64,000 nucleotides of DNA, from NCBI GenBank assembly GCA_944383315.1, contig CALWPB010000003.1, forward strand, positions 294 through 64,293. Direction: 5' to 3'. Position 1 is the stretch's first letter. Each line of letters opens with the position of its first letter. The position numbers were made by a program, and so were the translations under genes. Positions 1 to 64,000 of this stretch are shown here, in pieces. Below the pieces are notes generated by a model, which saw only the letters and a list, made by a program, of their open reading frames with translations, searched no databases and was not told the origin of the DNA. This stretch comes from an uncultured Clostridia bacterium. GTDB taxonomy: Bacteria > Bacillota > Clostridia > Christensenellales > UBA1242.

Positions 1-3000
1 TAGTTTTCATTATCTTTAAATGCTTCTGGATGAATTGAGGTAATAGTGCTAGGCAAAGTAAATGTTTCGTCAGTTATTCCGCCTGTTGCTTGGAATGCGA
101 AGGCTTCAATGGTGGTCGTTCCTTCGTTTAGTATTACACTTGTAATGTTAAAGCACCCACGGAATGCACCTTCAGAAATCACGGTTACAGTGCCAGCAAT
201 TTCAATGTTACCCGTTAAAGATAGACACATATCAAATGCATACTCGCCAATTTCTGTTAAGTTGGTTAGGTCGCTTATGTTTGCGCTTGTTAGGTTAAAG
301 TTCCATCTAAATGCATTTTTACCAATACTTGTTACAGTATTTGGCATTTCAATTGAAGTGAGATTGTATGCACCAGCAAACATTGCGTCGGGAATGGCGG
401 TAATAGTGTTGTTAAGTATTACTGAACTTACCTTGTTATCACCAGCAAAGAGCCCAGCATAAATATTTGTATAACTGCTCAAATCAACGATGTTTGAAAC
501 CCCAATATAATCAATTAGATATGTTTGTCCTGAAAGTGCCGAACTGCCACCAAATGTTACCGTGCGGAATAGACCGTCAGTTGAAATAGTTGTTGCAAAT
601 TCGGTTGTTTCGCTTGTATTTATTATTTCAATACCCAAACTACTAAACTGCATAGTAGCATCATTTTCAAAATTTAAATCATCAATATTAAATGGAAGTC
701 CTAATTTAACAAGTTTGTGTGCATCGACGAAAGAAGCAGTATTAACAGTATGTTTATTTTTGTTGTTTTCATCATATTCCCAAACTAGAGTTGTTAGATT
801 TTCTGCGTTCATTATAGCAAATGCTTGGAACTCAATTACACTACTTGGCAAATAAATTTCTTCAATAATAAGATTCGAATTAAACGCATTTGAGCCTACT
901 TGAGTAATTCCATTTGTGTCTTCACGTAAATCAAGAATAGGAGAGTTACCAATGTATCCAATAAGTACAACTTTATCTTTGTCATCAGTAGCGGGGGCTG
1001 TTTTCTTCCAAAGCACAGCACCATTTTCGAGGTACTCGATTGTTCCACTAAAATTACTTGCATCAGTTCCAATTTCTACCACAGAGTTTTCATTTTCTTC
1101 ACCAACACCGAATAATGCTTCTTTTTGACTCATATTAGAGAAGTTTTGACTCATATAAACTATGCGTAAATTTCTACATTGATTGAACGGACTATTGCCC
1201 CAACTTACACAAGTTGTTGGTATTACTATTTCATACAAATTTAAACAGTTTTGGAACGCGTTTTCACCTAAGGTGGTGAGTTGTGAATTTGCAGTTAGCC
1301 CAATGCTATTTAGTCGCATATCATCGCTAAACGCGTATTCATCAATTATTTTTATGCTTTCAGGAATGTTGATTGTTTGAAGGTTAGGACAGTACGAGAA
1401 TGCCGATTGTCCAATAGTATCTAGTGTACAGTTTGCACCAAACGTAACCGTAGTTAGGTTAAAGTTGTTGTAGAACGCTGCTTGCCCGATTGTACCTATT
1501 ACACTATTTTCTCCAAAGGTAACTGTTGTTAAGTTACCACAGTAACCGAATGCATTTCGCTCAATTATATTTAGTCTAGTATTTGCGGCAAATGTAACGG
1601 TTGTTAAAGTATCCAAGTTATAAACAGCTGCAACCCCTAAAGTTGTCAAAGTGGACGGGAACGAAAGAGTTTTGAGAGCAGTTTTTTGGAAATTACCTTG
1701 CTCAATTATTTGCAACCCTTCATTTAATACAATATTTGTTAGATTTGTACAGTTAAAGAATGCACCGCGTTTTAAGGTCGTTACCGAAGTTGGTAAAGTA
1801 AAGGTTGAGAATTTACAGCCAGAGAATGCATATTCGCCGATAGTTGTTAGCCCTGTTGCATTGATTTCTTGAATTTGTGATTGTGCAAAAGCGCCTACAC
1901 CAACGCTCGTTACTGATGCTGGTAGGGTGATTGTTTTAATTGAAGAACCAGCAAACGAGTATGAGCCTGAGTTCCAACCACTATCAGATACAGACCCACC
2001 GCGTAAAGAAGTGATTTGATAAGTATTTGCATTGCCAGCATCAAAGAACGCTTTGTCTACTATGTTAGCCCCGTGTGATATTCCAGTAGTGCTTAATGCT
2101 CCTGTGAGCCTAATGTATTCGGGAACGGTGAGCGATTCGGCAGAGTTGAGTCCGCGTCCAATATTTGCAGTACCGTCTGCATTTAGTTGATATGAGAATA
2201 AATTGTCGTCCCATTGACCCCAAGTTGCATTTAAAGTAATAGGTCCAGTCGTGCCTGCGGGGAGAGTAACGGTCTCTTTACTTGTCTTGTCTGCATCTCC
2301 AACAAGTTGCCAGCCCAAGAAATTGAATCCTGTCCGTTCGGGCTCAGCTGTCGCAATTTCAATAGGATTTACGCGGCTATATGTGTAATTTTGAGTTAAT
2401 TCTGCAGTACTATCCACATTTTGATAATTAATTGCAAAATTTTGACCTATAGAAGTTGCAGTGAATGCATATTCTTGTGCTCCCATTATAAATGAATAAT
2501 TTTCTTCAGTCGATACAATTTCATTATCAAGTTGCCATCCTTTAAAGTCATAATATTGATATACTCTGGCAACAAGTGTTACATTTTCACCATATAAGTA
2601 AGTGTCTGCACCGCTAAATGATAATATACCATCATCACGGGTAATAGTAAGTGCATATGAGTTGCGAGTGTAATAATAGTTGACAACGGTTGAACCATCA
2701 TTGTTTACTTGTACGTGTTGTATTGATGGTGCTGTGAATCCTGTATAATCATCAAGAAGCGGAGCATCAACCATTGTATCAGCTTGTGCATAATTAGTAA
2801 TAGAAGTTACAGAATAATTTTGTAAATCCAAGTCTTGCAAGTAGTGGTTTACTGTATAAGCAACAGGAGCGGATGACCAGTGTGCTGTATACTCTCTATC
2901 TCCGATACTACCTTGCGTGATAGTTACGTTCATAGTTATTTCAGTAATGTCAGTACCTGTCCAACCATCGAATATGTAACCTGTACGTGTAGGAGCAGTA

Positions 3001-5513
3001 AGGCTAAATGTTGGTGTCTCCACTGTGTATGAAGTAGGATTTTGAGCAGTACCATTATTTAGATTATAGTTAATAGAATATTCAATGGCAGTTGTAACTG
3101 CGGTAATAGTAATATTATTTTTGGGCATTATGAAGGAAACAGTTGTGCCTGATTTGTTTAATTGAATATCTGGGATGTTTGCTGTCCAATCGCTAAAATT
3201 ATAACCGTTTAAAAGAGTTGCATTAAGTGTAACTGTTTTGCCCCAGTAATAAGGTTCCGTGCTGATACTTTCAATACCATTTCCAATAACAGTTACGGTA
3301 TAAGTGCTACGAATATAACGTAGTTCAATACTACTTTCGCCATTTGCGCTAATGGTTAATTTTGTGTTACTTGGAGTAATGTATCCATCAATTACATCAG
3401 GAGTAATAGTGGTTTCTGTGTCAGTCGTACCAAAGTATTCTTTTGTTTCATCTGGTTCAATAGAATATTCGCCATTTTCGTTCATCAAGTAAATAAATAC
3501 TGTGTACTTTGTGTCTGTTCTAGGTGTCCAGTTGGCTACAAATTTTCGGTCTCCTGTACTTCCTATAGAAATACTTGTTTCTTGTAATGGCTCGTCATTT
3601 TCGTTATATAATGACCATCCAGCAAAATCGTAACCAGGGCGGGTAGGTGCGGTAGGTTGAATACTTTCTGTTATATCGTAGTGAATAGGATAACTTCCTT
3701 CACTTGCTTGTATTCCTCCTTGCAAATCATATGTAATTGTATATACTTGTGGAGTCCAAGTTGCTACAAATGTTATATCGCCAAGGTAATCAGCAGGATT
3801 AAATTGATAATCAACTATTGCCGCACCATTATTATATTTCCATCCTGCGAACACATAGCCATTTTGTGTAGGTTTGTCTAAGGTATATGGCATATCTTCA
3901 ACTGTGTATGAATTGTGTTGCGTGTCTAAAATACCGCCGTTAAGTTCGTAATTTATGTTATAAGTAATAGGTGTCCAATTTGCTGTATATTCGCGATTAC
4001 CAGAACTACCTTTTGTAATAGTAACATCAAGTGTAATTGATTGTAGGTCTGTACCAGACCATCCAGTAAAAATGTATCCATCACGCGTTGGACGAGAAAG
4101 TGTAAAGTTTTCTGTAAATTGAGTGTATGTGTCTGGACAAATGGCTGAACTACTAAATTCACCACCATTTAAATTGTATGAAATCAAGTAGATTTGGTCG
4201 GCATATGTCGCTGTAAGATTTAAATCACCCGTAATATTATGAACACGGAAATTTAACTGTGCTAGGGAATCTGGATCATTAGTTACGACCCAACCTGCAA
4301 ATGTTTGTCCGGTTTTTTCAGGGTTAGTAAGTACAAAATCATCTTCTACATTGTATGTTGTAGGATTAGTTTTTCCATTTGGATATTGTCCACCAGCAAG
4401 GTTAAGATTAATGTTGTATTGTAGTAAATTATATCCAGCATAAAAATCTAGCGCATTTGCAGGCATTGTTAATCTTGATAAATCTACAGGTCTTTTACCG
4501 CTGATATCTGTGCCAGTTGCCCCTGTGTCGGTGTCGAACCATCCAACAAAACTGTACCCAGAAGGGAAAGATATGGAAGGTACGGTAATATGATCGGAGT
4601 ACGCAATATTTTCAGTGATTGTTATAATTTGATTCCCATTATAGTAATGGAAATTTGTCTCATAAGTATTTATAGTATATTCTGCAGTTAAGGAAATAGA
4701 TGCTCCGTTATCATTGATGTCAAGGCCATACGATATCATATCGTCAAGAGTAATAGTTGCACCGTCGTCTATTTTGATATCTAATATAGTCCAATTAGTG
4801 AACGTATATCCAATTATGTTAAATTTATTATCTTTTGCTGCTATTTCGGTATACAATGGGAGAGTTAGAGTGCTGTTATATATGTACTCAATAGGAGTAT
4901 ATTCATTACCATTAGATATAAGGTTTAAATAGTATACATTTGGTGAATAAACCAAGTTAAATGTACTGTTTGGCATTATAGTGTGTTCTAGTTTTGTCAA
5001 ATCTGTGTTTAAATGATAACCATCAATCAAAATGGGTTCTAAAGTAATTGTATCCCCAATAATGCCACTAATTGATTGACTTTTGGCAATTTGCACACCT
5101 TGCTCATCAACATATCGTATTGTATAAGTAGTAGGCAGTCCAATATAATTATATATAGCATATAGCATTATGTCTGTTGTAGAAAAAATATAGTCGCCGC
5201 CTTGCACAATTTGTGGTTCATTTTTATCAAGGCTCCAACCAACAAATTCACTACCTTCAAGTGATGGCGTGGGGAGTTGACCATAAATACCCCGTACTTC
5301 TACTTGTTTTTCATAATATCCATAGTTATTGAGATTGAAATCTAATGGGTCTTCTATTATTCCACCGCAAGTATCTAATCTAAGCATAATAGAATCAACT
5401 TTTTCTTGTTTGTTGTTTACTAGGAATGCAATAACAATACCAATAAGTATTAATACAAAAATTACGAATAGGGAAATCGCAATTTTTACTCCGCTATTTC
5501 TTTGGTAATACAT
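1..5513 (-). CDS. Giant N-terminally membrane-anchored surface protein, 3'-partial (continues past window start): Listeria-Bacteroides/InlB B-type repeats followed by BspA-type leucine-rich repeats
   Basis: ATG at 5513-5511 with GGGAG SD 7 nt upstream. My translation gives MYYQRNSGVKIAISLFVIFVLILIGIVIAF (TM anchor). Further on come ...PSLEGSEFVGWSLDKNEPQ... and ...RPGYDFAGWSLYNEN... (GY-F-GW repeat signature, about 2050-5300), then ...TAIPDAMFAGAYNLTSIEMPNTVTSIGKNAF... (LRR_5-like, about 1-2000). It is absent from the ORF track because it has no stop in the window. No ATG-to-stop ORF is reported from 5513, so the frame stays open to position 1. Confidence 0.85.
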   Translation of the reverse strand, partial: MYYQRNSGVKIAISLFVIFVLILIGIVIAFLVNNKQEKVDSIMLRLDTCGGIIEDPLDFNLNNYGYYEKQVEVRGIYGQLPTPSLEGSEFVGWSLDKNEPQIVQGGDYIFSTTDIMLYAIYNYIGLPTTYTIRYVDEQGVQIAKSQSISGIIGDTITLEPILIDGYHLNTDLTKLEHTIMPNSTFNLVYSPNVYYLNLISNGNEYTPIEYIYNSTLTLPLYTEIAAKDNKFNIIGYTFTNWTILDIKIDDGATITLDDMISYGLDINDNGASISLTAEYTINTYETNFHYYNGNQIITITENIAYSDHITVPSISFPSGYSFVGWFDTDTGATGTDISGKRPVDLSRLTMPANALDFYAGYNLLQYNINLNLAGGQYPNGKTNPTTYNVEDDFVLTNPEKTGQTFAGWVVTNDPDSLAQLNFRVHNITGDLNLTATYADQIYLISYNLNGGEFSSSAICPDTYTQFTENFTLSRPTRDGYIFTGWSGTDLQSITLDVTITKGSSGNREYTANWTPITYNINYELNGGILDTQHNSYTVEDMPYTLDKPTQNGYVFAGWKYNNGAAIVDYQFNPADYLGDITFVATWTPQVYTITYDLQGGIQASEGSYPIHYDITESIQPTAPTRPGYDFAGWSLYNENDEPLQETSISIGSTGDRKFVANWTPRTDTKYTVFIYLMNENGEYSIEPDETKEYFGTTDTETTITPDVIDGYITPSNTKLTISANGESSIELRYIRSTYTVTVIGNGIESISTEPYYWGKTVTLNATLLNGYNFSDWTANIPDIQLNKSGTTVSFIMPKNNITITAVTTAIEYSINYNLNNGTAQNPTSYTVETPTFSLTAPTRTGYIFDGWTGTDITEITMNVTITQGSIGDREYTAHWSSAPVAYTVNHYLQDLDLQNYSVTSITNYAQADTMVDAPLLDDYTGFTAPSIQHVQVNNDGSTVVNYYYTRNSYALTITRDDGILSFSGADTYLYGENVTLVARVYQYYDFKGWQLDNEIVSTEENYSFIMGAQEYAFTATSIGQNFAINYQNVDSTAELTQNYTYSRVNPIEIATAEPERTGFNFLGWQLVGDADKTSKETVTLPAGTTGPITLNATWGQWDDNLFSYQLNADGTANIGRGLNSAESLTVPEYIRLTGALSTTGISHGANIVDKAFFDAGNANTYQITSLRGGSVSDSGWNSGSYSFAGSSIKTITLPASVTSVGVGAFAQSQIQEINATGLTTIGEYAFSGCKFSTFTLPTSVTTLKRGAFFNCTNLTNIVLNEGLQIIEQGNFQKTALKTLSFPSTLTTLGVAAVYNLDTLTTVTFAANTRLNIIERNAFGYCGNLTTVTFGENSVIGTIGQAAFYNNFNLTTVTFGANCTLDTIGQSAFSYCPNLQTINIPESIKIIDEYAFSDDMRLNSIGLTANSQLTTLGENAFQNCLNLYEIVIPTTCVSWGNSPFNQCRNLRIVYMSQNFSNMSQKEALFGVGEENENSVVEIGTDASNFSGTIEYLENGAVLWKKTAPATDDKDKVVLIGYIGNSPILDLREDTNGITQVGSNAFNSNLIIEEIYLPSSVIEFQAFAIMNAENLTTLVWEYDENNKNKHTVNTASFVDAHKLVKLGLPFNIDDLNFENDATMQFSSLGIEIINTSETTEFATTISTDGLFRTVTFGGSSALSGQTYLIDYIGVSNIVDLSSYTNIYAGLFAGDNKVSSVILNNTITAIPDAMFAGAYNLTSIEMPNTVTSIGKNAFRWNFNLTSANISDLTNLTEIGEYAFDMCLSLTGNIEIAGTVTVISEGAFRGCFNITSVILNEGTTTIEAFAFQATGGITDETFTLPSTITSIHPEAFKDNEN

Positions 5514-5651
5514 AATCTAACTCCCATTTTATTATGAATATAGTTTACCAAATTTAATAAAAATTATCAAATAAAATAATCGAAAGATTTTAATTACATC
5601 ATTGTATAAACAAGCAAATTTATAAAATCTTAATAAGATATAGTAAAATAA

Positions 5652-5686
5652 GGTACTACTCTGCGTAAAATGTAGTACTATGCAAT
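5652..5686. repeat. Palindromic intergenic repeat, variant copy (GGTACTAC-N12-GTAGTACT followed by ATGCAAT)
   Basis: Contains the exact 12-mer GTACTATGCAAT (5675-5686) shared with 47370, 49624 and 52326. Has an 8-bp hairpin, 5652-5659 with 5672-5679. Confidence 0.6.
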
Positions 5687-5730
5687 GTAGATAATTTTTT
5701 ATTTAATTTTTAATTACTAATTCAAAATTT

Positions 5731-6195
5731 TTATATACTGCCCAAAATTAGCGGTACACCTATGTGTATATCGCTGTTTTTTATTGCTATTTGGATATTG
5801 ATTTTTTCGCCGTTGTAAGTTACAAAATCATCAAAAGCAGGTGAAAAACCATAAATAAACGTAAAATTTTCAAGTTTTTCATTAAAAATTATGCTAATTT
5901 TAAGTTTTTTGATTAATTTGCTTAACTCAAAATCGGCATCAGTAAATTGAATACTTATTCCTTGAATACTGCCTTTGTCTAAATTGCGGTATACCTTTTT
6001 TGCGTTCTCTGTATCCATAGATAGTATATAACCATTGCCATTTTGCACAGTTTCCACATTTTTGGTTTCATAATATTGATATGTATATATGTAGCAAGTT
6101 CCGTTTAAATTTTTTGCGATGTCTATTAATGTGTACGCAGGTGAGCAAAACAGTATTATAAATGATATAAATAAAAGGGCACTAACTTTTGGCAT
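5731..6195 (-). CDS. Hypothetical secreted protein (possibly YwmB-like)
   Basis: ORF track, 154 aa with an N-terminal signal-like segment MPKVSALLFISFIILFCSPAYT. The C-terminal ...INIQIAIKNSDIHIGVPLILGSI recalls the YwmB family; this is from memory only. Confidence 0.45.
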   Translation of the reverse strand: MPKVSALLFISFIILFCSPAYTLIDIAKNLNGTCYIYTYQYYETKNVETVQNGNGYILSMDTENAKKVYRNLDKGSIQGISIQFTDADFELSKLIKKLKISIIFNEKLENFTFIYGFSPAFDDFVTYNGEKINIQIAIKNSDIHIGVPLILGSI

Positions 6196-6315
6196 TTCTT
6201 ACTCCTAGTAATAATTGTTGACTGTTATAAAAAATATAAAACTGAAAAATTTTATAAAAAATATGTTTAAGTAGCAAAAATGTGTCAACAATCATTTGCA
6301 GAGGAGGACGAAGAA

Positions 6316-6900
6316 ATGCAAGCAAATAAAAAAGCGTCTGTTACAAAATTTTTGAAGAAATACGGATATTGGATAGGTTTGGCATTCAGTATCGCGATAC
6401 TTATCACGGTGATTACCGTTGCCGCAGTGGCTAGACCAGTTACTCCTGATGACGATTTTACACCTGTGGACACGCCAACAATCAGTTTTACAAACCCTGT
6501 TACTGAAATGACTACTTTAAAGACCTACTCAAATACTGCATTGCAGTACAACAGCACCCTTAAACTTTGGCAAGCACACAAGGCAGTTGACTTCGCTGCT
6601 GACGAAGGTACCGAAGTTTATGCTGTTATGGATGGAAAAGTAACCGAAGTAACTTACAACTACCTTATGGGCAACATTGTTAAACTTGACGTAGGTGGCG
6701 GCATCACTGTTGTTTATGCTTCTCTTGCAAGCGATGTACCTGTAAAGGTAGGCGATGAAGTAACAAAGGGTAGTGTAATAGGTAAAGTAAGTAACACAGC
6801 AAAGTCTGAATCAAATGACGGTCCACACTTGCATCTTGAAGTATTGCTTGATGGCGAACTTGTAGACCCTGCATTGTATCTTGACCTTGCAGAAAAATAA
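6316..6900 (+). CDS. M23 family metallopeptidase with N-terminal TM segment (LytM domain; SpoIIQ-like architecture)
   Basis: HKAVD (HxxxD) and HLHLE (HxH) motifs. Internal ATG at 6316 preceded by GAGGAGG. Confidence 0.85.
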   Translation: MQANKKASVTKFLKKYGYWIGLAFSIAILITVITVAAVARPVTPDDDFTPVDTPTISFTNPVTEMTTLKTYSNTALQYNSTLKLWQAHKAVDFAADEGTEVYAVMDGKVTEVTYNYLMGNIVKLDVGGGITVVYASLASDVPVKVGDEVTKGSVIGKVSNTAKSESNDGPHLHLEVLLDGELVDPALYLDLAEK

Positions 6901-6921
6901 AAAAGCACAGATGTGCTTTTT
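6899..6921. terminator. Bidirectional intrinsic terminator hairpin (AAAAAGCAC-AGAT-GTGCTTTTT)
   Basis: GC core stem flanked by an A-run and a T-run, immediately after the M23 stop. An identical hairpin at 7123-7144 follows acpP. Confidence 0.7.
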
Positions 6922-6992
6922 ATTTTTTCTCTGCAACTTTCTTTTCAACATAGTCAACTAATTTACCAATAGTATCAAGATTTTTAGCGTCT
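6899..6992. repeat. Direct repeat copy 1: terminator hairpin plus orphan 3' fragment of acpP (last 23 codons and stop, minus strand)
   Basis: Aligns to 7123-7215 with a single T-run length difference (T5 versus T4). Confidence 0.9.
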
Positions 6993-7122
6993 ATGAAACA
7001 CGACAGCGAGTTAGAAATCACTACACTACAACAAACCACTCTTGTTGTAACACTATCAAAGATACAACGAACACTACACGCTGGCAGTACCCGCTAAAAA
7101 TCTTATCAAATAGGCATAACGA

Positions 7123-7215
7123 AAAAAAGCACAGATGTGCTTTTATTTTTTCTCTGCAACTTTCTTTTCAACATAGTCAACTAATTTACCAATAGTATCA
7201 AGATTTTTAGCGTCT
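7123..7215. repeat. Direct repeat copy 2 (terminator plus the 3' end of the intact acpP)
   Basis: See 6899-6992. Confidence 0.9.
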
Positions 7216-7382
7216 TCATCAGGTACAGTTATATCATATTTGTCTTCAAGGGCTATGAGCATTTCCACCATATCAAGTGAATCGGTGTGCAAGTCCTCGA
7301 CAATCTTAGAATCTCTTGTAATAGTTTCAGGTTCAATATTTAACTGCTCTGCAAGCAATTTGGTGATTTCTTCGTAAATCAT
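7143..7382 (-). CDS. acpP: Acyl carrier protein
   Basis: 79 aa, DSLD phosphopantetheine-attachment motif, GGAG SD. Confidence 0.95.
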   Translation of the reverse strand: MIYEEITKLLAEQLNIEPETITRDSKIVEDLHTDSLDMVEMLIALEDKYDITVPDEDAKNLDTIGKLVDYVEKKVAEKK

Positions 7383-7581
7383 TGTTTTCTCCTTTTTCGC
7401 ATATAATACTTATTTATATCATACCCAAAAAAATTTGTAAAGTAAATTGCGAGCAAAAAGGGGAATTAAAAAGTGCGAAGGCGCACACCCGATAAAATTT
7501 TGAATTTAGAATTAGGAATTTTGAATTGTTGCTGAAAGAACTTTAATAATTTAAATATTGACTCGTCGTGCGGGTTACGCA

Positions 7582-8022
7582 CTACAAGTTTTTCTGCAAA
7601 AACATTTTTAAATAGTTAAAATGCTTTTCTTCTAAAACTTGCAGTTCGCCACAAAGTTCAAGAATGTCTTTACTTGCGGCTCTGTAATCACTCAAATCTT
7701 TGTAGCATTGTAGTGTACCCATAACAGTACCCAATAGCAGCATTTCGGTAAGGTGGCGGGTTGATTTGTCGGTAAGGGTAGTCATTTTAATTGATGTCCA
7801 AAGTCGCGCCTTTTCAAAAACATTGTTATCCGCCAACTTTTCAGGGCTTAAACGCTTGCATTTTATAGCAAAATCACGATAAGCAGCCAGTTCTTCGCGA
7901 AGTTCTGCGCGCAAGTCCTCATTTTCTACTTCGGGCTCAATATTTTCAATGCTTTGAATCGCTGTTTGGCAGTTTTGAAAAATGCTCGTTAGCAATTCAA
8001 AATCTCTTTCATCTCTTTCCAT
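7582..8022 (-). CDS. Hypothetical helical protein
   Basis: ORF track, 146 aa, SD AAGGAG upstream. No family recognised. Confidence 0.5.
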   Translation of the reverse strand: MERDERDFELLTSIFQNCQTAIQSIENIEPEVENEDLRAELREELAAYRDFAIKCKRLSPEKLADNNVFEKARLWTSIKMTTLTDKSTRHLTEMLLLGTVMGTLQCYKDLSDYRAASKDILELCGELQVLEEKHFNYLKMFLQKNL

Positions 8023-8126
8023 AAGTTTTACTCCTTATATACGTTATTTTGTGAGTTTTAGGGGCTTTTTATGCACATTTTTAGTTAAATTTCATAAAAT
8101 TTTTTGAAAAAATCTTTTTTCGATAC

Positions 8127-8222
8127 TTGATTTTTTTATTTAAATTTAGTATAATTTATACATAATCAACGTGTAGCAAAAAAAGTTTGCGTAAGCCCAG
8201 TTGATGGGCTTGCGCTTCTTTT
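8127..8222 (+). promoter_or_regulatory. Promoter (TTGATT-17-TATAAT) followed by a strong terminator-type hairpin; short leader or small RNA
   Basis: -35 at 8127-8132 and -10 at 8150-8155. An 11-bp stem, 8189-8199 with 8205-8215 and loop GTTGA, is followed by TTCTTTT. Confidence 0.45.
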
Positions 8223-8628
8223 GGAACACTTTGTCGCAGGGCCTTTTGCTGAATTTATGTGTCGTAAGTTTGGCGGAGAAACGGACGGGTTCAACGCGCG
8301 CATTTTGTTTCGTATAGTGTTTACTGTGCTAGGAATGTCTTTTATAATGACGTGGCTCGGGCTTATTTATGGCGAACTTGTTAGCACTGGCACAGTTACA
8401 ACACAAGTCTTTACTGACTTTTTACTTGCGTGGCCGCGTAACTTTTTCTTGGCATTTTGGATAGAAATACTAATTGCTCAACCTATTGCTAGAAAAGTAA
8501 TGAAAACAGTCCACGCACGCAAACAACGTAGCGAGATTATAGAGTTTACACCCGATATGGCAATGCAGAAAAATTATCTTGTAGACGAAAACGAAATAAA
8601 GCGCAACCAAAATCAGCGCAAAAAATAG
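8221..8628 (+). CDS. DUF2798-like membrane protein, probably 5'-truncated or decayed
   Basis: Hydrophobic repeat ...AWPRNFFLAFWIEILIAQPIARKV.... The only start is a TTG inside the terminator T-run, with no SD. The in-frame upstream region ends in a stop at 8152-8154 with no ATG. Confidence 0.4.
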   Translation: MEHFVAGPFAEFMCRKFGGETDGFNARILFRIVFTVLGMSFIMTWLGLIYGELVSTGTVTTQVFTDFLLAWPRNFFLAFWIEILIAQPIARKVMKTVHARKQRSEIIEFTPDMAMQKNYLVDENEIKRNQNQRKK

Positions 8629-8697
8629 CCATTTTACTTTGTAAAACGGCTTTTTTTGTGTATAATAGTTTTAGTTTTCAAAAAAAGGAGCGACAAA

Positions 8698-9630
8698 ATG
8701 CAAGAATACGATGTGATTATAGTAGGTGGGGGGCCATCAGGAATGACCGCAGGAATTTATGCAGCGCGCGCAGGCGCAAAAGTACTTTTGATTGAAAAAG
8801 CAGGAGTAGGCGGGCAAGTGGCAATTACTAGCAATATTGCAAATTACCCAGGATTTAAAAGCATAGACGGTTTTGAACTCAGCCAAAATATGTTTGAGCA
8901 AATGACGGCTCTCGGTGTGGATACGGAATTTGCAACAGTTGATAGCCTAGATTTAAACGGGGAGTTAAAGCAGGTTACTGCAAACGGAGTAACATATCAG
9001 GCTCCCGCAATCATATTAAGTATGGGTGCATATTCAAGGGGCTTGGGTGTGGCAAACGAGCGTCAGTTTGTTGGTCGTGGTTTGAGTTATTGCGCGGTAT
9101 GTGATGGCGCATTTTTTAAGGGGAAGACGGTAGCCGTTGTCGGCGGTGGTAATACAGCCTTAGGTGATGTGCTTTATCTTGCGCCTATTGTAAGTAAGTT
9201 GTATCTAATTCACCGCAGACAAGGTTTTAGAGCCGACCAAACGGTGATAAATGACTTTGAAAAGTTGCGTTCGCAGCCAAATAGCAATATAGAGACTAGA
9301 CTTGATTGCGTAGTTGAGAATGTCGAAGGCGAAAATCGACTTGAACGCGTGATTTTGCGCAATGTTGTATCGAATGAAACGGAAGTTCTCGACGTTGACG
9401 GAGTTTTCGTAGCAATAGGCAGAAACCCAAATACTGAAATGTTGGACGGTGCTATCACACTTGATGGTGGTTATATCAAGGTGAATAGTAAAATGGAAAC
9501 TAACATAGCAGGAGTTTATGCCGCAGGTGATATAACAGCAAAAGAACTACGCCAGATTGCAACAGCCATTTCTGACGGTGCGATTGCTGGCACCAATGCC
9601 GCCTTGTATGCAAAAAAATCAAGGGGTTAA
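8698..9630 (+). CDS. trxB: Thioredoxin-disulfide reductase
   Basis: GGGPSG FAD motif, CAVCDG redox centre, AAGGAG SD before ATG 8698. Confidence 0.93.
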   Translation: MQEYDVIIVGGGPSGMTAGIYAARAGAKVLLIEKAGVGGQVAITSNIANYPGFKSIDGFELSQNMFEQMTALGVDTEFATVDSLDLNGELKQVTANGVTYQAPAIILSMGAYSRGLGVANERQFVGRGLSYCAVCDGAFFKGKTVAVVGGGNTALGDVLYLAPIVSKLYLIHRRQGFRADQTVINDFEKLRSQPNSNIETRLDCVVENVEGENRLERVILRNVVSNETEVLDVDGVFVAIGRNPNTEMLDGAITLDGGYIKVNSKMETNIAGVYAAGDITAKELRQIATAISDGAIAGTNAALYAKKSRG

Positions 9631-9633
9631 TAT

Positions 9634-10968
9634 ATGGGAAATTTGTTTGGTACAGACGGAATACGTGGAATAGCAAATGAGAAAATAACAGCCGAAACAG
9701 CACTAAATTTAGGCAAAGCATTTGCGATTAATTTATCCAAAAATGCTTGCTTTCGGCGAGTTATAGTTGGTTGTGATACTAGGACGTCAGGGCAAATGCT
9801 CGTATCCGCTTTTGTTGCGGGGCTAAATAGTCAAGGCTTTTCGGCAGTCTTACCAAACATTTTGCCAACTCCAGCATTGAGTTATCTTACACGCAGTCTA
9901 GACGTGGATGGCGGGATAATGATAACAGCCAGTCATAATGCGCCCGAATTTAACGGAATTAAGTTTTATGACAAGGACGGCAACAAATTAGAGAAAGTAG
10001 AACAAGACAATATTGAAAAAATTTATTTTGAAATAGATAGTTATCTTGGCTGCGAACCTATGGAAATAGGCAGCAATGAAGAAAATGAAGATTTAACTAA
10101 ACTTTGGGTCGACCACTTAATAGATACGCTCAAAGTACCTAGCCTTAATGGCTTGAAAATTGCACTTGATTGCGCAAATGGCGCCGCTTTTGCAGTCGCT
10201 CCGTACGTGTTTAAGTCGTTAGGGGCTGTCGTTACTTCGTACAACAATTTTGATAACGGCGCAAAAATCAATGTTGATTGCGGAAGCACTCACATAGACG
10301 GTTTTATTGCTGAATGTGTGTCAAATGGTGTCGACTGGGGGTTCAGTTTTGACGGTGATGCGGATAGAGTACTAGTAGTTTCGTCTACTGGAGAATTGCT
10401 TGACGGAACGGATATTTTGTACATTTTTGCTAAATATTTAAAAGATAAAGGCGAACTCCCGCACGATACAGTAGTATCAACTATTATTACAAATTGTGGG
10501 TTAGAGCACAGTTTAGAAAAATTAGGCATAAAAATGGTTAGCACACAGGTGGGCGGGCTCTTTATTCAACGAGAAATGCTCGCGCACGGCTACTGTTTGG
10601 GCGGGGAAGAAAACGGACATATAATGTATGACACGATTTCACCCGAATCTTGCGGAATTACCGCCGCATTAATGCTCCTAAAAATTGTTAGCGAATGTGG
10701 AAATGTTGAAAAATTACTCGCAGGGCTTGAACGCACAAAAGTTGTCAATGCAGATATTCCAGTAAGCGAACGCCAAAAGGTGAAAGTGGCAAGCGGCGCG
10801 CTAGATGATTATGTCAACGAATTTGAAAATGCACTAGGCTCAAAAGGGCGTATAGTTGTGCGCCCGAGCGGTACAGAAAGCGTAATTAGAGTGTTAGTTG
10901 AAGGCGATGACATACAATTACTAAATAATATTTGTGAAAAGTTAGTTGACCGCGTCAACACAATTTAA
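9634..10968 (+). CDS. glmM: Phosphoglucosamine mutase
   Basis: GTDGIRG and TASHNAPEFNGIK motifs, 444 aa. Confidence 0.92.
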   Translation: MGNLFGTDGIRGIANEKITAETALNLGKAFAINLSKNACFRRVIVGCDTRTSGQMLVSAFVAGLNSQGFSAVLPNILPTPALSYLTRSLDVDGGIMITASHNAPEFNGIKFYDKDGNKLEKVEQDNIEKIYFEIDSYLGCEPMEIGSNEENEDLTKLWVDHLIDTLKVPSLNGLKIALDCANGAAFAVAPYVFKSLGAVVTSYNNFDNGAKINVDCGSTHIDGFIAECVSNGVDWGFSFDGDADRVLVVSSTGELLDGTDILYIFAKYLKDKGELPHDTVVSTIITNCGLEHSLEKLGIKMVSTQVGGLFIQREMLAHGYCLGGEENGHIMYDTISPESCGITAALMLLKIVSECGNVEKLLAGLERTKVVNADIPVSERQKVKVASGALDDYVNEFENALGSKGRIVVRPSGTESVIRVLVEGDDIQLLNNICEKLVDRVNTI

Positions 10969-10970
10969 CA

Positions 10971-10998
10971 AAAAGCATAGCACTCGCTATGCTTTTTT
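10971..10998 (+). terminator. Intrinsic terminator after glmM
   Basis: GCATAGC-ACTC-GCTATGC followed by T6. Confidence 0.75.
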
Positions 10999-11081
10999 GA
11001 ATTTTTTTTGTCTTTTAAATATTTTTTTTGGGCAAAAAATGTAAAAATGTGCAAATTTATTTTACTAATTTTCATAAAAAA

Positions 11082-11090
11082 TGTTAAAAT
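11082..11090 (+). promoter_or_regulatory. Extended -10 element TGTTAAAAT of surface-protein paralog 1
   Basis: The same 9-mer occurs at the equivalent position (28942-28950) upstream of paralog 2. Confidence 0.4.
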
Positions 11091-11123
11091 AACTATATAC
11101 TAAATAAAAGGAGAAGAAAACAA

Positions 11124-11231
11124 ATGCCTTATATAAGGACTAAAAGTCTATCTAGTGTGCGGAGAGAAGAAAGAGAGAAACAACAGAATACCCGCTCTAA
11201 AATAGCGAAGGGGGTGGTATTATGCAGTTAA
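11124..11231 (+). CDS. Upstream leader ORF (35 aa) overlapping the start of paralog 1
   Basis: My translation is MPYIRTKSLSSVRREEREKQQNTRSKIAKGVVLCS. AGGAG SD lies 10 nt upstream. The stop at 11229-11231 overlaps the main ATG at 11222. Confidence 0.3.
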   Translation: MPYIRTKSLSSVRREEREKQQNTRSKIAKGVVLCS

Positions 11232-13421
11232 GTGCAAAAGCAAGGCTAATAAGTATCATAGTAGCGGTTGTGTTTATGTTTGGTGCACTCGCAGGCACAG
11301 GTACATACCTAATCATTAACCACATAAACAAATCAAACGCCACAACGGAAACAACCTTAAGTATTAGCGGCAACTTATACAACACAGACGGCTCACTCAA
11401 TGCAAGCGCAGTATCTCAATTTGTAGACAAACTAGACTTTATTTTAGACGGAGCAGAGTATAAGAGCCCTACCATAGCAGACAATGCAGGCGTAACGGCA
11501 ACAAACAGTTTTATCTTTAATATGGGCTATTATGTAGACCCACAAGGTACAATGCACACAAACAAGCCAATCACTTGGCAAGCAGTATACGCTCGCAATG
11601 GTTATTTAACAATATGGATGATAAAAAATTACACTACAAGTGATTATAATGATAAAGGTTACGACGTAACGCCGGGCAGTCCATTTACTGATACAACAGA
11701 GTATACAAAAGGACCGTATGAGTCTAGGCACAATTATTCACAATCAGTATTAAGAGATGTAACAAATCGAATCTATGATTTGATAGTATTGGATGATAAA
11801 TTAGACAAATTTGATACAATAATAGTCACACCAACACAAGCAAATATGGGTACTAATTGGCAAACTACGCAAGACAATGCAGGTTGGTCTGTTATGAATG
11901 GGTTGGGTTCTAATACAGGGACAACAAATCCCCATAGCTTATCCTATTCTAGTTGTATGAGTGATAAATTTTGGATACCTAGTTATTATGAAGCATTTGG
12001 AAAAGATACAGGGACAAGTAACTATACATTTAATGGTGGCTTATGGGGCTTGACTGATACTGATGTTAAATTTAGCACGGTGCGATTAGATACTAATACA
12101 ACCACTACTGATGGTAGTGATAGTGGTGCGGGTGATAGTAGGTATTGCTGGCTGCGCTCCAGCTCTTTGTAGTCGGCTGGTCTGCTCGGGGGTTCTCCTC
12201 GGGCGCGTTTTTTTTCTTCTCGGGTTTTCGTGCGCGGGCGGCGTCCGTCCTGCCGCTCATCTCTCTTTAGAATCGCTAGCCAACGCAGTTGGCTATACTA
12301 TCTCCGCGAGCTTGGCGAGCGGCTCCGCGCACGAGAGTGCGCAGGTAAATAACTCTTCCGCTTGGAGCGGTAAATATACCAACGGGCAAGGTGATTTAAA
12401 TATAACATACACATCTAACTCAAATTATTATATCTCTTCAATCACGCTCAACGGAACAAGCGTAACTATCAACACAAGCGCGCCCACAGGATATGCAACA
12501 TTATCAAACGTCTGCCAATACAAAGTTTGGCGTAATAATGCTAATACGGTAACGGTTACCTTAAATAATTGTACCGCAGCGGTGAACGTCGTGGGGGACG
12601 TTGGCAATACCCTAAGGTTGAGTAATGAAGGGGGAGCAAATGTATCTAGCCTAAGTTATTCCCGCGCCACATACGACACAACCACCGCCACAATAACAGG
12701 AGCGGTAGCGAGCGGATACACTCCACAGTTACGGTACGGGGCGAGTGAATACGCCACCTTATACAACACAAGCGGTAGCGGAACACTCGGTGGCATAAAC
12801 TATAGTTACACAAAAACAGGTACAACCAACTTTTCAATAACAATTACGGGGATATCAACGGGAATTACCAACATTCCCACAGTATACATAAACGCAATAA
12901 ACCAAGTACAAATAACATTTAATACAACAGGCGGAGACGGTACAGTATCACTAAAAACAGGGAACTTCACAATAGGTAACCAAATCACCGTATACGCAGC
13001 ACCAGCCCAAAACAACGCCTTTTTGTATTGGATAGACTCCACAGACCCTAGCAATATAATCACCACAAATCCGCTTGTTGCCACAGTACAACAAGCCAAA
13101 ACATACACCGCAGTATTCTCAAACAGTCTGCTAGACGGGGTTGCGGTTGGTGCAACGGCTGGCGGTGAAGTACGTATGGTTGGCTTTAACGCGGATACAA
13201 TCACCGATACGGATACAGTTACCCTAATTGCAGTGTGTTATACAGGGTATGAATTTGCAGGCTGGTACATTAATGGCGAATTGCTCTCGGGTTACGGAGA
13301 GAGCGCCCGCGTGCAATATAGCGAAATAAAAGATAAAATGATAACCGCTGTATTCACACCAATAAACCAAAACAGCACAAATGACGAAACAGATAACAAC
13401 TATACAGACGACTTTGTGTAA
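11222..13421 (+). pseudogene. Surface protein paralog 1 (N-terminal TM anchor, DUF6273-like domain, InlB B-type repeats), disrupted by a frameshift plus TAG at 12161-12172
   Basis: Two overlapping ORFs (11222-12172 and 12111-13421) together align along their full length with the intact paralog at 29195-31123. The W-L-R-S motif is in frame 1 and G-V-R-P-A is in frame 2. The loop is 79 nt here versus 81 nt in the paralog. Confidence 0.65.
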
Positions 13422-13748
13422 ATTTTTAGATATAAAGTATTATCTACGTCGTCGCGAGCCAATAAATCGCGCGGTTATGTATTAGTATATACACGCCCTT
13501 GCGATTTTTGGCATGCTCCTAGTATCTAACACCTTATATCTAAAAATAGGAAATTCACTCTTTTGTGCATATAGGCACTGCGGACTGTTTTTGCGTAAAA
13601 CCACCACGCAAAAAGCGCTACTTTCCGCATTTTTCCCGATATGCAAGTATATCGATTGTATAAAAACAGAGTACAAAACAAGTGCTCTGTTTTTTTGTAT
13701 TTAAAATTCCCACAGTATAAATTATAAACTGTTGCAAAATATAAAGTT

Positions 13749-15398
13749 ATGAAGTATCAATCTTTTATGGGCGGAGTTGCCGTTTTGTTTGCAGGCGGAG
13801 CGATTGCCAAAATTTTGGGCGCTGTGTACCGTATTCCGCTTACGTGGATATTGGGAGCCGAAGGCTTGGGAATTTATCAACTTGTATTTCCCGTGTTTTC
13901 GCTACTGATAGTGCTGGCTAGTAGTGGTATGCCGACTTCAATTAGTAAAATGACAGCCACAAGGCTTGCGCACCACGACTATGCGGGAGTGCGTACGGTG
14001 TTCCGCGTCAGTATAATCACAATGTTAATAGTTGGGGTAGTGGTAAGTGCGCTTGTGTTGGGGCTTGCGTCAGTGATTGCAAACGTTCAAGGTAACGCGC
14101 TTGGCACTCTTGGATATGTGGGCATTGCTCCCGCCATTCTTTTTGTGTGTTTGCTTAGTGTGTTTAGGGGGTATTTCCAAGGGCATAGCAATATGATACC
14201 AACAGCCCTTAGCCAAATTGTAGAGCAAGCGGGGAAACTGATTTTTGGGTTACTGTTTGCTTATTTATTGGTTGGCTACGGCATAGAATATGGCGCATTT
14301 GGGGCAATACTCGGGGTTACTTTGAGTGAAATAATCGCTGTAACGGTGTTATATGTTATTTATTTAAAAAATAGACAACCAGCACCGAACTATTCGCAAA
14401 ACGGGTTGCAGAGTACATTGCATAGTACCGTTACCGCGGGGGCGCAGAGCGCACAAGCACAAGGAGTTAATCACAAAACACAAGACAAGAATAGTTTTAA
14501 GTCCACGTTTAGCGAACTCATACGTACAAGTACTCCAATAGTGCTTTCAAGCGTAACTTTGCCGCTCCTTGTTATGTTAGATAGTTTTTTTGTCGTCAAC
14601 TTATTAAATCAAGCGGGGTTTGATTCGACCACTGCCACGATTTTGTGGGGTATAGATAGTGGGGCAGTAAATAGTTTAATTAATATGCCTATTGCACTTT
14701 GCTTGGCGGTTGCTGTGTCCGTTGTCCCTGCGATTGCAGCGCTAAACGATAAGGCAGAAATAAATGTGAAAATCAACAAAGCATTGGCACTAACCTTTGT
14801 CTTTTGTCTGCCTGTGATTGCTGTGTTCTTGGTGCTGCCCGAAATACTTACTGATATTCTTTATCAAGGAAGCCTTGGGGGTGCGGAATTTTTGCATATA
14901 GCCAGCAATCTGTTGCTTCTAGGCACTCCCACAATTTTAGCAGGTTCGGTATTGCAGGTGCAAAATAGCGCATTGCAAGCCCTAGGCAAAGGGAATATTA
15001 CAATGTACAATATGCTTTTTGCAGGAGTTATCAAAATAGGACTAACCCTGCTACTCGTACCTATGGCTAGCATTAATATTTATGGAATTGCTCTTTCAAG
15101 CCTTGCATTCTATATAGTTGCCGTTGTGTTGAATGCTATATATTTAAGGAAAAAATTAAGTTTTAGATTTAGTATAAAGCCCGTTTTACCGAGCATAGCA
15201 GGAGCGAGCCTATTGCTGCTATTTTTTGCAAACGTAGTTGTTTTACCAATATCGCATATTTTGATTGCTGTTCTTGCGGTATCGGTGGGGATAGTATTGT
15301 ACCTGTTTACTCTTTGGGTGTTTGGGTTTAATTTTACAGAAATTTTTCCATTTTTGAAACGAAAAAGTGTTAAAAAAGTTGATTTAGGCAATACTTAG
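13749..15398 (+). CDS. MOP-superfamily flippase (MurJ/SpoVB-like polysaccharide biosynthesis protein)
   Basis: 549 aa, polytopic, N-terminal GAIAKILGAVYRIPLTWILGAEGLGIYQ typical of the family. Confidence 0.8.
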   Translation: MKYQSFMGGVAVLFAGGAIAKILGAVYRIPLTWILGAEGLGIYQLVFPVFSLLIVLASSGMPTSISKMTATRLAHHDYAGVRTVFRVSIITMLIVGVVVSALVLGLASVIANVQGNALGTLGYVGIAPAILFVCLLSVFRGYFQGHSNMIPTALSQIVEQAGKLIFGLLFAYLLVGYGIEYGAFGAILGVTLSEIIAVTVLYVIYLKNRQPAPNYSQNGLQSTLHSTVTAGAQSAQAQGVNHKTQDKNSFKSTFSELIRTSTPIVLSSVTLPLLVMLDSFFVVNLLNQAGFDSTTATILWGIDSGAVNSLINMPIALCLAVAVSVVPAIAALNDKAEINVKINKALALTFVFCLPVIAVFLVLPEILTDILYQGSLGGAEFLHIASNLLLLGTPTILAGSVLQVQNSALQALGKGNITMYNMLFAGVIKIGLTLLLVPMASINIYGIALSSLAFYIVAVVLNAIYLRKKLSFRFSIKPVLPSIAGASLLLLFFANVVVLPISHILIAVLAVSVGIVLYLFTLWVFGFNFTEIFPFLKRKSVKKVDLGNT

Positions 15399-15411
15399 AG
15401 CGGGGTGTAAG

Positions 15412-15696
15412 ATGAACAAATCAGATTTAGTCAAAAGTATTTCGCAAGAATGTATGATTCCAATCAAAACAACGCAAAAAGTACTCGATAGTATGCTAAA
15501 TTTAATCACCGAAGCATTGCTACGTGGGGAAGTGGTTAGCCTGTCTAATTTTGGAAAATTCTTCGCAAAATACTCTCGCGGGGCTGTAAAAAGTGTGCCA
15601 AGTACGGCATTGCGCGTGTCCGTTCCGCCCAAATTTGTACCAAAATTTAGCGCTTTTAGGGCATTGAAACGCCGTTTTTTGCTAAATTTTGGCTAA
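15412..15696 (+). CDS. Divergent HU/IHF-like DNA-binding protein
   Basis: MNKSDLVKSIS...TTQKVLDSMLNLITEALLRGEVVSLSNFGKF matches the HU N-terminal fold. The beta-arm is not canonical. Confidence 0.6.
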   Translation: MNKSDLVKSISQECMIPIKTTQKVLDSMLNLITEALLRGEVVSLSNFGKFFAKYSRGAVKSVPSTALRVSVPPKFVPKFSAFRALKRRFLLNFG

Positions 15697-15805
15697 AATT
15701 GGGCATTTTAAGGCCAAATTTGCCAAAAAATCGCGTAAATCGTTTGGAGAAGAGCCCAAAATATGATATACTGCTTTTAACATTACAAAAAGGAGAATTT
15801 AAGTA

Positions 15806-16081
15806 ATGAACAAACAAGAATTTATTTCAGCAGTTGCTTCAAAAGTAAATATGAGCAACGTTGAAACAGCAAAAGTTGTAAACGCAGTTCTTGACGTAAT
15901 TCAAGAAGAAATGCGCGCTGGCAACAAAATTATCCTAACTGGCTTTGGTCAGTTCGAAGCTCGCGTTCGCGGTGCTCGTACAGGTATCAACCCTGCAACT
16001 GGTGCATCTATCAAGATTGCCGCTTGCAAAGTTCCTGCATTCAAGGCAGGCAAGGGTCTCAAAGACGCTGTAAACGCATAA
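15806..16081 (+). CDS. hup: DNA-binding protein HU
   Basis: FGQFEARVRGARTGINPATG arm motif, 91 aa, AAGGAG SD. Confidence 0.95.
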   Translation: MNKQEFISAVASKVNMSNVETAKVVNAVLDVIQEEMRAGNKIILTGFGQFEARVRGARTGINPATGASIKIAACKVPAFKAGKGLKDAVNA

Positions 16082-16086
16082 ATTAT

Positions 16087-16111
16087 AAAAGAGCGCAATG
16101 CTCTTTTTTTT
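16087..16111 (+). terminator. Intrinsic terminator after hup
   Basis: AGAGC-GCAAT-GCTCT followed by T8. Confidence 0.8.
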
Positions 16112-16129
16112 ATTTGTTATGGAGAAAGT

Positions 16130-17050
16130 ATGAAGATAGGAACATTAAATATAGATAACCCCTTTATTTTAGCACCAATGGCAGGCTTTACAGACGCGTG
16201 TTTTCGCCAAATTTGCGGGGTCGCGGGGGCGGGACTGCTGGTTACCGAAATGGTGAGCGCGCGCGGGCTAATATATGGCTCCGAAAATACTCGGGAATTA
16301 CTCGTAAAAGGGGCGGAGCCGACTGCGGTGCAGTTGTTTTCAAATGAGCCCGAAATTATGGCTGATTGTGTGCAACTTCCCGAAATCGCGCCTTTTTTGG
16401 CTATTGATATAAATATGGGTTGCCCAATGCCAAAAATTGTTAATAATGGTATGGGCAGTGCAATGCTTCGTGATATGACGACTGCTAGCAAGGTTATTAC
16501 AGCTGCCAAACTCAATACCCCTAAACCAGTAACAGTTAAAATGCGTATAGGCTGGGACGAAAATATCAATGCTGTTGAATTTGCGCGTATGTGCGAAGCA
16601 AGTGGGGCTGACGCGATATGCGTGCACGGCAGAACGCGTGAGCAAATGTACACAGGGCGGGCAGATTGGCAAGTGATTAGCGAGGTTAAAAATGCTGTTA
16701 ATATCCCCGTAATCGGCAATGGAGATATTACGAGTGCGGAAGAGGCGCATCGTGCTATTGCTGAATACGGAGTAGATGGAGTGGCGATAGGTCGCGGAGC
16801 ATTGGGCAATCCGTGGTTGTTTGCTACTCTAAGCGGTAAAAGTTTTGACTATTCACCGCTTCAAGTTATACTGTGGCACTATCGACTTGCGGTCGATTTC
16901 TACGGTGAAAAACGCGCAATTCCTTTAATGCGCAAAATTTTAAGTTGGTATTTAAAGCGCGCGGGTATACCTAAGAATGTGCGTGCCGAAATGAACACAA
17001 TTTCAAATTACTCGCAACTTGTGGAAATGTTAAATAATGCTTTTGTTTAA
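16130..17050 (+). CDS. dus: tRNA-dihydrouridine synthase
   Basis: APMAGFTD, NMGCP and GRTREQ motifs. Confidence 0.9.
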   Translation: MKIGTLNIDNPFILAPMAGFTDACFRQICGVAGAGLLVTEMVSARGLIYGSENTRELLVKGAEPTAVQLFSNEPEIMADCVQLPEIAPFLAIDINMGCPMPKIVNNGMGSAMLRDMTTASKVITAAKLNTPKPVTVKMRIGWDENINAVEFARMCEASGADAICVHGRTREQMYTGRADWQVISEVKNAVNIPVIGNGDITSAEEAHRAIAEYGVDGVAIGRGALGNPWLFATLSGKSFDYSPLQVILWHYRLAVDFYGEKRAIPLMRKILSWYLKRAGIPKNVRAEMNTISNYSQLVEMLNNAFV

Positions 17051-17055
17051 AAGTG

Positions 17056-17095
17056 AAAAATCGCCTTAATTTATTTGCTTTTGGGGCGATTTTTT
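17056..17095 (+). terminator. Intrinsic terminator after dus
   Basis: AAAAATCGCC...GGCGATTTTT. Confidence 0.7.
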
Positions 17096-17152
17096 AGTAT
17101 CATATAATTAATGCATCTTGAATTAACGTTTTAGATTTAAAAGGGAAAGGTT

Positions 17153-18796
17153 ATGGCTGTAGTTTACTTGGTTGTGTTGACACTTGCTGGTCTAGGCATA
17201 CTGCTATACGGTATGTCCCTTTTCAGTCGGGCATTAGAAACTTCATTAGGCTCTGGTTTTAGTAAACGTTTTTCAAAAGTTGCTTCAAGTCCAATGCAAA
17301 GTTATTTGGTAGGTGGCGGGCTTACGTTTATCACCCAGAAAGTAACCCTTGTGTGTGGTATGATAATGGGTTTTGTTGACGTTGGGACTATTAGCGGTAG
17401 GCAAAGTATCGCATTTGTGCTGGGTATCAGTTTCGGTAGCGCACTATCTATGATACTAATGATGTTTCAAGGCTTTAACCTTACTACATTTTTGACATTG
17501 TTCTGTATTATCGGTGCATTTTGCGCACTCTTTGTCCGTTCAAGCAAGGGACAAAAGATAGCACAAGGGTGTATTGGCTTTGGAATGTTGTTTTTGGGTA
17601 TTGAGTTGGTAGGTACTTATTCAACAGAGATATTCCAAATTGAAGCCGTGTACAATTTCCTTAGTGCAATAAGTCATCCTGCTGTTGTAGCAATAATAGG
17701 ACTTGTAATAAGTTTTGTAACAACGAGTACTTTTGCGAGCCTTACCGTGCTTGCGGCCCTAGTAGGCGCAAGTGCAGGGGCGGGACCTGTAACTATAGAA
17801 GCAGCATATCTAGGAATGCTTGCTATCGGCATAGGTTCTGCACTCTCTGACTATGTTTACACAATTTCGGGACAGTCTGTCGAAGCAAAACGAGTCGTAA
17901 CTTTTCACGTTTTGTTTAGGTTGTTTACTTTTATAATATTCTTCCCATTATATTTTAGCCCGCTTATTTCGTGGCTATATGTAGGAGTGGGGGAAAGTGC
18001 TGTGCTAACACTTATTATAGTGCATATGGTGCAAATGACTTTGCCAAGCCTAATTCTCTTGCCATTTTCCAAACCACTTTCGACCCTTATGGAAAAAATC
18101 GTCCCAAACAAAAAATCAAAAGACGACATATACAGCGAATTTGTGCTGCCTGATAATGTTGCAAACGTGTTTAGTGTAGGTTATCCATCGTTGCTAAAAT
18201 CAACAAAACGGCTGCTCGAAATAAACAAAGATTTGTCAAAGCAACTGCTTTCAAGAATAACCGAGAAAAAGGAAATTCGTGGAATTTCTGGTAAAATAAA
18301 AGGTTTTGAAAAAGTCGTAAAAATTACATCAAATACGACAATTAGACTTTCAAGCAAGGTCGCCGAAAGCGAACTGCCAAAACTAAATACTTTGCTCAAT
18401 ATCCTAAGTGATATTTCGTATCTTGCTGATTGTAATAACAAACTATATAGCGTAGGTACGGATATAATCAAGAAAAATAAAAGCATAATTGAAGCGCAGG
18501 GAAAGGATATAATAAAAATTTTTGGAGAAATGGAAACATTTTACGATTTGGACACTGCGCTCATAGAAACACTTATAAATGGGCAAAATATTGATAATAA
18601 ACAGTTGAAAATTGCTTTGGAACACAATAGACGTATCTTTTCACTTTGCCAGAAAAACAAGAAATCAACTTTTTCTGACTATCGTAAAACGGGACATTAT
18701 CCGCGCGGTACGGAAACTTATTTTGGTATTATTGCAGTACTCGAAGATGCGAATGTTGACCTTGCGAATATTTCAATTAAACTGGGAATTCTTTAA
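17153..18796 (+). CDS. Na/Pi cotransporter family protein with PhoU-like C-terminal domain
   Basis: 547 aa. Polytopic N-terminal half (LLYGMSLFSRALE...) and helical soluble C-terminal half. Confidence 0.7.
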   Translation: MAVVYLVVLTLAGLGILLYGMSLFSRALETSLGSGFSKRFSKVASSPMQSYLVGGGLTFITQKVTLVCGMIMGFVDVGTISGRQSIAFVLGISFGSALSMILMMFQGFNLTTFLTLFCIIGAFCALFVRSSKGQKIAQGCIGFGMLFLGIELVGTYSTEIFQIEAVYNFLSAISHPAVVAIIGLVISFVTTSTFASLTVLAALVGASAGAGPVTIEAAYLGMLAIGIGSALSDYVYTISGQSVEAKRVVTFHVLFRLFTFIIFFPLYFSPLISWLYVGVGESAVLTLIIVHMVQMTLPSLILLPFSKPLSTLMEKIVPNKKSKDDIYSEFVLPDNVANVFSVGYPSLLKSTKRLLEINKDLSKQLLSRITEKKEIRGISGKIKGFEKVVKITSNTTIRLSSKVAESELPKLNTLLNILSDISYLADCNNKLYSVGTDIIKKNKSIIEAQGKDIIKIFGEMETFYDLDTALIETLINGQNIDNKQLKIALEHNRRIFSLCQKNKKSTFSDYRKTGHYPRGTETYFGIIAVLEDANVDLANISIKLGIL

Positions 18797-18812
18797 AAAA
18801 GAGGTATAAATT

Positions 18813-20003
18813 ATGTTTAACAAACAAACTTTACGTGATTTTGATTTGAAAGGGAAAAAAGTGCTGTTGCGCGTTGATTTTAATGTACCGCTCAATTCAA
18901 ACTTACAGATAACAAACGATAAGCGTATTAGGGAAACCCTGCCTACAATTCAATATCTAATTGAAAATGGTGCAAAAATAATTATAGTTAGCCATCTAGG
19001 TAGACCAGAAGGCAAGGTTAAACCAGAGTTCTCATTAAAACCTGTTGCTGAAAGATTGCGCGAGTTAATTAAAAAACCCGTAATTTTAACGGGCGATGTC
19101 GCTGGACCTGAAACGTTTAAGTATGTGCGCGCAATGAAAGAAGGCGACATTGTTATGATGGAAAATGTGCGTTTTGACCCAGGCGAAGAGGCAAATGACC
19201 CCGAATTTGCTAAAAAACTTGCTTCGGTTGCTGATATTTACTGTAATGATGCCTTTGGTACAATGCACCGCGCTCACGCGTCTACTACAAAAGTTGCTGA
19301 ATACTTGCCATCGTGTGCGGGATTACTTGTAGAAAAAGAACTAAATGTCTTGGGCTCTGCACTCGAAAACCCAAACCGTCCTTTTGTCGTTATTGTGGGT
19401 GGTGCAAAAGTTAAAGATAAAATTGGACTTATCAGCAGATTAATAGAAGTTGCTGACGTTGTAATGATTGGCGGTGCTATGGCGTATACATTCTTGCGTG
19501 CGCAAGGGCACAATGTGGGTAAGTCGATAGTTGAAAAAGATAAATTACAACTAGCAAGGTTATTGATTGAAAAGGCTAACAAGCAAAATGTAAAATTTGT
19601 GTTGCCTGTTGACCACGTTGTAACGGGTGAGTTTAATTTCTCTGCGGAATATGTAATCACAACTACAAAGAAATTCCCGCGTACTGGAATTGGTATGGAT
19701 ATAGGTCCAAAAACAATTAAGTTGTTTGAACACTATATTAGTAAAGCAAAAACAATCTTTTGGAATGGACCTTTGGGAGTATCTGAGTTTCAAAAGTTTG
19801 CAAAGGGTACAAACGAGGTTGCCAAGGCAATAGCAAATTCAAAGGCTTATACGATTGTTGGTGGTGGAGATAGTGCAAAATCTATCGAGCAACTTAACCT
19901 ACAAGACAAAATTGACCACGTTTCAACAGGTGGCGGAGCGGCACTCAAACTAATAGAAGGGGTAACACTTCCAGGTCTTGCTGCAATTAGTGAAAAACTT
20001 TAA
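18813..20003 (+). CDS. pgk: Phosphoglycerate kinase
   Basis: KVLLRVDFNVP motif and full-length family architecture. Confidence 0.95.
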   Translation: MFNKQTLRDFDLKGKKVLLRVDFNVPLNSNLQITNDKRIRETLPTIQYLIENGAKIIIVSHLGRPEGKVKPEFSLKPVAERLRELIKKPVILTGDVAGPETFKYVRAMKEGDIVMMENVRFDPGEEANDPEFAKKLASVADIYCNDAFGTMHRAHASTTKVAEYLPSCAGLLVEKELNVLGSALENPNRPFVVIVGGAKVKDKIGLISRLIEVADVVMIGGAMAYTFLRAQGHNVGKSIVEKDKLQLARLLIEKANKQNVKFVLPVDHVVTGEFNFSAEYVITTTKKFPRTGIGMDIGPKTIKLFEHYISKAKTIFWNGPLGVSEFQKFAKGTNEVAKAIANSKAYTIVGGGDSAKSIEQLNLQDKIDHVSTGGGAALKLIEGVTLPGLAAISEKL

Positions 20004-20013
20004 AGGAGAATCT

Positions 20014-20745
20014 ATGAAATACATTATAGGAAATTGGAAGATGAATATGACCGCGGGCGAAATCGTAGAATTTACTCGCGGAGTAAAAAAGTACAAAATT
20101 CCCAAAAATAGTCCCGTTCAATTTGGACTTGCTGTGCCGTATGTATATCTTCTTGGTATGGCAAAGTTGCAAGGACACGTGTTGATTGGTGCTCAAAATG
20201 TGTCAGAACATAACAACGGTGCGTTTACAGGTGAAATTAGTGCAGAAATGCTTGCTGATGTTGGGCTTGATTTTTGCATTGTTGGACACAGTGAACGCCG
20301 TACACTTTTTGGCGAAACTAATGAGATGATAAACGAAAAAATTAAGAAATTACAGGAGTATCAAGTGCTGCCATTACTCTGCATTGGTGAGACAGAGGAG
20401 GAGTTTACCGCGGGCAAGACAAAAGAAGTATTGCACGAGCAGTTGACTAAATGCTTGGCTAATATCAACAAAGAGCAAGAAATCATTGTAGCATACGAAC
20501 CTGTTTGGGCAATAGGTACGGGCAAAACGGCAAGCATCGAGATAATTAAGGAAACAACCGCTTTTATCAAACAAGAGTTACAAAGCATTTTGGGTAAACT
20601 TGGCACCGCTGTGTTGTATGGTGGTAGTGTAAACCCGCAAAATGCACCAGCAATTCTTCACTGCGAAGGTGTAGACGGAGCATTAATAGGTGGGGCAAGT
20701 CTGGATGCAGACAAATATATGCAGATTGCATCAACTTTATTTTAG
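20014..20745 (+). CDS. tpiA: Triose-phosphate isomerase
   Basis: IIGNWKMN and AYEPVWAIGTG motifs. AAGGAG SD before ATG 20014. Confidence 0.95.
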   Translation: MKYIIGNWKMNMTAGEIVEFTRGVKKYKIPKNSPVQFGLAVPYVYLLGMAKLQGHVLIGAQNVSEHNNGAFTGEISAEMLADVGLDFCIVGHSERRTLFGETNEMINEKIKKLQEYQVLPLLCIGETEEEFTAGKTKEVLHEQLTKCLANINKEQEIIVAYEPVWAIGTGKTASIEIIKETTAFIKQELQSILGKLGTAVLYGGSVNPQNAPAILHCEGVDGALIGGASLDADKYMQIASTLF

Positions 20746-20754
20746 GAGGAAAGT

Positions 20755-22284
20755 ATGAAAGCCAAAACGGGAGTGGTGGGGATAATTTTAGACGGTGTAG
20801 GCTACCGTGCCGAAGCCGAAGGCAACCCGATGAAAACTGCCAAAATGCCATTTTTCAATAAGTTGCTTACGGAATTTCCCAATACATTGATAAACGCAAG
20901 CGAAGAGTGGGTGGGTTTACCTGCGGGACAAATGGGCAATAGTGAGGTAGGACATATAAATCTCGGCGCTGGTCGTGTGGTTTATCAAGATTTTATGCGC
21001 ATTAATAATGCGATTAAGGACAAATCTCTTGCACTCAACTCGACGTTAGATGAGTGTTTTGAGAGAGTAGTTACAAAAGGTACTACACTGCATTTTGCGG
21101 GTCTTGTTTCTAATGGCGGAGTGCATAGCAGTATTGACCACCTCAAATATTTAATTAATCTTGCTGTTAAGGCGGGGGTGCGTAATATTTGCGTACATTG
21201 TTTTACTGACGGTAGAGATACTAAGCCTGATAGCGGTATGCACTTTGTACAAGAGATTGAAGTCGAACTTGGTAAACTTGGTGTCGGCAAAATTGCTACA
21301 ATAGTCGGCAGATTTTACGCAATGGATAGGGAAGAACGTTGGAACCGCACGCAAGTTGCTTTTGATTTAATTACATACGGAAAAGGCACTCGCACCAGTG
21401 GTATTTATGATGCTTTCCAAAAAACGTATAATCGTAAAATAAGCGATGAATTTATGCCGCCTTTTGTAATAGGTGATTATGAGGGCTTAAAGGACGGCGA
21501 TGAAATATTCTTCTTCAATTTCCGTCCCGACCGTATGCGTCAAATTTCTGCCGCATTTGCAAGTAAGGACTTTATTTGCTTTAATCGTAAAAATATGCCT
21601 AAGATAAAAGCAACTGCAATGTGTAGATATGACGAAAAACAACAAAATCTCCCGTACGTTTTTGGTCCTGAAGTGCCGAAAAACACACTTTCAGAGAGAT
21701 TGGCAAAGGTAGGGTATAAGCAACTGAAACTTGCAGAAACGACAAAGTACGCTCACGTTACATACTACTTTAATGGCGGAGTTGAAAAGGCATACAAAGG
21801 CGAAAAGCGAATACTTGTAGAAAGTAAGTTTGTCGATAACTTTGCGGAATTTCCTGTAATGCGCGCCCCTGAAATTGCGAATATTGCCGCCGAAGAGTGC
21901 GCAAAGAAGATTCACGACTTTATCCTTATTAATTTTAGCAATGGCGATATGGTAGGACATACAGGCAATTTTGATGCAGCAGTGCAAGCGCTCGAAGCAC
22001 TCGATAAAGCGCTAGAACGTACCGTACTTGCTGCAATGGAAGCGGGATATGTGTGTATAATTACCGCTGACCACGGAAATACAGAAGATATGCGTACAAC
22101 AAACGGACGTAGCACAACCCACACACTCAACCCTGTGCCTTTTATCCTAACCGACAAAACGCGCAAATTGAAGTCTGGTAAATTTGCTCTTGACTGTTTT
22201 GCTCCAACTGTATTACAAATAATGGATATTTATCAGCCAGCAGAGATGACGGGCAAAAGTATAATAGCGGGGGATAAAAAATGA
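20755..22284 (+). CDS. gpmI: 2,3-bisphosphoglycerate-independent phosphoglycerate mutase
   Basis: GNSEVGHINLGAGR and TADHGN motifs. Confidence 0.95.
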   Translation: MKAKTGVVGIILDGVGYRAEAEGNPMKTAKMPFFNKLLTEFPNTLINASEEWVGLPAGQMGNSEVGHINLGAGRVVYQDFMRINNAIKDKSLALNSTLDECFERVVTKGTTLHFAGLVSNGGVHSSIDHLKYLINLAVKAGVRNICVHCFTDGRDTKPDSGMHFVQEIEVELGKLGVGKIATIVGRFYAMDREERWNRTQVAFDLITYGKGTRTSGIYDAFQKTYNRKISDEFMPPFVIGDYEGLKDGDEIFFFNFRPDRMRQISAAFASKDFICFNRKNMPKIKATAMCRYDEKQQNLPYVFGPEVPKNTLSERLAKVGYKQLKLAETTKYAHVTYYFNGGVEKAYKGEKRILVESKFVDNFAEFPVMRAPEIANIAAEECAKKIHDFILINFSNGDMVGHTGNFDAAVQALEALDKALERTVLAAMEAGYVCIITADHGNTEDMRTTNGRSTTHTLNPVPFILTDKTRKLKSGKFALDCFAPTVLQIMDIYQPAEMTGKSIIAGDKK

Positions 22285-22511
22285 TTGGGTTAATGGCAGA
22301 CATTTGGAGTTCGATTATAAACGGAATACGCAATATGGATGGTACATTGCGTGGGTTTATTATACTCGGGCTTATTCTACTAACTTTCTTCTTTCTTGCT
22401 TTGTCTATAAACAAAGGTAAAAATCATATGGAAAAGCCGATGAAATGGGGCTTTTTGGTGCTTTCAATAATTTGTTTTGGCATTGCAATATTTTTTACAG
22501 TTATTCTATAA
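22281..22511 (+). CDS. Small two-TM membrane protein
   Basis: ATGA start/stop overlap with gpmI. Two hydrophobic segments. Confidence 0.5.
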   Translation: MIGLMADIWSSIINGIRNMDGTLRGFIILGLILLTFFFLALSINKGKNHMEKPMKWGFLVLSIICFGIAIFFTVIL

Positions 22512-22580
22512 GTTAAAACAGGGTTTACAATTTAAATAATTTATGTTATTATAAAGTCATAAAATTAAATAGGATTGTTT

Positions 22581-23621
22581 ATGGCAGTTGAAATGTTTTT
22601 TGGACATAGGATACCAAAAGTAAGACAAAGTGATATAGGTTGGGAGCGCGTAGAGTTAAATGATATCGACACTACAAGACCAGTATTGCTTTGTTTCGGT
22701 GGGAATAATACTATCAAAGACCGTTATGCAAATTTTATGGCAAAAACGGCGGAGCGCTTGTTAAATCTTACTCCTGAGGATAAATATATCGATATTTATT
22801 CTATTTCTTACAAACACAACGAAGACGAAGACATAGCAAATATGAGTGAAGAAGAAATAAAAAGAATTAACGAAAGTCTATTCTTACCGCTATTAATAAA
22901 AGATGGTAAACGAATACCGACCGAGCAGGCACAAAAAAATATACGTAACATTAACTTGTTTTCGTTTAGTTATGGTAGCAAGGTTGTCTATAATTTAATT
23001 CAAAATTTATCAACAACTATGGGTAAATTGGGTTATTCTGACAATGAAACTTCGCAGATTTTAAGCCAAATTTTTCATATAGCATACGCGCCGAAAAATG
23101 TTTCAAAACTCCCAACAACTTTTGCACTTAAAACCTTTGCCGATAACTTTTTTGGAAGGTTTTATGAAGCCGAATATCGTAAACTTACGCACAAAACGAA
23201 AGACGAAACTTGTAATCTTAAATGTGGCGAGCTTGTAATAAATGGTAATACATTAAACTTATATGCAGAAAAGATAAATGACCGAAAATTTTTTACAGAG
23301 AAAAATGATAATCCATTCGAAGATGAATATCGCAATATGGATGATGAAATTTTGCCTGACCACGATATCCGTTCCTTTTTGTTAGAACCAGACTGGTCGC
23401 AAGCCAATTATCGTGCGGAAATCTTTGCGCGTTGCGGTGCGTATGCTTTGGGATTTGCCGTACATAATTCTAAACAAAATTTCAAGCAGAAAACTTTTGA
23501 ACCGTTGCCATCTCCATCTTTTATGAAAGAAGTAATAGAAGATATGGAGTTAAGAGGGGATAACGAGAATTATCGTGAAAGAAAAAATGAGCAGGCAGAT
23601 GATTTGAGTCGCTTTTATTAA
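22581..23621 (+). CDS. Hypothetical protein, possible alpha/beta-hydrolase-like fold
   Basis: ORF track. ...LFSFSYGSKVV... resembles a nucleophile elbow (S-x-S-x-G variant). No family recognised. Visibly AT-rich. Confidence 0.4.
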   Translation: MAVEMFFGHRIPKVRQSDIGWERVELNDIDTTRPVLLCFGGNNTIKDRYANFMAKTAERLLNLTPEDKYIDIYSISYKHNEDEDIANMSEEEIKRINESLFLPLLIKDGKRIPTEQAQKNIRNINLFSFSYGSKVVYNLIQNLSTTMGKLGYSDNETSQILSQIFHIAYAPKNVSKLPTTFALKTFADNFFGRFYEAEYRKLTHKTKDETCNLKCGELVINGNTLNLYAEKINDRKFFTEKNDNPFEDEYRNMDDEILPDHDIRSFLLEPDWSQANYRAEIFARCGAYALGFAVHNSKQNFKQKTFEPLPSPSFMKEVIEDMELRGDNENYRERKNEQADDLSRFY

Positions 23622-23670
23622 CAAAATGTATTTAGCAAATAAAGTTGATAAATTTTATTATTATAAACTA

Positions 23671-23714
23671 AAAAACGCAGTGATATGTTGTTAAAAACAT
23701 AACTACTGCGTTTT
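23671..23714. terminator. Bidirectional terminator between convergent genes
   Basis: AAAACGCAGT...ACTGCGTTTT. Confidence 0.7.
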
Positions 23715-23718
23715 GCTT

Positions 23719-24993
23719 TTATTCATTAATAACAGGTTGATTTAGTTTTCTTTGAACTTTTGCACGATGCTTTGCTGTGAGTCTATGACGCTTTTTTACA
23801 GGGGTCGATGCTTTTTTAAGCTTCTTTGCGTTTTTGTTGATTGGTTTTGCAAGAGTTAGTTCTTTGCCTGTTAGACTCTTTACATAACATCTGCGGCGGC
23901 GGACTTGTTCTGGGTCGTAAATTTTGAAAAGTTGTTGCACTTTCTCATTTTCTTCAAGTTGTGGGTTTGTTTCTGCCATTTTAACACCGAGTTTGATAAA
24001 GCGCTCTAGCACATTGTGGAAAATAATAGAAGTAAGTCCTTTGTCTTGATATTCTTGGCGTACTCCAATAAGTGCAAAGTCTACATTTTCATACTTATGA
24101 ATAGAACGTAACACAGGTATCCAGCCGAACGGGAATAGCCTTCCTTTTGCCTTTTGTACACCTTTTGCTATGCTAGGGAAAATTAGCCCGAAACCAACGA
24201 CACGGTCATCATTGTCTACAATTACACTGACAAGATTTTTATTCAATACCATTTTGAATTGTGAAATAAGACTTTGACGCACTCTTTTTGTAATAGGGAT
24301 AGTACCATACAGCACACCATAAGCTTCGTCTAATAGGTCAAAAATTTTGTCATAATAGTGTTTTACAAGCCAACTAATACTTTTAATTTCAAGTTCGTGC
24401 ACACCTAAACGTTTTGATACGACCTCGGCAAGACGGGCATTTCGCTCATCGGGCTTTTCTGGTGTAAACACTTGAAATTCTAGCCAGTCTACTTCCTTGA
24501 CATAACCTAGTTTTTCAATCAATTCGGGGTAGTAGGGGTAATTGTAGTTTGTCTCAAAAGTAGACATCATTTCAAAACCGTCCACAAGCATACCTTCGCG
24601 CTCCAAGTCGTTAAAACCTAGCGGACCGTGAATGATATCCATTCCTTGCTTGCGTCCCCAATCTTCAACTGCACCAAGCGTTGCGCGCGCAACTTCAAGG
24701 TCGTTGATACAGTCAAAACGGCTAATGCGTACACGGTGTGCGTTGTTTTTTTCATTATATAAATGACTTATGATTCCACAGGCTCTGCCTACGATTTTTC
24801 CATCACGGTAGCACAGAAAGCATTGGGCGGTTGCATCTGCGCCTTGATGAACACTGCGGAGCGGGTCAAGCGCTTTGAGTTCGTCATCGTATAGGGCGGG
24901 TACATAGTACGGATTGCCCTTGTATAATTTTATAGGGAAATTAACGAATTTCCGTAATAATTTTTTATTAGTAACAGGTACTATTTTTAGCAT
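23719..24993 (-). CDS. GNAT-like acyltransferase family protein with lysine/arginine-rich C-terminal tail
   Basis: 424 aa. The N-terminal MLKIVPVT...YKGNPYYVPAL pattern resembles a widespread GNAT-related family (from memory). Tail: KPINKNAKKLKKASTPVKKRHRLTAKHRAKVQRK. Confidence 0.55.
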   Translation of the reverse strand: MLKIVPVTNKKLLRKFVNFPIKLYKGNPYYVPALYDDELKALDPLRSVHQGADATAQCFLCYRDGKIVGRACGIISHLYNEKNNAHRVRISRFDCINDLEVARATLGAVEDWGRKQGMDIIHGPLGFNDLEREGMLVDGFEMMSTFETNYNYPYYPELIEKLGYVKEVDWLEFQVFTPEKPDERNARLAEVVSKRLGVHELEIKSISWLVKHYYDKIFDLLDEAYGVLYGTIPITKRVRQSLISQFKMVLNKNLVSVIVDNDDRVVGFGLIFPSIAKGVQKAKGRLFPFGWIPVLRSIHKYENVDFALIGVRQEYQDKGLTSIIFHNVLERFIKLGVKMAETNPQLEENEKVQQLFKIYDPEQVRRRRCYVKSLTGKELTLAKPINKNAKKLKKASTPVKKRHRLTAKHRAKVQRKLNQPVINE

Positions 24994-25242
24994 ATAAAAA
25001 CCTCTTGAATAAACATTTTTACATTTTATTATAACAAGAAACTACACAAAACGCAAATATTTTTGTCTATACTTATCAATTAACTGCTTTTTACTCGGTT
25101 AATTATATGTTAAATGCGGGTTGGTTATTATAATACCAGTAACCAAAGTGAATTTTAAGAAGAAAGAAATAATTATGTAAAGGCTATATTAAAAGGCAAG
25201 ATATTTATGTTTGTTTATACAAAAAATGTTGTAATTAAAATA

Positions 25243-25271
25243 TTGACATAAATTTTAATTTATGATAAAAT
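25243..25271 (+). promoter_or_regulatory. Promoter of the rplU operon (TTGACA-17-TGaTAAAAT)
   Basis: -35 at 25243-25248 and extended -10 at 25263-25271. The roughly 120-nt leader that follows may be an L21-leader-type structure (unverified). Confidence 0.55.
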
Positions 25272-25397
25272 AAAATTCGTATCCGCGTGGAACGGGTTTT
25301 ATTTTTAAGTTGATAAAGTCTTTTGCATTGTTTTTATAAACAAATTGCAAATTTATCGCACCCCATACAGCGAGATTGGAATGAGGAGGGAAAAACT

Positions 25398-25706
25398 ATG
25401 TACGCTATTATCAAAACAGGTGGCAAACAGTACAAGGTTCAAGCAGGAGACGTAATCAAAGTAGAACGTCTTGATGCAGAAGTAAACAGCAAAGTTACAT
25501 TCGAGCCTTTGATGATTGGGGATGAAAAAGGTAGTACCTTTGGTAACCCAACTGTAAGCGGCGCAAGTGTTACTGCTACTGTTGTTGAGCACGGTAAGGG
25601 GAAGAAAGTTCAACTTGCAATTTACAAGAAGATGAACGGACACCACCGCGCACAAGGACACCGTCAACCATATAGCAAGATTAAAATTGATGCTATTAAA
25701 AAATAG
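25398..25706 (+). CDS. rplU: 50S ribosomal protein L21
   Basis: MYAIIKTGGKQYKV. GAGGAGG SD. Confidence 0.97.
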   Translation: MYAIIKTGGKQYKVQAGDVIKVERLDAEVNSKVTFEPLMIGDEKGSTFGNPTVSGASVTATVVEHGKGKKVQLAIYKKMNGHHRAQGHRQPYSKIKIDAIKK

Positions 25707-25724
25707 ACCTATTTGGGAGGTCGT

Positions 25725-26063
25725 ATGACAAATATACAAGTTTTCAAAAAAGGCGATAACTATACCCGCATTATTTGCGAAGGACACACAGGCTACGGAG
25801 TGGAAGGAGAGGACATTGTTTGCAGTGCATTATCTAGCATTGTGCAAACTGCTGCTCTTGGAATGCTTACCGTTGCGTGTGCTGGCGTCGAAATAGTGCG
25901 CGATGATAAGGCTGCCTATTTGGAAATAATCGTACCCGAAAATTTGTCGCCCGATACTGCCCACGATGTGCAAGTTATATTTGCAACAATGATGTGCGGC
26001 ATAGGGGACTTATACAGCGAGTACAGCGATTTTATTGAATTGGAGGTCAACAATGTTTATTAA
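25725..26063 (+). CDS. prp: Ribosomal-processing cysteine protease Prp
   Basis: Located between rplU and rpmA. GHTGYG...DIVCSALS motif. Confidence 0.9.
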
Positions 26064-26328
26064 TATTCAATTATTCGCCCACAAGAAAGGACAAGGTAGC
26101 AGTAAAAACGGTAGAGATAGTGAATCAAAACGTTTAGGCGTAAAGCGCAGTGATGGTACTTTTGTTAAGGCTGGCGAAATATTGGTACGTCAACGCGGTA
26201 CACAATTTCACGCAGGCGCAAATGTTGGCTGCGGCAGAGATTACACTCTTTTTGCAACCGCGCAAGGTACTGTGAAATTTTCTCGTACAAAGCAAAACAA
26301 GAAAGTTGTTTCTGTTGTTGCTGAATAA
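26053..26328 (+). CDS. rpmA: 50S ribosomal protein L27 with cleavable N-terminal extension
   Basis: [30 protein letters not shown]. Confidence 0.97.
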
Positions 26329-26333
26329 TCTAC

Positions 26334-26360
26334 AAAGCATCGAAATTTCGGTGCTTTTTT
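26334..26360 (+). terminator. Intrinsic terminator after rpmA
   Basis: AGCATCG-AAATT-TCGGTGCT followed by T6. Confidence 0.75.
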
Positions 26361-26419
26361 CTTTGTATTTTTATTCTGTTTGTGGTAAAATAAATTCATT
26401 CTTCCATTTAGGAGAAGTT

Positions 26420-27163
26420 ATGAGTACTGATTTAAAAAAAATAATAAAGTTTATGCAACGTCTTGCGTATGATGCTGAAAAAATTATACGAAAACATAAG
26501 AGTTTTAAAACAATGGATAAGGGCAGACACGATGTAGTTACCGAAATTGATTTGATGATTGAACGTCATTGTATTGAACGTATCAAGCGCGCATACCCAA
26601 ATGCAACAATAGTCAGCGAAGAATACAATAAGGATAATTTACTGGGGAAAAATTGTTTTGTGATTGACCCAATAGATGGTACAAAAAATTTCGCGCACGG
26701 GCTTGCGCTTTGGGGCTTTCAAATGGCTTATGTTGAAAACGGAGAAACTTTGGCAAGTATTGTTTACTTGCCCGATTTAAATATGTTTGTATCTGCTATT
26801 AAGGACAAAGGCACTTTTTTAAATAACAAGTCCATCCATATTAACAAAAGCCGTGACGTTGACCACTCTTTGTGGATAGTCGAAGGGAAGCCAGAAAAAT
26901 GGCATTTAGGGGAAATGCTGGCAAGTGATTCAATGGGGGTGCGAAGTATGGGATGCACATCTATTTCCTTTATTTTTGTGGCGCTAGGGCAAATTGATGG
27001 AATAGTTGTTTACCGCATAAAAAATGCTTGGGATATTTTACCAGGGTTGTTTGCTTGTGAATGTGCTGGGCTGTGTTGTAAAGCATTTGAGAACGGAACA
27101 TATATTGTTACCACTAATCAAAACTTACTCGACTATGCTTGCGAAAAATTAAGCAAGAAATAA
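26420..27163 (+). CDS. Inositol monophosphatase family protein
   Basis: DPIDGT and AWDILPG motifs. AGGAGA SD before ATG 26420. Confidence 0.85.
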   Translation: MSTDLKKIIKFMQRLAYDAEKIIRKHKSFKTMDKGRHDVVTEIDLMIERHCIERIKRAYPNATIVSEEYNKDNLLGKNCFVIDPIDGTKNFAHGLALWGFQMAYVENGETLASIVYLPDLNMFVSAIKDKGTFLNNKSIHINKSRDVDHSLWIVEGKPEKWHLGEMLASDSMGVRSMGCTSISFIFVALGQIDGIVVYRIKNAWDILPGLFACECAGLCCKAFENGTYIVTTNQNLLDYACEKLSKK

Positions 27164-27173
27164 AAGGTGTTTT

Positions 27174-28016
27174 ATGAACTATACGATTGAAAAAGATAAA
27201 ATAATACTAAATGATGCTGATACCTTTACTCCTGATGGCGCACTCGCTAGTGGGCAAGTGTTTCGCTTTGGTGAGCAAAATGGCACTTGGTGGGTGATTT
27301 CAGGGGATAATCGCGCCGAAATTCGCGAGATAACCCCCAAAAATTACATAATTTCAACCACAAATCCAAAATTCTTTGTAAATTATTTTGATTTTGATAC
27401 AAATTATGATATGATACTATCAAGGCTTAACAAATTTGAGATATTGCGCTCGGCTCTCGATTACGGTCGGGGAGTGCGCTTGCTTAGACAGCCTTTGGCG
27501 GAAGTAATAATCAATTTTATTATCTCCGCAAACAACAATATTCCGCGTATTCGTGGCAGTGTAAACCGTATTGCAGAGCATTTCGGCGAAAAAATGCCGT
27601 GGGGATACTCATTTCCAATGCTTAATAAACTGCAACAAGCCACTGTTGATGATTTTGTGGCTTTTGGTTGTGGTTATCGTGCACCGTATTTGGTAGATAC
27701 TATTTCTAGGCTTAATAATTCGGCATTGCTAAACGAACTGCCAGAAATGGATACAGCAACAGCCCGCCGCACGTTACTCGACCTAAAAGGAGTGGGACCA
27801 AAGGTCGCAGATTGCATTTTGTTGTTTGGATTAAACAAATACGACGTTTTCCCTGTGGATACGTGGATAGACAAGGTCTACCGCGAAGACTTTGGCGGTA
27901 CCGAGCGCAACCGCAACCGCATTGCAGACTTTTTTGTGTCGCAATTTGGCACAGATAGCGGATATTGCCAGCAATATCTCTTTTACTACAAGCGAAAAAA
28001 TATAAGTTTGGTTTAA
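27174..28016 (+). CDS. ogg: 8-oxoguanine DNA glycosylase (HhH-GPD)
   Basis: LKGVGPKVADCILLFGLNKYDVFPVDTW. Confidence 0.85.
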   Translation: MNYTIEKDKIILNDADTFTPDGALASGQVFRFGEQNGTWWVISGDNRAEIREITPKNYIISTTNPKFFVNYFDFDTNYDMILSRLNKFEILRSALDYGRGVRLLRQPLAEVIINFIISANNNIPRIRGSVNRIAEHFGEKMPWGYSFPMLNKLQQATVDDFVAFGCGYRAPYLVDTISRLNNSALLNELPEMDTATARRTLLDLKGVGPKVADCILLFGLNKYDVFPVDTWIDKVYREDFGGTERNRNRIADFFVSQFGTDSGYCQQYLFYYKRKNISLV

Positions 28017-28028
28017 GGAGTAAAAATT

Positions 28029-28679
28029 ATGCAAATCGCACTTTTAATCGACATTGACAACGCAAAGGTGAGTCTTCCCGTTTTTAAAGACATTATCGAA
28101 CAGGTTAGCAAGACAGGCAAACTCACATACTGCAAGGTCTATGGTTTCAACGAGCGCAAACACATCAAGTTTGACGAAGTTATCGAAAAATATGGTTTTG
28201 AGAGTACTCCAACTATGCGCTACAAAAAACGTGCAAAATCGCAACTTGATACCCGCATTATAATTGATGCGGTAAATCTCGTACACACAAAGCCATTTAT
28301 TGATGCTTATGCTATCGTTGCAGGGGATGGGGACTTGGTACCATTGCTTGCTTTCTTGCGCGCAAATGGTAAACAGTTGCTCACCGTTGCCACCGAAACA
28401 ACAGACGGTAACGACCATATGTATGACCAGAAGATTCCGTTAAATGTCCACTACGCAAAGCCTAGTAAGTTGTCAAAGAAAGAACTTTCAGACCGCTTGC
28501 GTACAATTAGTGAACGTAGTAGCGCAGTTATGACAGGAGATGATGACAAGGCAATGCAAGAACGTCAAGAACTCATTGGCGAAATTGAAGACATTTTGGC
28601 ATCAAAAGGCGATGAAGTTGACGAGGAAGAAGAAGATTTGTACTCAAGTCTTGAAGACTTGCTTTCAATATTGAAATAA
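28029..28679 (+). CDS. NYN/LabA-like domain protein with acidic C-terminal tail
   Basis: IALLIDIDN...AIVAGDGDLVPLL. Confidence 0.75.
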   Translation: MQIALLIDIDNAKVSLPVFKDIIEQVSKTGKLTYCKVYGFNERKHIKFDEVIEKYGFESTPTMRYKKRAKSQLDTRIIIDAVNLVHTKPFIDAYAIVAGDGDLVPLLAFLRANGKQLLTVATETTDGNDHMYDQKIPLNVHYAKPSKLSKKELSDRLRTISERSSAVMTGDDDKAMQERQELIGEIEDILASKGDEVDEEEEDLYSSLEDLLSILK

Positions 28680-28682
28680 TAC

Positions 28683-28708
28683 AAAAGCGGTAATCTAGCC
28701 GCTTTTTT
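28683..28708 (+). terminator. Intrinsic terminator
   Basis: AAGCGG-TAATCTAG-CCGCTT followed by a T-run. Confidence 0.7.
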
Positions 28709-28941
28709 CCTTTGCTTTGAATTGCAAATTTTTTAGCAAATATTAGCTACTTTTGAGAGAAAAATCACAAAAATTTTAAAAAAATTGCAATTTTTAGGGC
28801 ATTGATACAATATTGTAATAATAAAATTGTATATTTTGCGCCTAAAAATATGCATTATCTCACAAAAATACCCCCAAACTTGCCCCAAAACCGCGAATTA
28901 ACCCCAAAAACAAGGGTAAATTTGCGGAAAATGGTATATTT

Positions 28942-28950
28942 TGTTAAAAT
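28942..28950 (+). promoter_or_regulatory. Extended -10 element TGTTAAAAT of surface-protein paralog 2
   Basis: Same 9-mer and same relative position as 11082-11090. Confidence 0.4.
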
Positions 28951-28982
28951 TTAATTAAGATAACAAAAAAGGGGTACAAAAT

Positions 28983-29198
28983 ATGTATAGTTACACACTT
29001 GCCCCGCCCCCTTCAAACTGTCTGGGGGGGGGGGACTTTTTAGCCTATAAAAAACTTGTTTCAAGTTTTTTCTCCCCACATACAAAACATACCAAAACAC
29101 AAAATAACAGTATAAATACTCAGCCGATTTCCCAAACCGGCTTTTTTGCGTTAATTCAAAATTACGAGCAGAATGCTCGTTTGGGGGTGATATTATGA
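28983..29198 (+). CDS. Upstream leader ORF (71 aa) traversing the C-run/G11 hairpin and ending in ATGA overlap with paralog 2
   Basis: ORF track. AAGGGG SD 9 nt upstream. The stop TGA shares bases with the main ATG at 29195. Confidence 0.3.
   Translation: MYSYTLAPPPSNCLGGGDFLAYKKLVSSFFSPHTKHTKTQNNSINTQPISQTGFFALIQNYEQNARLGVIL
29024..29034 (+). repeat. G11 homopolymer tract
   Basis: Counted directly. Complementary to C4GC5 at 29002-29011, and followed by ACTTTTT. Confidence 0.95.
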
Positions 29199-31123
29199 GA
29201 GTTACCCCAAAAGCAAGATTAATAAGTATCATAGTCGCCTTAGTTTTTATGGCAAGCGCCATAATCGGCAGCGGTACATACCTAATTATTAACCATTTAA
29301 ACAACGCAAATGCTACTACTTCCACAAGTTACATAATACAAGACAACTTGTATAATACTGATGGAACGTTAAACAATCAAGCAGTATATGATTTTTTAGA
29401 CGCAATAGGTTATATTGACAATCCAAATGACACAAACACATACAAAGCAAATCAAATACTATCACGCAATAATAGTAGTAGTTATGCAGGTGATAAAACT
29501 ATTGTATTTAAAATGGGGTATTATGTAAGCCCTAGTGGTGCGATGGATACGGACAAGCCTATTGTATGGCAAGCGACATATTTACGTAACGGTTACCTAA
29601 CAATATGGATGGCAAACAGTTATACAAGCGATTATTTCAACAATGGTACAAGTTCGTATAGCGATTGGAAAACAAGTTCAACAAGTTATTCTCAAACAGG
29701 TAACTATTCAAACTCACTGATACGAGAAGTAACAAATAATATATACGGTGCTTTAAATACGAGTTTGAATAGTTTAAGTAGTTTTATTGTATCTCCGTAT
29801 GAAGCAAGTGCAACGTGGCAAGCAACACAAGCAAATGCTTTTTACGATAATACGAGTTACTGGTCTATAACAAACGGTATGGAAACAAACTCTAATAGTG
29901 GAAGTGCAAGTTATCAAGACAAAAATGATTGTAATCCATATAGTTGGAGTTGGGATGATACCGTGTACAAAGATAAGTTTTGGTTACCTAGCCACGTAGA
30001 AATATTCAATACGCCAGAACAAAGTAGTGCGTACGATGACCGTGGTTTATGGGGGATAACATCCGCTAATGATAGGAAGGATACAAGTAGTTCTGCATTA
30101 GACGGTAAAAGTACAAGACAATGTTGCTGGCTGCGCTCCGGCGACTCTTACAAGAGCCTCGCTGCGATGCAAGTTTTCTCCTCGGGCTCCGCTCTTAACT
30201 CCTATGTGTACATTTCCTACGGCGTCCGTCCTGCCGCTCACATCTCTTTATCCTCGCTAGCCGATTTAGTGTCTTACACTATCACGGCTCAATCAAACAA
30301 TGCAAGTTATGGTACTATGTCGGGTGGTGGAATCGTTGTAAAAAATTCGTCTGTTACACTTCGTGCCACACCAAATTCAAATTATCAATTTTTACGTTGG
30401 GAATGTAATGGCGTTACTGTATCCACCGAAACAGAAATAACTTTCACTGCTACTCAAAGTGCTACATACATAGCGATTTTTGAATATGTACCTATTACTC
30501 TAAACATCACAGGTAATTCGGGCAGTTACACGAGTACGATTGATTATAATTCTAAAACGCAAAATGCAACCATTGTTATATATCCTGCTGTAAATGATTA
30601 TATCAACACAATTTGGCTAGACTCAAACTCCCCGCAAATAGTGGACCGCTGGAACGATTACGTTTATCAGGATAGTGCGGCTTTTCAAGTTTCGTATAAG
30701 GTATCTGATTTTAGCAATACAATTGTAGTTAATATTGAATTGCTAAAAGGCGACATTACTATAAATATAAATCTTGCACATACACCACCGACACTACAAC
30801 AAGGCGGGGGCACAAATATTAGCGGGGTTGCGTTGCAGGTGAGTGCTAGCGGGGGCAGTACTGACCTAGCGGCAGTGGGCGAAGCCCGAATCACAGGGTA
30901 CAACCAAACAGAAGATTTATCAACAATACACGTAAGTGCGATGGCGTCTACGGGGTATGCTTTTGTAGGGTGGGAAGTTGACGGTGAAATAATCTCAACA
31001 CTACTTTCTACCGATATTCCTTATGAAGACGTAGAAGGCAAAATCATTGTAGCCGTATTCGAGCCTATCAATACAAACTCAAATAGTGTAACAGACAACA
31101 ATCAAACTAATGATTTTATATAA
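29195..31123 (+). CDS. Surface protein paralog 2 (N-terminal TM anchor, DUF6273-like domain with W-L-R-S...G-V-R-P-A, InlB B-type repeats)
   Basis: 642 aa intact ORF with a GGGGG SD. KARLISIIVALVFM anchor, FWLPS...CCWLRS...GVRPAAHISL, and C-terminal GYAFVGWEVDGE repeats. Confidence 0.85.
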   Translation: MRVTPKARLISIIVALVFMASAIIGSGTYLIINHLNNANATTSTSYIIQDNLYNTDGTLNNQAVYDFLDAIGYIDNPNDTNTYKANQILSRNNSSSYAGDKTIVFKMGYYVSPSGAMDTDKPIVWQATYLRNGYLTIWMANSYTSDYFNNGTSSYSDWKTSSTSYSQTGNYSNSLIREVTNNIYGALNTSLNSLSSFIVSPYEASATWQATQANAFYDNTSYWSITNGMETNSNSGSASYQDKNDCNPYSWSWDDTVYKDKFWLPSHVEIFNTPEQSSAYDDRGLWGITSANDRKDTSSSALDGKSTRQCCWLRSGDSYKSLAAMQVFSSGSALNSYVYISYGVRPAAHISLSSLADLVSYTITAQSNNASYGTMSGGGIVVKNSSVTLRATPNSNYQFLRWECNGVTVSTETEITFTATQSATYIAIFEYVPITLNITGNSGSYTSTIDYNSKTQNATIVIYPAVNDYINTIWLDSNSPQIVDRWNDYVYQDSAAFQVSYKVSDFSNTIVVNIELLKGDITININLAHTPPTLQQGGGTNISGVALQVSASGGSTDLAAVGEARITGYNQTEDLSTIHVSAMASTGYAFVGWEVDGEIISTLLSTDIPYEDVEGKIIVAVFEPINTNSNSVTDNNQTNDFI

Positions 31124-31349
31124 ACACTAATGATTTTATATAAACACTAATGATTGTACATAAACAAATACTAATGATATTATAAAAAACACGAATAATT
31201 TAAAATAAACAAATACAACTAATTTTATAAACAAATACTAATGGGCATATGTGAACAAACACAAATAATGTTAAATAAACAAACAAAAAATAATTGTATA
31301 AACAACTACAAATAATGTTACAAAAATAAACACAAATAATATTAAATAA
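31124..31349 (+). repeat. About ten degenerate tandem copies (20-28 nt) of the last codons plus stop of the preceding gene
   Basis: Units ACACTAATGATTTTATATAA, ACACTAATGATTGTACATAA, ACAAATACTAATGATATTATAAAAA and so on. Each starts ACA and ends TAA or TGA. The gene itself ends ...ACTAATGATTTTATATAA. Confidence 0.8.
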
Positions 31350-31604
31350 ACAAAATTTGAGTATTAGCAAATATTAGAAATTTAATTTAAAAACCTTGAA
31401 AATCTCTGCATTATTTAGTAAATGTACTAAAAAAGTACGGTTGATTTGCCTACTAGAAATGGGAAACCAACACAAAAAATTAATAAAATATGTGCATTTG
31501 CAAAAATATTTAGTATGCAACCATCATACAAATAACGCTATTTTGCAAATTTTGCGATATGATGGTCTATCGTTTACACAAAAACAGAGCACAATGTTAA
31601 GTTA

Positions 31605-31705
31605 TTTTGAAACTAGCAGAGTAAAAAGTAAGAAGGAACTCTATATAAAGTAAAGTTCCTTCTTATATTAGTTTCAAAACGACTAGACAAGTACTATGTT
31701 TTTTT
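31605..31705 (+). promoter_or_regulatory. Long two-tier hairpin followed by T7 (terminator or structured RNA) upstream of murA
   Basis: Outer stem 31605-31615 with 31669-31679 (11 bp). Inner stem 31629-31640 with 31654-31665 (12 bp). T7 at 31699-31705. Confidence 0.45.
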
Positions 31706-31811
31706 GTTATTTCAAAAGTGCAAGTCTTTACGAGTGATTTTAAGTTGTTGCAACAATTTGTTTAAATTGATTTTTATACACTCTCATAGTTTATTTCTCA
31801 TATTATATAGT

Positions 31812-33065
31812 ATGAGTAAATACATAATTAATGGCGGGTATAAATTAGATGGAAGTGTTATGGTCGAGTGCGCAAAAAATGCATACCTGCCTATTTTGGC
31901 GGCAACTATTCTTTGTGAAGAACAAGTGATTTTAAACCGTGCCCCTGAATTTGCAGACGTAAACAATATGTGTGTAATTCTTGAAAAACTCGGGCTAAAA
32001 GTAAAGCGACAGGGCGGGGCACTTGTAATAGACGGGGCGAATGCAACACCCCGTTTTGTGCCTGTGGATACCGCAAAACTGCTGCGTTCGTCTATTTTTA
32101 CACTCGGGGCAATGCTAGGTAGATTTCGCCGCGCTCGCGTTGCATACCCAGGGGGCTGTGATATAGGCTTGCGCCCGATTGATTTACACTTAAAGGGCTT
32201 GCGAGATTTGGGGGTAAAAATTACCGAGAGCCACGGGGTAATTAACTGCGATGCAACCGAGTTGCACGGGGGAACGATTGCGCTTGATTTCGCAAGTGTT
32301 GGGGCAACTGAAAATTTAATACTCGCGTCAGTGTTGGGTAAAGATAGAACGGTGATAATAAATTGCGCTCGCGAGCCTGAAATTGTAGATTTGTGCAATT
32401 TTCTAAACAAAATGGGTGCGCGTATTTACGGGGCAGGCACGGGACGTATTGAAATAGAAGGGGTGGCACGGCTAAATGGTACTGAATATACCCCGATAGG
32501 CGACCGCATTATAGCGGGTACATATTTAATTGCAGGGGCGCTTACGCACGGAAAAATCGAGGTAAGCGGCTGTAATTCTATATTTTTTGCAAGTTTAATA
32601 GACAAATTGCGCTATTCTGGTTGCTTTTTGAGAGCAAAAGGTGATAAAATTTACTTAAAGAGTCCCAAAACTCTCAAAAGCGTAGGACTGATTGAAACGC
32701 AAGTTTATCCTGGGTTTCCTACTGACCTGCAAGCACAACTCTTGACTCTTCAAACAGTGAGCAAAGGGTGTTGTGTCGTACACGAAAATATTTTTGAATC
32801 GCGTTTTAAATTTGTGCCCGAACTCATTAAAATGGGGGCAAATGTAAAGGTGCGCGACTGTACGGCAGTGGTCGAAGGAGTAGCAGACCTTAGCGGCGCC
32901 GAAGTCTATGCAAAGGACTTGCGCGGGGGAGCAAGCCTAGTGCTTGCGGGGTTGCGAGCAAAAGGGTACACGACAGTGAACGATATTTACCACATTGAGC
33001 GCGGATATTGCAACCTCGATAAACGTTTAATAGAGTTGGGGGCACAAATTAGACGAGAAGAATAG
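31812..33065 (+). CDS. murA: UDP-N-acetylglucosamine 1-carboxyvinyltransferase
   Basis: MSKYIINGG..., YPGGCDIGLRPIDLH active-site region. Start taken at the internal ATG 31812. Confidence 0.93.
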   Translation: MSKYIINGGYKLDGSVMVECAKNAYLPILAATILCEEQVILNRAPEFADVNNMCVILEKLGLKVKRQGGALVIDGANATPRFVPVDTAKLLRSSIFTLGAMLGRFRRARVAYPGGCDIGLRPIDLHLKGLRDLGVKITESHGVINCDATELHGGTIALDFASVGATENLILASVLGKDRTVIINCAREPEIVDLCNFLNKMGARIYGAGTGRIEIEGVARLNGTEYTPIGDRIIAGTYLIAGALTHGKIEVSGCNSIFFASLIDKLRYSGCFLRAKGDKIYLKSPKTLKSVGLIETQVYPGFPTDLQAQLLTLQTVSKGCCVVHENIFESRFKFVPELIKMGANVKVRDCTAVVEGVADLSGAEVYAKDLRGGASLVLAGLRAKGYTTVNDIYHIERGYCNLDKRLIELGAQIRREE

Positions 33066-33075
33066 GGGGTGTACT

Positions 33076-33837
33076 GTGAGAAAAAACACGAAAATCGCGA
33101 TTGCTGTCATCGTGCTTGCTGTGTTGACACTAATTATCGTGCTTGCAAGTACTGTATTTGCGGTGGGCTCAGTACGCCTTATTTGGTACAATACCCCAAA
33201 TGGTACACTTGCAAGCCTTACTAATGAAAATATTTTGAAATCAAGCGGAGTACAGGGCAACAGTGTTTTCTTGCTTGATAGGGACAAGGCTATAGAAAAC
33301 ATAGAAAAAGAATATCCGCGCCTTCGTGTAATAGATATTGAGATTTGTTGGCCAAATATAATGAACGTGCACGCGATTGAACGTCAGGAAGTGTATGCAG
33401 TACGAATTGGCGATAAATACGCAATAACTGATGAATATCTCAAAATACTCGATATTGTACCGACCTACACAAGCACAAATATCAATCCTGTTGTATTAGA
33501 AATACCAGATTTAGACGATAATTACCAAAAGGGCGATACAATAGAACACGAGTATTTTGAAACGTTTGTAGGCGTGTATAATGGCTTTATCGCAATGGGG
33601 CGCGATTTAACCGATATGCGCGCACTGTGTGCTAGTATGAGTTATACAAACGCACACTTGACTATTACTACTCATTTTGGTGTAACTATAATACTTGACA
33701 ACCCCACGCAGAATACGCAAGAGAAAATGAGTTTTGCAATAGGTGTATTTGATAAACTCGGCACCGAAGACTACGGACACGGCACTATTGAAGTATTTTT
33801 AAATTCAAAAAACAAACCAGAAGGCAGATACTATTAG
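33076..33837 (+). CDS. ftsQ: Cell division protein FtsQ/DivIB (TM plus POTRA)
   Basis: GTG start after a GGGGG SD, N-terminal TM segment, POTRA-like ...ILKSSGVQGNSVFLLDRDKAIENIEKEYPRLRVIDIE. Confidence 0.75.
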   Translation: MRKNTKIAIAVIVLAVLTLIIVLASTVFAVGSVRLIWYNTPNGTLASLTNENILKSSGVQGNSVFLLDRDKAIENIEKEYPRLRVIDIEICWPNIMNVHAIERQEVYAVRIGDKYAITDEYLKILDIVPTYTSTNINPVVLEIPDLDDNYQKGDTIEHEYFETFVGVYNGFIAMGRDLTDMRALCASMSYTNAHLTITTHFGVTIILDNPTQNTQEKMSFAIGVFDKLGTEDYGHGTIEVFLNSKNKPEGRYY

Positions 33838-33956
33838 ATTTTTAAGTTTGTAGGCGCACCTCCTATAGAAATAATAATGCAAAAATCTACATAGATTATT
33901 TTTATTGCCCTGTGTGGGCTTCACACTTAAAAATTCTTTTTTAAGTCAAAATTAAC

Positions 33957-33985
33957 TTGAAATTTTTATTTGTTTATGTTATACT
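33957..33985 (+). promoter_or_regulatory. Promoter of secG (TTGAAA-17-TGtTATACT)
   Basis: -35 at 33957-33962 and -10 at 33980-33985. Confidence 0.55.
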
Positions 33986-34021
33986 CTCTACTACATTAAT
34001 TTTGTATATTTGGAGGACACG

Positions 34022-34330
34022 ATGAATTTAGTAAGTATGTTGGGGGCGGGTTTGCCTGAATGGATATCAGTATCGTTCCCGATTATCAAATACATTCTCT
34101 TGGGTTATATCGCGCTTGCCGCTATTGCTATTATTGTGCTAGTATTATTGCAACCTAGCAATAGTCAAGGCGGTATAAACGGTATTACAGGGAGCAATGT
34201 TGAGACATATTACGCTCACAACAAAGGCGAAACACGCGAAGGGCGTATGAAGAAAGCAACAATGTGGCTTGCCATTTCTGTCGCTATCGCTACCGTTTTG
34301 TTCTTTGTTTTGTCGCTCGTAGTTGCATAA
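34022..34330 (+). CDS. secG: Preprotein translocase subunit SecG
   Basis: Two TM segments flank LLQPSNSQGGINGITG. GGAGG SD. Conserved secG-rnr-smpB-ssrA order. Confidence 0.85.
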   Translation: MNLVSMLGAGLPEWISVSFPIIKYILLGYIALAAIAIIVLVLLQPSNSQGGINGITGSNVETYYAHNKGETREGRMKKATMWLAISVAIATVLFFVLSLVVA

Positions 34331-34391
34331 ACAAAACAAATTTTTTAGGGGGGATAGTAGCCCCTCTTTATTTTTAAAAAAGGATAACACA

Positions 34392-36515
34392 ATGCAAGAA
34401 GACTTAAACATACAGGTTTTGGATTTTATTCAACAACATCAACTCAATTTTCGCACACGTACGGAATTAGCCCGTAATTTGAGCGAAGGACTCGGGCTTG
34501 ATTTTACAGACGCATATACAATTATTGGTAAAATGATTGAAGACGGCGATTTAATCATCGAAGGCAAGGATAAATTGGCGACACCTGAGGCTTTGGGCTT
34601 GCGTAAAGGGGTATTAATAGGAAATGCGCGTGGCTTTGCATTTTGTAAATTTACTGATGCGCAGGCAGGGGAAACACCTGATGTATTTATTCCGCCAACT
34701 GCTCTAAAAACAGCACTGCACAATGATACAGTGCTGGTAAAAGTGCGTAAAAATGGCGACAAAACGGAAGGTGCGGTCGTAAAAGTGGTAGCACGCAGCA
34801 GCGGAAATATCGTAGGTACACTTGATATTGTGAATGACCATCTCGCTTTTGTAAAGCCTGATGATACCCGATATTTCAAGGATATTGTTGTCCGCAATCA
34901 CAAGAAATTTAAGGTACACGAAGGCGACAAAGTTGTGTGCCGTATTACCAAATACGCGAGCGGGGATAAGAACCCTCAAGGCAATCTTCTTGAAGTATTA
35001 GGGCTTAATGGCGATCCCAAGATTGAAATGCTCGCAATTATTCGCGAAAATAATCTTTACGAAGAGTTTGAGCCCGAAGTACTGGCAGAAGCCCGCACGT
35101 TGCCACAGTCTGTTGCACCTGAGGCAATGCGCGGTAGACGTGATTTTACGCTTGAAAAAATTGTTACAATAGACAGTGAAGACACCCGCGACATTGACGA
35201 TGCTGTACAAGTTACTGAGCACCCAAACGGACATTTTACACTTGGCGTGCATATTGCTGATGTTAGCCATTATGTAAAGCAAAATAGCCCATTAGACAAG
35301 GAAGCATACCGCAGGGGCACAAGTGTGTATTTCCCAGACCTTGTGTATCCTATGCTTCCACGCGAGTTGAGTAATGGCATTTGTTCTCTTAACCCAAAGG
35401 TCAACCGCCTTACATTGTCTGTAATTATGCAGATTGATGCCGAAGGTAATACTTATGACTACGAAATTTGCGAAGGTGTTATTTGTTCGCGCGAAAAAAT
35501 GACGTATACCGATGTTTTCGCAATTTTTAATGATGACCCAGCGACTTGTGCAAAGTATAGCGATTTAGTGCCCGAATTCAAGGCAATGCAGAAATTACAC
35601 CGTATACTCTACGCAAAACGTCAAAAACGCGGCTCGCTTGACTTTGATTTGCCCGAATGTGAATTTGAAATGGACTCGGCAGGGCACGTGCTTGACGTAA
35701 AATTGCACGAGCGCAACGAAGCACACTTAATGATTGAGTCCTTTATGCTTGAAGCAAATGAGACTGTTGCTCTTGCGTGCGATAAGGAGAAAATTCCTTT
35801 CCTTTTCCGTGTGCACGAGCAACCAGACGGACAGAAAATGTTTGATTTCTTCCAGTTTGCAGGACAATTTGGGTTAAAAGTTGCTAATAACCCTGAGAAA
35901 GTAACTCCAAAGGACTTGCAACGACTTCTTAAAACTGTTGAAGGTCAGCCCTATGAAATGCTTATAAATTCGGTAATGCTCCGCAGTTTGCAAAAGGCAC
36001 GATATGCCCCCAAAAATCTAGGACACTTCGGTATTGCAGCGACAAATTATTGTCATTTTACTTCACCAATTAGACGTTATCCCGACTTACTCATTCACCG
36101 AATTATCAAGAAAATGTACTTGCGCAACAAGGACAAGAAAGAAATCGAATTTTACAAAGAATTTGTTGAAGAAGCGGCTATACTTACAAGTGAGCGCGAA
36201 AAACTCGCCGAAACCGCCGAGCGCGAGGTCGAGGACCTTAAAAAAGCCGACTATATGCAAAATCACGTCGGCGAGATTTACGAAGGAACAGTTACAGGCA
36301 CAACGAATTTCGGTGTGTTTGTAGGTTTGCCAAATACTGTCGAAGGAATGTGTTCGCTTGAAAACTTGCCAACAGATAACTATGTGTTTATTGAGAAATT
36401 GTACAAACTTGCAGGCTCCAAACACGAGTATCAACTCGGGCAAAAAGTGCGAGTACAAGTCGAGAGTGTAAACCTTCGTCGTAGGCAAATTAACTTTAAA
36501 ATGCTTGAAAATTAG
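34392..36515 (+). CDS. rnr: Ribonuclease R
   Basis: RNB motif DSEDTRDIDDAV and a C-terminal S1 domain. Confidence 0.93.
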   Translation: MQEDLNIQVLDFIQQHQLNFRTRTELARNLSEGLGLDFTDAYTIIGKMIEDGDLIIEGKDKLATPEALGLRKGVLIGNARGFAFCKFTDAQAGETPDVFIPPTALKTALHNDTVLVKVRKNGDKTEGAVVKVVARSSGNIVGTLDIVNDHLAFVKPDDTRYFKDIVVRNHKKFKVHEGDKVVCRITKYASGDKNPQGNLLEVLGLNGDPKIEMLAIIRENNLYEEFEPEVLAEARTLPQSVAPEAMRGRRDFTLEKIVTIDSEDTRDIDDAVQVTEHPNGHFTLGVHIADVSHYVKQNSPLDKEAYRRGTSVYFPDLVYPMLPRELSNGICSLNPKVNRLTLSVIMQIDAEGNTYDYEICEGVICSREKMTYTDVFAIFNDDPATCAKYSDLVPEFKAMQKLHRILYAKRQKRGSLDFDLPECEFEMDSAGHVLDVKLHERNEAHLMIESFMLEANETVALACDKEKIPFLFRVHEQPDGQKMFDFFQFAGQFGLKVANNPEKVTPKDLQRLLKTVEGQPYEMLINSVMLRSLQKARYAPKNLGHFGIAATNYCHFTSPIRRYPDLLIHRIIKKMYLRNKDKKEIEFYKEFVEEAAILTSEREKLAETAEREVEDLKKADYMQNHVGEIYEGTVTGTTNFGVFVGLPNTVEGMCSLENLPTDNYVFIEKLYKLAGSKHEYQLGQKVRVQVESVNLRRRQINFKMLEN

Positions 36516-36576
36516 TGTTTTTTAAGCGTTTTTTTGCGATTTAGCCAAATTTTGAAGCATTTTTTAATAAAAGGTA

Positions 36577-36604
36577 TTGAAAAAATTTTATTTTGTGGTA
36601 TAAT
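36577..36604 (+). promoter_or_regulatory. Promoter of smpB (TTGAAA-16-TGgTATAAT)
   Basis: Read directly from the sequence. Confidence 0.5.
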
Positions 36605-36618
36605 AGGAGACGTAAGGA

Positions 36619-37065
36619 ATGAAGGTAATTGCTACCAATAAACGAGTGCATTTCGAATATTTTGTACTAACTACCTTTACAGCGGGCATAAGTTTACAAG
36701 GTTGCGAGGTCAAATCCGTTCGCGCAGGACACGTCAGTATCAACGAAGCGTTTGTTTCTGTAAAGAACGGTGAAGCGTTTGTGCTCAATATGTATATCAA
36801 AAGTTATGAACACGCTGGGCACTTTGTTCCTGACGAGCGCCGAACGCGGAAACTGCTACTTAACAAGTCTGAAATTTTGGAACTCGGCAAGGCAGTAGAG
36901 CAGAAAGGGCTAACTGTTGTGCCCACAAAAGTTTTTTTCGAAGGCTCGCTCGTTAAGCTCGAAATAGCGGTTTGTCGTGGTAAGAAACTTTACGACAAGC
37001 GAGAGAGTATCAAGCAGCGCGACATTAACCGTGATATAGAGCGAGAAATGAAAGCGGCAAAGTAA
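36619..37065 (+). CDS. smpB: SsrA-binding protein
   Basis: NKRVHFEYFV...GCEVKSVR. Confidence 0.95.
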   Translation: MKVIATNKRVHFEYFVLTTFTAGISLQGCEVKSVRAGHVSINEAFVSVKNGEAFVLNMYIKSYEHAGHFVPDERRTRKLLLNKSEILELGKAVEQKGLTVVPTKVFFEGSLVKLEIAVCRGKKLYDKRESIKQRDINRDIEREMKAAK

Positions 37066-37082
37066 GACCGCTAACTGCTTAC

Positions 37083-37476
37083 GGGAGCGCACCGGCTTTG
37101 ACAGGTGATGGCTTACTCCGTTTTGCATACCGCCGGCTCGTCGGCGTCATCAACGGAAATTAAATTTAAATGCTGAAACTAAATCAGTTAAGGCTATGCC
37201 TACCGTTAACTACGGTGTAGCAGCATACGCCTAATCGTCTAAACATTTTAGACAGTCTGTAATGGGGGCTTTGGCAAGTAACCGCTATTAACAGGCTTCA
37301 ACCCAAACTTGCTACGCCCGAGTATCGTTCGCTGGCTCGGAGTTAAAAATAGCGAAATCGTCAGTATTATGTTTGTTTGTTTACGTAGTAATGATTAAAT
37401 ATTAAACAAACTAAGTATGTAGAGAATGGAATTAAGGCGCATCTGGACGTGGGTTCGATTCCCATCGCTTCCACCA
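37083..37476 (+). ncRNA. ssrA: tmRNA (transfer-messenger RNA)
   Basis: The 5' GGGAGCG pairs with the 3' CGCTTCC-ACCA, including G3:U. GGCTTTGACAGG follows the 5' end. T-arm GGGTTCGATTCCC. Internal tag frame 37172-37234. Located immediately after smpB. Confidence 0.9.
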
Positions 37477-37512
37477 GTGTGCAAAAAAAATTTAAATAGG
37501 AGCAAATGAAAA

Positions 37513-38757
37513 ATGGAACCAGTTGCAGAAGCATTTTTAAATGTTTTAACAATTATTGCATTGATTGCGGCTGTAGCCTTTATCATTATTTTGTTGGTTG
37601 ACCTTATTTTGTCAATTACAAATAAGAAAGGTTCAATCTTTTTCAGAGGTCGCAACGCAGACAAAGATGAAGAAAGTAAAAAGCAGGGGGATGATTCCGT
37701 AGAGATTAGCGGTCGTCCACAAGTTTTGGAGGGGGACAGCACACAACAAGAACCCGCTCATCAGACTTGGGATGAAGAGGCTGCTTTGCGTGAACAACAA
37801 GCATTGCTTGCAGGTGAACAAGGTTTGCCAGATGAGCAACCTGCTAGTGCTGAGAAATCTTTTACTGACGAACGTCACGAAATGATTGAGCGCCGCAAGA
37901 AAGAATTTGATGACTTTGACGACTTTGATTCATTGTTTGAAGAAAGCAAGGAAGAAGAACAACCAAAGCCCGCAGAGGAAAAACCTGAGGAAGAATTCAA
38001 CTTCGACGATATGATTAATGAAATCAATGCCGAATCAGTAACTAAATACGAGGCATCTGAGCAAGAAGAAATCGTTGAGCCAGTAGCAGAACCTGAAGTT
38101 GCTGAAACTGTTGAAGAAACAACCGCAGTTGAGTTGCCCGCAGAAGCAGAAACAGTTACAGACGAAACCGAAACTGTAAAGACAGTTGAAGAAAGCGCTG
38201 AATCTACAGCGACAACTGCCGAAGTTACAGAAACAGAAACTACTGATGATGAGGGCGACGGCGATGAAGAGCCAATCGAACCAGTTGTCGCACCTAAGGA
38301 AGTTGTGGGTGTTTATGAATTCTTCCCGCTCGAACAACTTGAAGCAAGATTAAAGAAATTGCAAGCACGTCTTAAAGTGAATGAGCGCGACCTTCGCGGA
38401 AACCGTAAAGAGTACAAACCACTTGCACGTGTAAAACGTAACTTAGAGCGCGACCAAGAAAAGTTGCGCCGCAGAGAAGCAATTATCGCACGTAAGAAAG
38501 TATTGCTATACGGTGTAAACAACTATGTAGACATTGATGAAGAAAAGGCTAAGAAGTTGAGTGAAGACCTTGACTTGCTTGACGGGCTTAGATTGTCTGT
38601 TCAACACTGCGAAGAAGTTATGGAACAAAACAAGGACCGCTTCCCAATCTTAGAGAAGACAAATCAAATCCTTGTTGAGCAAAACCAGCAAATTAAAGAC
38701 GATATCGCCGAAGTAGAAGCAGCCATTGCCAAACTCAAAGGTGAGAACGCAGAATAG
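37513..38757 (+). CDS. Hypothetical membrane-anchored protein with acidic low-complexity linker and C-terminal coiled coil
   Basis: ORF track, N-terminal TM segment, E/D/T-rich middle region. Confidence 0.55.
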   Translation: MEPVAEAFLNVLTIIALIAAVAFIIILLVDLILSITNKKGSIFFRGRNADKDEESKKQGDDSVEISGRPQVLEGDSTQQEPAHQTWDEEAALREQQALLAGEQGLPDEQPASAEKSFTDERHEMIERRKKEFDDFDDFDSLFEESKEEEQPKPAEEKPEEEFNFDDMINEINAESVTKYEASEQEEIVEPVAEPEVAETVEETTAVELPAEAETVTDETETVKTVEESAESTATTAEVTETETTDDEGDGDEEPIEPVVAPKEVVGVYEFFPLEQLEARLKKLQARLKVNERDLRGNRKEYKPLARVKRNLERDQEKLRRREAIIARKKVLLYGVNNYVDIDEEKAKKLSEDLDLLDGLRLSVQHCEEVMEQNKDRFPILEKTNQILVEQNQQIKDDIAEVEAAIAKLKGENAE

Positions 38758-38862
38758 AAAAACAAATAGGGGTAAAAGGATGTAAGACGAAAGTTTTACG
38801 TCTTTTTATTTGCTCTTTTTCATAAAATTTGTTACAATTAATAATAATTACGGGGGTAGAGT

Positions 38863-39828
38863 ATGGGCATTTCAAACTGGTTCAAAAAAATTTTCAAAAA
38901 GCCGTCTACACGGAAAATTGAACAAGCACCAGAACAAACACTGCACCCTTTAAAATTAGGGCTTGCTTTTAGTGGCGGCGGTACTCGTGGAGTTGCGTAC
39001 ATTGGAGTTATCAAGGCTTTTCGAGAAGCGGGGCTGCATTTTGATTATGTGGCGGGTACTTCGGTAGGCTCGCTTATGGGTGCAGTTTATTGCGCAGATT
39101 TGAGTAACGAAGAAATGGAACAACGCGCTCGCGCACTCAAACCCAAAGATATCCTGACTAGCAAGATTGCCTTTGTGCCAAATAAAACGGAAAAGTTAGA
39201 AAGCGTCGTACGCGAAGTGCTTGGTGGTCGTACTTTTCAGGACTTAAAACTTCCATTTACGGCGGTAGCAGTCGATATTATCACAGGGACTGAGGTGCAT
39301 ATTGATAGTGGAGATTTAGCAAAGGCTATTTCGGGCTCGTGCGCAGTGCCGGGGATATTCAATCCCGTGGATTTTGGAGATTATAGACTATTTGACGGTG
39401 GTATTCAAAATAATATTCCCGCCGATGTTGTGCGCGATATGGGGGCGGATATCGTGCTTGCAGTCGATATCAACCCAACGCGCGGTTACGGGACAACTAG
39501 CACAAAGTATCTTGAACTAATGAAAGCCGCTTTGCGAATACTTATGAAGTCAAACTCTGTAAAAGGTTACGTGCATTCTGACTATGTGCTAAAAATTGAC
39601 CTTTCGCAATACGACCAGCGAAAACTGGATAATGTAGACGAAATGATAAATATAGGCTACGAAGTAACAAAACAGGAAATGCCTAATATTCTAAAAGTGT
39701 TGGGTATGCGTGTACCAGACGAGAATATTAAGGAAACTGTTCGCCGTCTTAAAATTATGCAGAAGCGGGCAAAGCAAATCGCAAAAGAGAAAAAATTAAA
39801 TAGGGGGGAAACAAATGTCGTGGGATAA
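38863..39828 (+). CDS. Patatin-like phospholipase
   Basis: GGGTRG oxyanion motif and GTSVGS nucleophile motif. Confidence 0.88.
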   Translation: MGISNWFKKIFKKPSTRKIEQAPEQTLHPLKLGLAFSGGGTRGVAYIGVIKAFREAGLHFDYVAGTSVGSLMGAVYCADLSNEEMEQRARALKPKDILTSKIAFVPNKTEKLESVVREVLGGRTFQDLKLPFTAVAVDIITGTEVHIDSGDLAKAISGSCAVPGIFNPVDFGDYRLFDGGIQNNIPADVVRDMGADIVLAVDINPTRGYGTTSTKYLELMKAALRILMKSNSVKGYVHSDYVLKIDLSQYDQRKLDNVDEMINIGYEVTKQEMPNILKVLGMRVPDENIKETVRRLKIMQKRAKQIAKEKKLNRGETNVVG

Positions 39829-41401
39829 GTATAATGAAGCAAGGAAGAAAGCGAGAGAGGCGCAAAATAAACTTAACAAGGCTTCTAAAACAGTAGACAA
39901 ACTTACGGGCAAGAGCGATGATAAACTCACAAAATCGGAAATAAATCAGGTTAAAACTGCCGCTAAAAATGCGAAATCATATAAATGGCTGTTTAGCATT
40001 TGGGCAATTATCACGATAGCAGCCCTAGTGTCGCTATTATTTACTAGCAGTATTGAACCTGCCATAAATAATTGGATATATGGCAATAACAATACGACCG
40101 CAAGTGATGACTCGGGGGCGGTAGGAACTTTTGCCGATGTAGTTACAAATAGTGAACTTAAAATTCATTATGTGTTTGTAGGACAAGGCGACTGCATACT
40201 TATTGATTTGCCTGACGGCAAGAACGCAATCATCGATAGTGGCAGCGAAGCATACAGTTCGGAAACAAGCGCAAAAGTATTGAGTTATATAGACACTTAT
40301 TTGCTTGATGATGGAGAAATAATTGACTATATGATTTTGACACACCCTGATAGCGACCACTTGTTCTATTTGCCTGATATTTTAGACGAATACGAAGTGG
40401 CAAATATTTATAGACCATATACATTTTTTGTGTCAGACGGTGAAGACAGTAATCAAAGGTTAGACCCTGACAATACTATTGCAACTGTTGAAGAGCAAGT
40501 CGCTGTTGAGGCAAAGGAGCGCGCTGCAGTTGCTGAATTGAATAGCGAATATGGTTATGGCATCACGATAGGCGACCCTACAAAAAGTACTACAAATGCC
40601 AAAAGTACGGATATAATGTACAAATTTATCAGCCGTATTTATAGCGAAACTTACGGACCAAATGACACACCCGCAGAAATTCATTATCCAATCGCTGGCG
40701 CAAGTTTTGGCGGGGATGAATATTCATTTACTTTCTATGCTCCCGTAACTCCTAGCAATGTTTATGACAGTTGGAACAACTATTCAAGTGTAATCGTGTT
40801 AGATTACAACGGCACCAAAATTGCCTTTACAGGTGATGCCGAAACAGACGAAGAAGACGAAATTTTAGCAAATGAAAGCAAACTAGACTTGCCCGATGTA
40901 GACATTATGGATATGGGACACCACGGCAGTAGCACAAGTTCGCAAGATGCTTTTGTAAAGGCTCTAAATCCTGAATATGCCATTATTTCGTGCGGTATAG
41001 ACAATAAGTATGGACACCCAAATCAAGAAACAATAGATACTTTGTATAACAACGGGGTAGATTCAAATCATATTTTTATAACCGCTCAAAGTGGCGATAT
41101 AGTAATAGGCTTTGGATATAATGGCGCCATTAATGCTGATAATGAAGAAAACGCAGGTACGGGCGATACTTCGACTACTGAGCCCGCCACCGCAGATGCT
41201 ACAACAGATGACACCACTGAAACAACTCCTGTTACTCACGATTATATCATAGCATATACAGGGGAAGCCAGTATTGTTGCTCCAACAGAACCAACTCCAA
41301 TTAAATGGTGGTATATAGTTGTTGGCATAATTGTGATTTCAGGCATAATATTGTTGGTTATAGTTCCAAGTGTAATCAAATCAGTTAAAAAGAAAAAATA
41401 A
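39815..41401 (+). CDS. Membrane-anchored MBL-fold hydrolase (ComEC C-terminal-domain-like)
   Basis: VGQGDCILI and THPDSDH motifs. TM segments at both ends. 14-nt overlap with the patatin gene. Confidence 0.75.
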   Translation: MSWDKYNEARKKAREAQNKLNKASKTVDKLTGKSDDKLTKSEINQVKTAAKNAKSYKWLFSIWAIITIAALVSLLFTSSIEPAINNWIYGNNNTTASDDSGAVGTFADVVTNSELKIHYVFVGQGDCILIDLPDGKNAIIDSGSEAYSSETSAKVLSYIDTYLLDDGEIIDYMILTHPDSDHLFYLPDILDEYEVANIYRPYTFFVSDGEDSNQRLDPDNTIATVEEQVAVEAKERAAVAELNSEYGYGITIGDPTKSTTNAKSTDIMYKFISRIYSETYGPNDTPAEIHYPIAGASFGGDEYSFTFYAPVTPSNVYDSWNNYSSVIVLDYNGTKIAFTGDAETDEEDEILANESKLDLPDVDIMDMGHHGSSTSSQDAFVKALNPEYAIISCGIDNKYGHPNQETIDTLYNNGVDSNHIFITAQSGDIVIGFGYNGAINADNEENAGTGDTSTTEPATADATTDDTTETTPVTHDYIIAYTGEASIVAPTEPTPIKWWYIVVGIIVISGIILLVIVPSVIKSVKKKK

Positions 41402-41574
41402 AAAATGTGGATAACTTTTTAAAAGGGTGAGCAGCCCTTTTTATTTTATAATTATAAAAAAAGTATACATATTTTTGGGCTTAAACTATTCGCAAAATGC
41501 TGTATTTTATAATCATTATGAATTTTTATAAATCACTTTTAAAAACCACGATTTGTGCAAAAAGTACAAACTTG

Positions 41575-41623
41575 ACACAATATGTTGTGTTTATTAAAAA
41601 TAGTTTGACACTATATATAGTAT
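41575..41623 (+). promoter_or_regulatory. Two NrdR boxes
   Basis: ACACAATATGTTGTGT (41575-41590) and ACACTATATATAGTAT (41608-41623), with starts 33 bp apart. The second box overlaps the promoter. Confidence 0.75.
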
Positions 41624-41633
41624 TTTATATAAT
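41605..41633 (+). promoter_or_regulatory. nrdD promoter TTGACA-17-TATAAT
   Basis: Perfect consensus hexamers at 41605-41610 and 41628-41633. Confidence 0.7.
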
Positions 41634-41666
41634 TAGATTGTAAATTAACACAAAGGAGTAAAAATT

Positions 41667-43820
41667 ATGAGTGGGCAAGTTTTAAAGAGAGATGGCACAA
41701 TACAGGACTTTGATATCCGTAAGATTGCTGATGCCATTTACAAGGCCGCTGTTGCGTGCAATGGAAGTGATTATGACACTGCTTTTGCATTAGCGGAAAA
41801 GGTCGTAGAATTATTAAAAAAGAGAGTAGGCGAGCGAGTGCCCACTGTTGAGCAAATTCAAGACGCAGTGGAGTATACTTTAATAGACAACAGACATTCG
41901 CAAACCGCAAAGGCTTATATATTATATAGAGAAAAGCGCAAGTCTGCGCGTGAGAAGAATGCGCTTGTTGGTGCAACTATTGATTTGTTTGATAAATACA
42001 TTGATGACACCGACTGGTCTACAAAGGAAAACGCAAATATGCAACGTTCTGTTGCAGGGCTTAACAACTTTGTACGCGAAGAGTTTACCAAAAATTACTG
42101 GCTTAATGAAGTGTATCCAGTGGACGTTCGCGAAGCGCATTTAAGTGGTGATATCCATTTGCACGATTTAGGGTTCTTTGGTAGTTACTGCGTGGGCTGG
42201 GATTTGGCTCAAATTTTAACTCTTGGCTTTACTGGTGTTCCAGGAAAAGTGTCTTCAAATCCGCCAAAGCACTTGCGTAGTTTCCTAGGACAAATCACGA
42301 ACGCAACTTTTACTCTACAAGGCGAGAGTGCGGGAGCGCAAGCGTGGAGTAGTTTTGATACATATTGCGCGCCTTTTATCGCGTATGACAATCTTGATTA
42401 TGACGAAGTAAAACAGTTGCTTCAAGGTTGGGTATTTAATATGAACGTGGCAACTCGTGTCGGTTTCCAATGCCCGTTTAGCAACATAACACTTGATATT
42501 AAGGTTCACTCACTATTAAAAGACCGTCCTGTAATTATTGGCGGTGTGCCACAAGACCGCACTTATGGTGAGTTCCAAAAAGAAATGGATATGTTCAATA
42601 TGGCACTTTGCGAAGTTATGATGCAAGGTGATGCGAACGGCAGAATTTTTACGTTCCCAATTCCTACAATCAATATTACCAAAGATTTGGACTGGGATAG
42701 TCCTGTGGTAAACGCAATTATGGATATGACGTGCAAGTATGGTATTCCTTATTTTGCAAACTATATCAACTCTACACTTAGTCCCGAAGATGCGTTGTCT
42801 ATGTGTTGTAGATTGCGTCTTGACTTGAGCGAACTCCGTAAGCGCGGGGGCGGACTGTTTGGCTCTAATCCGTTGACTGGCTCAATAGGTGTAGTTACAA
42901 TCAACTTGCCACGTATTGGGTATTTATCAAAGAGCAAGGAAGAATTTATCGAGCGTACGCTCAAAATGGCAGACCTTGCAAAGACTAGCCTTGAAATTAA
43001 GCGCAAGATGATTGAAAAACAAACCGATAATGGATTGTATCCATATTCAGCATTTTATTTGCGTCCTGTAAAAGAGCGCAGCGGGCAGTACTGGGCAAAC
43101 CACTTTGCGACAATCGGTGTAAACGGTATGAATGAAGCCCTGTTAAACCTATTAGGCAAGGATATTACAACTCCCGAAGGTCAGGAGTTTGCTATTGAAG
43201 TTATGACAGCACTTCGTGATAAAATGGTCGAATACCAAAAAGAAACAGGCAACCAGTATAATCTCGAAGCAACCCCAGCCGAAGGTGTGTCCGCTCGTCT
43301 TGCTCGTCTTGACAAGGCGCGTTTCCCAGACATTATTACATCGGGTACAGACGAACCATACTATACCAACTCGACACAAATTCCCGTAGGCTATACAGAC
43401 GATATTTTTGAAGTGGTAAGATTGCAGGACGAATTGCAATCTATGTATACGGGTGGTACAGTATTGCACCTGTATCTTGGTGAACGCATTACAGACCGTG
43501 AAACCTGCAAGTCACTTATTCGTAAGATTTTTACAAACAACAAAATGCCGTATATCAGTATTACCCCTACATTTAGTGTTTGTCCAGAACACGGATATAT
43601 TGCGGGTGAACACTTTACTTGTCCGCACTGTGGCAAGGAAGCCGAAGTTTGGTCGCGTGTAGTTGGTTATTTCCGTTGTGTAAAGGACTTTAACAAATCA
43701 AAGCAAGCCGAGTATTTTGACCGCAAAAAGTTTGTAGTAAAGGCTGAACAGTTACTCGAAACGGACGAACTTGAGCAACTTCACCGTGAACGAAACGGGT
43801 TAAGCGCGGCAGCAGTATAA
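41667..43820 (+). CDS. nrdD: Anaerobic ribonucleoside-triphosphate reductase
   Basis: ATP-cone N-terminus, C-terminal CPHCG zinc site and RVVGYF glycyl-radical motif. Confidence 0.95.
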   Translation: MSGQVLKRDGTIQDFDIRKIADAIYKAAVACNGSDYDTAFALAEKVVELLKKRVGERVPTVEQIQDAVEYTLIDNRHSQTAKAYILYREKRKSAREKNALVGATIDLFDKYIDDTDWSTKENANMQRSVAGLNNFVREEFTKNYWLNEVYPVDVREAHLSGDIHLHDLGFFGSYCVGWDLAQILTLGFTGVPGKVSSNPPKHLRSFLGQITNATFTLQGESAGAQAWSSFDTYCAPFIAYDNLDYDEVKQLLQGWVFNMNVATRVGFQCPFSNITLDIKVHSLLKDRPVIIGGVPQDRTYGEFQKEMDMFNMALCEVMMQGDANGRIFTFPIPTINITKDLDWDSPVVNAIMDMTCKYGIPYFANYINSTLSPEDALSMCCRLRLDLSELRKRGGGLFGSNPLTGSIGVVTINLPRIGYLSKSKEEFIERTLKMADLAKTSLEIKRKMIEKQTDNGLYPYSAFYLRPVKERSGQYWANHFATIGVNGMNEALLNLLGKDITTPEGQEFAIEVMTALRDKMVEYQKETGNQYNLEATPAEGVSARLARLDKARFPDIITSGTDEPYYTNSTQIPVGYTDDIFEVVRLQDELQSMYTGGTVLHLYLGERITDRETCKSLIRKIFTNNKMPYISITPTFSVCPEHGYIAGEHFTCPHCGKEAEVWSRVVGYFRCVKDFNKSKQAEYFDRKKFVVKAEQLLETDELEQLHRERNGLSAAAV

Positions 43821-43834
43821 GGGCGGAGTAAAAA

Positions 43835-44500
43835 GTGAAAATAATCAAATTTATCAAAAATTCAATGATTGATTTTCCGCGACACATTGCTTGTGTCGCT
43901 TTTACTTATGGATGCAACTGGAATTGCTGGTACTGTCATAATGCAGACTTACTACACGAACAAGTAGACCTAACGGACGAGTTTTTTACCTTTTTAGAGA
44001 ATAGGCGTGGGTGGCTTGATGGGGTTGTGATTTGTGGCGGTGAACCGACAATTCACAGCGACTTGCCTATAACTATTCGCAAAATCAAAGAAATGGGGTT
44101 CGATGTAAAACTTGATACTAATGGAACGAACCCCGAAATGCTAGAAAACTTAATTGTAGACAAATTAATTGATTATGTTGCTATGGATATCAAAGCCCCG
44201 CAAGAAAAACTTTCTAGTATTGTTAAATCTAATAACAAAATAGACGAAGTGCAAAAAAGTATTAATATCCTTTTACAAAACAGGGTAGAATACGAGTTTC
44301 GCACAACCGTTACCCCAGACCTTACCGAAACGGACATTGTAAAAATGGCGCAGAGTATCTCGGGGGCGGAAAAGTACATTCTGCAAGTGTACAATAAACC
44401 TGCGTTTTTAGAAAATGCACCCGAACCACATAAAATTGAAACCATACAACATTTTGTCGAGATAGCAAAAAAGTACGTTCCCGCTACTATATTACGCTAA
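43835..44500 (+). CDS. nrdG: Anaerobic ribonucleotide reductase activating protein (radical SAM)
   Basis: CNWNCWYC cluster motif. GTG start after a GGCGGAG SD. Confidence 0.9.
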   Translation: MKIIKFIKNSMIDFPRHIACVAFTYGCNWNCWYCHNADLLHEQVDLTDEFFTFLENRRGWLDGVVICGGEPTIHSDLPITIRKIKEMGFDVKLDTNGTNPEMLENLIVDKLIDYVAMDIKAPQEKLSSIVKSNNKIDEVQKSINILLQNRVEYEFRTTVTPDLTETDIVKMAQSISGAEKYILQVYNKPAFLENAPEPHKIETIQHFVEIAKKYVPATILR

Positions 44501-44642
44501 AACTAATATGAATTAATTATAAAATATTAAAAATTTGCCAAAAATACTTTTATAAAAGGCTAAATTTAATAATTTGTATCATTTTGTTTGCTAAAAAACA
44601 AAAAATTTGGTATATTCATATTACAAAGTGTTGGAGTGAAGA

Positions 44643-45179
44643 ATGAAAACGAATATAGCCCTTATTTGTTTGTTAGAAAATTATTCAAAAAGTGTAGCCA
44701 AGCAACTTGCTGAAAGGCTCGAAATGTTTTATGTAAACGTTGACGAAATGGTTGAGTTTGAACTTGGTGATGAAAATCATATTTTAGAAACTCTTGGCGA
44801 CACAGCAGGACACAAGTACATTGAAGAGTGTGAGAACAAAGTGGTAAAAAATGTAACTACATTTGAGAACACTGTAATTTGTATGAACCCTGCCGAAATG
44901 TTTACACAAGATAACTTTGACAAAATCACAAGTACAAGTTATGTGATTTACTTGCAGATTTCACCAAAGTGTTTTGAACAGCGTTGCAAATTTTCGGGGG
45001 ACTATATAGATGAGAGCCTAAACGAGATTTCGTTTACCGAACGCGATAAAGATTATGTAGACAAAAGCGACATCGTGCTTAATTGTAGTACCTACAAGGA
45101 GCAAAAAGCGGTCAAGAAATTACTAAAAAGCATAAATAAATTTTTCAAGAAAAAGGCACAGGAGAAAAAGCACGCTTAA
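44643..45179 (+). CDS. Shikimate-kinase-like protein with degenerate P-loop
   Basis: NIALICLLENYSKSVAKQLAERLEMFYVNVDEMVE parallels the shikimate kinase N-terminus, but the GxxGxGKS motif is replaced. Confidence 0.4.
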   Translation: MKTNIALICLLENYSKSVAKQLAERLEMFYVNVDEMVEFELGDENHILETLGDTAGHKYIEECENKVVKNVTTFENTVICMNPAEMFTQDNFDKITSTSYVIYLQISPKCFEQRCKFSGDYIDESLNEISFTERDKDYVDKSDIVLNCSTYKEQKAVKKLLKSINKFFKKKAQEKKHA

Positions 45180-45214
45180 ATACTCTTCGCGTGCCTTTTT
45201 GTTTGGAGGGAACT

Positions 45215-47209
45215 ATGGAAGCAATAGAACAAAAAATTATAAACACAATGCGTAAACTTGGGCTTAACGAAGTGGTAACTGCAAATTCAGGACATACGGG
45301 CATTATCCTTGATGCTGCTCCTATTGTTTACGCAATTTTTAAATCGGCTAATTTTACACCTCTCGCACCTGATTGGGCAAATCGCGACCGAATTGTGTTG
45401 AGTGCGGGGCACGGTAGCGCATTACTTTATGCGGCGCTGCATCTTTTTGGTTTCCTTGATATAGAAGATTTAAAGAATTTTAGACAATTTGGCAGCCGTA
45501 CACCAGGGCATCCAGAAATATCGACCGCAGGGGTTGACGCGAGTACAGGCGCATTAGGACAAGGCATAGCAAATGCAGTAGGACTTGCTCTTGCTGAAAA
45601 AATGCTCTCGCGCTACAATAAACCTCGTTTTAACATTTATGACCACTACACCTATTGTTTGGTGGGAGATGGTGATTTGATGGAAGGCATAAGTTATGAA
45701 AGTGCGTCTTTTGCAGGACGCTATGGGCTTAACAAACTCATTGTACTTTATGACAGTAACCGCATTTCGCTTGATGGTCGCACAAGTATGACGAGTAATG
45801 ATGACATAAAATTGCGTTTTGAGTCGTGCAACTGGAATGTGCAGGTTGTGGCAGACGGAAACGACTGTGATTCTATTTTATCGGCGATTGAGCAAGCAAA
45901 ACAGTCTAATAAACCAAATATAATTATTTGTAATACAACAATAGGTTTCGGCAGCCCTTTTGCTGATAGTGAGAAGTGCCACAGCAACCCCTTTGACGTT
46001 GCTACAATGAATGAAACTGTAAAGAAAATGGGGCTTGATACCGAGCCTTTTAAGGTGGATGATGATGTTTACCGCTATTGCCAAAATTTGCTTTTACCAC
46101 TAAAAAACAAAGCATACAATGATTGGAAAAAATTACGCACGCGTTATGCCATTAAGTTCCCAAGCCTAAGTAAAGAACTGAACATAGATACCAAAAAAGC
46201 GATAAATAAATTAAGCAGTCTGCATTTTGATGAAGCACTTTCAACTCGCGATGCTGGGTTTGAGATATTACAAGTTGTGGCAAAAAATTTACCCAATATT
46301 GTTGGCGGCTGTGCTGATTTGTCTAAAAGTACAAAAGCAATTATAAAGGGTAGTCCCTTTTTTGATAGCGAGAAAGATAGCGAAAAGACGGGTAGGAACA
46401 TAGCATACGGTGTCCGTGAACACGCAATGGGGGCAATAACCAACGGTTTAGCATTACACGGAGAGTGGTTGCCGTTTTGCTCGACATTTTTGGTCTTTTC
46501 AGATTATATGCGCTATGCCATTAGAATGGCTGCAATTATGAAATTGCAAGAAATTTATGTATTCACTCACGATAGTATTGCGGTTGGCGAAGACGGTACA
46601 ACGCATCAGCCTGTTGAGCAAATCGAAAGTTTGCGGTTAATTCCTAATTTAAATGTTTTTAGGCCGTGCGATGCGAATGAAACGGTAGCAGGTTATGCTT
46701 TGGCGCTAGCAAGTAAAAGTCCAACAGCCTTGATTTTATCTAGGCAAAAACTGCCAATATTAAAAGGAACAGATACTGAAAAAGCACAATTTGGCGGATA
46801 TGTTATTAGCCCTGAACGTAATAAAAAAGAATTACACGGCATAATAATTGCCACAGGTAGCGAAGTTGAACTCGCAGTTGAAGCGCAAAAAATTATGGAA
46901 AAAGACGGCTTGTCTATAAGAGTTGTTAGTATGCCTGAACGTAATCTATTTTTAAGACAAGATAAAAAATATATTGAAAAAGTACTGCCAAGCAAAATGA
47001 AATGCCGCCTTGTGATTGAAGCGGGAACAACTGCGGGTTGGTATAAAATAGCAGGGGACAGCGGTTGCGTTTTAGGTGTGGATACTTTTGGCGAAAGTGG
47101 AAAGCCAAAAGAATTGTACGCAAAATTTGGATTAACGTTACCCAATATTGTGGCTATAATGGATAAACTTATAAAAGAAAATCAAACCATTATCGACTCA
47201 GTGATTTAG
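45215..47209 (+). CDS. tkt: Transketolase
   Basis: SGHTG and GDGDLMEG motifs. GGAGGG SD before ATG 45215. Confidence 0.95.
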   Translation: MEAIEQKIINTMRKLGLNEVVTANSGHTGIILDAAPIVYAIFKSANFTPLAPDWANRDRIVLSAGHGSALLYAALHLFGFLDIEDLKNFRQFGSRTPGHPEISTAGVDASTGALGQGIANAVGLALAEKMLSRYNKPRFNIYDHYTYCLVGDGDLMEGISYESASFAGRYGLNKLIVLYDSNRISLDGRTSMTSNDDIKLRFESCNWNVQVVADGNDCDSILSAIEQAKQSNKPNIIICNTTIGFGSPFADSEKCHSNPFDVATMNETVKKMGLDTEPFKVDDDVYRYCQNLLLPLKNKAYNDWKKLRTRYAIKFPSLSKELNIDTKKAINKLSSLHFDEALSTRDAGFEILQVVAKNLPNIVGGCADLSKSTKAIIKGSPFFDSEKDSEKTGRNIAYGVREHAMGAITNGLALHGEWLPFCSTFLVFSDYMRYAIRMAAIMKLQEIYVFTHDSIAVGEDGTTHQPVEQIESLRLIPNLNVFRPCDANETVAGYALALASKSPTALILSRQKLPILKGTDTEKAQFGGYVISPERNKKELHGIIIATGSEVELAVEAQKIMEKDGLSIRVVSMPERNLFLRQDKKYIEKVLPSKMKCRLVIEAGTTAGWYKIAGDSGCVLGVDTFGESGKPKELYAKFGLTLPNIVAIMDKLIKENQTIIDSVI

Positions 47210-47269
47210 TAGAAAGGTGAGTTATATATGTTTTTAATTTAAGCAACTAGCAAAAATATATTGAAATTT

Positions 47270-47296
47270 AGAGTTAATGGTATTAACTCTTTTATT
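47270..47296 (+). terminator. Intrinsic terminator after tkt
   Basis: AGAGTTAAT-GGT-ATTAACTCT followed by TTTATT. Confidence 0.7.
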
Positions 47297-47368
47297 ATGT
47301 CCGCTAGGGAAATCAATCGCTTTCTCACTAAAAACAAATAAAAGTATGCATAAAATACAAAATATATA

Positions 47369-47403
47369 GGTACTATGCAATATATTACGCATTGCATAGT
47401 ACT
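47369..47403. repeat. Palindromic intergenic repeat (GTACTATGCAAT-N9-ATTGCATAGTAC)
   Basis: Perfect 12-bp arms at 47370-47381 and 47391-47402. Confidence 0.85.
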
Positions 47404-47630
47404 AAAAATGTAATATTTTTAGATAGCAAAACTTATTGCTGATAATAATTATAATACTTTAATTTCTAAAATATGTGTAAACGCACATATTTTTTCTTTT
47501 ATAATGAAGTTTGTTAAATATTATCTAAATATTATCTTACGGTTTTAAAATGTTCTGCCTTTTAAGTTTATAAAATCAATAGGTTTAAAAAGTATTTTTT
47601 GGTATATAATTTTGTAAAACGAGGTAGTTT

Positions 47631-47873
47631 ATGCGCAAACCTACAATGGATTTAAATCAGGTAAAAACCGAAATTTTAAAACTGAAAGGCAAGTATATTG
47701 AAATGGAAGTCAACAAAGGGCGTAAAAAAATCACGCATTATGAAGGGGTGCTAGAAGATATTTACAACTCCGTCTTTGTTGTTAGATTGCTTAATTCAGC
47801 AAAAAATGAAAAATTGAGTTATAGTTACAGTGATGTTCTGTGTGGTGATGTCAAGATAGAAGTAAAAGAATAA
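47631..47873 (+). CDS. veg: Veg family protein
   Basis: ...NKGRKKITHYEGVLEDIYNSVFVV...LSYSYSDVL... Confidence 0.85.
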   Translation: MRKPTMDLNQVKTEILKLKGKYIEMEVNKGRKKITHYEGVLEDIYNSVFVVRLLNSAKNEKLSYSYSDVLCGDVKIEVKE

Positions 47874-48032
47874 ATTTTATTTTAAGCAATTAGTCTAACT
47901 ATATAATAAGATCTTAGTTAGTGAATTTAAAATAAAAATATTTTCTGCACTATATCGGTTAATTTTTTAGAATTGTCATAAAATGCGATTTTGTCTAATA
48001 TATTGGTATTAATAAATTTCAGGAGGACAAAA

Positions 48033-49565
48033 ATGGCATTTGAACCTAAAAGTGCAGATTTTGAGGTTAAACGCGCTAAACCTTTGAGCAAGGATACAAT
48101 TCCAGTTGTAACAACTATCGCTAATAATGATGGGGCAATCTCTCGCGTGATTTCTATGAATGTAACTCCGTGTATTGAGCAAGTTGTGGCTAGTACGGGT
48201 AGTGCGCAGATAGACGGTAAAATCAATATAAAGATTTTGGTTGAAAAAGTGGAAGGTGGTTATGATTGCATTGAGGGCACCACCAATTTTACAGCGCACG
48301 TAATGAATAATGAAATTAATCAGGATAGCGAAATTTTTGCAACTGCGCACAATTTGGGAGTATCTAACATACAGGCATCAGAGCAGGCTGTTACTTTTAC
48401 GGCAAATGTTTTGGTAAAATCGGTTATTCTTTTTGATGAAAAAGTGAAATATTTAGAAGATATTCCAACAGCCGAGCAGAAAAAAGACACAATAAATTAT
48501 ACAAGCATTATTGCCGCAACAAACCAAGAATTTGAACTCGAAATTGAGTCTGATTTGCCACAGTCTGTTAGTAAAATTTTGTGCGTAGATAGTAAAGTTG
48601 TACTAAATAAAGCCGATGCGGGAAATGATGTAGTGTCATTATCGGGTGAAGTGTATACAAATATTTTGTATCTCACTGCAGATGAACAGCCTAAATTAAG
48701 GAATCAGCGCCTTACTCAAAATTTTACTCACGAGTTGTTAGCAAATAATGTTGTTAATACAGATATTATCACCGCAACAGTGCAAAATTGCGCTACAAAT
48801 TATGAATTGCAAGGAGAATTAAATAGCGCAAAAAGTACTATAATTTTAAAAGATATTGTAAAAACTAATATTTTTGTCCGTCAAAACAAATCTATTGATG
48901 TAGTCGCTGATGCCTTTTGCCCTAAATACTTTTTAAATAATGAGGTTGCTTCGTTTACTTCTCAAAATGTCGCAAATACAGATTTAAGTTTTGAAAAAAT
49001 AGACGGTAGTATCATTTTAGGGGAAGATTCGCCTCGTATTGACCGTGTGCTTGCGGTATGTGCAGGGAATGTAATTATAAAGGATACTGAAATAGTTGAT
49101 AATGAGTTGAATGTGTCGGGCATCTTAAATTGCAATATAGTGTATATTCTTGATGATGAAGAAGGTACTACGCAGTCTGTTTTTGCTGAAATTCCTTTCG
49201 AGTTGAATATCAAAAAAGATGGCTTTTATGATAATGGTTTAATGAAGTTAAGTATTGTTCCAAAAGATATTGAAGCCCGTAACAAAAAGTCAAAGGAAAT
49301 TGATGTCATTGCAGAACTTGCTGTTGAAATTACAGCACTTGAAAACAAAACTGCCGCAATTCTTCAAAGTGTAGTGCTAGGCGAAAAGCGCCCTGAAAAT
49401 CAAAATTCAATTGGACTATATATTATACCCCAAGCCCAAGATTTATGGGAAGTGTCAAAAGCGTTGAATGTGTCGGGAAGTATTATTTCAGCGCAGAATC
49501 CAGACTTACAATTTCCAATTACTAGCCCTCAACGTGTAGTTGTTTATAGAGAAAGAAAACTATAA
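48033..49565 (+). CDS. DUF3794/SPOCS-like repeat protein (sporulation-associated by context)
   Basis: AGGAGG SD. Repeated pattern ...G.I.IKILV..., ...GEVYTNILYL... and ...GILNCNIVYILDD...IPFEL.... Family assignment is from memory. Confidence 0.5.
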   Translation: MAFEPKSADFEVKRAKPLSKDTIPVVTTIANNDGAISRVISMNVTPCIEQVVASTGSAQIDGKINIKILVEKVEGGYDCIEGTTNFTAHVMNNEINQDSEIFATAHNLGVSNIQASEQAVTFTANVLVKSVILFDEKVKYLEDIPTAEQKKDTINYTSIIAATNQEFELEIESDLPQSVSKILCVDSKVVLNKADAGNDVVSLSGEVYTNILYLTADEQPKLRNQRLTQNFTHELLANNVVNTDIITATVQNCATNYELQGELNSAKSTIILKDIVKTNIFVRQNKSIDVVADAFCPKYFLNNEVASFTSQNVANTDLSFEKIDGSIILGEDSPRIDRVLAVCAGNVIIKDTEIVDNELNVSGILNCNIVYILDDEEGTTQSVFAEIPFELNIKKDGFYDNGLMKLSIVPKDIEARNKKSKEIDVIAELAVEITALENKTAAILQSVVLGEKRPENQNSIGLYIIPQAQDLWEVSKALNVSGSIISAQNPDLQFPITSPQRVVVYRERKL

Positions 49566-49623
49566 TTCAAATTGTATTTTATAAAAAACGCACTTAATAA
49601 GTGTGTTTTTTATTATATTTATA

Positions 49624-49635
49624 GTACTATGCAAT
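49624..49635. repeat. Half-copy of the palindromic repeat (GTACTATGCAAT)
   Basis: Exact 12-mer. The partner arm is degenerate. Confidence 0.5.
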
Positions 49636-49705
49636 ATACTTTTTAACAAATAAATGTTTAATTATAATAAATTGGTCAATATTTTATATCAAGTGGGGTG
49701 TTATT

Positions 49706-50251
49706 ATGGTTAAACAAGTTGGAATATTTATAGCAATACTTTTGGTAATTGTCGGGGGTATATTTGGTTTATGTGGAGCGCAATCAACAAGTTTGAGTGC
49801 CGACCAGTTTTTAAGAATACATATTAGAGCAAATAGTAATGATATTGAAGACCAAACAGTAAAGTATCAGGTAAAAGATGCTATAGTAAATTATTTAACC
49901 CCTATACTTGCAGATGCGCATACAAAACAGCAAGCGATGTCATTAATTTCTCAAAATCTTAATGCTTTAAGTGAAGTTGCACGTTTAACTTTGAGCAAAG
50001 TGGGGTATACTTATGGTGCAAATGCAATTTTAAGGAGCGAATGTTTCCCTACGCGTTGTTATGATGATGTTGTGTTGGAGAGTGGGGAATATGACAGTTT
50101 GATTATTGAACTCGGCAGCGCAGAGGGGGATAATTGGTGGTGTGTGGTTTACCCGCCATTGTGTTTTGTAGGTGCTGAGAATAATGATACGCAAAATATT
50201 GTTTATCGCTCAAAATTAGTTGAAATAATTAAATCATTTTTTGGAGGTTGA
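49706..50251 (+). CDS. spoIIR: Stage II sporulation protein R
   Basis: LRIHIRANSNDIEDQ and GDNWWCVVYPPLCF motifs. Confidence 0.9.
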   Translation: MVKQVGIFIAILLVIVGGIFGLCGAQSTSLSADQFLRIHIRANSNDIEDQTVKYQVKDAIVNYLTPILADAHTKQQAMSLISQNLNALSEVARLTLSKVGYTYGANAILRSECFPTRCYDDVVLESGEYDSLIIELGSAEGDNWWCVVYPPLCFVGAENNDTQNIVYRSKLVEIIKSFFGG

Positions 50252-50254
50252 TTG

Positions 50255-50926
50255 ATGAATACTAAATTACTCAAAGCATTGGGCTTGTCTATGTGTTTGC
50301 TAGCAATCGTCGGTGTTGGTGTTATAGGATTATTTAATCCATATACTTATAATACCGAAGTTGCTATTGAAACAGGGCTGACAACAAATCAAATAAAGAC
50401 AGTACAGCAGAAATTAAAAAATTGGGGTTATTATAGCGGCAATGTTGATGGTATCTATGGTTCACAAACTAGAAATGCTGTTATAAAGTTCCAGAAAAAT
50501 AACGGACTTTCTGCTGACGGAATTGTGGGTAGCCAGACTGCTGCGGCTCTCGGTATGAATCTAAGTTCACAAAGTAGCAATGACCTTTACTTGCTTGCTA
50601 AATGTATTCACGCAGAAGCAAGAGGTGAGCCTTATGTTGGTCAAGTCGCTATTGGTGCTGTAATTCTTAACAGGGTTGCTAGTAGTAAATTTCCAAACAC
50701 GATTTATGGTGTGATTTACCAACCTTATGCGTTTACCTGTGTAAATGACGGTCAAATTAATCTTGAGCCAAATCAAACAGCATACAATGCTGCACGTGAT
50801 GCGCTAAACGGCTGGGACCCAACTTACGGCGCGATATATTATTACAACCCTGATACAGCAACAAGTAGTTGGATATGGTCGCGTACGATTGTAACGACAA
50901 TCGGGAAACATAATTTCGCAATATAA
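50255..50926 (+). CDS. sleB: Spore cortex-lytic enzyme SleB (PG-binding plus hydrolase-2 domains)
   Basis: GIYGSQTRNAVIKFQKNNGLSADGIVG and CIHAEARGEPYVGQVAIGAVILNR. Confidence 0.88.
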   Translation: MNTKLLKALGLSMCLLAIVGVGVIGLFNPYTYNTEVAIETGLTTNQIKTVQQKLKNWGYYSGNVDGIYGSQTRNAVIKFQKNNGLSADGIVGSQTAAALGMNLSSQSSNDLYLLAKCIHAEARGEPYVGQVAIGAVILNRVASSKFPNTIYGVIYQPYAFTCVNDGQINLEPNQTAYNAARDALNGWDPTYGAIYYYNPDTATSSWIWSRTIVTTIGKHNFAI

Positions 50927-50938
50927 GGAGAGTGTAAT

Positions 50939-52267
50939 ATGAAAAAGGGAGCAATAGTTGCGATTGTGTTGAGTTGCGTAATAGGTGCAGGAGCATTGAC
51001 TTATGCTGGGGTAAGTTGGGCAACAACGGCAAATAATATGGGGTTATACAAAACTCAACTTGAATACGTATATCAACGAAATTTATACGAATTGACAGAT
51101 AATATTAATAATATTGAGTCAAATTTGAGTAAATTGAAAGTTTCTACAGATAAACAAGTACAGGAAAAATATTTAGCAAATATTGTTGCACTTGCTAACA
51201 CTGCACAAGATAATATTGCAACATTACCTATTGAACATAATGCTATAAATGATACGACTACATTTGTAAATCAGTTGAGTGGTTTTTGCTTGGTTTTGCA
51301 ACAAGGGTTGGTTGATGGCGAAAGTATTAGTATGGATGATATGGACCAAATCGCAAGTTTGCACGAGTCAAGCCAAAATATAAAATATGAATTAAATAGG
51401 CTTGCGGTGTTAGTGTCAACCGACTATTCAATAGTTGATCACGTAAAAAATCCTAACATTGATTCCAGCGATTTCAACAACCAGTTTAACGGATTAAACA
51501 ATGATATTGTAGAGTATCCGCAACTTATTTATGATGGACCTTTTAGTGATTCAGTAACAAATAAGGAAATAAAAGGTTTGTCTGAAAATGAAATTAATGC
51601 CGAAGAAGCACTTAATCGCATGAAAGAGTGGTTTGCTGATTATGATATTGAAGCAGCAGGTGAAACAAACGGAGATTTTGCAACTTTTAATTTCAATTTG
51701 ACAAAGGGTGAGCAATCATACTATGCGCAAGTTACAAAACGCGATGGAATTTTGTTGCAGTTTAATGGTGGATACGAAGTGGGCTCAAGCCAAAAAACAG
51801 AGGATGAATGTCGTACTATAGCCGAAACTTTTGCAAAAAATCTTGATTTTAGTGATATGAAAGCGGTTTGGAGTACGGTAAGTAACGGCTTTGCTTATGT
51901 AAACTTGTGTAATATTCAAAATGACGTAATAATTTATCCTGATATGATAAAGGTAAAAGTTGCAACTGATAGCGGTGAAGTCGTTGGTTGGGAAGCGCGT
52001 AGTTGGGCATACAACCATACAGAACGCACTAATTTAAGCCCAATTATTAACGAAGTTCAGGCACGTCAAGCGCTTACTATGGATGTTGATGTGCGTACTT
52101 GTAAACTAGCACTTGTACCAAATGACTATGTCGGTGAAACTCTAACTTATGAATTTATGTGTATAAGTGATGGGGCAACTTACTATATTTACGTAAACGC
52201 AGCGACAGGTGAGCAATTTAATATTCAAAAAGTTGTCGAAACAGATGATGGAAACTTGTTAATGTAA
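50939..52267 (+). CDS. ypeB: Germination protein YpeB
   Basis: Adjacent to sleB. N-terminal TM segment, then YQRNLYELTDNINNIESNLSK... and C-terminal PepSY-like region. Confidence 0.8.
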   Translation: MKKGAIVAIVLSCVIGAGALTYAGVSWATTANNMGLYKTQLEYVYQRNLYELTDNINNIESNLSKLKVSTDKQVQEKYLANIVALANTAQDNIATLPIEHNAINDTTTFVNQLSGFCLVLQQGLVDGESISMDDMDQIASLHESSQNIKYELNRLAVLVSTDYSIVDHVKNPNIDSSDFNNQFNGLNNDIVEYPQLIYDGPFSDSVTNKEIKGLSENEINAEEALNRMKEWFADYDIEAAGETNGDFATFNFNLTKGEQSYYAQVTKRDGILLQFNGGYEVGSSQKTEDECRTIAETFAKNLDFSDMKAVWSTVSNGFAYVNLCNIQNDVIIYPDMIKVKVATDSGEVVGWEARSWAYNHTERTNLSPIINEVQARQALTMDVDVRTCKLALVPNDYVGETLTYEFMCISDGATYYIYVNAATGEQFNIQKVVETDDGNLLM

Positions 52268-52324
52268 TTTTATTTGTATAAATCAAAAAAACGCACAAAA
52301 AACGCGTTTTTTTACATAAAATAA

Positions 52325-52357
52325 GGTACTATGCAATAATTTTTATTGCATAGTACT
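52325..52357. repeat. Palindromic intergenic repeat (GTACTATGCAAT-N7-ATTGCATAGTAC)
   Basis: Perfect arms at 52326-52337 and 52345-52356. The stem can extend to 14 bp. Confidence 0.85.
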
Positions 52358-52404
52358 TAATTTTGCGAATAATTATTGCCTTAAATATTAAAACTATTTT
52401 AGTT

Positions 52405-53289
52405 TTAAAAGTCTGTTATGTCGCGCGTACTGGTCTCTTGCATTTTTGTAATAGAGTTATGTATGTGCATTTCTTCTAATTTGTAGCGTAAACTTACAGT
52501 TTCAAGTTCGCTAATTCCTTGTGTGATGGACTGTATATCATCAAGATTTATAATATATTTGTCATCAATTTTGATTAGATATTTGTTTAGAAAAACTCCA
52601 AGCAAACCGCGACTATCAGCGCAATTTTTGTAAACAGGACTGGTATTCATTAGAGTAAAAGTATCAAAAATTTTCATATAGTCAGGCTGTCCACTTCTTG
52701 TGTAGTCTTGTTTAAGAATATCATATAATCTATTTCTTAAATCTTTTAAAACTTCTTCTCGCGCTTGTTTTGTAGCCAATTCTTGCAAATGCTGTTTTGT
52801 GTATTTGTTTTCTTTACTTTTTGCTCGAATGTTGTTGACTTTAATTAATTCGTTTAAAATTTGATTTGTTTTGCGAGTTTGCATTTCGTTCATCTTTTCG
52901 CGCAAACTTTGTTCATTATCTATAGTGTACATTTTGTTGTTTAGCAAAGTCTTAATTTTGGTTTGGTCGTTATTAAATACAAAAGGAATATATGTAGCAT
53001 TTCCCGTTTTTTCATCATAAATAGCAAGCCAGTAGAGAAGGGCAATGTTGAGTAACCCTAGTCTCGAATCTCGTTTGGGGTTTATCCCTGTTTTTATTCG
53101 GGTTTGCTTGAAATGTTCAAGATACTCATTGTAAAATTCGCCGTTTATATTATTCTGCATTTCCATATAATCAATTTGATTTTTGTCATATGCCTTTTTC
53201 CAAAATTCTATTGAATAGTTGAGATTGTCATTTTTGCCACAAATATTACGAATCATATTTTGAAAATTTTGGCTGCCATTAAAATTCAT
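52405..53289 (-). CDS. Hypothetical protein (orphan, AT-rich, predicted helical)
   Basis: ORF track, 294 aa. No motif recognised. Confidence 0.5.
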   Translation of the reverse strand: MNFNGSQNFQNMIRNICGKNDNLNYSIEFWKKAYDKNQIDYMEMQNNINGEFYNEYLEHFKQTRIKTGINPKRDSRLGLLNIALLYWLAIYDEKTGNATYIPFVFNNDQTKIKTLLNNKMYTIDNEQSLREKMNEMQTRKTNQILNELIKVNNIRAKSKENKYTKQHLQELATKQAREEVLKDLRNRLYDILKQDYTRSGQPDYMKIFDTFTLMNTSPVYKNCADSRGLLGVFLNKYLIKIDDKYIINLDDIQSITQGISELETVSLRYKLEEMHIHNSITKMQETSTRDITDF

Positions 53290-53306
53290 AATTACCCCTA
53301 ATACTT

Positions 53307-54389
<1,083 letters not shown>

Positions 54390-54574
54390 CTATTTCCTTT
54401 CATAATTTTAACAAAGCTAATTTCAAACATTATATAATATTTAAGAATGTTTTGTCAATGCGTAGGTAAAAGAACGGACTAAATTTAATAACAATTATGC
54501 AGGGGATAAAAAAATAAAGCATTGCAATTTTTTATTACAATGCTTTTAAATATAATGAACAAATGTAAAACTCT

Positions 54575-55054
54575 TTATTTAGTTTTTAGTACAACAGGGA
54601 CTTTAAATCTTTTGAATGCGATTTTAAAAATGTCTGCTATCCAGTATATAAACACCAAAGCACCCATTATCGCTACAAATACCGAAAGCATTTGCATACC
54701 ATAACTATCATACGATGGATATCCGTTTTGTGGGCCGAGTACAAAATATGATACAGCATAGAATAGTATAAACAAAGACCAACAAACTGCAAATATTATA
54801 CCAGGTACTGGACGTTTTACATAAAAATAATGCGCGCCAAAAAGTCCTAAAAATATGCAGAATAGGAGTGTCTTTGTATGATTTAAATCATTAGGCCAGC
54901 AGGTAGTATATACCACTTTTTCAGGTTCAAATTCGGCTCGCGCTTGCTTTACTGCTTTATGGCTTGCTTCTTGAATTTGAGATAATTTTGTGCCACATTT
55001 AAAGCAAACATTCGAGCCTCTGTTCATTCGAGCTCCGCAATTTGGACAGCGCAT
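54575..55054 (-). CDS. Zinc-ribbon plus TM2 domain membrane protein
   Basis: CPNCG...CFKCG and GLFGAHYFY. Confidence 0.8.
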   Translation of the reverse strand: MRCPNCGARMNRGSNVCFKCGTKLSQIQEASHKAVKQARAEFEPEKVVYTTCWPNDLNHTKTLLFCIFLGLFGAHYFYVKRPVPGIIFAVCWSLFILFYAVSYFVLGPQNGYPSYDSYGMQMLSVFVAIMGALVFIYWIADIFKIAFKRFKVPVVLKTK

Positions 55055-55063
55055 CTTTTCTCC

Positions 55064-56089
<1,026 letters not shown>

Positions 56090-56094
56090 TTAAA

Positions 56095-57462
56095 TTACTT
56101 TTTTGTTTTTGCTCCGCGTGTGCTCTTTATTTTTGAAATTTGCGGCTTCTTTGCTCCTGATTTAACAGACTTTGCTGTGGTTGTTTTCTTTGGTGCAGCC
56201 TTTTTAGTCGTAGTTTTTGCTTTTTTGGTAGTTGCTTCTTCTTTTTGTGGCTCAGTAGCTTCGCTTTTATTCTCAAAATTTTCTGTTACGGCTTTTTGTG
56301 CATCTTCGTCTTTTCCGTTTTCGTTTAAATCTTGATTTTGCGCAGTGTTTTCTTGTTCAATAGGGGCTTCTGTTTCTAAAATTTCTTCTGCCTTAATAGC
56401 GGCATCTGCTGTTTTAGATTTCGATTTGCTGCCTTTTTTGCTCTTTTTAATGTTAGTGGCTTCCATTTCTTTTAGTTCGTCTATTTCATTTTGGATGTCT
56501 TCGACTTTCGCTGATTCTTCATCATTAAGAATAGGGGTGTCTTCTGTTGTTTCAGGCTCGATTTCGGTTTCAGTTTCGGGCTCTTCTACTATGTCGTTTG
56601 AAATAATTTCTTCTATGTTAATAACGGGTTCATTCGCTAGATTAATAGCAACGGGGAAGCCCAACCGATTGTTATAGATAAATTTTGCCACCACGACAGA
56701 ACCAACAATGCCCAAGATTATCCATACAACTAGGGCAATAAGTATCCAAATTGTGTAAACTCCCGAATTGAAAATAGGGAAGATAATAGCCATAACGAGT
56801 AACGCAATTATGTAAAATAACGACACAACCCCAAGAGCAAGGAAAGAATTATTTGATACTTTTTGCTCTGTAGTTGGGTTGTCATAAATTTTAGGCTCAG
56901 TAAGTACACGTACATTGCGCTCTGGGTCAGGGTTGACAAGGCGTAGCGCTTTGCTGAGTACAGGGTTTAGAATAATTGTGTTTACCGAACGATTGTTTAA
57001 TAGAATTACACGCGCATCACAACACATATCGCGTCCGCGCCCAAGCAGTTTGAGCCCCATTTGGTAAGTCGCGTGTCCTAGTCCTATAAACATAGACTTA
57101 AACCAATTTTCTTGTTGCTTAACAAATACAAGGTCAGCGCCGTCAAAGTGCTTTATTAACATTTTTTTGATTAAATCAATGTTTGTGTCCATAGTGATGA
57201 GTAGGCAATCACCGTTTTGAGTCTGGTCAAGTGCAGTGTATATTTGCGTGTTAATATTTGTTGAAGCCGCCGTAACTACAAGTTTGCGGTGGGGGTGAGT
57301 CGCTGCAATCTCACGCAATTCGTCCAAATATCCATAATCTGAATTTGCTACATATACTATCTCGTAGGGTTGCTTGAACTGTGTCATCAGGTGGGCAAAT
57401 GCCTGGTCTCGTTCTGCGGGATTGTAATTTTTGGTATCCGCAGTAACCACGAGTGAAATCAT
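56095..57462 (-). CDS. GT2-like domain membrane protein with long E/K-rich disordered tail
   Basis: The N-terminal ISLVVTAD...EIVYVANSD...ITMDTN pattern resembles a GT-A fold. Two TM segments, then a lysine-rich end. Confidence 0.4.
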   Translation of the reverse strand: MISLVVTADTKNYNPAERDQAFAHLMTQFKQPYEIVYVANSDYGYLDELREIAATHPHRKLVVTAASTNINTQIYTALDQTQNGDCLLITMDTNIDLIKKMLIKHFDGADLVFVKQQENWFKSMFIGLGHATYQMGLKLLGRGRDMCCDARVILLNNRSVNTIILNPVLSKALRLVNPDPERNVRVLTEPKIYDNPTTEQKVSNNSFLALGVVSLFYIIALLVMAIIFPIFNSGVYTIWILIALVVWIILGIVGSVVVAKFIYNNRLGFPVAINLANEPVINIEEIISNDIVEEPETETEIEPETTEDTPILNDEESAKVEDIQNEIDELKEMEATNIKKSKKGSKSKSKTADAAIKAEEILETEAPIEQENTAQNQDLNENGKDEDAQKAVTENFENKSEATEPQKEEATTKKAKTTTKKAAPKKTTTAKSVKSGAKKPQISKIKSTRGAKTKK

Positions 57463-57654
57463 ATAAATACCTCTCTGTTTTTTAACTAATAAATAGTTTA
57501 AACATATTATATTATTTTATTTGTATTTTTTCAAACGAATTTGACTAATATTTGTAATTTATTTGCTAAATTTGCAAATTTTGTCTAAAATAGAATTATA
57601 GTGCGTAGCAGCACAGGCCATTTTTTAAATAAAGAGAAATTATAGGAGCAGAAT

Positions 57655-58581
57655 ATGAGTAAAAAATTAAATGAATACGAAATGTTATTAAAGGCAAAGC
57701 ACGAGCATTATGCTGTTGGCGCATTCAATTTTAGTAGTCTTGAAATTATGAGAGCGATAGTTGACGGTGCAAGCGCTACACGTTCGCCAGTGATACTTGC
57801 TTTGAGTGAAGGGGGGCTTAGATATGCTGAACCTAGATATATCAAGTATGTAGCAGACGCAGTCGCTGATATGACGGACGTGCCGATTGTAATGCATCTT
57901 GACCACGGCAAAACCTTTGACATTGTTTGTGAAGTGGTTGATTTGGGCTTCCATTCAGTTATGATTGACGGCAGTAGTCTGCCTTATGAAGAAAATGTTG
58001 CGATTACCAAAAAGGTAGTTGATTATGCGCACAAAAAAGGTGTTGTTGTCGAAGGTGAACTCGGGGTGCTAGCAGGTGTAGAAGATGATGTAAGTAGTGA
58101 TATGCATAAATATACAGACCCAGAACAAGCCGTTGACTTTGTAAAGAAAACGGGAGTTGATAGTCTCGCTATTGCTATAGGTACGAGCCACGGCGCGTAC
58201 AAGTTTGAGGGTGAGCCAAAACTTCGCATTGATATTTTAAAATCTATTAACTCATTACTACCCGAAACACCACTCGTATTACACGGGGCAAGTAGTGTGC
58301 CACAGAAATATGTTGAAATAATTAATAATTACGGCGGTGATGTAAAAGGCGCAAGGGGAGTGCCTGAAAACTTAATCGCGGAGGCTTGCGCGAATGGTAT
58401 TAGCAAAGTAAATTGTGATACCGACTTGCGTCTTGTGTTTACCGCAACAGTGCGCAAATTTCTTGCCGAGAACCCAACAGTTTTTGACCCGCGTAAGTAT
58501 TTGCAAGCAAGTAAAGACAATATGCGCGACTTTGTAATAGATAAGATTACCAATGTTTTAAAAAGTAACAATAAAGCGTAA
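57655..58581 (+). CDS. fba: Class II fructose-bisphosphate aldolase
   Basis: HLDHG and GTSHGAYKF. Confidence 0.95.
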   Translation: MSKKLNEYEMLLKAKHEHYAVGAFNFSSLEIMRAIVDGASATRSPVILALSEGGLRYAEPRYIKYVADAVADMTDVPIVMHLDHGKTFDIVCEVVDLGFHSVMIDGSSLPYEENVAITKKVVDYAHKKGVVVEGELGVLAGVEDDVSSDMHKYTDPEQAVDFVKKTGVDSLAIAIGTSHGAYKFEGEPKLRIDILKSINSLLPETPLVLHGASSVPQKYVEIINNYGGDVKGARGVPENLIAEACANGISKVNCDTDLRLVFTATVRKFLAENPTVFDPRKYLQASKDNMRDFVIDKITNVLKSNNKA

Positions 58582-58597
58582 ATAAGGATATTTACTC

Positions 58598-58626
58598 AAA
58601 AAGTTGTATATTTATGCAACTTTTTT
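58598..58626 (+). terminator. Intrinsic terminator after fba
   Basis: AAAAAGTTG...CAACTTTTTT. Confidence 0.75.
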
Positions 58627-58637
58627 GTTTTGTAATA

Positions 58638-58885
58638 TTGACAAGATAAAAGCAGTATGTTATAATATTTATGCTTTTCAAAGCACCTGCAAAGGAGCAA
58701 TATTTATGGAAATTATGATTTTAGCGTAGTAGGTAAAAAACTTGATTAAGGCTATTTATAGCCCTTTTTGCCTACACTCTTTAATCATTTTTTTGCCACA
58801 ATTTGCTTATTATTAGCAGGTGTTTTTTTGTTGCGTTTTGGAAAGTGCAGGTTGTGTCATAAAACTAATTAAAGGAGAAAAGCAT
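58638..58885 (+). promoter_or_regulatory. Promoter plus leader-peptide attenuator of the ABC-F gene
   Basis: TTGACA (58638-58643), 17-nt spacer, TATAAT (58661-58666). AAGGAG SD, then the 7-codon ORF MEIMILA-stop (58706-58729). CACCTGC (58684-58690) can pair with either GCAGGTG-T7 (58816-58829) or TGCAGGT (58846-58852). Confidence 0.6.
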
Positions 58886-60382
58886 ATGTTACAACTTACA
58901 CATATTTCAAAAGAATTTGGTAGCAAAACAGTACTTGATAACGTAGATTTAACCGTATATTCGGGCGAGCATATCGGCATAATCGGGGACAATGGGCAAG
59001 GCAAGACAACTTTACTTGATATTATTGCAGGTAGACAGAAAATAGATAATGGCACCATTTTAATAGACGAAAAAATAGGATTTTTGGAACAAAATGCACG
59101 CGTGAATTGTGCCAAGTTGCTTGATAAACTTAAAAATCAGGAATTTGCAAACGACTTTTACAAGAATTTAAAAATATTGGGTATTGATGGCAATATTTCG
59201 TTAATAGAAAATAGAATAAAAGCCCTAAGTTGTGGAGAACGCATAAAAATAGCACTCGCTAGCGTGTTAGCGGACAATCCAACTACACTTTTACTCGATG
59301 AGCCGACTAATCACTTGGACCAAAAGGGCAAGAAGCAATTACTTGCGCTATTAAATGGCTTTTATGGTACAATAATTGCGGTTAGCCACGATATAGATTT
59401 TCTCAATAATTTCGCATATAAAATCATTGAAGTTAAGGCGGGAAAACTTATAGAATATCAAGGGAATTATGATGATTATACTACTCAGAAAGAAAAAGAG
59501 CGCTTGCGCATAGCACGCGAGTATGAAGCACATCAAAGACGCGTAAAAGATATAAACAAGCAAATAGAAAACTATAAGGAAGCCTTGCATATTTCAGATT
59601 TAAAACGTAGACCGGGAGCAAATCGCACTTGTTCTACAACTACACAAGACGAGCGCGCGGGAAGTCTTAGTCGTTTTGCGGCAAGCCGTATTACAAAATT
59701 GCGTCAAGAGTTAGAGAAAGACATTGAACATCCCGAACGCGAACACAGCATAAGATACAAATTACAAAAAGAAGATTTGCGGGCGCGTTTTGCTTATATT
59801 GCTGAAGATTTGGGCAAAACCTTTGACGACAAAGTGCTTTTTGAACACGCAAATTTCACCGTAGAGAGCGGAGATAAAATTGCACTAATAGGGGACAACG
59901 GCGTGGGTAAGTCAACGTTAATTAGTATTTTGCTAGGCAAAACAGATTATACGGGTAAACTTTTTACCGCATCGAGTGTGCGCCCTGTGTTAATGCAGCA
60001 AGATATATATGACCTTGATTTTGATAGTACAATAAATGAAATGAGTAAACAGTTTGATAAAAACTACCGCACAAATTTTATACTAAATCTCACAACAATG
60101 AATATAGATAAATCGCGTTTTGATACCAAAATAGGTAAGTTAAGTTCAGGCGAGAAAATGCGTATAAAACTCACGCAAATTATACTTAGTGATGCAAATC
60201 TTATTATACTCGACGAGCCTACAAACCACCTAGATATTGCAAATAAAAAGTATCTAGAAAAAGTGCTCGCAGGATATCAGGGCACATTGATTGTTATCAG
60301 CCACGATGCCGATTTTTTACGTAATACCACAAATAAAACTTTCGAAATTTCAGACAAAACAATCAAAGTCTACAATAGATAA
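58886..60382 (+). CDS. ABC-F family ATPase (ARE/ribosome-protection-type architecture)
   Basis: Two NBDs (GDNGQGKTT/LSCGERIK and GDNGVGKST/LSSGEKMR), charged inter-domain linker, no TMD. AAGGAG SD. Confidence 0.85.
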   Translation: MLQLTHISKEFGSKTVLDNVDLTVYSGEHIGIIGDNGQGKTTLLDIIAGRQKIDNGTILIDEKIGFLEQNARVNCAKLLDKLKNQEFANDFYKNLKILGIDGNISLIENRIKALSCGERIKIALASVLADNPTTLLLDEPTNHLDQKGKKQLLALLNGFYGTIIAVSHDIDFLNNFAYKIIEVKAGKLIEYQGNYDDYTTQKEKERLRIAREYEAHQRRVKDINKQIENYKEALHISDLKRRPGANRTCSTTTQDERAGSLSRFAASRITKLRQELEKDIEHPEREHSIRYKLQKEDLRARFAYIAEDLGKTFDDKVLFEHANFTVESGDKIALIGDNGVGKSTLISILLGKTDYTGKLFTASSVRPVLMQQDIYDLDFDSTINEMSKQFDKNYRTNFILNLTTMNIDKSRFDTKIGKLSSGEKMRIKLTQIILSDANLIILDEPTNHLDIANKKYLEKVLAGYQGTLIVISHDADFLRNTTNKTFEISDKTIKVYNR

Positions 60383-60456
60383 TTTTAATTTAACACACTC
60401 CACAAAAAACATTAATTTATATTGATACATAAGACTATATTTTAGGAAAATGCATA

Positions 60457-60485
60457 TTGACAAATATGCGTTTTTTATGTATAAT
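60457..60485 (+). promoter_or_regulatory. Promoter TTGACA-17-TATAAT upstream of the helicase
   Basis: Hexamers at 60457-60462 and 60480-60485. Confidence 0.6.
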
Positions 60486-60532
60486 TATACATAAGAGAAG
60501 AGAACACAAGGAAACAAATAGGAGAAATAAAA

Positions 60533-62758
60533 ATGGAGAAACACAAGCTAGCAATGTTTGATGATGGTATTTTAAAGCCACACAATCAGCAAGTTTATCA
60601 GAAAATTTTAGATGGGTTACTCGATTCAAACAAAGTTTTAGTAGAGCAAGCAACTGGTACGGGTAAATCTTTCCTTGCAATGAAATATATCCACGATTTC
60701 GCGCTAAATAACGGTAAAAAGGTGCTGTTTGTGGCGCCAACGAAAGTAATAGAAGATGCTTTTTTGGATAACTGCGAGGGTGTTTTGGGATATGGGAAAA
60801 ATAGGAATTTTAATGTAGACCTGACCACTTCGCTTTATGCGGGGTTAAAGAACGAAGTAAACAATCATTACGACATCATTATCTTAGACGAAGTACACAG
60901 AGCAGGTGCTGAAGTGTGGGGACAGAGTGTAGAGCAGTTGTTGGCAAACAATTCAAATGCTACTGTTTTAGGTCTTACTGCCACGCTAGACCGTATGGAC
61001 GGTATCGATATAAGACAATATTTTGATAATCGCGAACCCGTTTCGCGCATTTCGCTAGTTAATGCAATTCAATCGGGTATTTTACCTGTTCCAGACTATA
61101 CATTAGCAAAGGTTGATTTTAGCGATGACAAGCAGTTTATTGAGCAAGCCGAGCAAGATTTGATGGATAAACTACATCACGCTACTCGTAATGAAAAGGC
61201 ATATATTACCAAGTATTTAGCCGATTTGAGTGAAGCAAAAAAGATTATTGCCGAAAGTAAGGAATTGCCATACATTTTTGGGAAAGAATTGAATACTCCA
61301 GCATTGAGAAAGGGGAAATATATCGTATTCTGTATTGGTGGGCAAGACGACAACGGAGACAAGTTGCGTATGGAGCAAATGGCTACGCAGGCGCATTACT
61401 GGTTTAGAAATGTTGAAGGCAATCCAAGCATTAAAACTTATGCTGTACATAGTACTTATGGTAGCGAATACAATGCAGAACAAATTGAAGAATTTGAAAA
61501 TGATGATTCAAATAGTATCAAACTATTGTTTTCTGTAAATATGCTAAATGAAGGGAAACACGTAGAAGACATAGACGGTGTGATTATGTTTAGACCTACG
61601 GCATCAAAAGTAATATATTTACAGCAGTTAGGAAGAGCCTTGTCTGTAGGGCACAATGAACACCCCAAAATCTTTGACTTTGTAGCAAATCTCGATATGG
61701 AACGAGTTGATGAGATAAAAAGAACATTAACTCCTACACAAGAAACAGAGCATACAAAACAAGACGGAGACGAAGTACAGGGTGATAGAGACAAGGGTAA
61801 ACCTGTATTTAATATAAATATCAAAAATTTAACCGCTCTTGAGTTTATCAACTCTTTAAAAAGAAATATTTATGAATTTAATGAGACTTTTGATTTTGAT
61901 TTGCTCATAAGTAAATTGAACGAGTACAAAGCAGAAAACGGTGATTTGTTGGTACCATACAATTACGAAACAGAGGATAATTACTCATTAGGAAGAAGAG
62001 TAATTGAATTGAGAAGTACTTATAGAAATGGCAAACTTTCACAGGACCGAATTGATGAGTTAAGCAAAATAGGCTTTGTATGGAGTGCTAAAGACGAAGC
62101 TTTTGAAGAGGGGTTTGCTAGATTGAAAGAATATCAAGCAGAAAATGGCGATTTGCTAGTGCCAGCGGACTATGAAACAGAAGATCAGTATCCGTTAGGA
62201 CAAAAAGTAAATAATATAAGACAATCATTTAGGAAAGGTAAACTTTCCCAAGACAAGATAGACCGTCTAAACGAAATAGGCTTTATATGGAATACTAAAG
62301 ACGAAGCTTTTGAAGAGTTTTGTGCTAGACTAGAAGAATATAAACAAAAAAGTGGTGATTTGTTAGTACCATTAAACTATGAAACAGAAGATCAGTATCC
62401 GTTGGGACAAAAAGTATCTTATATAAGGCAATCATATAGCAGGGGCTATCTTTCCTCGGATAAGAAGAATCGTCTAAATGCAATAGGTTTTGTATGGAAT
62501 ACTAGGGGCAATGTCAAGGGTGAAACTTTTGAAGAGACTTGTACTAGATTAGAAAAATATAAACAAGAAAATGGTGATTTGGTTGTACCAAGGAACTATG
62601 AAACAGAAGATCAGTATCCGTTAGGGTTAAAAGTACATAGTATAAGAGTCGCATATAAGAATGGCAGACTTTCCTCAGACAAAATAGACTATCTAAACGA
62701 GATGGGTTTTGTTTGGGATGCGAGCAAAAAGAAAAAAGATGATCCACAAATGCAGTAA
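60533..62758 (+). CDS. SF2 helicase (ResIII/DEAH-type) with four C-terminal helicase-associated (HA) domains
   Basis: ATGTGKS, DEVH, TATLDR and QQLGRALS motifs, then 4 copies of ...ENGDLLVP.NYETED.YPLG.KV..IR......L..D.I..L..IGF.W. Confidence 0.85.
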   Translation: MEKHKLAMFDDGILKPHNQQVYQKILDGLLDSNKVLVEQATGTGKSFLAMKYIHDFALNNGKKVLFVAPTKVIEDAFLDNCEGVLGYGKNRNFNVDLTTSLYAGLKNEVNNHYDIIILDEVHRAGAEVWGQSVEQLLANNSNATVLGLTATLDRMDGIDIRQYFDNREPVSRISLVNAIQSGILPVPDYTLAKVDFSDDKQFIEQAEQDLMDKLHHATRNEKAYITKYLADLSEAKKIIAESKELPYIFGKELNTPALRKGKYIVFCIGGQDDNGDKLRMEQMATQAHYWFRNVEGNPSIKTYAVHSTYGSEYNAEQIEEFENDDSNSIKLLFSVNMLNEGKHVEDIDGVIMFRPTASKVIYLQQLGRALSVGHNEHPKIFDFVANLDMERVDEIKRTLTPTQETEHTKQDGDEVQGDRDKGKPVFNINIKNLTALEFINSLKRNIYEFNETFDFDLLISKLNEYKAENGDLLVPYNYETEDNYSLGRRVIELRSTYRNGKLSQDRIDELSKIGFVWSAKDEAFEEGFARLKEYQAENGDLLVPADYETEDQYPLGQKVNNIRQSFRKGKLSQDKIDRLNEIGFIWNTKDEAFEEFCARLEEYKQKSGDLLVPLNYETEDQYPLGQKVSYIRQSYSRGYLSSDKKNRLNAIGFVWNTRGNVKGETFEETCTRLEKYKQENGDLVVPRNYETEDQYPLGLKVHSIRVAYKNGRLSSDKIDYLNEMGFVWDASKKKKDDPQMQ
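61889..62719 (+). repeat. Four tandem coding repeats of about 207-219 bp (HA domains)
   Basis: Repeat units of 69-73 aa counted in the translation. Long nucleotide-level matches occur between units, for example GACGAAGCTTTTGAAGAG at two unit boundaries. Confidence 0.85.
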
Positions 62759-62782
62759 AATTTAGTTAAATAGACATTAATT

Positions 62783-62816
62783 AAAAAGATAGTGAAACTT
62801 AATTCACTATCTTTTT
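62783..62816. terminator. Bidirectional terminator
   Basis: AAAGATAGTGAA-ACTTAA-TTCACTATCTTT followed by TT. Confidence 0.8.
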
Positions 62817-62899
62817 GTTTGCTTTGTTAGCCAAACAATTATAATTTAAAATCTAATAAGCCTATGTTTAGGTTATTTAAATTAGAATTAATCGTTTTT

Positions 62900-64000
62900 T
62901 TATATTACAATGCGCGCATCAACTACTAGCAATCTGCCTTTATCGTCTATCATAAGTGGGTTGGCATCAATCTCGCTAATCTCGGGGAAGTCGCCGACAA
63001 GTTGGCTAAGGCGCAAGAGAGTTTCTTCCACAACTTTTAGGTCTGTTGCCATTCCACCACGCACAAAGCCCATAATATTCTTTGCCTTTGTGGCATTTAT
63101 CATATCGCGCGCATTTTGTGTGGTGAGCGGGCAAGGGCGGAAGGTAACTTCCTTTAAGGCTTCGACAAATATCCCACCGAGCCCAAACATCATTTGATGC
63201 ACATCGCCTTTTTTCACAACACCAGCGACCAACTCGCGATTTGCACCGCTTACTTGTTGCATAACTACAATGCCGTCCAGTGTTTCGACAAGGTTTGCCT
63301 TGTTTAGTCTGTCTACAAGCCTATTCCACCAGAACCCGAGTTCGTCCTCGGACTTAATGTTAGTGATTACACCACCAATATCTGTTTTGTGCGTAACCGT
63401 CTTGCTTGAAAGTTTGAGTACAATAGGGTAGCCAATTTGGTTTGCAATGTCTTTGGCATCTTTGAGTGATTGAGCAACCCCAAATTTAGGCAAAGGCAAC
63501 CCGTATGCATCAAAAATTTGAAGGCTTTGCATAGTGGTTAGTTGTGTAATACCTTGTGCCTTTGCATTGTCTAGTATACTTTGCGCACGCGCGCGGTCTA
63601 CTTTTAAGGTAGGCACTGTGTCGTCTTTGATTGCAAGGTATTTCATTCGTTCTACGAGTCTAGCAATACCGTGTACCGCGTCAACTACAAATCTAAATGT
63701 TGGAATATTATAGTCGGGGATAACGTCAAGCACATCGCTATCATATTCAGGTGTTGTCATAAACACGGACACAATAGGCTTGTTTGGGTGCTTTTTCTTT
63801 AATTCTTCAAGATGTTGCGAAATTTTTATGTCGTTTTTGCCCGCAATGTATAGATAAATTACGAGTAAAATATCGACTTCTTTTGCATCAAGCAAGATTG
63901 ACGCGGCTTGCTCGTATTGTTCGGCTGTGGCGCTTGCAATTACGTCTACGGGGTTATTAATACTTGCTTGTGGTGGCAATACCGCGCGCAACTTTTCTTT
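62900..64000 (-). CDS. Acetate--CoA ligase (ADP-forming) family protein, 5'-partial (N-terminus beyond window end)
   Basis: C-terminal ATP-grasp region ...IGYPIVLKLSSKTVTHKTDIGGV...EIDANPLMI.... The ORF is open to position 64000. Confidence 0.8.
   Translation of the reverse strand, partial: KEKLRAVLPPQASINNPVDVIASATAEQYEQAASILLDAKEVDILLVIYLYIAGKNDIKISQHLEELKKKHPNKPIVSVFMTTPEYDSDVLDVIPDYNIPTFRFVVDAVHGIARLVERMKYLAIKDDTVPTLKVDRARAQSILDNAKAQGITQLTTMQSLQIFDAYGLPLPKFGVAQSLKDAKDIANQIGYPIVLKLSSKTVTHKTDIGGVITNIKSEDELGFWWNRLVDRLNKANLVETLDGIVVMQQVSGANRELVAGVVKKGDVHQMMFGLGGIFVEALKEVTFRPCPLTTQNARDMINATKAKNIMGFVRGGMATDLKVVEETLLRLSQLVGDFPEISEIDANPLMIDDKGRLLVVDARIVI

Follow-up and report, generated by a model that had tools for sequence, protein, structure and literature searches.

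An adenine-free cassette with a stop and a putative terminator in the variable-region slot of a retroelement-diversified surface-protein family of uncultured Clostridia

How does DNA that is 32% adenine come to hold 87 consecutive nucleotides without a single one, in the middle of a surface-protein gene? The run in question (12172-12258) is the longest adenine-free stretch in the window, by which we mean the whole 64,000-nucleotide stretch of Clostridia DNA analyzed here. The next longest is 36 nt, and given the window's adenine content, ~5e-11 runs of 87 nt are expected. The run is composed of 31 G, 29 T, and 27 C, and the slightly wider segment 12145-12258 contains just two adenines. A first-pass annotation had reported the run and the adenine-poor segment around it correctly and had read them as the possible mark of a hypermutation target of the kind rewritten by diversity-generating retroelements (DGRs). 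All data used here to follow up that reading are metagenome assemblies, and the coordinates of the features discussed are collected in Table 1.

The tract and its gene

The tract lies between two motifs shared exactly by the window's two family members, paralogs 1 and 2. The 5′ flank, TGCTGGCTGCGCTCC, begins at 12146 and 30125, and the 3′ flank, GGCGTCCGTCCTGCCGCTCA, begins at 12240 and 30221; neither has a third copy in the window, even with up to 3 mismatches allowed. The loop between these flanks measures 79 nt in paralog 1 vs. 81 nt in paralog 2. It had been described as unalignable between the two genes, which is mostly true, the exception being a 12-nt core, TTCTCCTCGGGC, present at both 12192-12203 and 30176-30187. 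As also reported earlier, a TAG inside the loop closes the 316-aa reading frame of paralog 1, whose translation ends ...YCWLRSSSL*, and a run of eight T follows at 12208-12215. TAG is an ordinary stop in the source organism, where tpi, murA, rnr, and tkt all terminate with it.

The loop of paralog 1 is a non-coding, almost adenine-free cassette that replaces the normal 81 nt with an in-frame TAG, a hairpin of GC and GU pairs with a terminator-like run of seven to eight T, and a drifting spacer. By pattern and folding, the hairpin at 12183-12205 has 10 pairs (6 of them GC), the T8 starts two bases on, and the element as a whole is the best terminator-like match within 11000-13800. Hairpin energy stays between −13.7 and −14.8 kcal/mol across all types of the cassette, with a G-U pair changed to A-U in the BRZ type. 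Because the cassette places a TAG in the slot, paralog 1 is cut after its N-terminal half, and its C-terminal half is out of frame in the window allele.

Two further structural readings were set aside. A G-quadruplex was rejected, since conservation of the G-tracts does not extend to the BRZ type, and pairing between the 3′ end of the cassette (CGTGCGCGG) and 12325-12333 was seen in paralog 1 only, was absent in the related locus L066, and is probably due to chance. No Rfam match to a known RNA family was found in 11900-12600 or at the template locus described below.

Paralog 1 is a member of a multi-copy surface-protein family whose DGR variable region (VR) lies between CWLRS and GVRPAAH in a DUF6273 head. 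The family is chromosomal and belongs to uncultured, spore-forming Clostridia, each genome holding at least 10 paralogs. The N-terminal half of paralog 1 shares 42-50% amino acid identity with that of paralog 2 and has a dN/dS of 0.2-0.3 against other N-terminal halves, and its C-terminal half is 84% identical to that of L065, with a dN/dS of 0.12. The Pfam match of paralog 2 to DUF6273 is weak (19.3 bits, below the 23.5 cut-off), and several homologs carry precomputed DUF6273 matches. An AlphaFold model of the head domain reached a mean pLDDT of 66, with the VR loop below 50. A Foldseek search with this model returned nothing significant, and its best viral matches were DUF6273 proteins (E 0.12-0.7). 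According to published accounts, DUF6273 has a lectin-like fold (PMC10743442) and is a DGR target domain (PMC10743442, PMC11792537). The mid-gene position of the tract had been counted against a DGR, but PMC10743442 describes such a position as normal for DUF6273 targets.

Table 1. Features of the two paralogs and of the cassette-bearing slot, in window coordinates
Feature	Coordinates	Strand	Basis
Block differing from the intact (ON) allele of a 98%-identical strain	11413..12238	+	Comparison with L069
Paralog 1 N-terminal half: signal-anchor and most of the DUF6273 lectin-like head	11222..12172	+	ORF ending at the cassette TAG
VR-slot 5′ flank, CWLRS plus GGC/AGC, matching the 5′ end of the template repeat (TR)	12146..12163	+	TR L067 10031-10048 = TGCTGGCTGCGCTCCGGC; 15-mer shared exactly by paralogs 1 and 2
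Adenine-free null cassette, 79 nt, in place of the 81-nt variable loop	12161..12239	+	Loop-length comparison; copies in other paralogs
In-frame TAG stop, conserved, four codons past CWLRS	12170..12172	+	Identical position in all cassette types
Intrinsic-terminator-like element: 9-10-bp hairpin (12183-12205), then T8 (12208-12215)	12183..12215	+	Pattern and folding
TTCTCCTCGGGC, sole core common to the cassette and the normal VR/TR; 3′ arm of the hairpin	12192..12203	+	Alignment
Cassette 3′ third, drifting between lineages, still A-free	12216..12239	+	44-80% identity between types, indels, 0-1 A per type
VR-slot 3′ flank, GVRPAA, equal to the TR 3′ end; IMH-like end	12240..12257	+	TR/VR homology stops here
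Paralog 1 C-terminal half: Ig-like / InlB B-repeat stalk, intact ORF, out of frame with the N-terminal half	12240..13421	+	Pfam Flg_new_2, E 3.6e-8
GC-rich 22-mer ATCTCCGCGAGCTTGGCGAGCG (ISASLAS), outside TR homology, conserved at the nucleotide level	12300..12321	+	Nine-gene comparison
6-bp GC hairpin with GAGA loop, resembling DGR target hairpins	12327..12342	+	Covariation
Paralog 2: intact family member, normal VR at 30125-30238	29195..31123	+	Pfam DUF6273 (weak) and Flg_new_2

The template repeat and its target slots

The family is a genuine DGR target. A TR peptide predicted from the paralogs retrieved one 77-aa ORF at 100% identity, which sits in a non-coding locus of the metagenome-assembled genome RGIG4549 (L067, 10031-10144), and a second TR was found in another related assembly (L070). 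The TR, whose sequence includes ...AACAACAACAATGTGAACAATAGCAACGGCGTCCGTCCTGCCGCTTCACTCC, and the VR slot are homologous over ~115 nt, with AAC/AAT codons at the variable positions and an A-free scaffold. When 23 VRs were compared with the TR, mismatches fell on 14-23 of its 32 adenines, and close relatives differed at 0-8 of the 82 non-adenines, four VRs at none (0/82). The VR of paralog 2 differs at 18/32 adenines and 4/82 other bases, and that of the intact allele at the paralog 1 locus of a 98%-identical strain (L069) at 16/32 and 0/82. At the TR adenines, the VRs carry 189 A→G, 130 A→T, and 68 A→C substitutions. The homology appears to end as expected of an IMH/IMH* pair (IMH, initiation of mutagenic homing, the element at the 3′ end of a VR), with a GC-rich end and then divergence: the TR runs from ...GGCGTCCGTCCTGCCGCT into TCACTCCC, and the VRs from ...GCCGCT into CA(T/CA)CTC, that is, CACATCTC or CATCTCTC.

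Thus far, the first-pass annotation was right about the place, as 12146-12258 is the VR slot of a DGR-diversified DUF6273 protein, and a TR, which it proposed to look for, turned up in related genomes with the very sequence that the paralogs had predicted. No TR was recovered from the genome of the window itself. No reverse transcriptase (RT) or Avd gene was seen beside either TR, on contigs that stop 620 nt and 240 nt past the TRs. The window itself contains no RT, Avd, or TR, as stated earlier and as judged from large ORFs compared with RT families and from flank searches; none of its large ORFs matched an RT family. Searches by motif and phmmer likewise found no RT in ~200 kb of related loci, the Brt query being an approximate one. 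Scans of JGI metagenome and viral data for TR-like, family, and cassette patterns were either empty or returned only chance high-GC matches.

The tract itself fared differently. That it represents a VR hypermutated by a DGR-like, adenine-removing process, as first proposed, is extremely unlikely. It does occupy a true VR slot, and its base composition resembles that of a TR in which every A was replaced according to the observed spectrum. Yet it is not collinear with the TR, scoring −6 to 5 in an alignment that treats TR adenines as wildcards, where real VRs score 74-79. Real VRs also retain roughly half of the TR's 32 adenines. The tract does not vary among copies or lineages, and DGR homing restarts from the TR every time, so no progressive loss of adenine would result. 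An A-exhausted copy of the TR was rejected on the same lack of collinearity, only a 10-12-nt core matching, and alignments to the TR flanks, or to the antisense strand of the TR, which has the sense of the cDNA, scored no better than shuffles. Judged by these sequence comparisons, adenine mutagenesis does not appear to have made the cassette.

Downstream of the slot, a GC-rich 16-mer had been likened to the IMH. It is not an IMH: TR homology stops at 12257, 45 nt before it. The 22-mer at 12300-12321 is invariant at all but one position, synonymous sites included, in nine genes from four lineages that comprise both intact (ON) and cassette-interrupted (OFF) alleles. The hairpin reported at 12327-12342 (GCGCAC-GAGA-GTGCGC) is present and real, with 3 of its 6 pairs changing on both sides, 90.7% of cells paired, and a covariation score that none of 500 shuffles reached. 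Its loop (GAGA in paralog 1, GATA in relatives) follows the pattern G, purine, any base, A. The hairpin is a trait of one C-terminal-half subfamily, in ON and OFF alleles alike, and is absent in paralog 2. DGR target hairpins have a GRNA loop consensus, stems of 7-10 bp, and a distance of 4-34 bp (PMC3240598), and ours corresponds to them with deviations, having a 6-bp stem that lies 69 nt past the homology end.

These features invite comparison with described DGR targets. As at canonical target sites such as mtd of Bordetella phage BPP-1 (Guo et al. 2011, PMC3240598), there is a TR-homologous slot with VR differences at TR adenines, AAC/AAT codons at the variable positions of an A-free scaffold, a GC-rich homology end, and a GRNA-loop hairpin. 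Unlike at such sites, whose published hairpins also have longer stems and lie closer, the TR here stands alone, no RT having been seen next to it, and the flagged allele carries an unrelated, invariant stop/terminator cassette and no TR-derived loop. The DUF6273 targets of gut phages and prophages (“tentaclins” and Faecalibacterium prophages; PMC10743442, PMC11792537) share the same head domain, with the VR at its C-terminal end followed by Ig-like domains. In contrast to those targets, the genes here are chromosomal and multi-copy, and the passages of these accounts that were consulted make no mention of a null cassette. Cyanobacterial DGRs with remote paralogous targets (PMC7517822) are similar in that one TR serves many dispersed paralogs that keep cis elements near the VR, but that account describes neither an OFF cassette that is conserved nor ON/OFF polymorphism.

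A cassette shared across paralogs and lineages

The A-free tract is a conserved cassette with a stop and a terminator-like element, not hypermutated DNA. The first-pass annotation had named beforehand the same A-free sequence in related genomes as evidence against a variable tract, and near-identical A-free copies are indeed carried by orthologs in related genomes, by paralogs, and by other species. The cassette recurs in divergent paralogs and at least four lineages, with lengths of 76, 78, 79, and 80 nt. The copy in L066 is identical to that of paralog 1 at 78 of 79 positions, in genes whose C-terminal halves align only partially (45-51% amino acid identity over two stretches, and 32% in another comparison). 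Related types occur in L073, in RG45 (L045), and in BRZ (L007, L009, and L029). Within BRZ, L009 and L029 are identical over 79 nt despite unrelated upstream flanks, and the 39 nt of cassette held by L007 are identical to both. The T-run is T8 in the window and T7 in L074 and L075 (nucleotide-verified), and a T9 variant is suggested by protein P0062. Overall, 16 of 22 N-terminal-half homologs terminate ...CWLRSGS[LR]*, a share that is too high, given that assemblies of ON alleles are prone to breaking at the VR. Searches of the window and related loci for another copy or source of the cassette returned only the cassette alleles themselves.

An alternative reading is that the interrupted genes work as they are, either as separate halves, the C-terminal half starting upstream in the +1 frame and the A-free tract supplying a hydrophobic leader, or through bypass, frameshifting, or read-through of the TAG. 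The ORF of the C-terminal half always runs through the cassette, since A-free DNA has no stop in any frame, the T7 variant brings both halves into one frame, and on our own reading the landing frame of the BRZ and RG45 types has a codon matching the one before the TAG. Even so, we consider such an arrangement very unlikely. The peptide encoded differs from type to type through indels, which leaves no conservation at the protein level, and cassette length varies modulo 3. A matching landing codon is missing from the window type (no TTG in its landing frame), the TAG is a normal stop that precedes the T-run, and a terminator-like hairpin and T-run stand between the halves. Furthermore, no Shine-Dalgarno sequence precedes the candidate starts, and the head domain would lose its last strands.

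GC-rich insertions that are bypassed or tolerated in AT-rich coding DNA are known from the T4 gene 60 gap, the mitochondrial “byp” elements, and the Rickettsia palindromic elements. Like these, the cassette begins with a stop codon and is a brief, structured, GC-rich segment within a gene whose genome is AT-rich. However, it is always found in one slot, and it replaces rather than adds sequence. Kinship with these elements was rejected on account of the varying length modulo 3 and the lack of matching take-off and landing codons in the window type.

Another possible source is a second, A-free template, from which the DGR's RT would write the cassette into VR slots as a programmed OFF-writing arm, without mutation because such a template lacks adenines. 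DGR reverse transcription is the only known process sensitive to sense-strand adenine, and the invariant VR/TR scaffold is A-free on its account. Cassettes are identical within a lineage, and A-avoidance holds even in the drifting 3′ third. In addition, our genome scan with a 19-mer, which found at least 60 stretches, was blind to TR-type copies, as TRs end ...GCCGCTT. Nonetheless, this origin is improbable, as none of the 82 TR-like ORFs encodes the cassette, and its few adenines are constant among copies (those of the TAG in every type, and those of GAGG and T7-A-T4 in the BRZ copies), where about half would be expected to vary per copying event.

ON and OFF alleles and a possible switch

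Three pairs were found in which near-identical strains carry one and the same gene in ON and OFF form. For paralog 1, the ON allele is L069 (ENA BRZ_D NODE_13450), a contig with the order trxB, glmM, a 739-aa gene, and a flippase gene, which matches the window over 8234-11412 and 12239-15758 at 98.1%, with no match in between. The second pair, L066 and L068, shares its neighbors and is 97-98.8% identical. In the third, L074 and L075 (OFF) are 98.2% identical to P0052 and P0054 (ON) in the N-terminal half and 95-98% in the C-terminal half, which restricts the difference to the slot. Clusters at 90% identity contain both fused and split members. In two of the three pairs, the N-terminal half also differs, so it was recombination of a ~0.8-kb block that made those switches, not DGR homing.

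Both halves of interrupted genes are under purifying selection, with a dN/dS of 0.12-0.23. Between OFF and ON alleles, dN/dS is 0.12-0.13 for C-terminal halves (at dS 0.07-0.12) and 0.23 for one N-terminal half; the C-terminal half of paralog 1 is 97% identical to its L069 counterpart in amino acids, with a dN/dS of 0.12. A full ORF is retained in every C-terminal half examined, and no second lesion was found in either half among at least eight interrupted genes. These patterns suggest that the OFF state is young and the cassette old.

A non-adaptive alternative is that the cassette is a pseudogenizing lesion of single origin that spreads by gene conversion among paralogs because the DGR maintains the same flanks everywhere, with interrupted genes being dead ends that selection removes and no switching taking place. 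Faithful spread of the cassette is what gene conversion would produce, and some variants are degenerate through deletions or changes in the T-run (P0060, P0064, L074). With so many paralogs per genome, losing one is cheap, and the two pairs that differ by a recombined block fit this account as well. We nevertheless find it rather unlikely. The 5′ 55 nt of the cassette, with the stop, hairpin, and T-run, show 85-100% conservation among lineages with saturated synonymous sites, and the interrupted genes lack second lesions and remain under the constraint described above. Moreover, for a lesion that kills genes to last in four lineages, donors that look intact should have to re-seed it all the time.

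The explanation we favor, with a probability of roughly 60%, is a long-lived OFF cassette that is spread by recombination and whose TR-matching flanks could allow it to be overwritten by a DGR. Paralog 1 would be an OFF allele within a contingency-type gene family. The cassette would be old and common to several species-level lineages, and recombination or gene conversion among paralogs and strains would keep it uniform within a lineage while it moves from gene to gene, each interrupted gene being off only briefly. One retrohoming event could then put a new 81-nt variable loop, in frame, where the cassette was and thereby turn the gene ON. This would be possible because the cassette keeps both 18-nt TR-matching flanks and the gene keeps its downstream hairpin, although 18-nt flanks around ~80 nt of heterology may make a poor homing substrate. 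Recombination with an ON copy would have the same outcome. The favored explanation gives no account of the cassette's adenine avoidance, including that of the 3′ third.

A stronger version, which we regard as possible but tentative, would make the A-free stop-plus-terminator cassette the purpose-built OFF module in a phase switch coupled to a DGR. Overwriting by the DGR with a random variant would turn a gene ON, and gene conversion or an A-free template would re-install the OFF state, such that the retroelement would control both the choice of genes expressed, out of 10 or more lectin genes, and what each binds. Lack of adenine would then render the module inert on both strands, as it would offer no starts, stops, −10 boxes, or partner for T-rich TR cDNA, and would make it proof against an A-mutagenic RT.

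Switchable surface proteins are well known from contingency loci with homopolymer phase variation and from antigenic variation by gene conversion in pilE/pilS- and vlsE-type systems. The family described here is similar in having ON and OFF surface-protein alleles in near-identical strains, paralogs that are mosaic at conserved junctions, and a homopolymer of varying length. The differences are that the OFF state consists of a separate, conserved cassette that brings its own stop and putative terminator, not a repeat frameshift, and is known here from strain comparison. Since the TAG precedes the T-run, changes in the run alone cannot restore the reading frame.

DGRs are known for diversifying what proteins bind. 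On the sequence evidence, many target slots in this family seem to be occupied by a “blank”, conserved and long-lived, that shuts the gene down, and close strains carry the filled-in, working form. If a DGR can fill these blanks, hypervariation would be coupled to switching on and off throughout a family of surface lectins, a bacterial analogue, if true, of receptor-gene choice plus rearrangement. In practice, DGR surveys that seek TR/VR pairs will miss slots occupied by the cassette, and annotation will label the interrupted genes as pseudogenes or as two separate ORFs.

Strict adenine avoidance in an otherwise drifting stretch amounts to a strand-specific signal. The DGR is, to our knowledge, the only adenine-specific mutator, and the A-avoiding cassette adjoins its site of action.

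The adenine-free tract and its host paralogs

Sequence comparisons indicate that the adenine-free tract of paralog 1, a surface-protein gene with an intact counterpart (paralog 2), is a conserved cassette rather than a mutated variable region (VR) of a diversity-generating retroelement (DGR). The first-pass annotation described the tract itself accurately. It reported 87 nt without adenine, only two adenines in a slightly longer interval, a loop of 79 nt vs. 81 nt in paralog 2, a TAG ending the first frame, a T8 run, and the hairpin GCGCAC-GAGA-GTGCGC, all of which we recovered where it had placed them; the TAG closes a 316-aa ORF (...CWLRSSSL*). From the window's 32% A, the expected number of 87-nt runs is ~5e-11, and the next-longest run is 36 nt. 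The flanking 15-mer TGCTGGCTGCGCTCC and 20-mer GGCGTCCGTCCTGCCGCTCA were likewise present in exactly two copies each, with no third copy of either in the window even at 3 mismatches. Only the statement that the loop is unalignable with paralog 2 needed amending, as a 12-nt core, TTCTCCTCGGGC, is common to both loops. TAG is an ordinary stop in this organism, terminating tpi, murA, rnr, and tkt.

Positions of features in the window and in related loci
Feature	Sequence	Positions
75-nt exact direct duplicate, region	window	6899-7215
75-nt duplicate, copies	window	6918-6992; 7141-7215
Paralog 1, N-half	window	11222-12172
Segment differing from L069	window	11413-12238
Interval with two adenines	window	12145-12258
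Cassette	window	12161-12239
TAG stop	window	12170-12172
87-nt adenine-free run	window	12172-12258
Paralog 1, C-half	window	12240-13421
Conserved 22-mer	window	12300-12321
Downstream hairpin	window	12327-12342
Paralog 2	window	29195-31123
Paralog 2 VR with sequence downstream	window	30125-30330
A-rich tandem array	window	31106-31355
tmRNA gene	window	37083-37476
ResIII/DEAD helicase ORF	window	60533-62758
Helicase tandem repeats	window	61889-62719
Template repeat (TR)	L067	10031-10144
Stand-alone TR unit	L067 (JAFUJK010000014.1), surrounding region	9700-10540
Stand-alone TR unit	L070	1-662 (whole scaffold)
Adenine-poor stretch upstream of TR variable part	L067	10001-10048

The window comes from the chromosome of a spore-forming Firmicute of low GC content, and its genes include trxB, glmM, pgk, tpi, murA, rnr, tmRNA, nrdD, sleB, and ypeB. 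Each paralog encodes a membrane anchor at the N-terminus, then a ~300-aa head weakly similar to DUF6273, and finally a stalk of InlB-B-repeat/Ig-like domains at the C-terminus. The predicted head structure had a mean pLDDT of 66, and Foldseek gave no significant match, the top viral matches being DUF6273 proteins (E 0.12-0.7). Two papers (PMC10743442, PMC11792537) describe DUF6273 as a C-type-lectin-like DGR target domain in which the VR occupies the C-terminal end and is followed by Ig-like domains. Because Ig-like domains follow the VR in this class, a mid-gene site, previously counted against a DGR, is normal.

Aligned normal loops are 81 nt long, with NNC/NNT codons varying between invariant adenine-free scaffold positions. 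From this pattern we wrote the expected TR, CWLRS-GNSNNNNNAMQVNSSGSANNNNVNNSN-GVRPAA, and used it as a protein query, which returned a single 77-aa ORF (100% identity over the match) in a non-coding locus of the metagenome-assembled genome (MAG) RGIG4549. A second, nearly identical TR lies on a 662-nt scaffold, L070, from the same project as window-type cassettes. The anticipated repeat with A at the mismatched positions is therefore present in relatives' assemblies, while none was recovered from the window's own genome. Across 23 VRs, 14-23 of the 32 TR adenines were changed (to G 189, T 130, and C 68 times), while other positions differed at 0-8 of 82 in close relatives and at 0 of 82 in four VRs. 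The paralog 2 VR differs at 18 of 32 adenines and 4 of 82 other positions and is not followed by a GC hairpin; possibly it is an old VR that the DGR has stopped refreshing. TR/VR homology terminates at ...GCCGCT, which explains why our scan of species-representative genomes with an A-free 19-mer missed the TRs; in four MAGs of uncultured Clostridia, the scan counted at least 11, 10, 5, and 1 copies. In agreement with the first-pass annotation, no RT was found in the window, and neither RT nor the accessory protein Avd was seen there, beside either TR (up to contig ends 620 nt and 240 nt past them), or in ~200 kb of related loci. At the level of TR/VR signature and cis elements, the paralog locus belongs to the known DGR-target class.

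The TR forms a stand-alone non-coding unit, and an Rfam search of its locus gave no match. About 200 nt downstream of it are partly conserved between L067 and L070 (GAGATGAAGGG...GGGTAAAAT.GGTCATTA), and the L067 unit is flanked on both sides by GC-rich inverted-repeat elements (GGGCGGGCGCTT...AAGCGCCCGCCC). The ~48 nt directly upstream of its variable part hold just 1-2 adenines amid A-rich intergenic DNA.

A conserved cassette in the VR slot

With TR adenines as wildcards, the tract scored -6 to 5 against the TR, compared to 74-79 for real VRs. Only its core CTCCTCGGGC matched, and the TR antisense strand and flanks gave no match. The earlier reading as a hypermutated VR thus fails, both because the tract is not collinear with the TR and because it recurs in other paralogs and lineages. 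L066, a paralog found in a different project, matches it at 78/79 positions; the C-halves of L066 and paralog 1 are only partly alignable (45-51% aa identity across two stretches, 32% in another comparison). L074 and L075, independent assemblies with 1 nt different in 5170, have T7 in place of T8, and related types occur in L073, RGIG4549 (L045), and BRZ bin98. Within BRZ bin98, L009 and L029 agree over all 79 nt, and with L007 over the 39 nt that it holds (its contig begins within the cassette); immediately upstream of the cassette, however, L009 and L029 have unrelated sequences.

Every cassette type has TAG at the same codon, a 9-10-bp hairpin (-13.7 to -14.8 kcal/mol, with G-U becoming A-U in BRZ), and a T7-T8 run two bases past it; in the window, the hairpin and T-run form the best terminator-like site in 11000-13800. 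The 5' 55 nt show 85-100% identity between lineages with saturated synonymous sites, and the 3' third (~25 nt) just 44-80%. In paralog 1, the cassette truncates the ORF, shifts the frame, and contains the terminator-like element. Bypass elements were rejected as a likeness, since cassette length varies and TAG is a normal stop, and palindromic insertions were also considered and rejected. Functionally, the nearest parallels are contingency loci and antigenic variation by gene conversion; the open-access full texts searched in the DGR literature describe neither a VR slot holding a conserved null cassette nor ON/OFF polymorphism of targets.

ON and OFF forms of one gene

Alleles with a normal VR and one ORF (ON) and cassette alleles split into N-half and C-half (OFF) were paired among comparators that are all metagenome assemblies or MAGs. 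In pair (a), a different sample (L069) has the trxB-glmM-[gene]-flippase locus of the window, but there the gene is an uninterrupted 739 aa; identity is 98.1% on either side of one differing segment. The L069 VR differs from the TR at 16/32 adenine positions and 0/82 others, and is a perfect DGR product. In pair (b), the gene order lysS-serS-[gene]-recN-spoIVB-spo0A is common to L066 (split) and L068 (738 aa) at 97-98.8% identity, and the sole difference is one block stopping exactly at the cassette 3' end. Because the N-half also differs in both pairs, these changes are not slot-only, and were ~0.8-kb recombinations between a conserved 5' leader and a DGR-homogenised 3' flank. In pair (c), L074/L075 (split) and the proteins P0052/P0054 (681-682 aa) agree at 98.2% identity in the N-half and 95-98% in the C-half, so the two forms differ in the slot alone.

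Fused and split members regularly share 90%-identity clusters, and cassette alleles made up 3/11 in BRZ bin98 and 1/10 in RGIG4549. The N-half homologues in databases end ...CWLRSGS[LR]* in 16/22 cases, a proportion biased upward by the tendency of ON alleles to interrupt assembly at the VR. Many MAG contigs (loci L002-L058) start or stop within 40-300 nt of a VR. Assemblies are fragmented at these hypervariable repeats, so the ON form is under-represented among complete genes. The family is also strongly mosaic: P0049 combines two types with a junction within the ISASLAS motif, and L065 has the promoter region and C-half of paralog 1 with an N-half of another type.

The interrupted genes are not decaying. 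For OFF vs. ON C-halves, dN/dS was 0.12-0.13 at dS 0.07-0.12, compared to 0.23 for an OFF/ON N-half pair and 0.12 for a C-half against a more distant intact orthologue, and every C-half examined retains a full ORF of 390-470 codons. Four lineages carry the cassette with its functional part conserved, so the cassette is old, in contrast to the individual OFF alleles, which are young. Turnover, in which genes are switched off and later on again, agrees with this pattern, and dead-end pseudogenes agree with it poorly.

Cis elements and adenine avoidance

The cassette allele retains 18 nt that match the TR 5' end and 18 nt that match its 3' end. One homing event could therefore exchange the cassette for 81 nt of in-frame loop, the step that pair (c) would call for. 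Downstream, the 22-mer ATCTCCGCGAGCnTGGCGAGCG shows no change at synonymous sites across nine genes from four lineages, and the hairpin that follows changes on both sides in 3/6 pairs, with no shuffle attaining its covariation score. Both are present equally in ON and OFF alleles. The hairpin's GAGA/GATA loop agrees with the GRNA consensus of published DGR target hairpins, but its stem is shorter and its distance greater. The 22-mer is built of GC-rich codons, against a genome GC content of 38%, and the P0049 junction falls within it. A second C-half subfamily (L002, L016, L017, L023, L025, L049, L058, L046) has its own covarying 5-bp hairpin in coding sequence, ~59 nt past the end of TR homology (CCCGA-AGGC-TCGGG, CCCGC-AGGT-GCGGG, CCTGC-TGGC-GCAGG), with 2/5 pairs changing on both sides, 97.8% of cells paired, and a loop that is not GRNA.

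The cassette's few adenines (TAG; GAGG and T7-A-T4 in BRZ) do not vary among copies, although each event alters roughly half of the adenines in real VRs; this suggests that the cassette spread and was homogenised by recombination rather than by an A-mutagenic RT. No A-free template occurred among 82 TR-like ORFs, a type that the 19-mer DNA scan could not detect. Across types, the 3' third has drifted almost without restriction, indels included, but never contains more than one adenine (0-1 per type), and the sense-strand composition (T>G>C>>A) is a strand-specific signal. Inheritance from the TR and ongoing A-mutagenic copying were both rejected as sources. Possible explanations are selection for an inert spacer (A-free DNA lacks ATG, stops, TATAAT-like boxes, and GGAGG on either strand), evasion of pairing with T-rich TR cDNA that would leave full replacement as the sole outcome, or rare DGR RT passage purging adenines over long times.

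Elsewhere in the window, a small hairpin-like sequence, AAAAAAGCACAGATGTGCTTTT, precedes each 75-nt duplicate copy, and variants of AAACACAAATAATATTAAATAAAC with a period of ~20-24 nt form the array immediately after the paralog 2 stop codon. The tmRNA gene (tag peptide AETKSVKAMPTVNYGVAAYA) is the sole Rfam/ARAGORN match, and the helicase ORF terminates in four ~207-nt tandem copies encoding helicase-associated (HA) domains.
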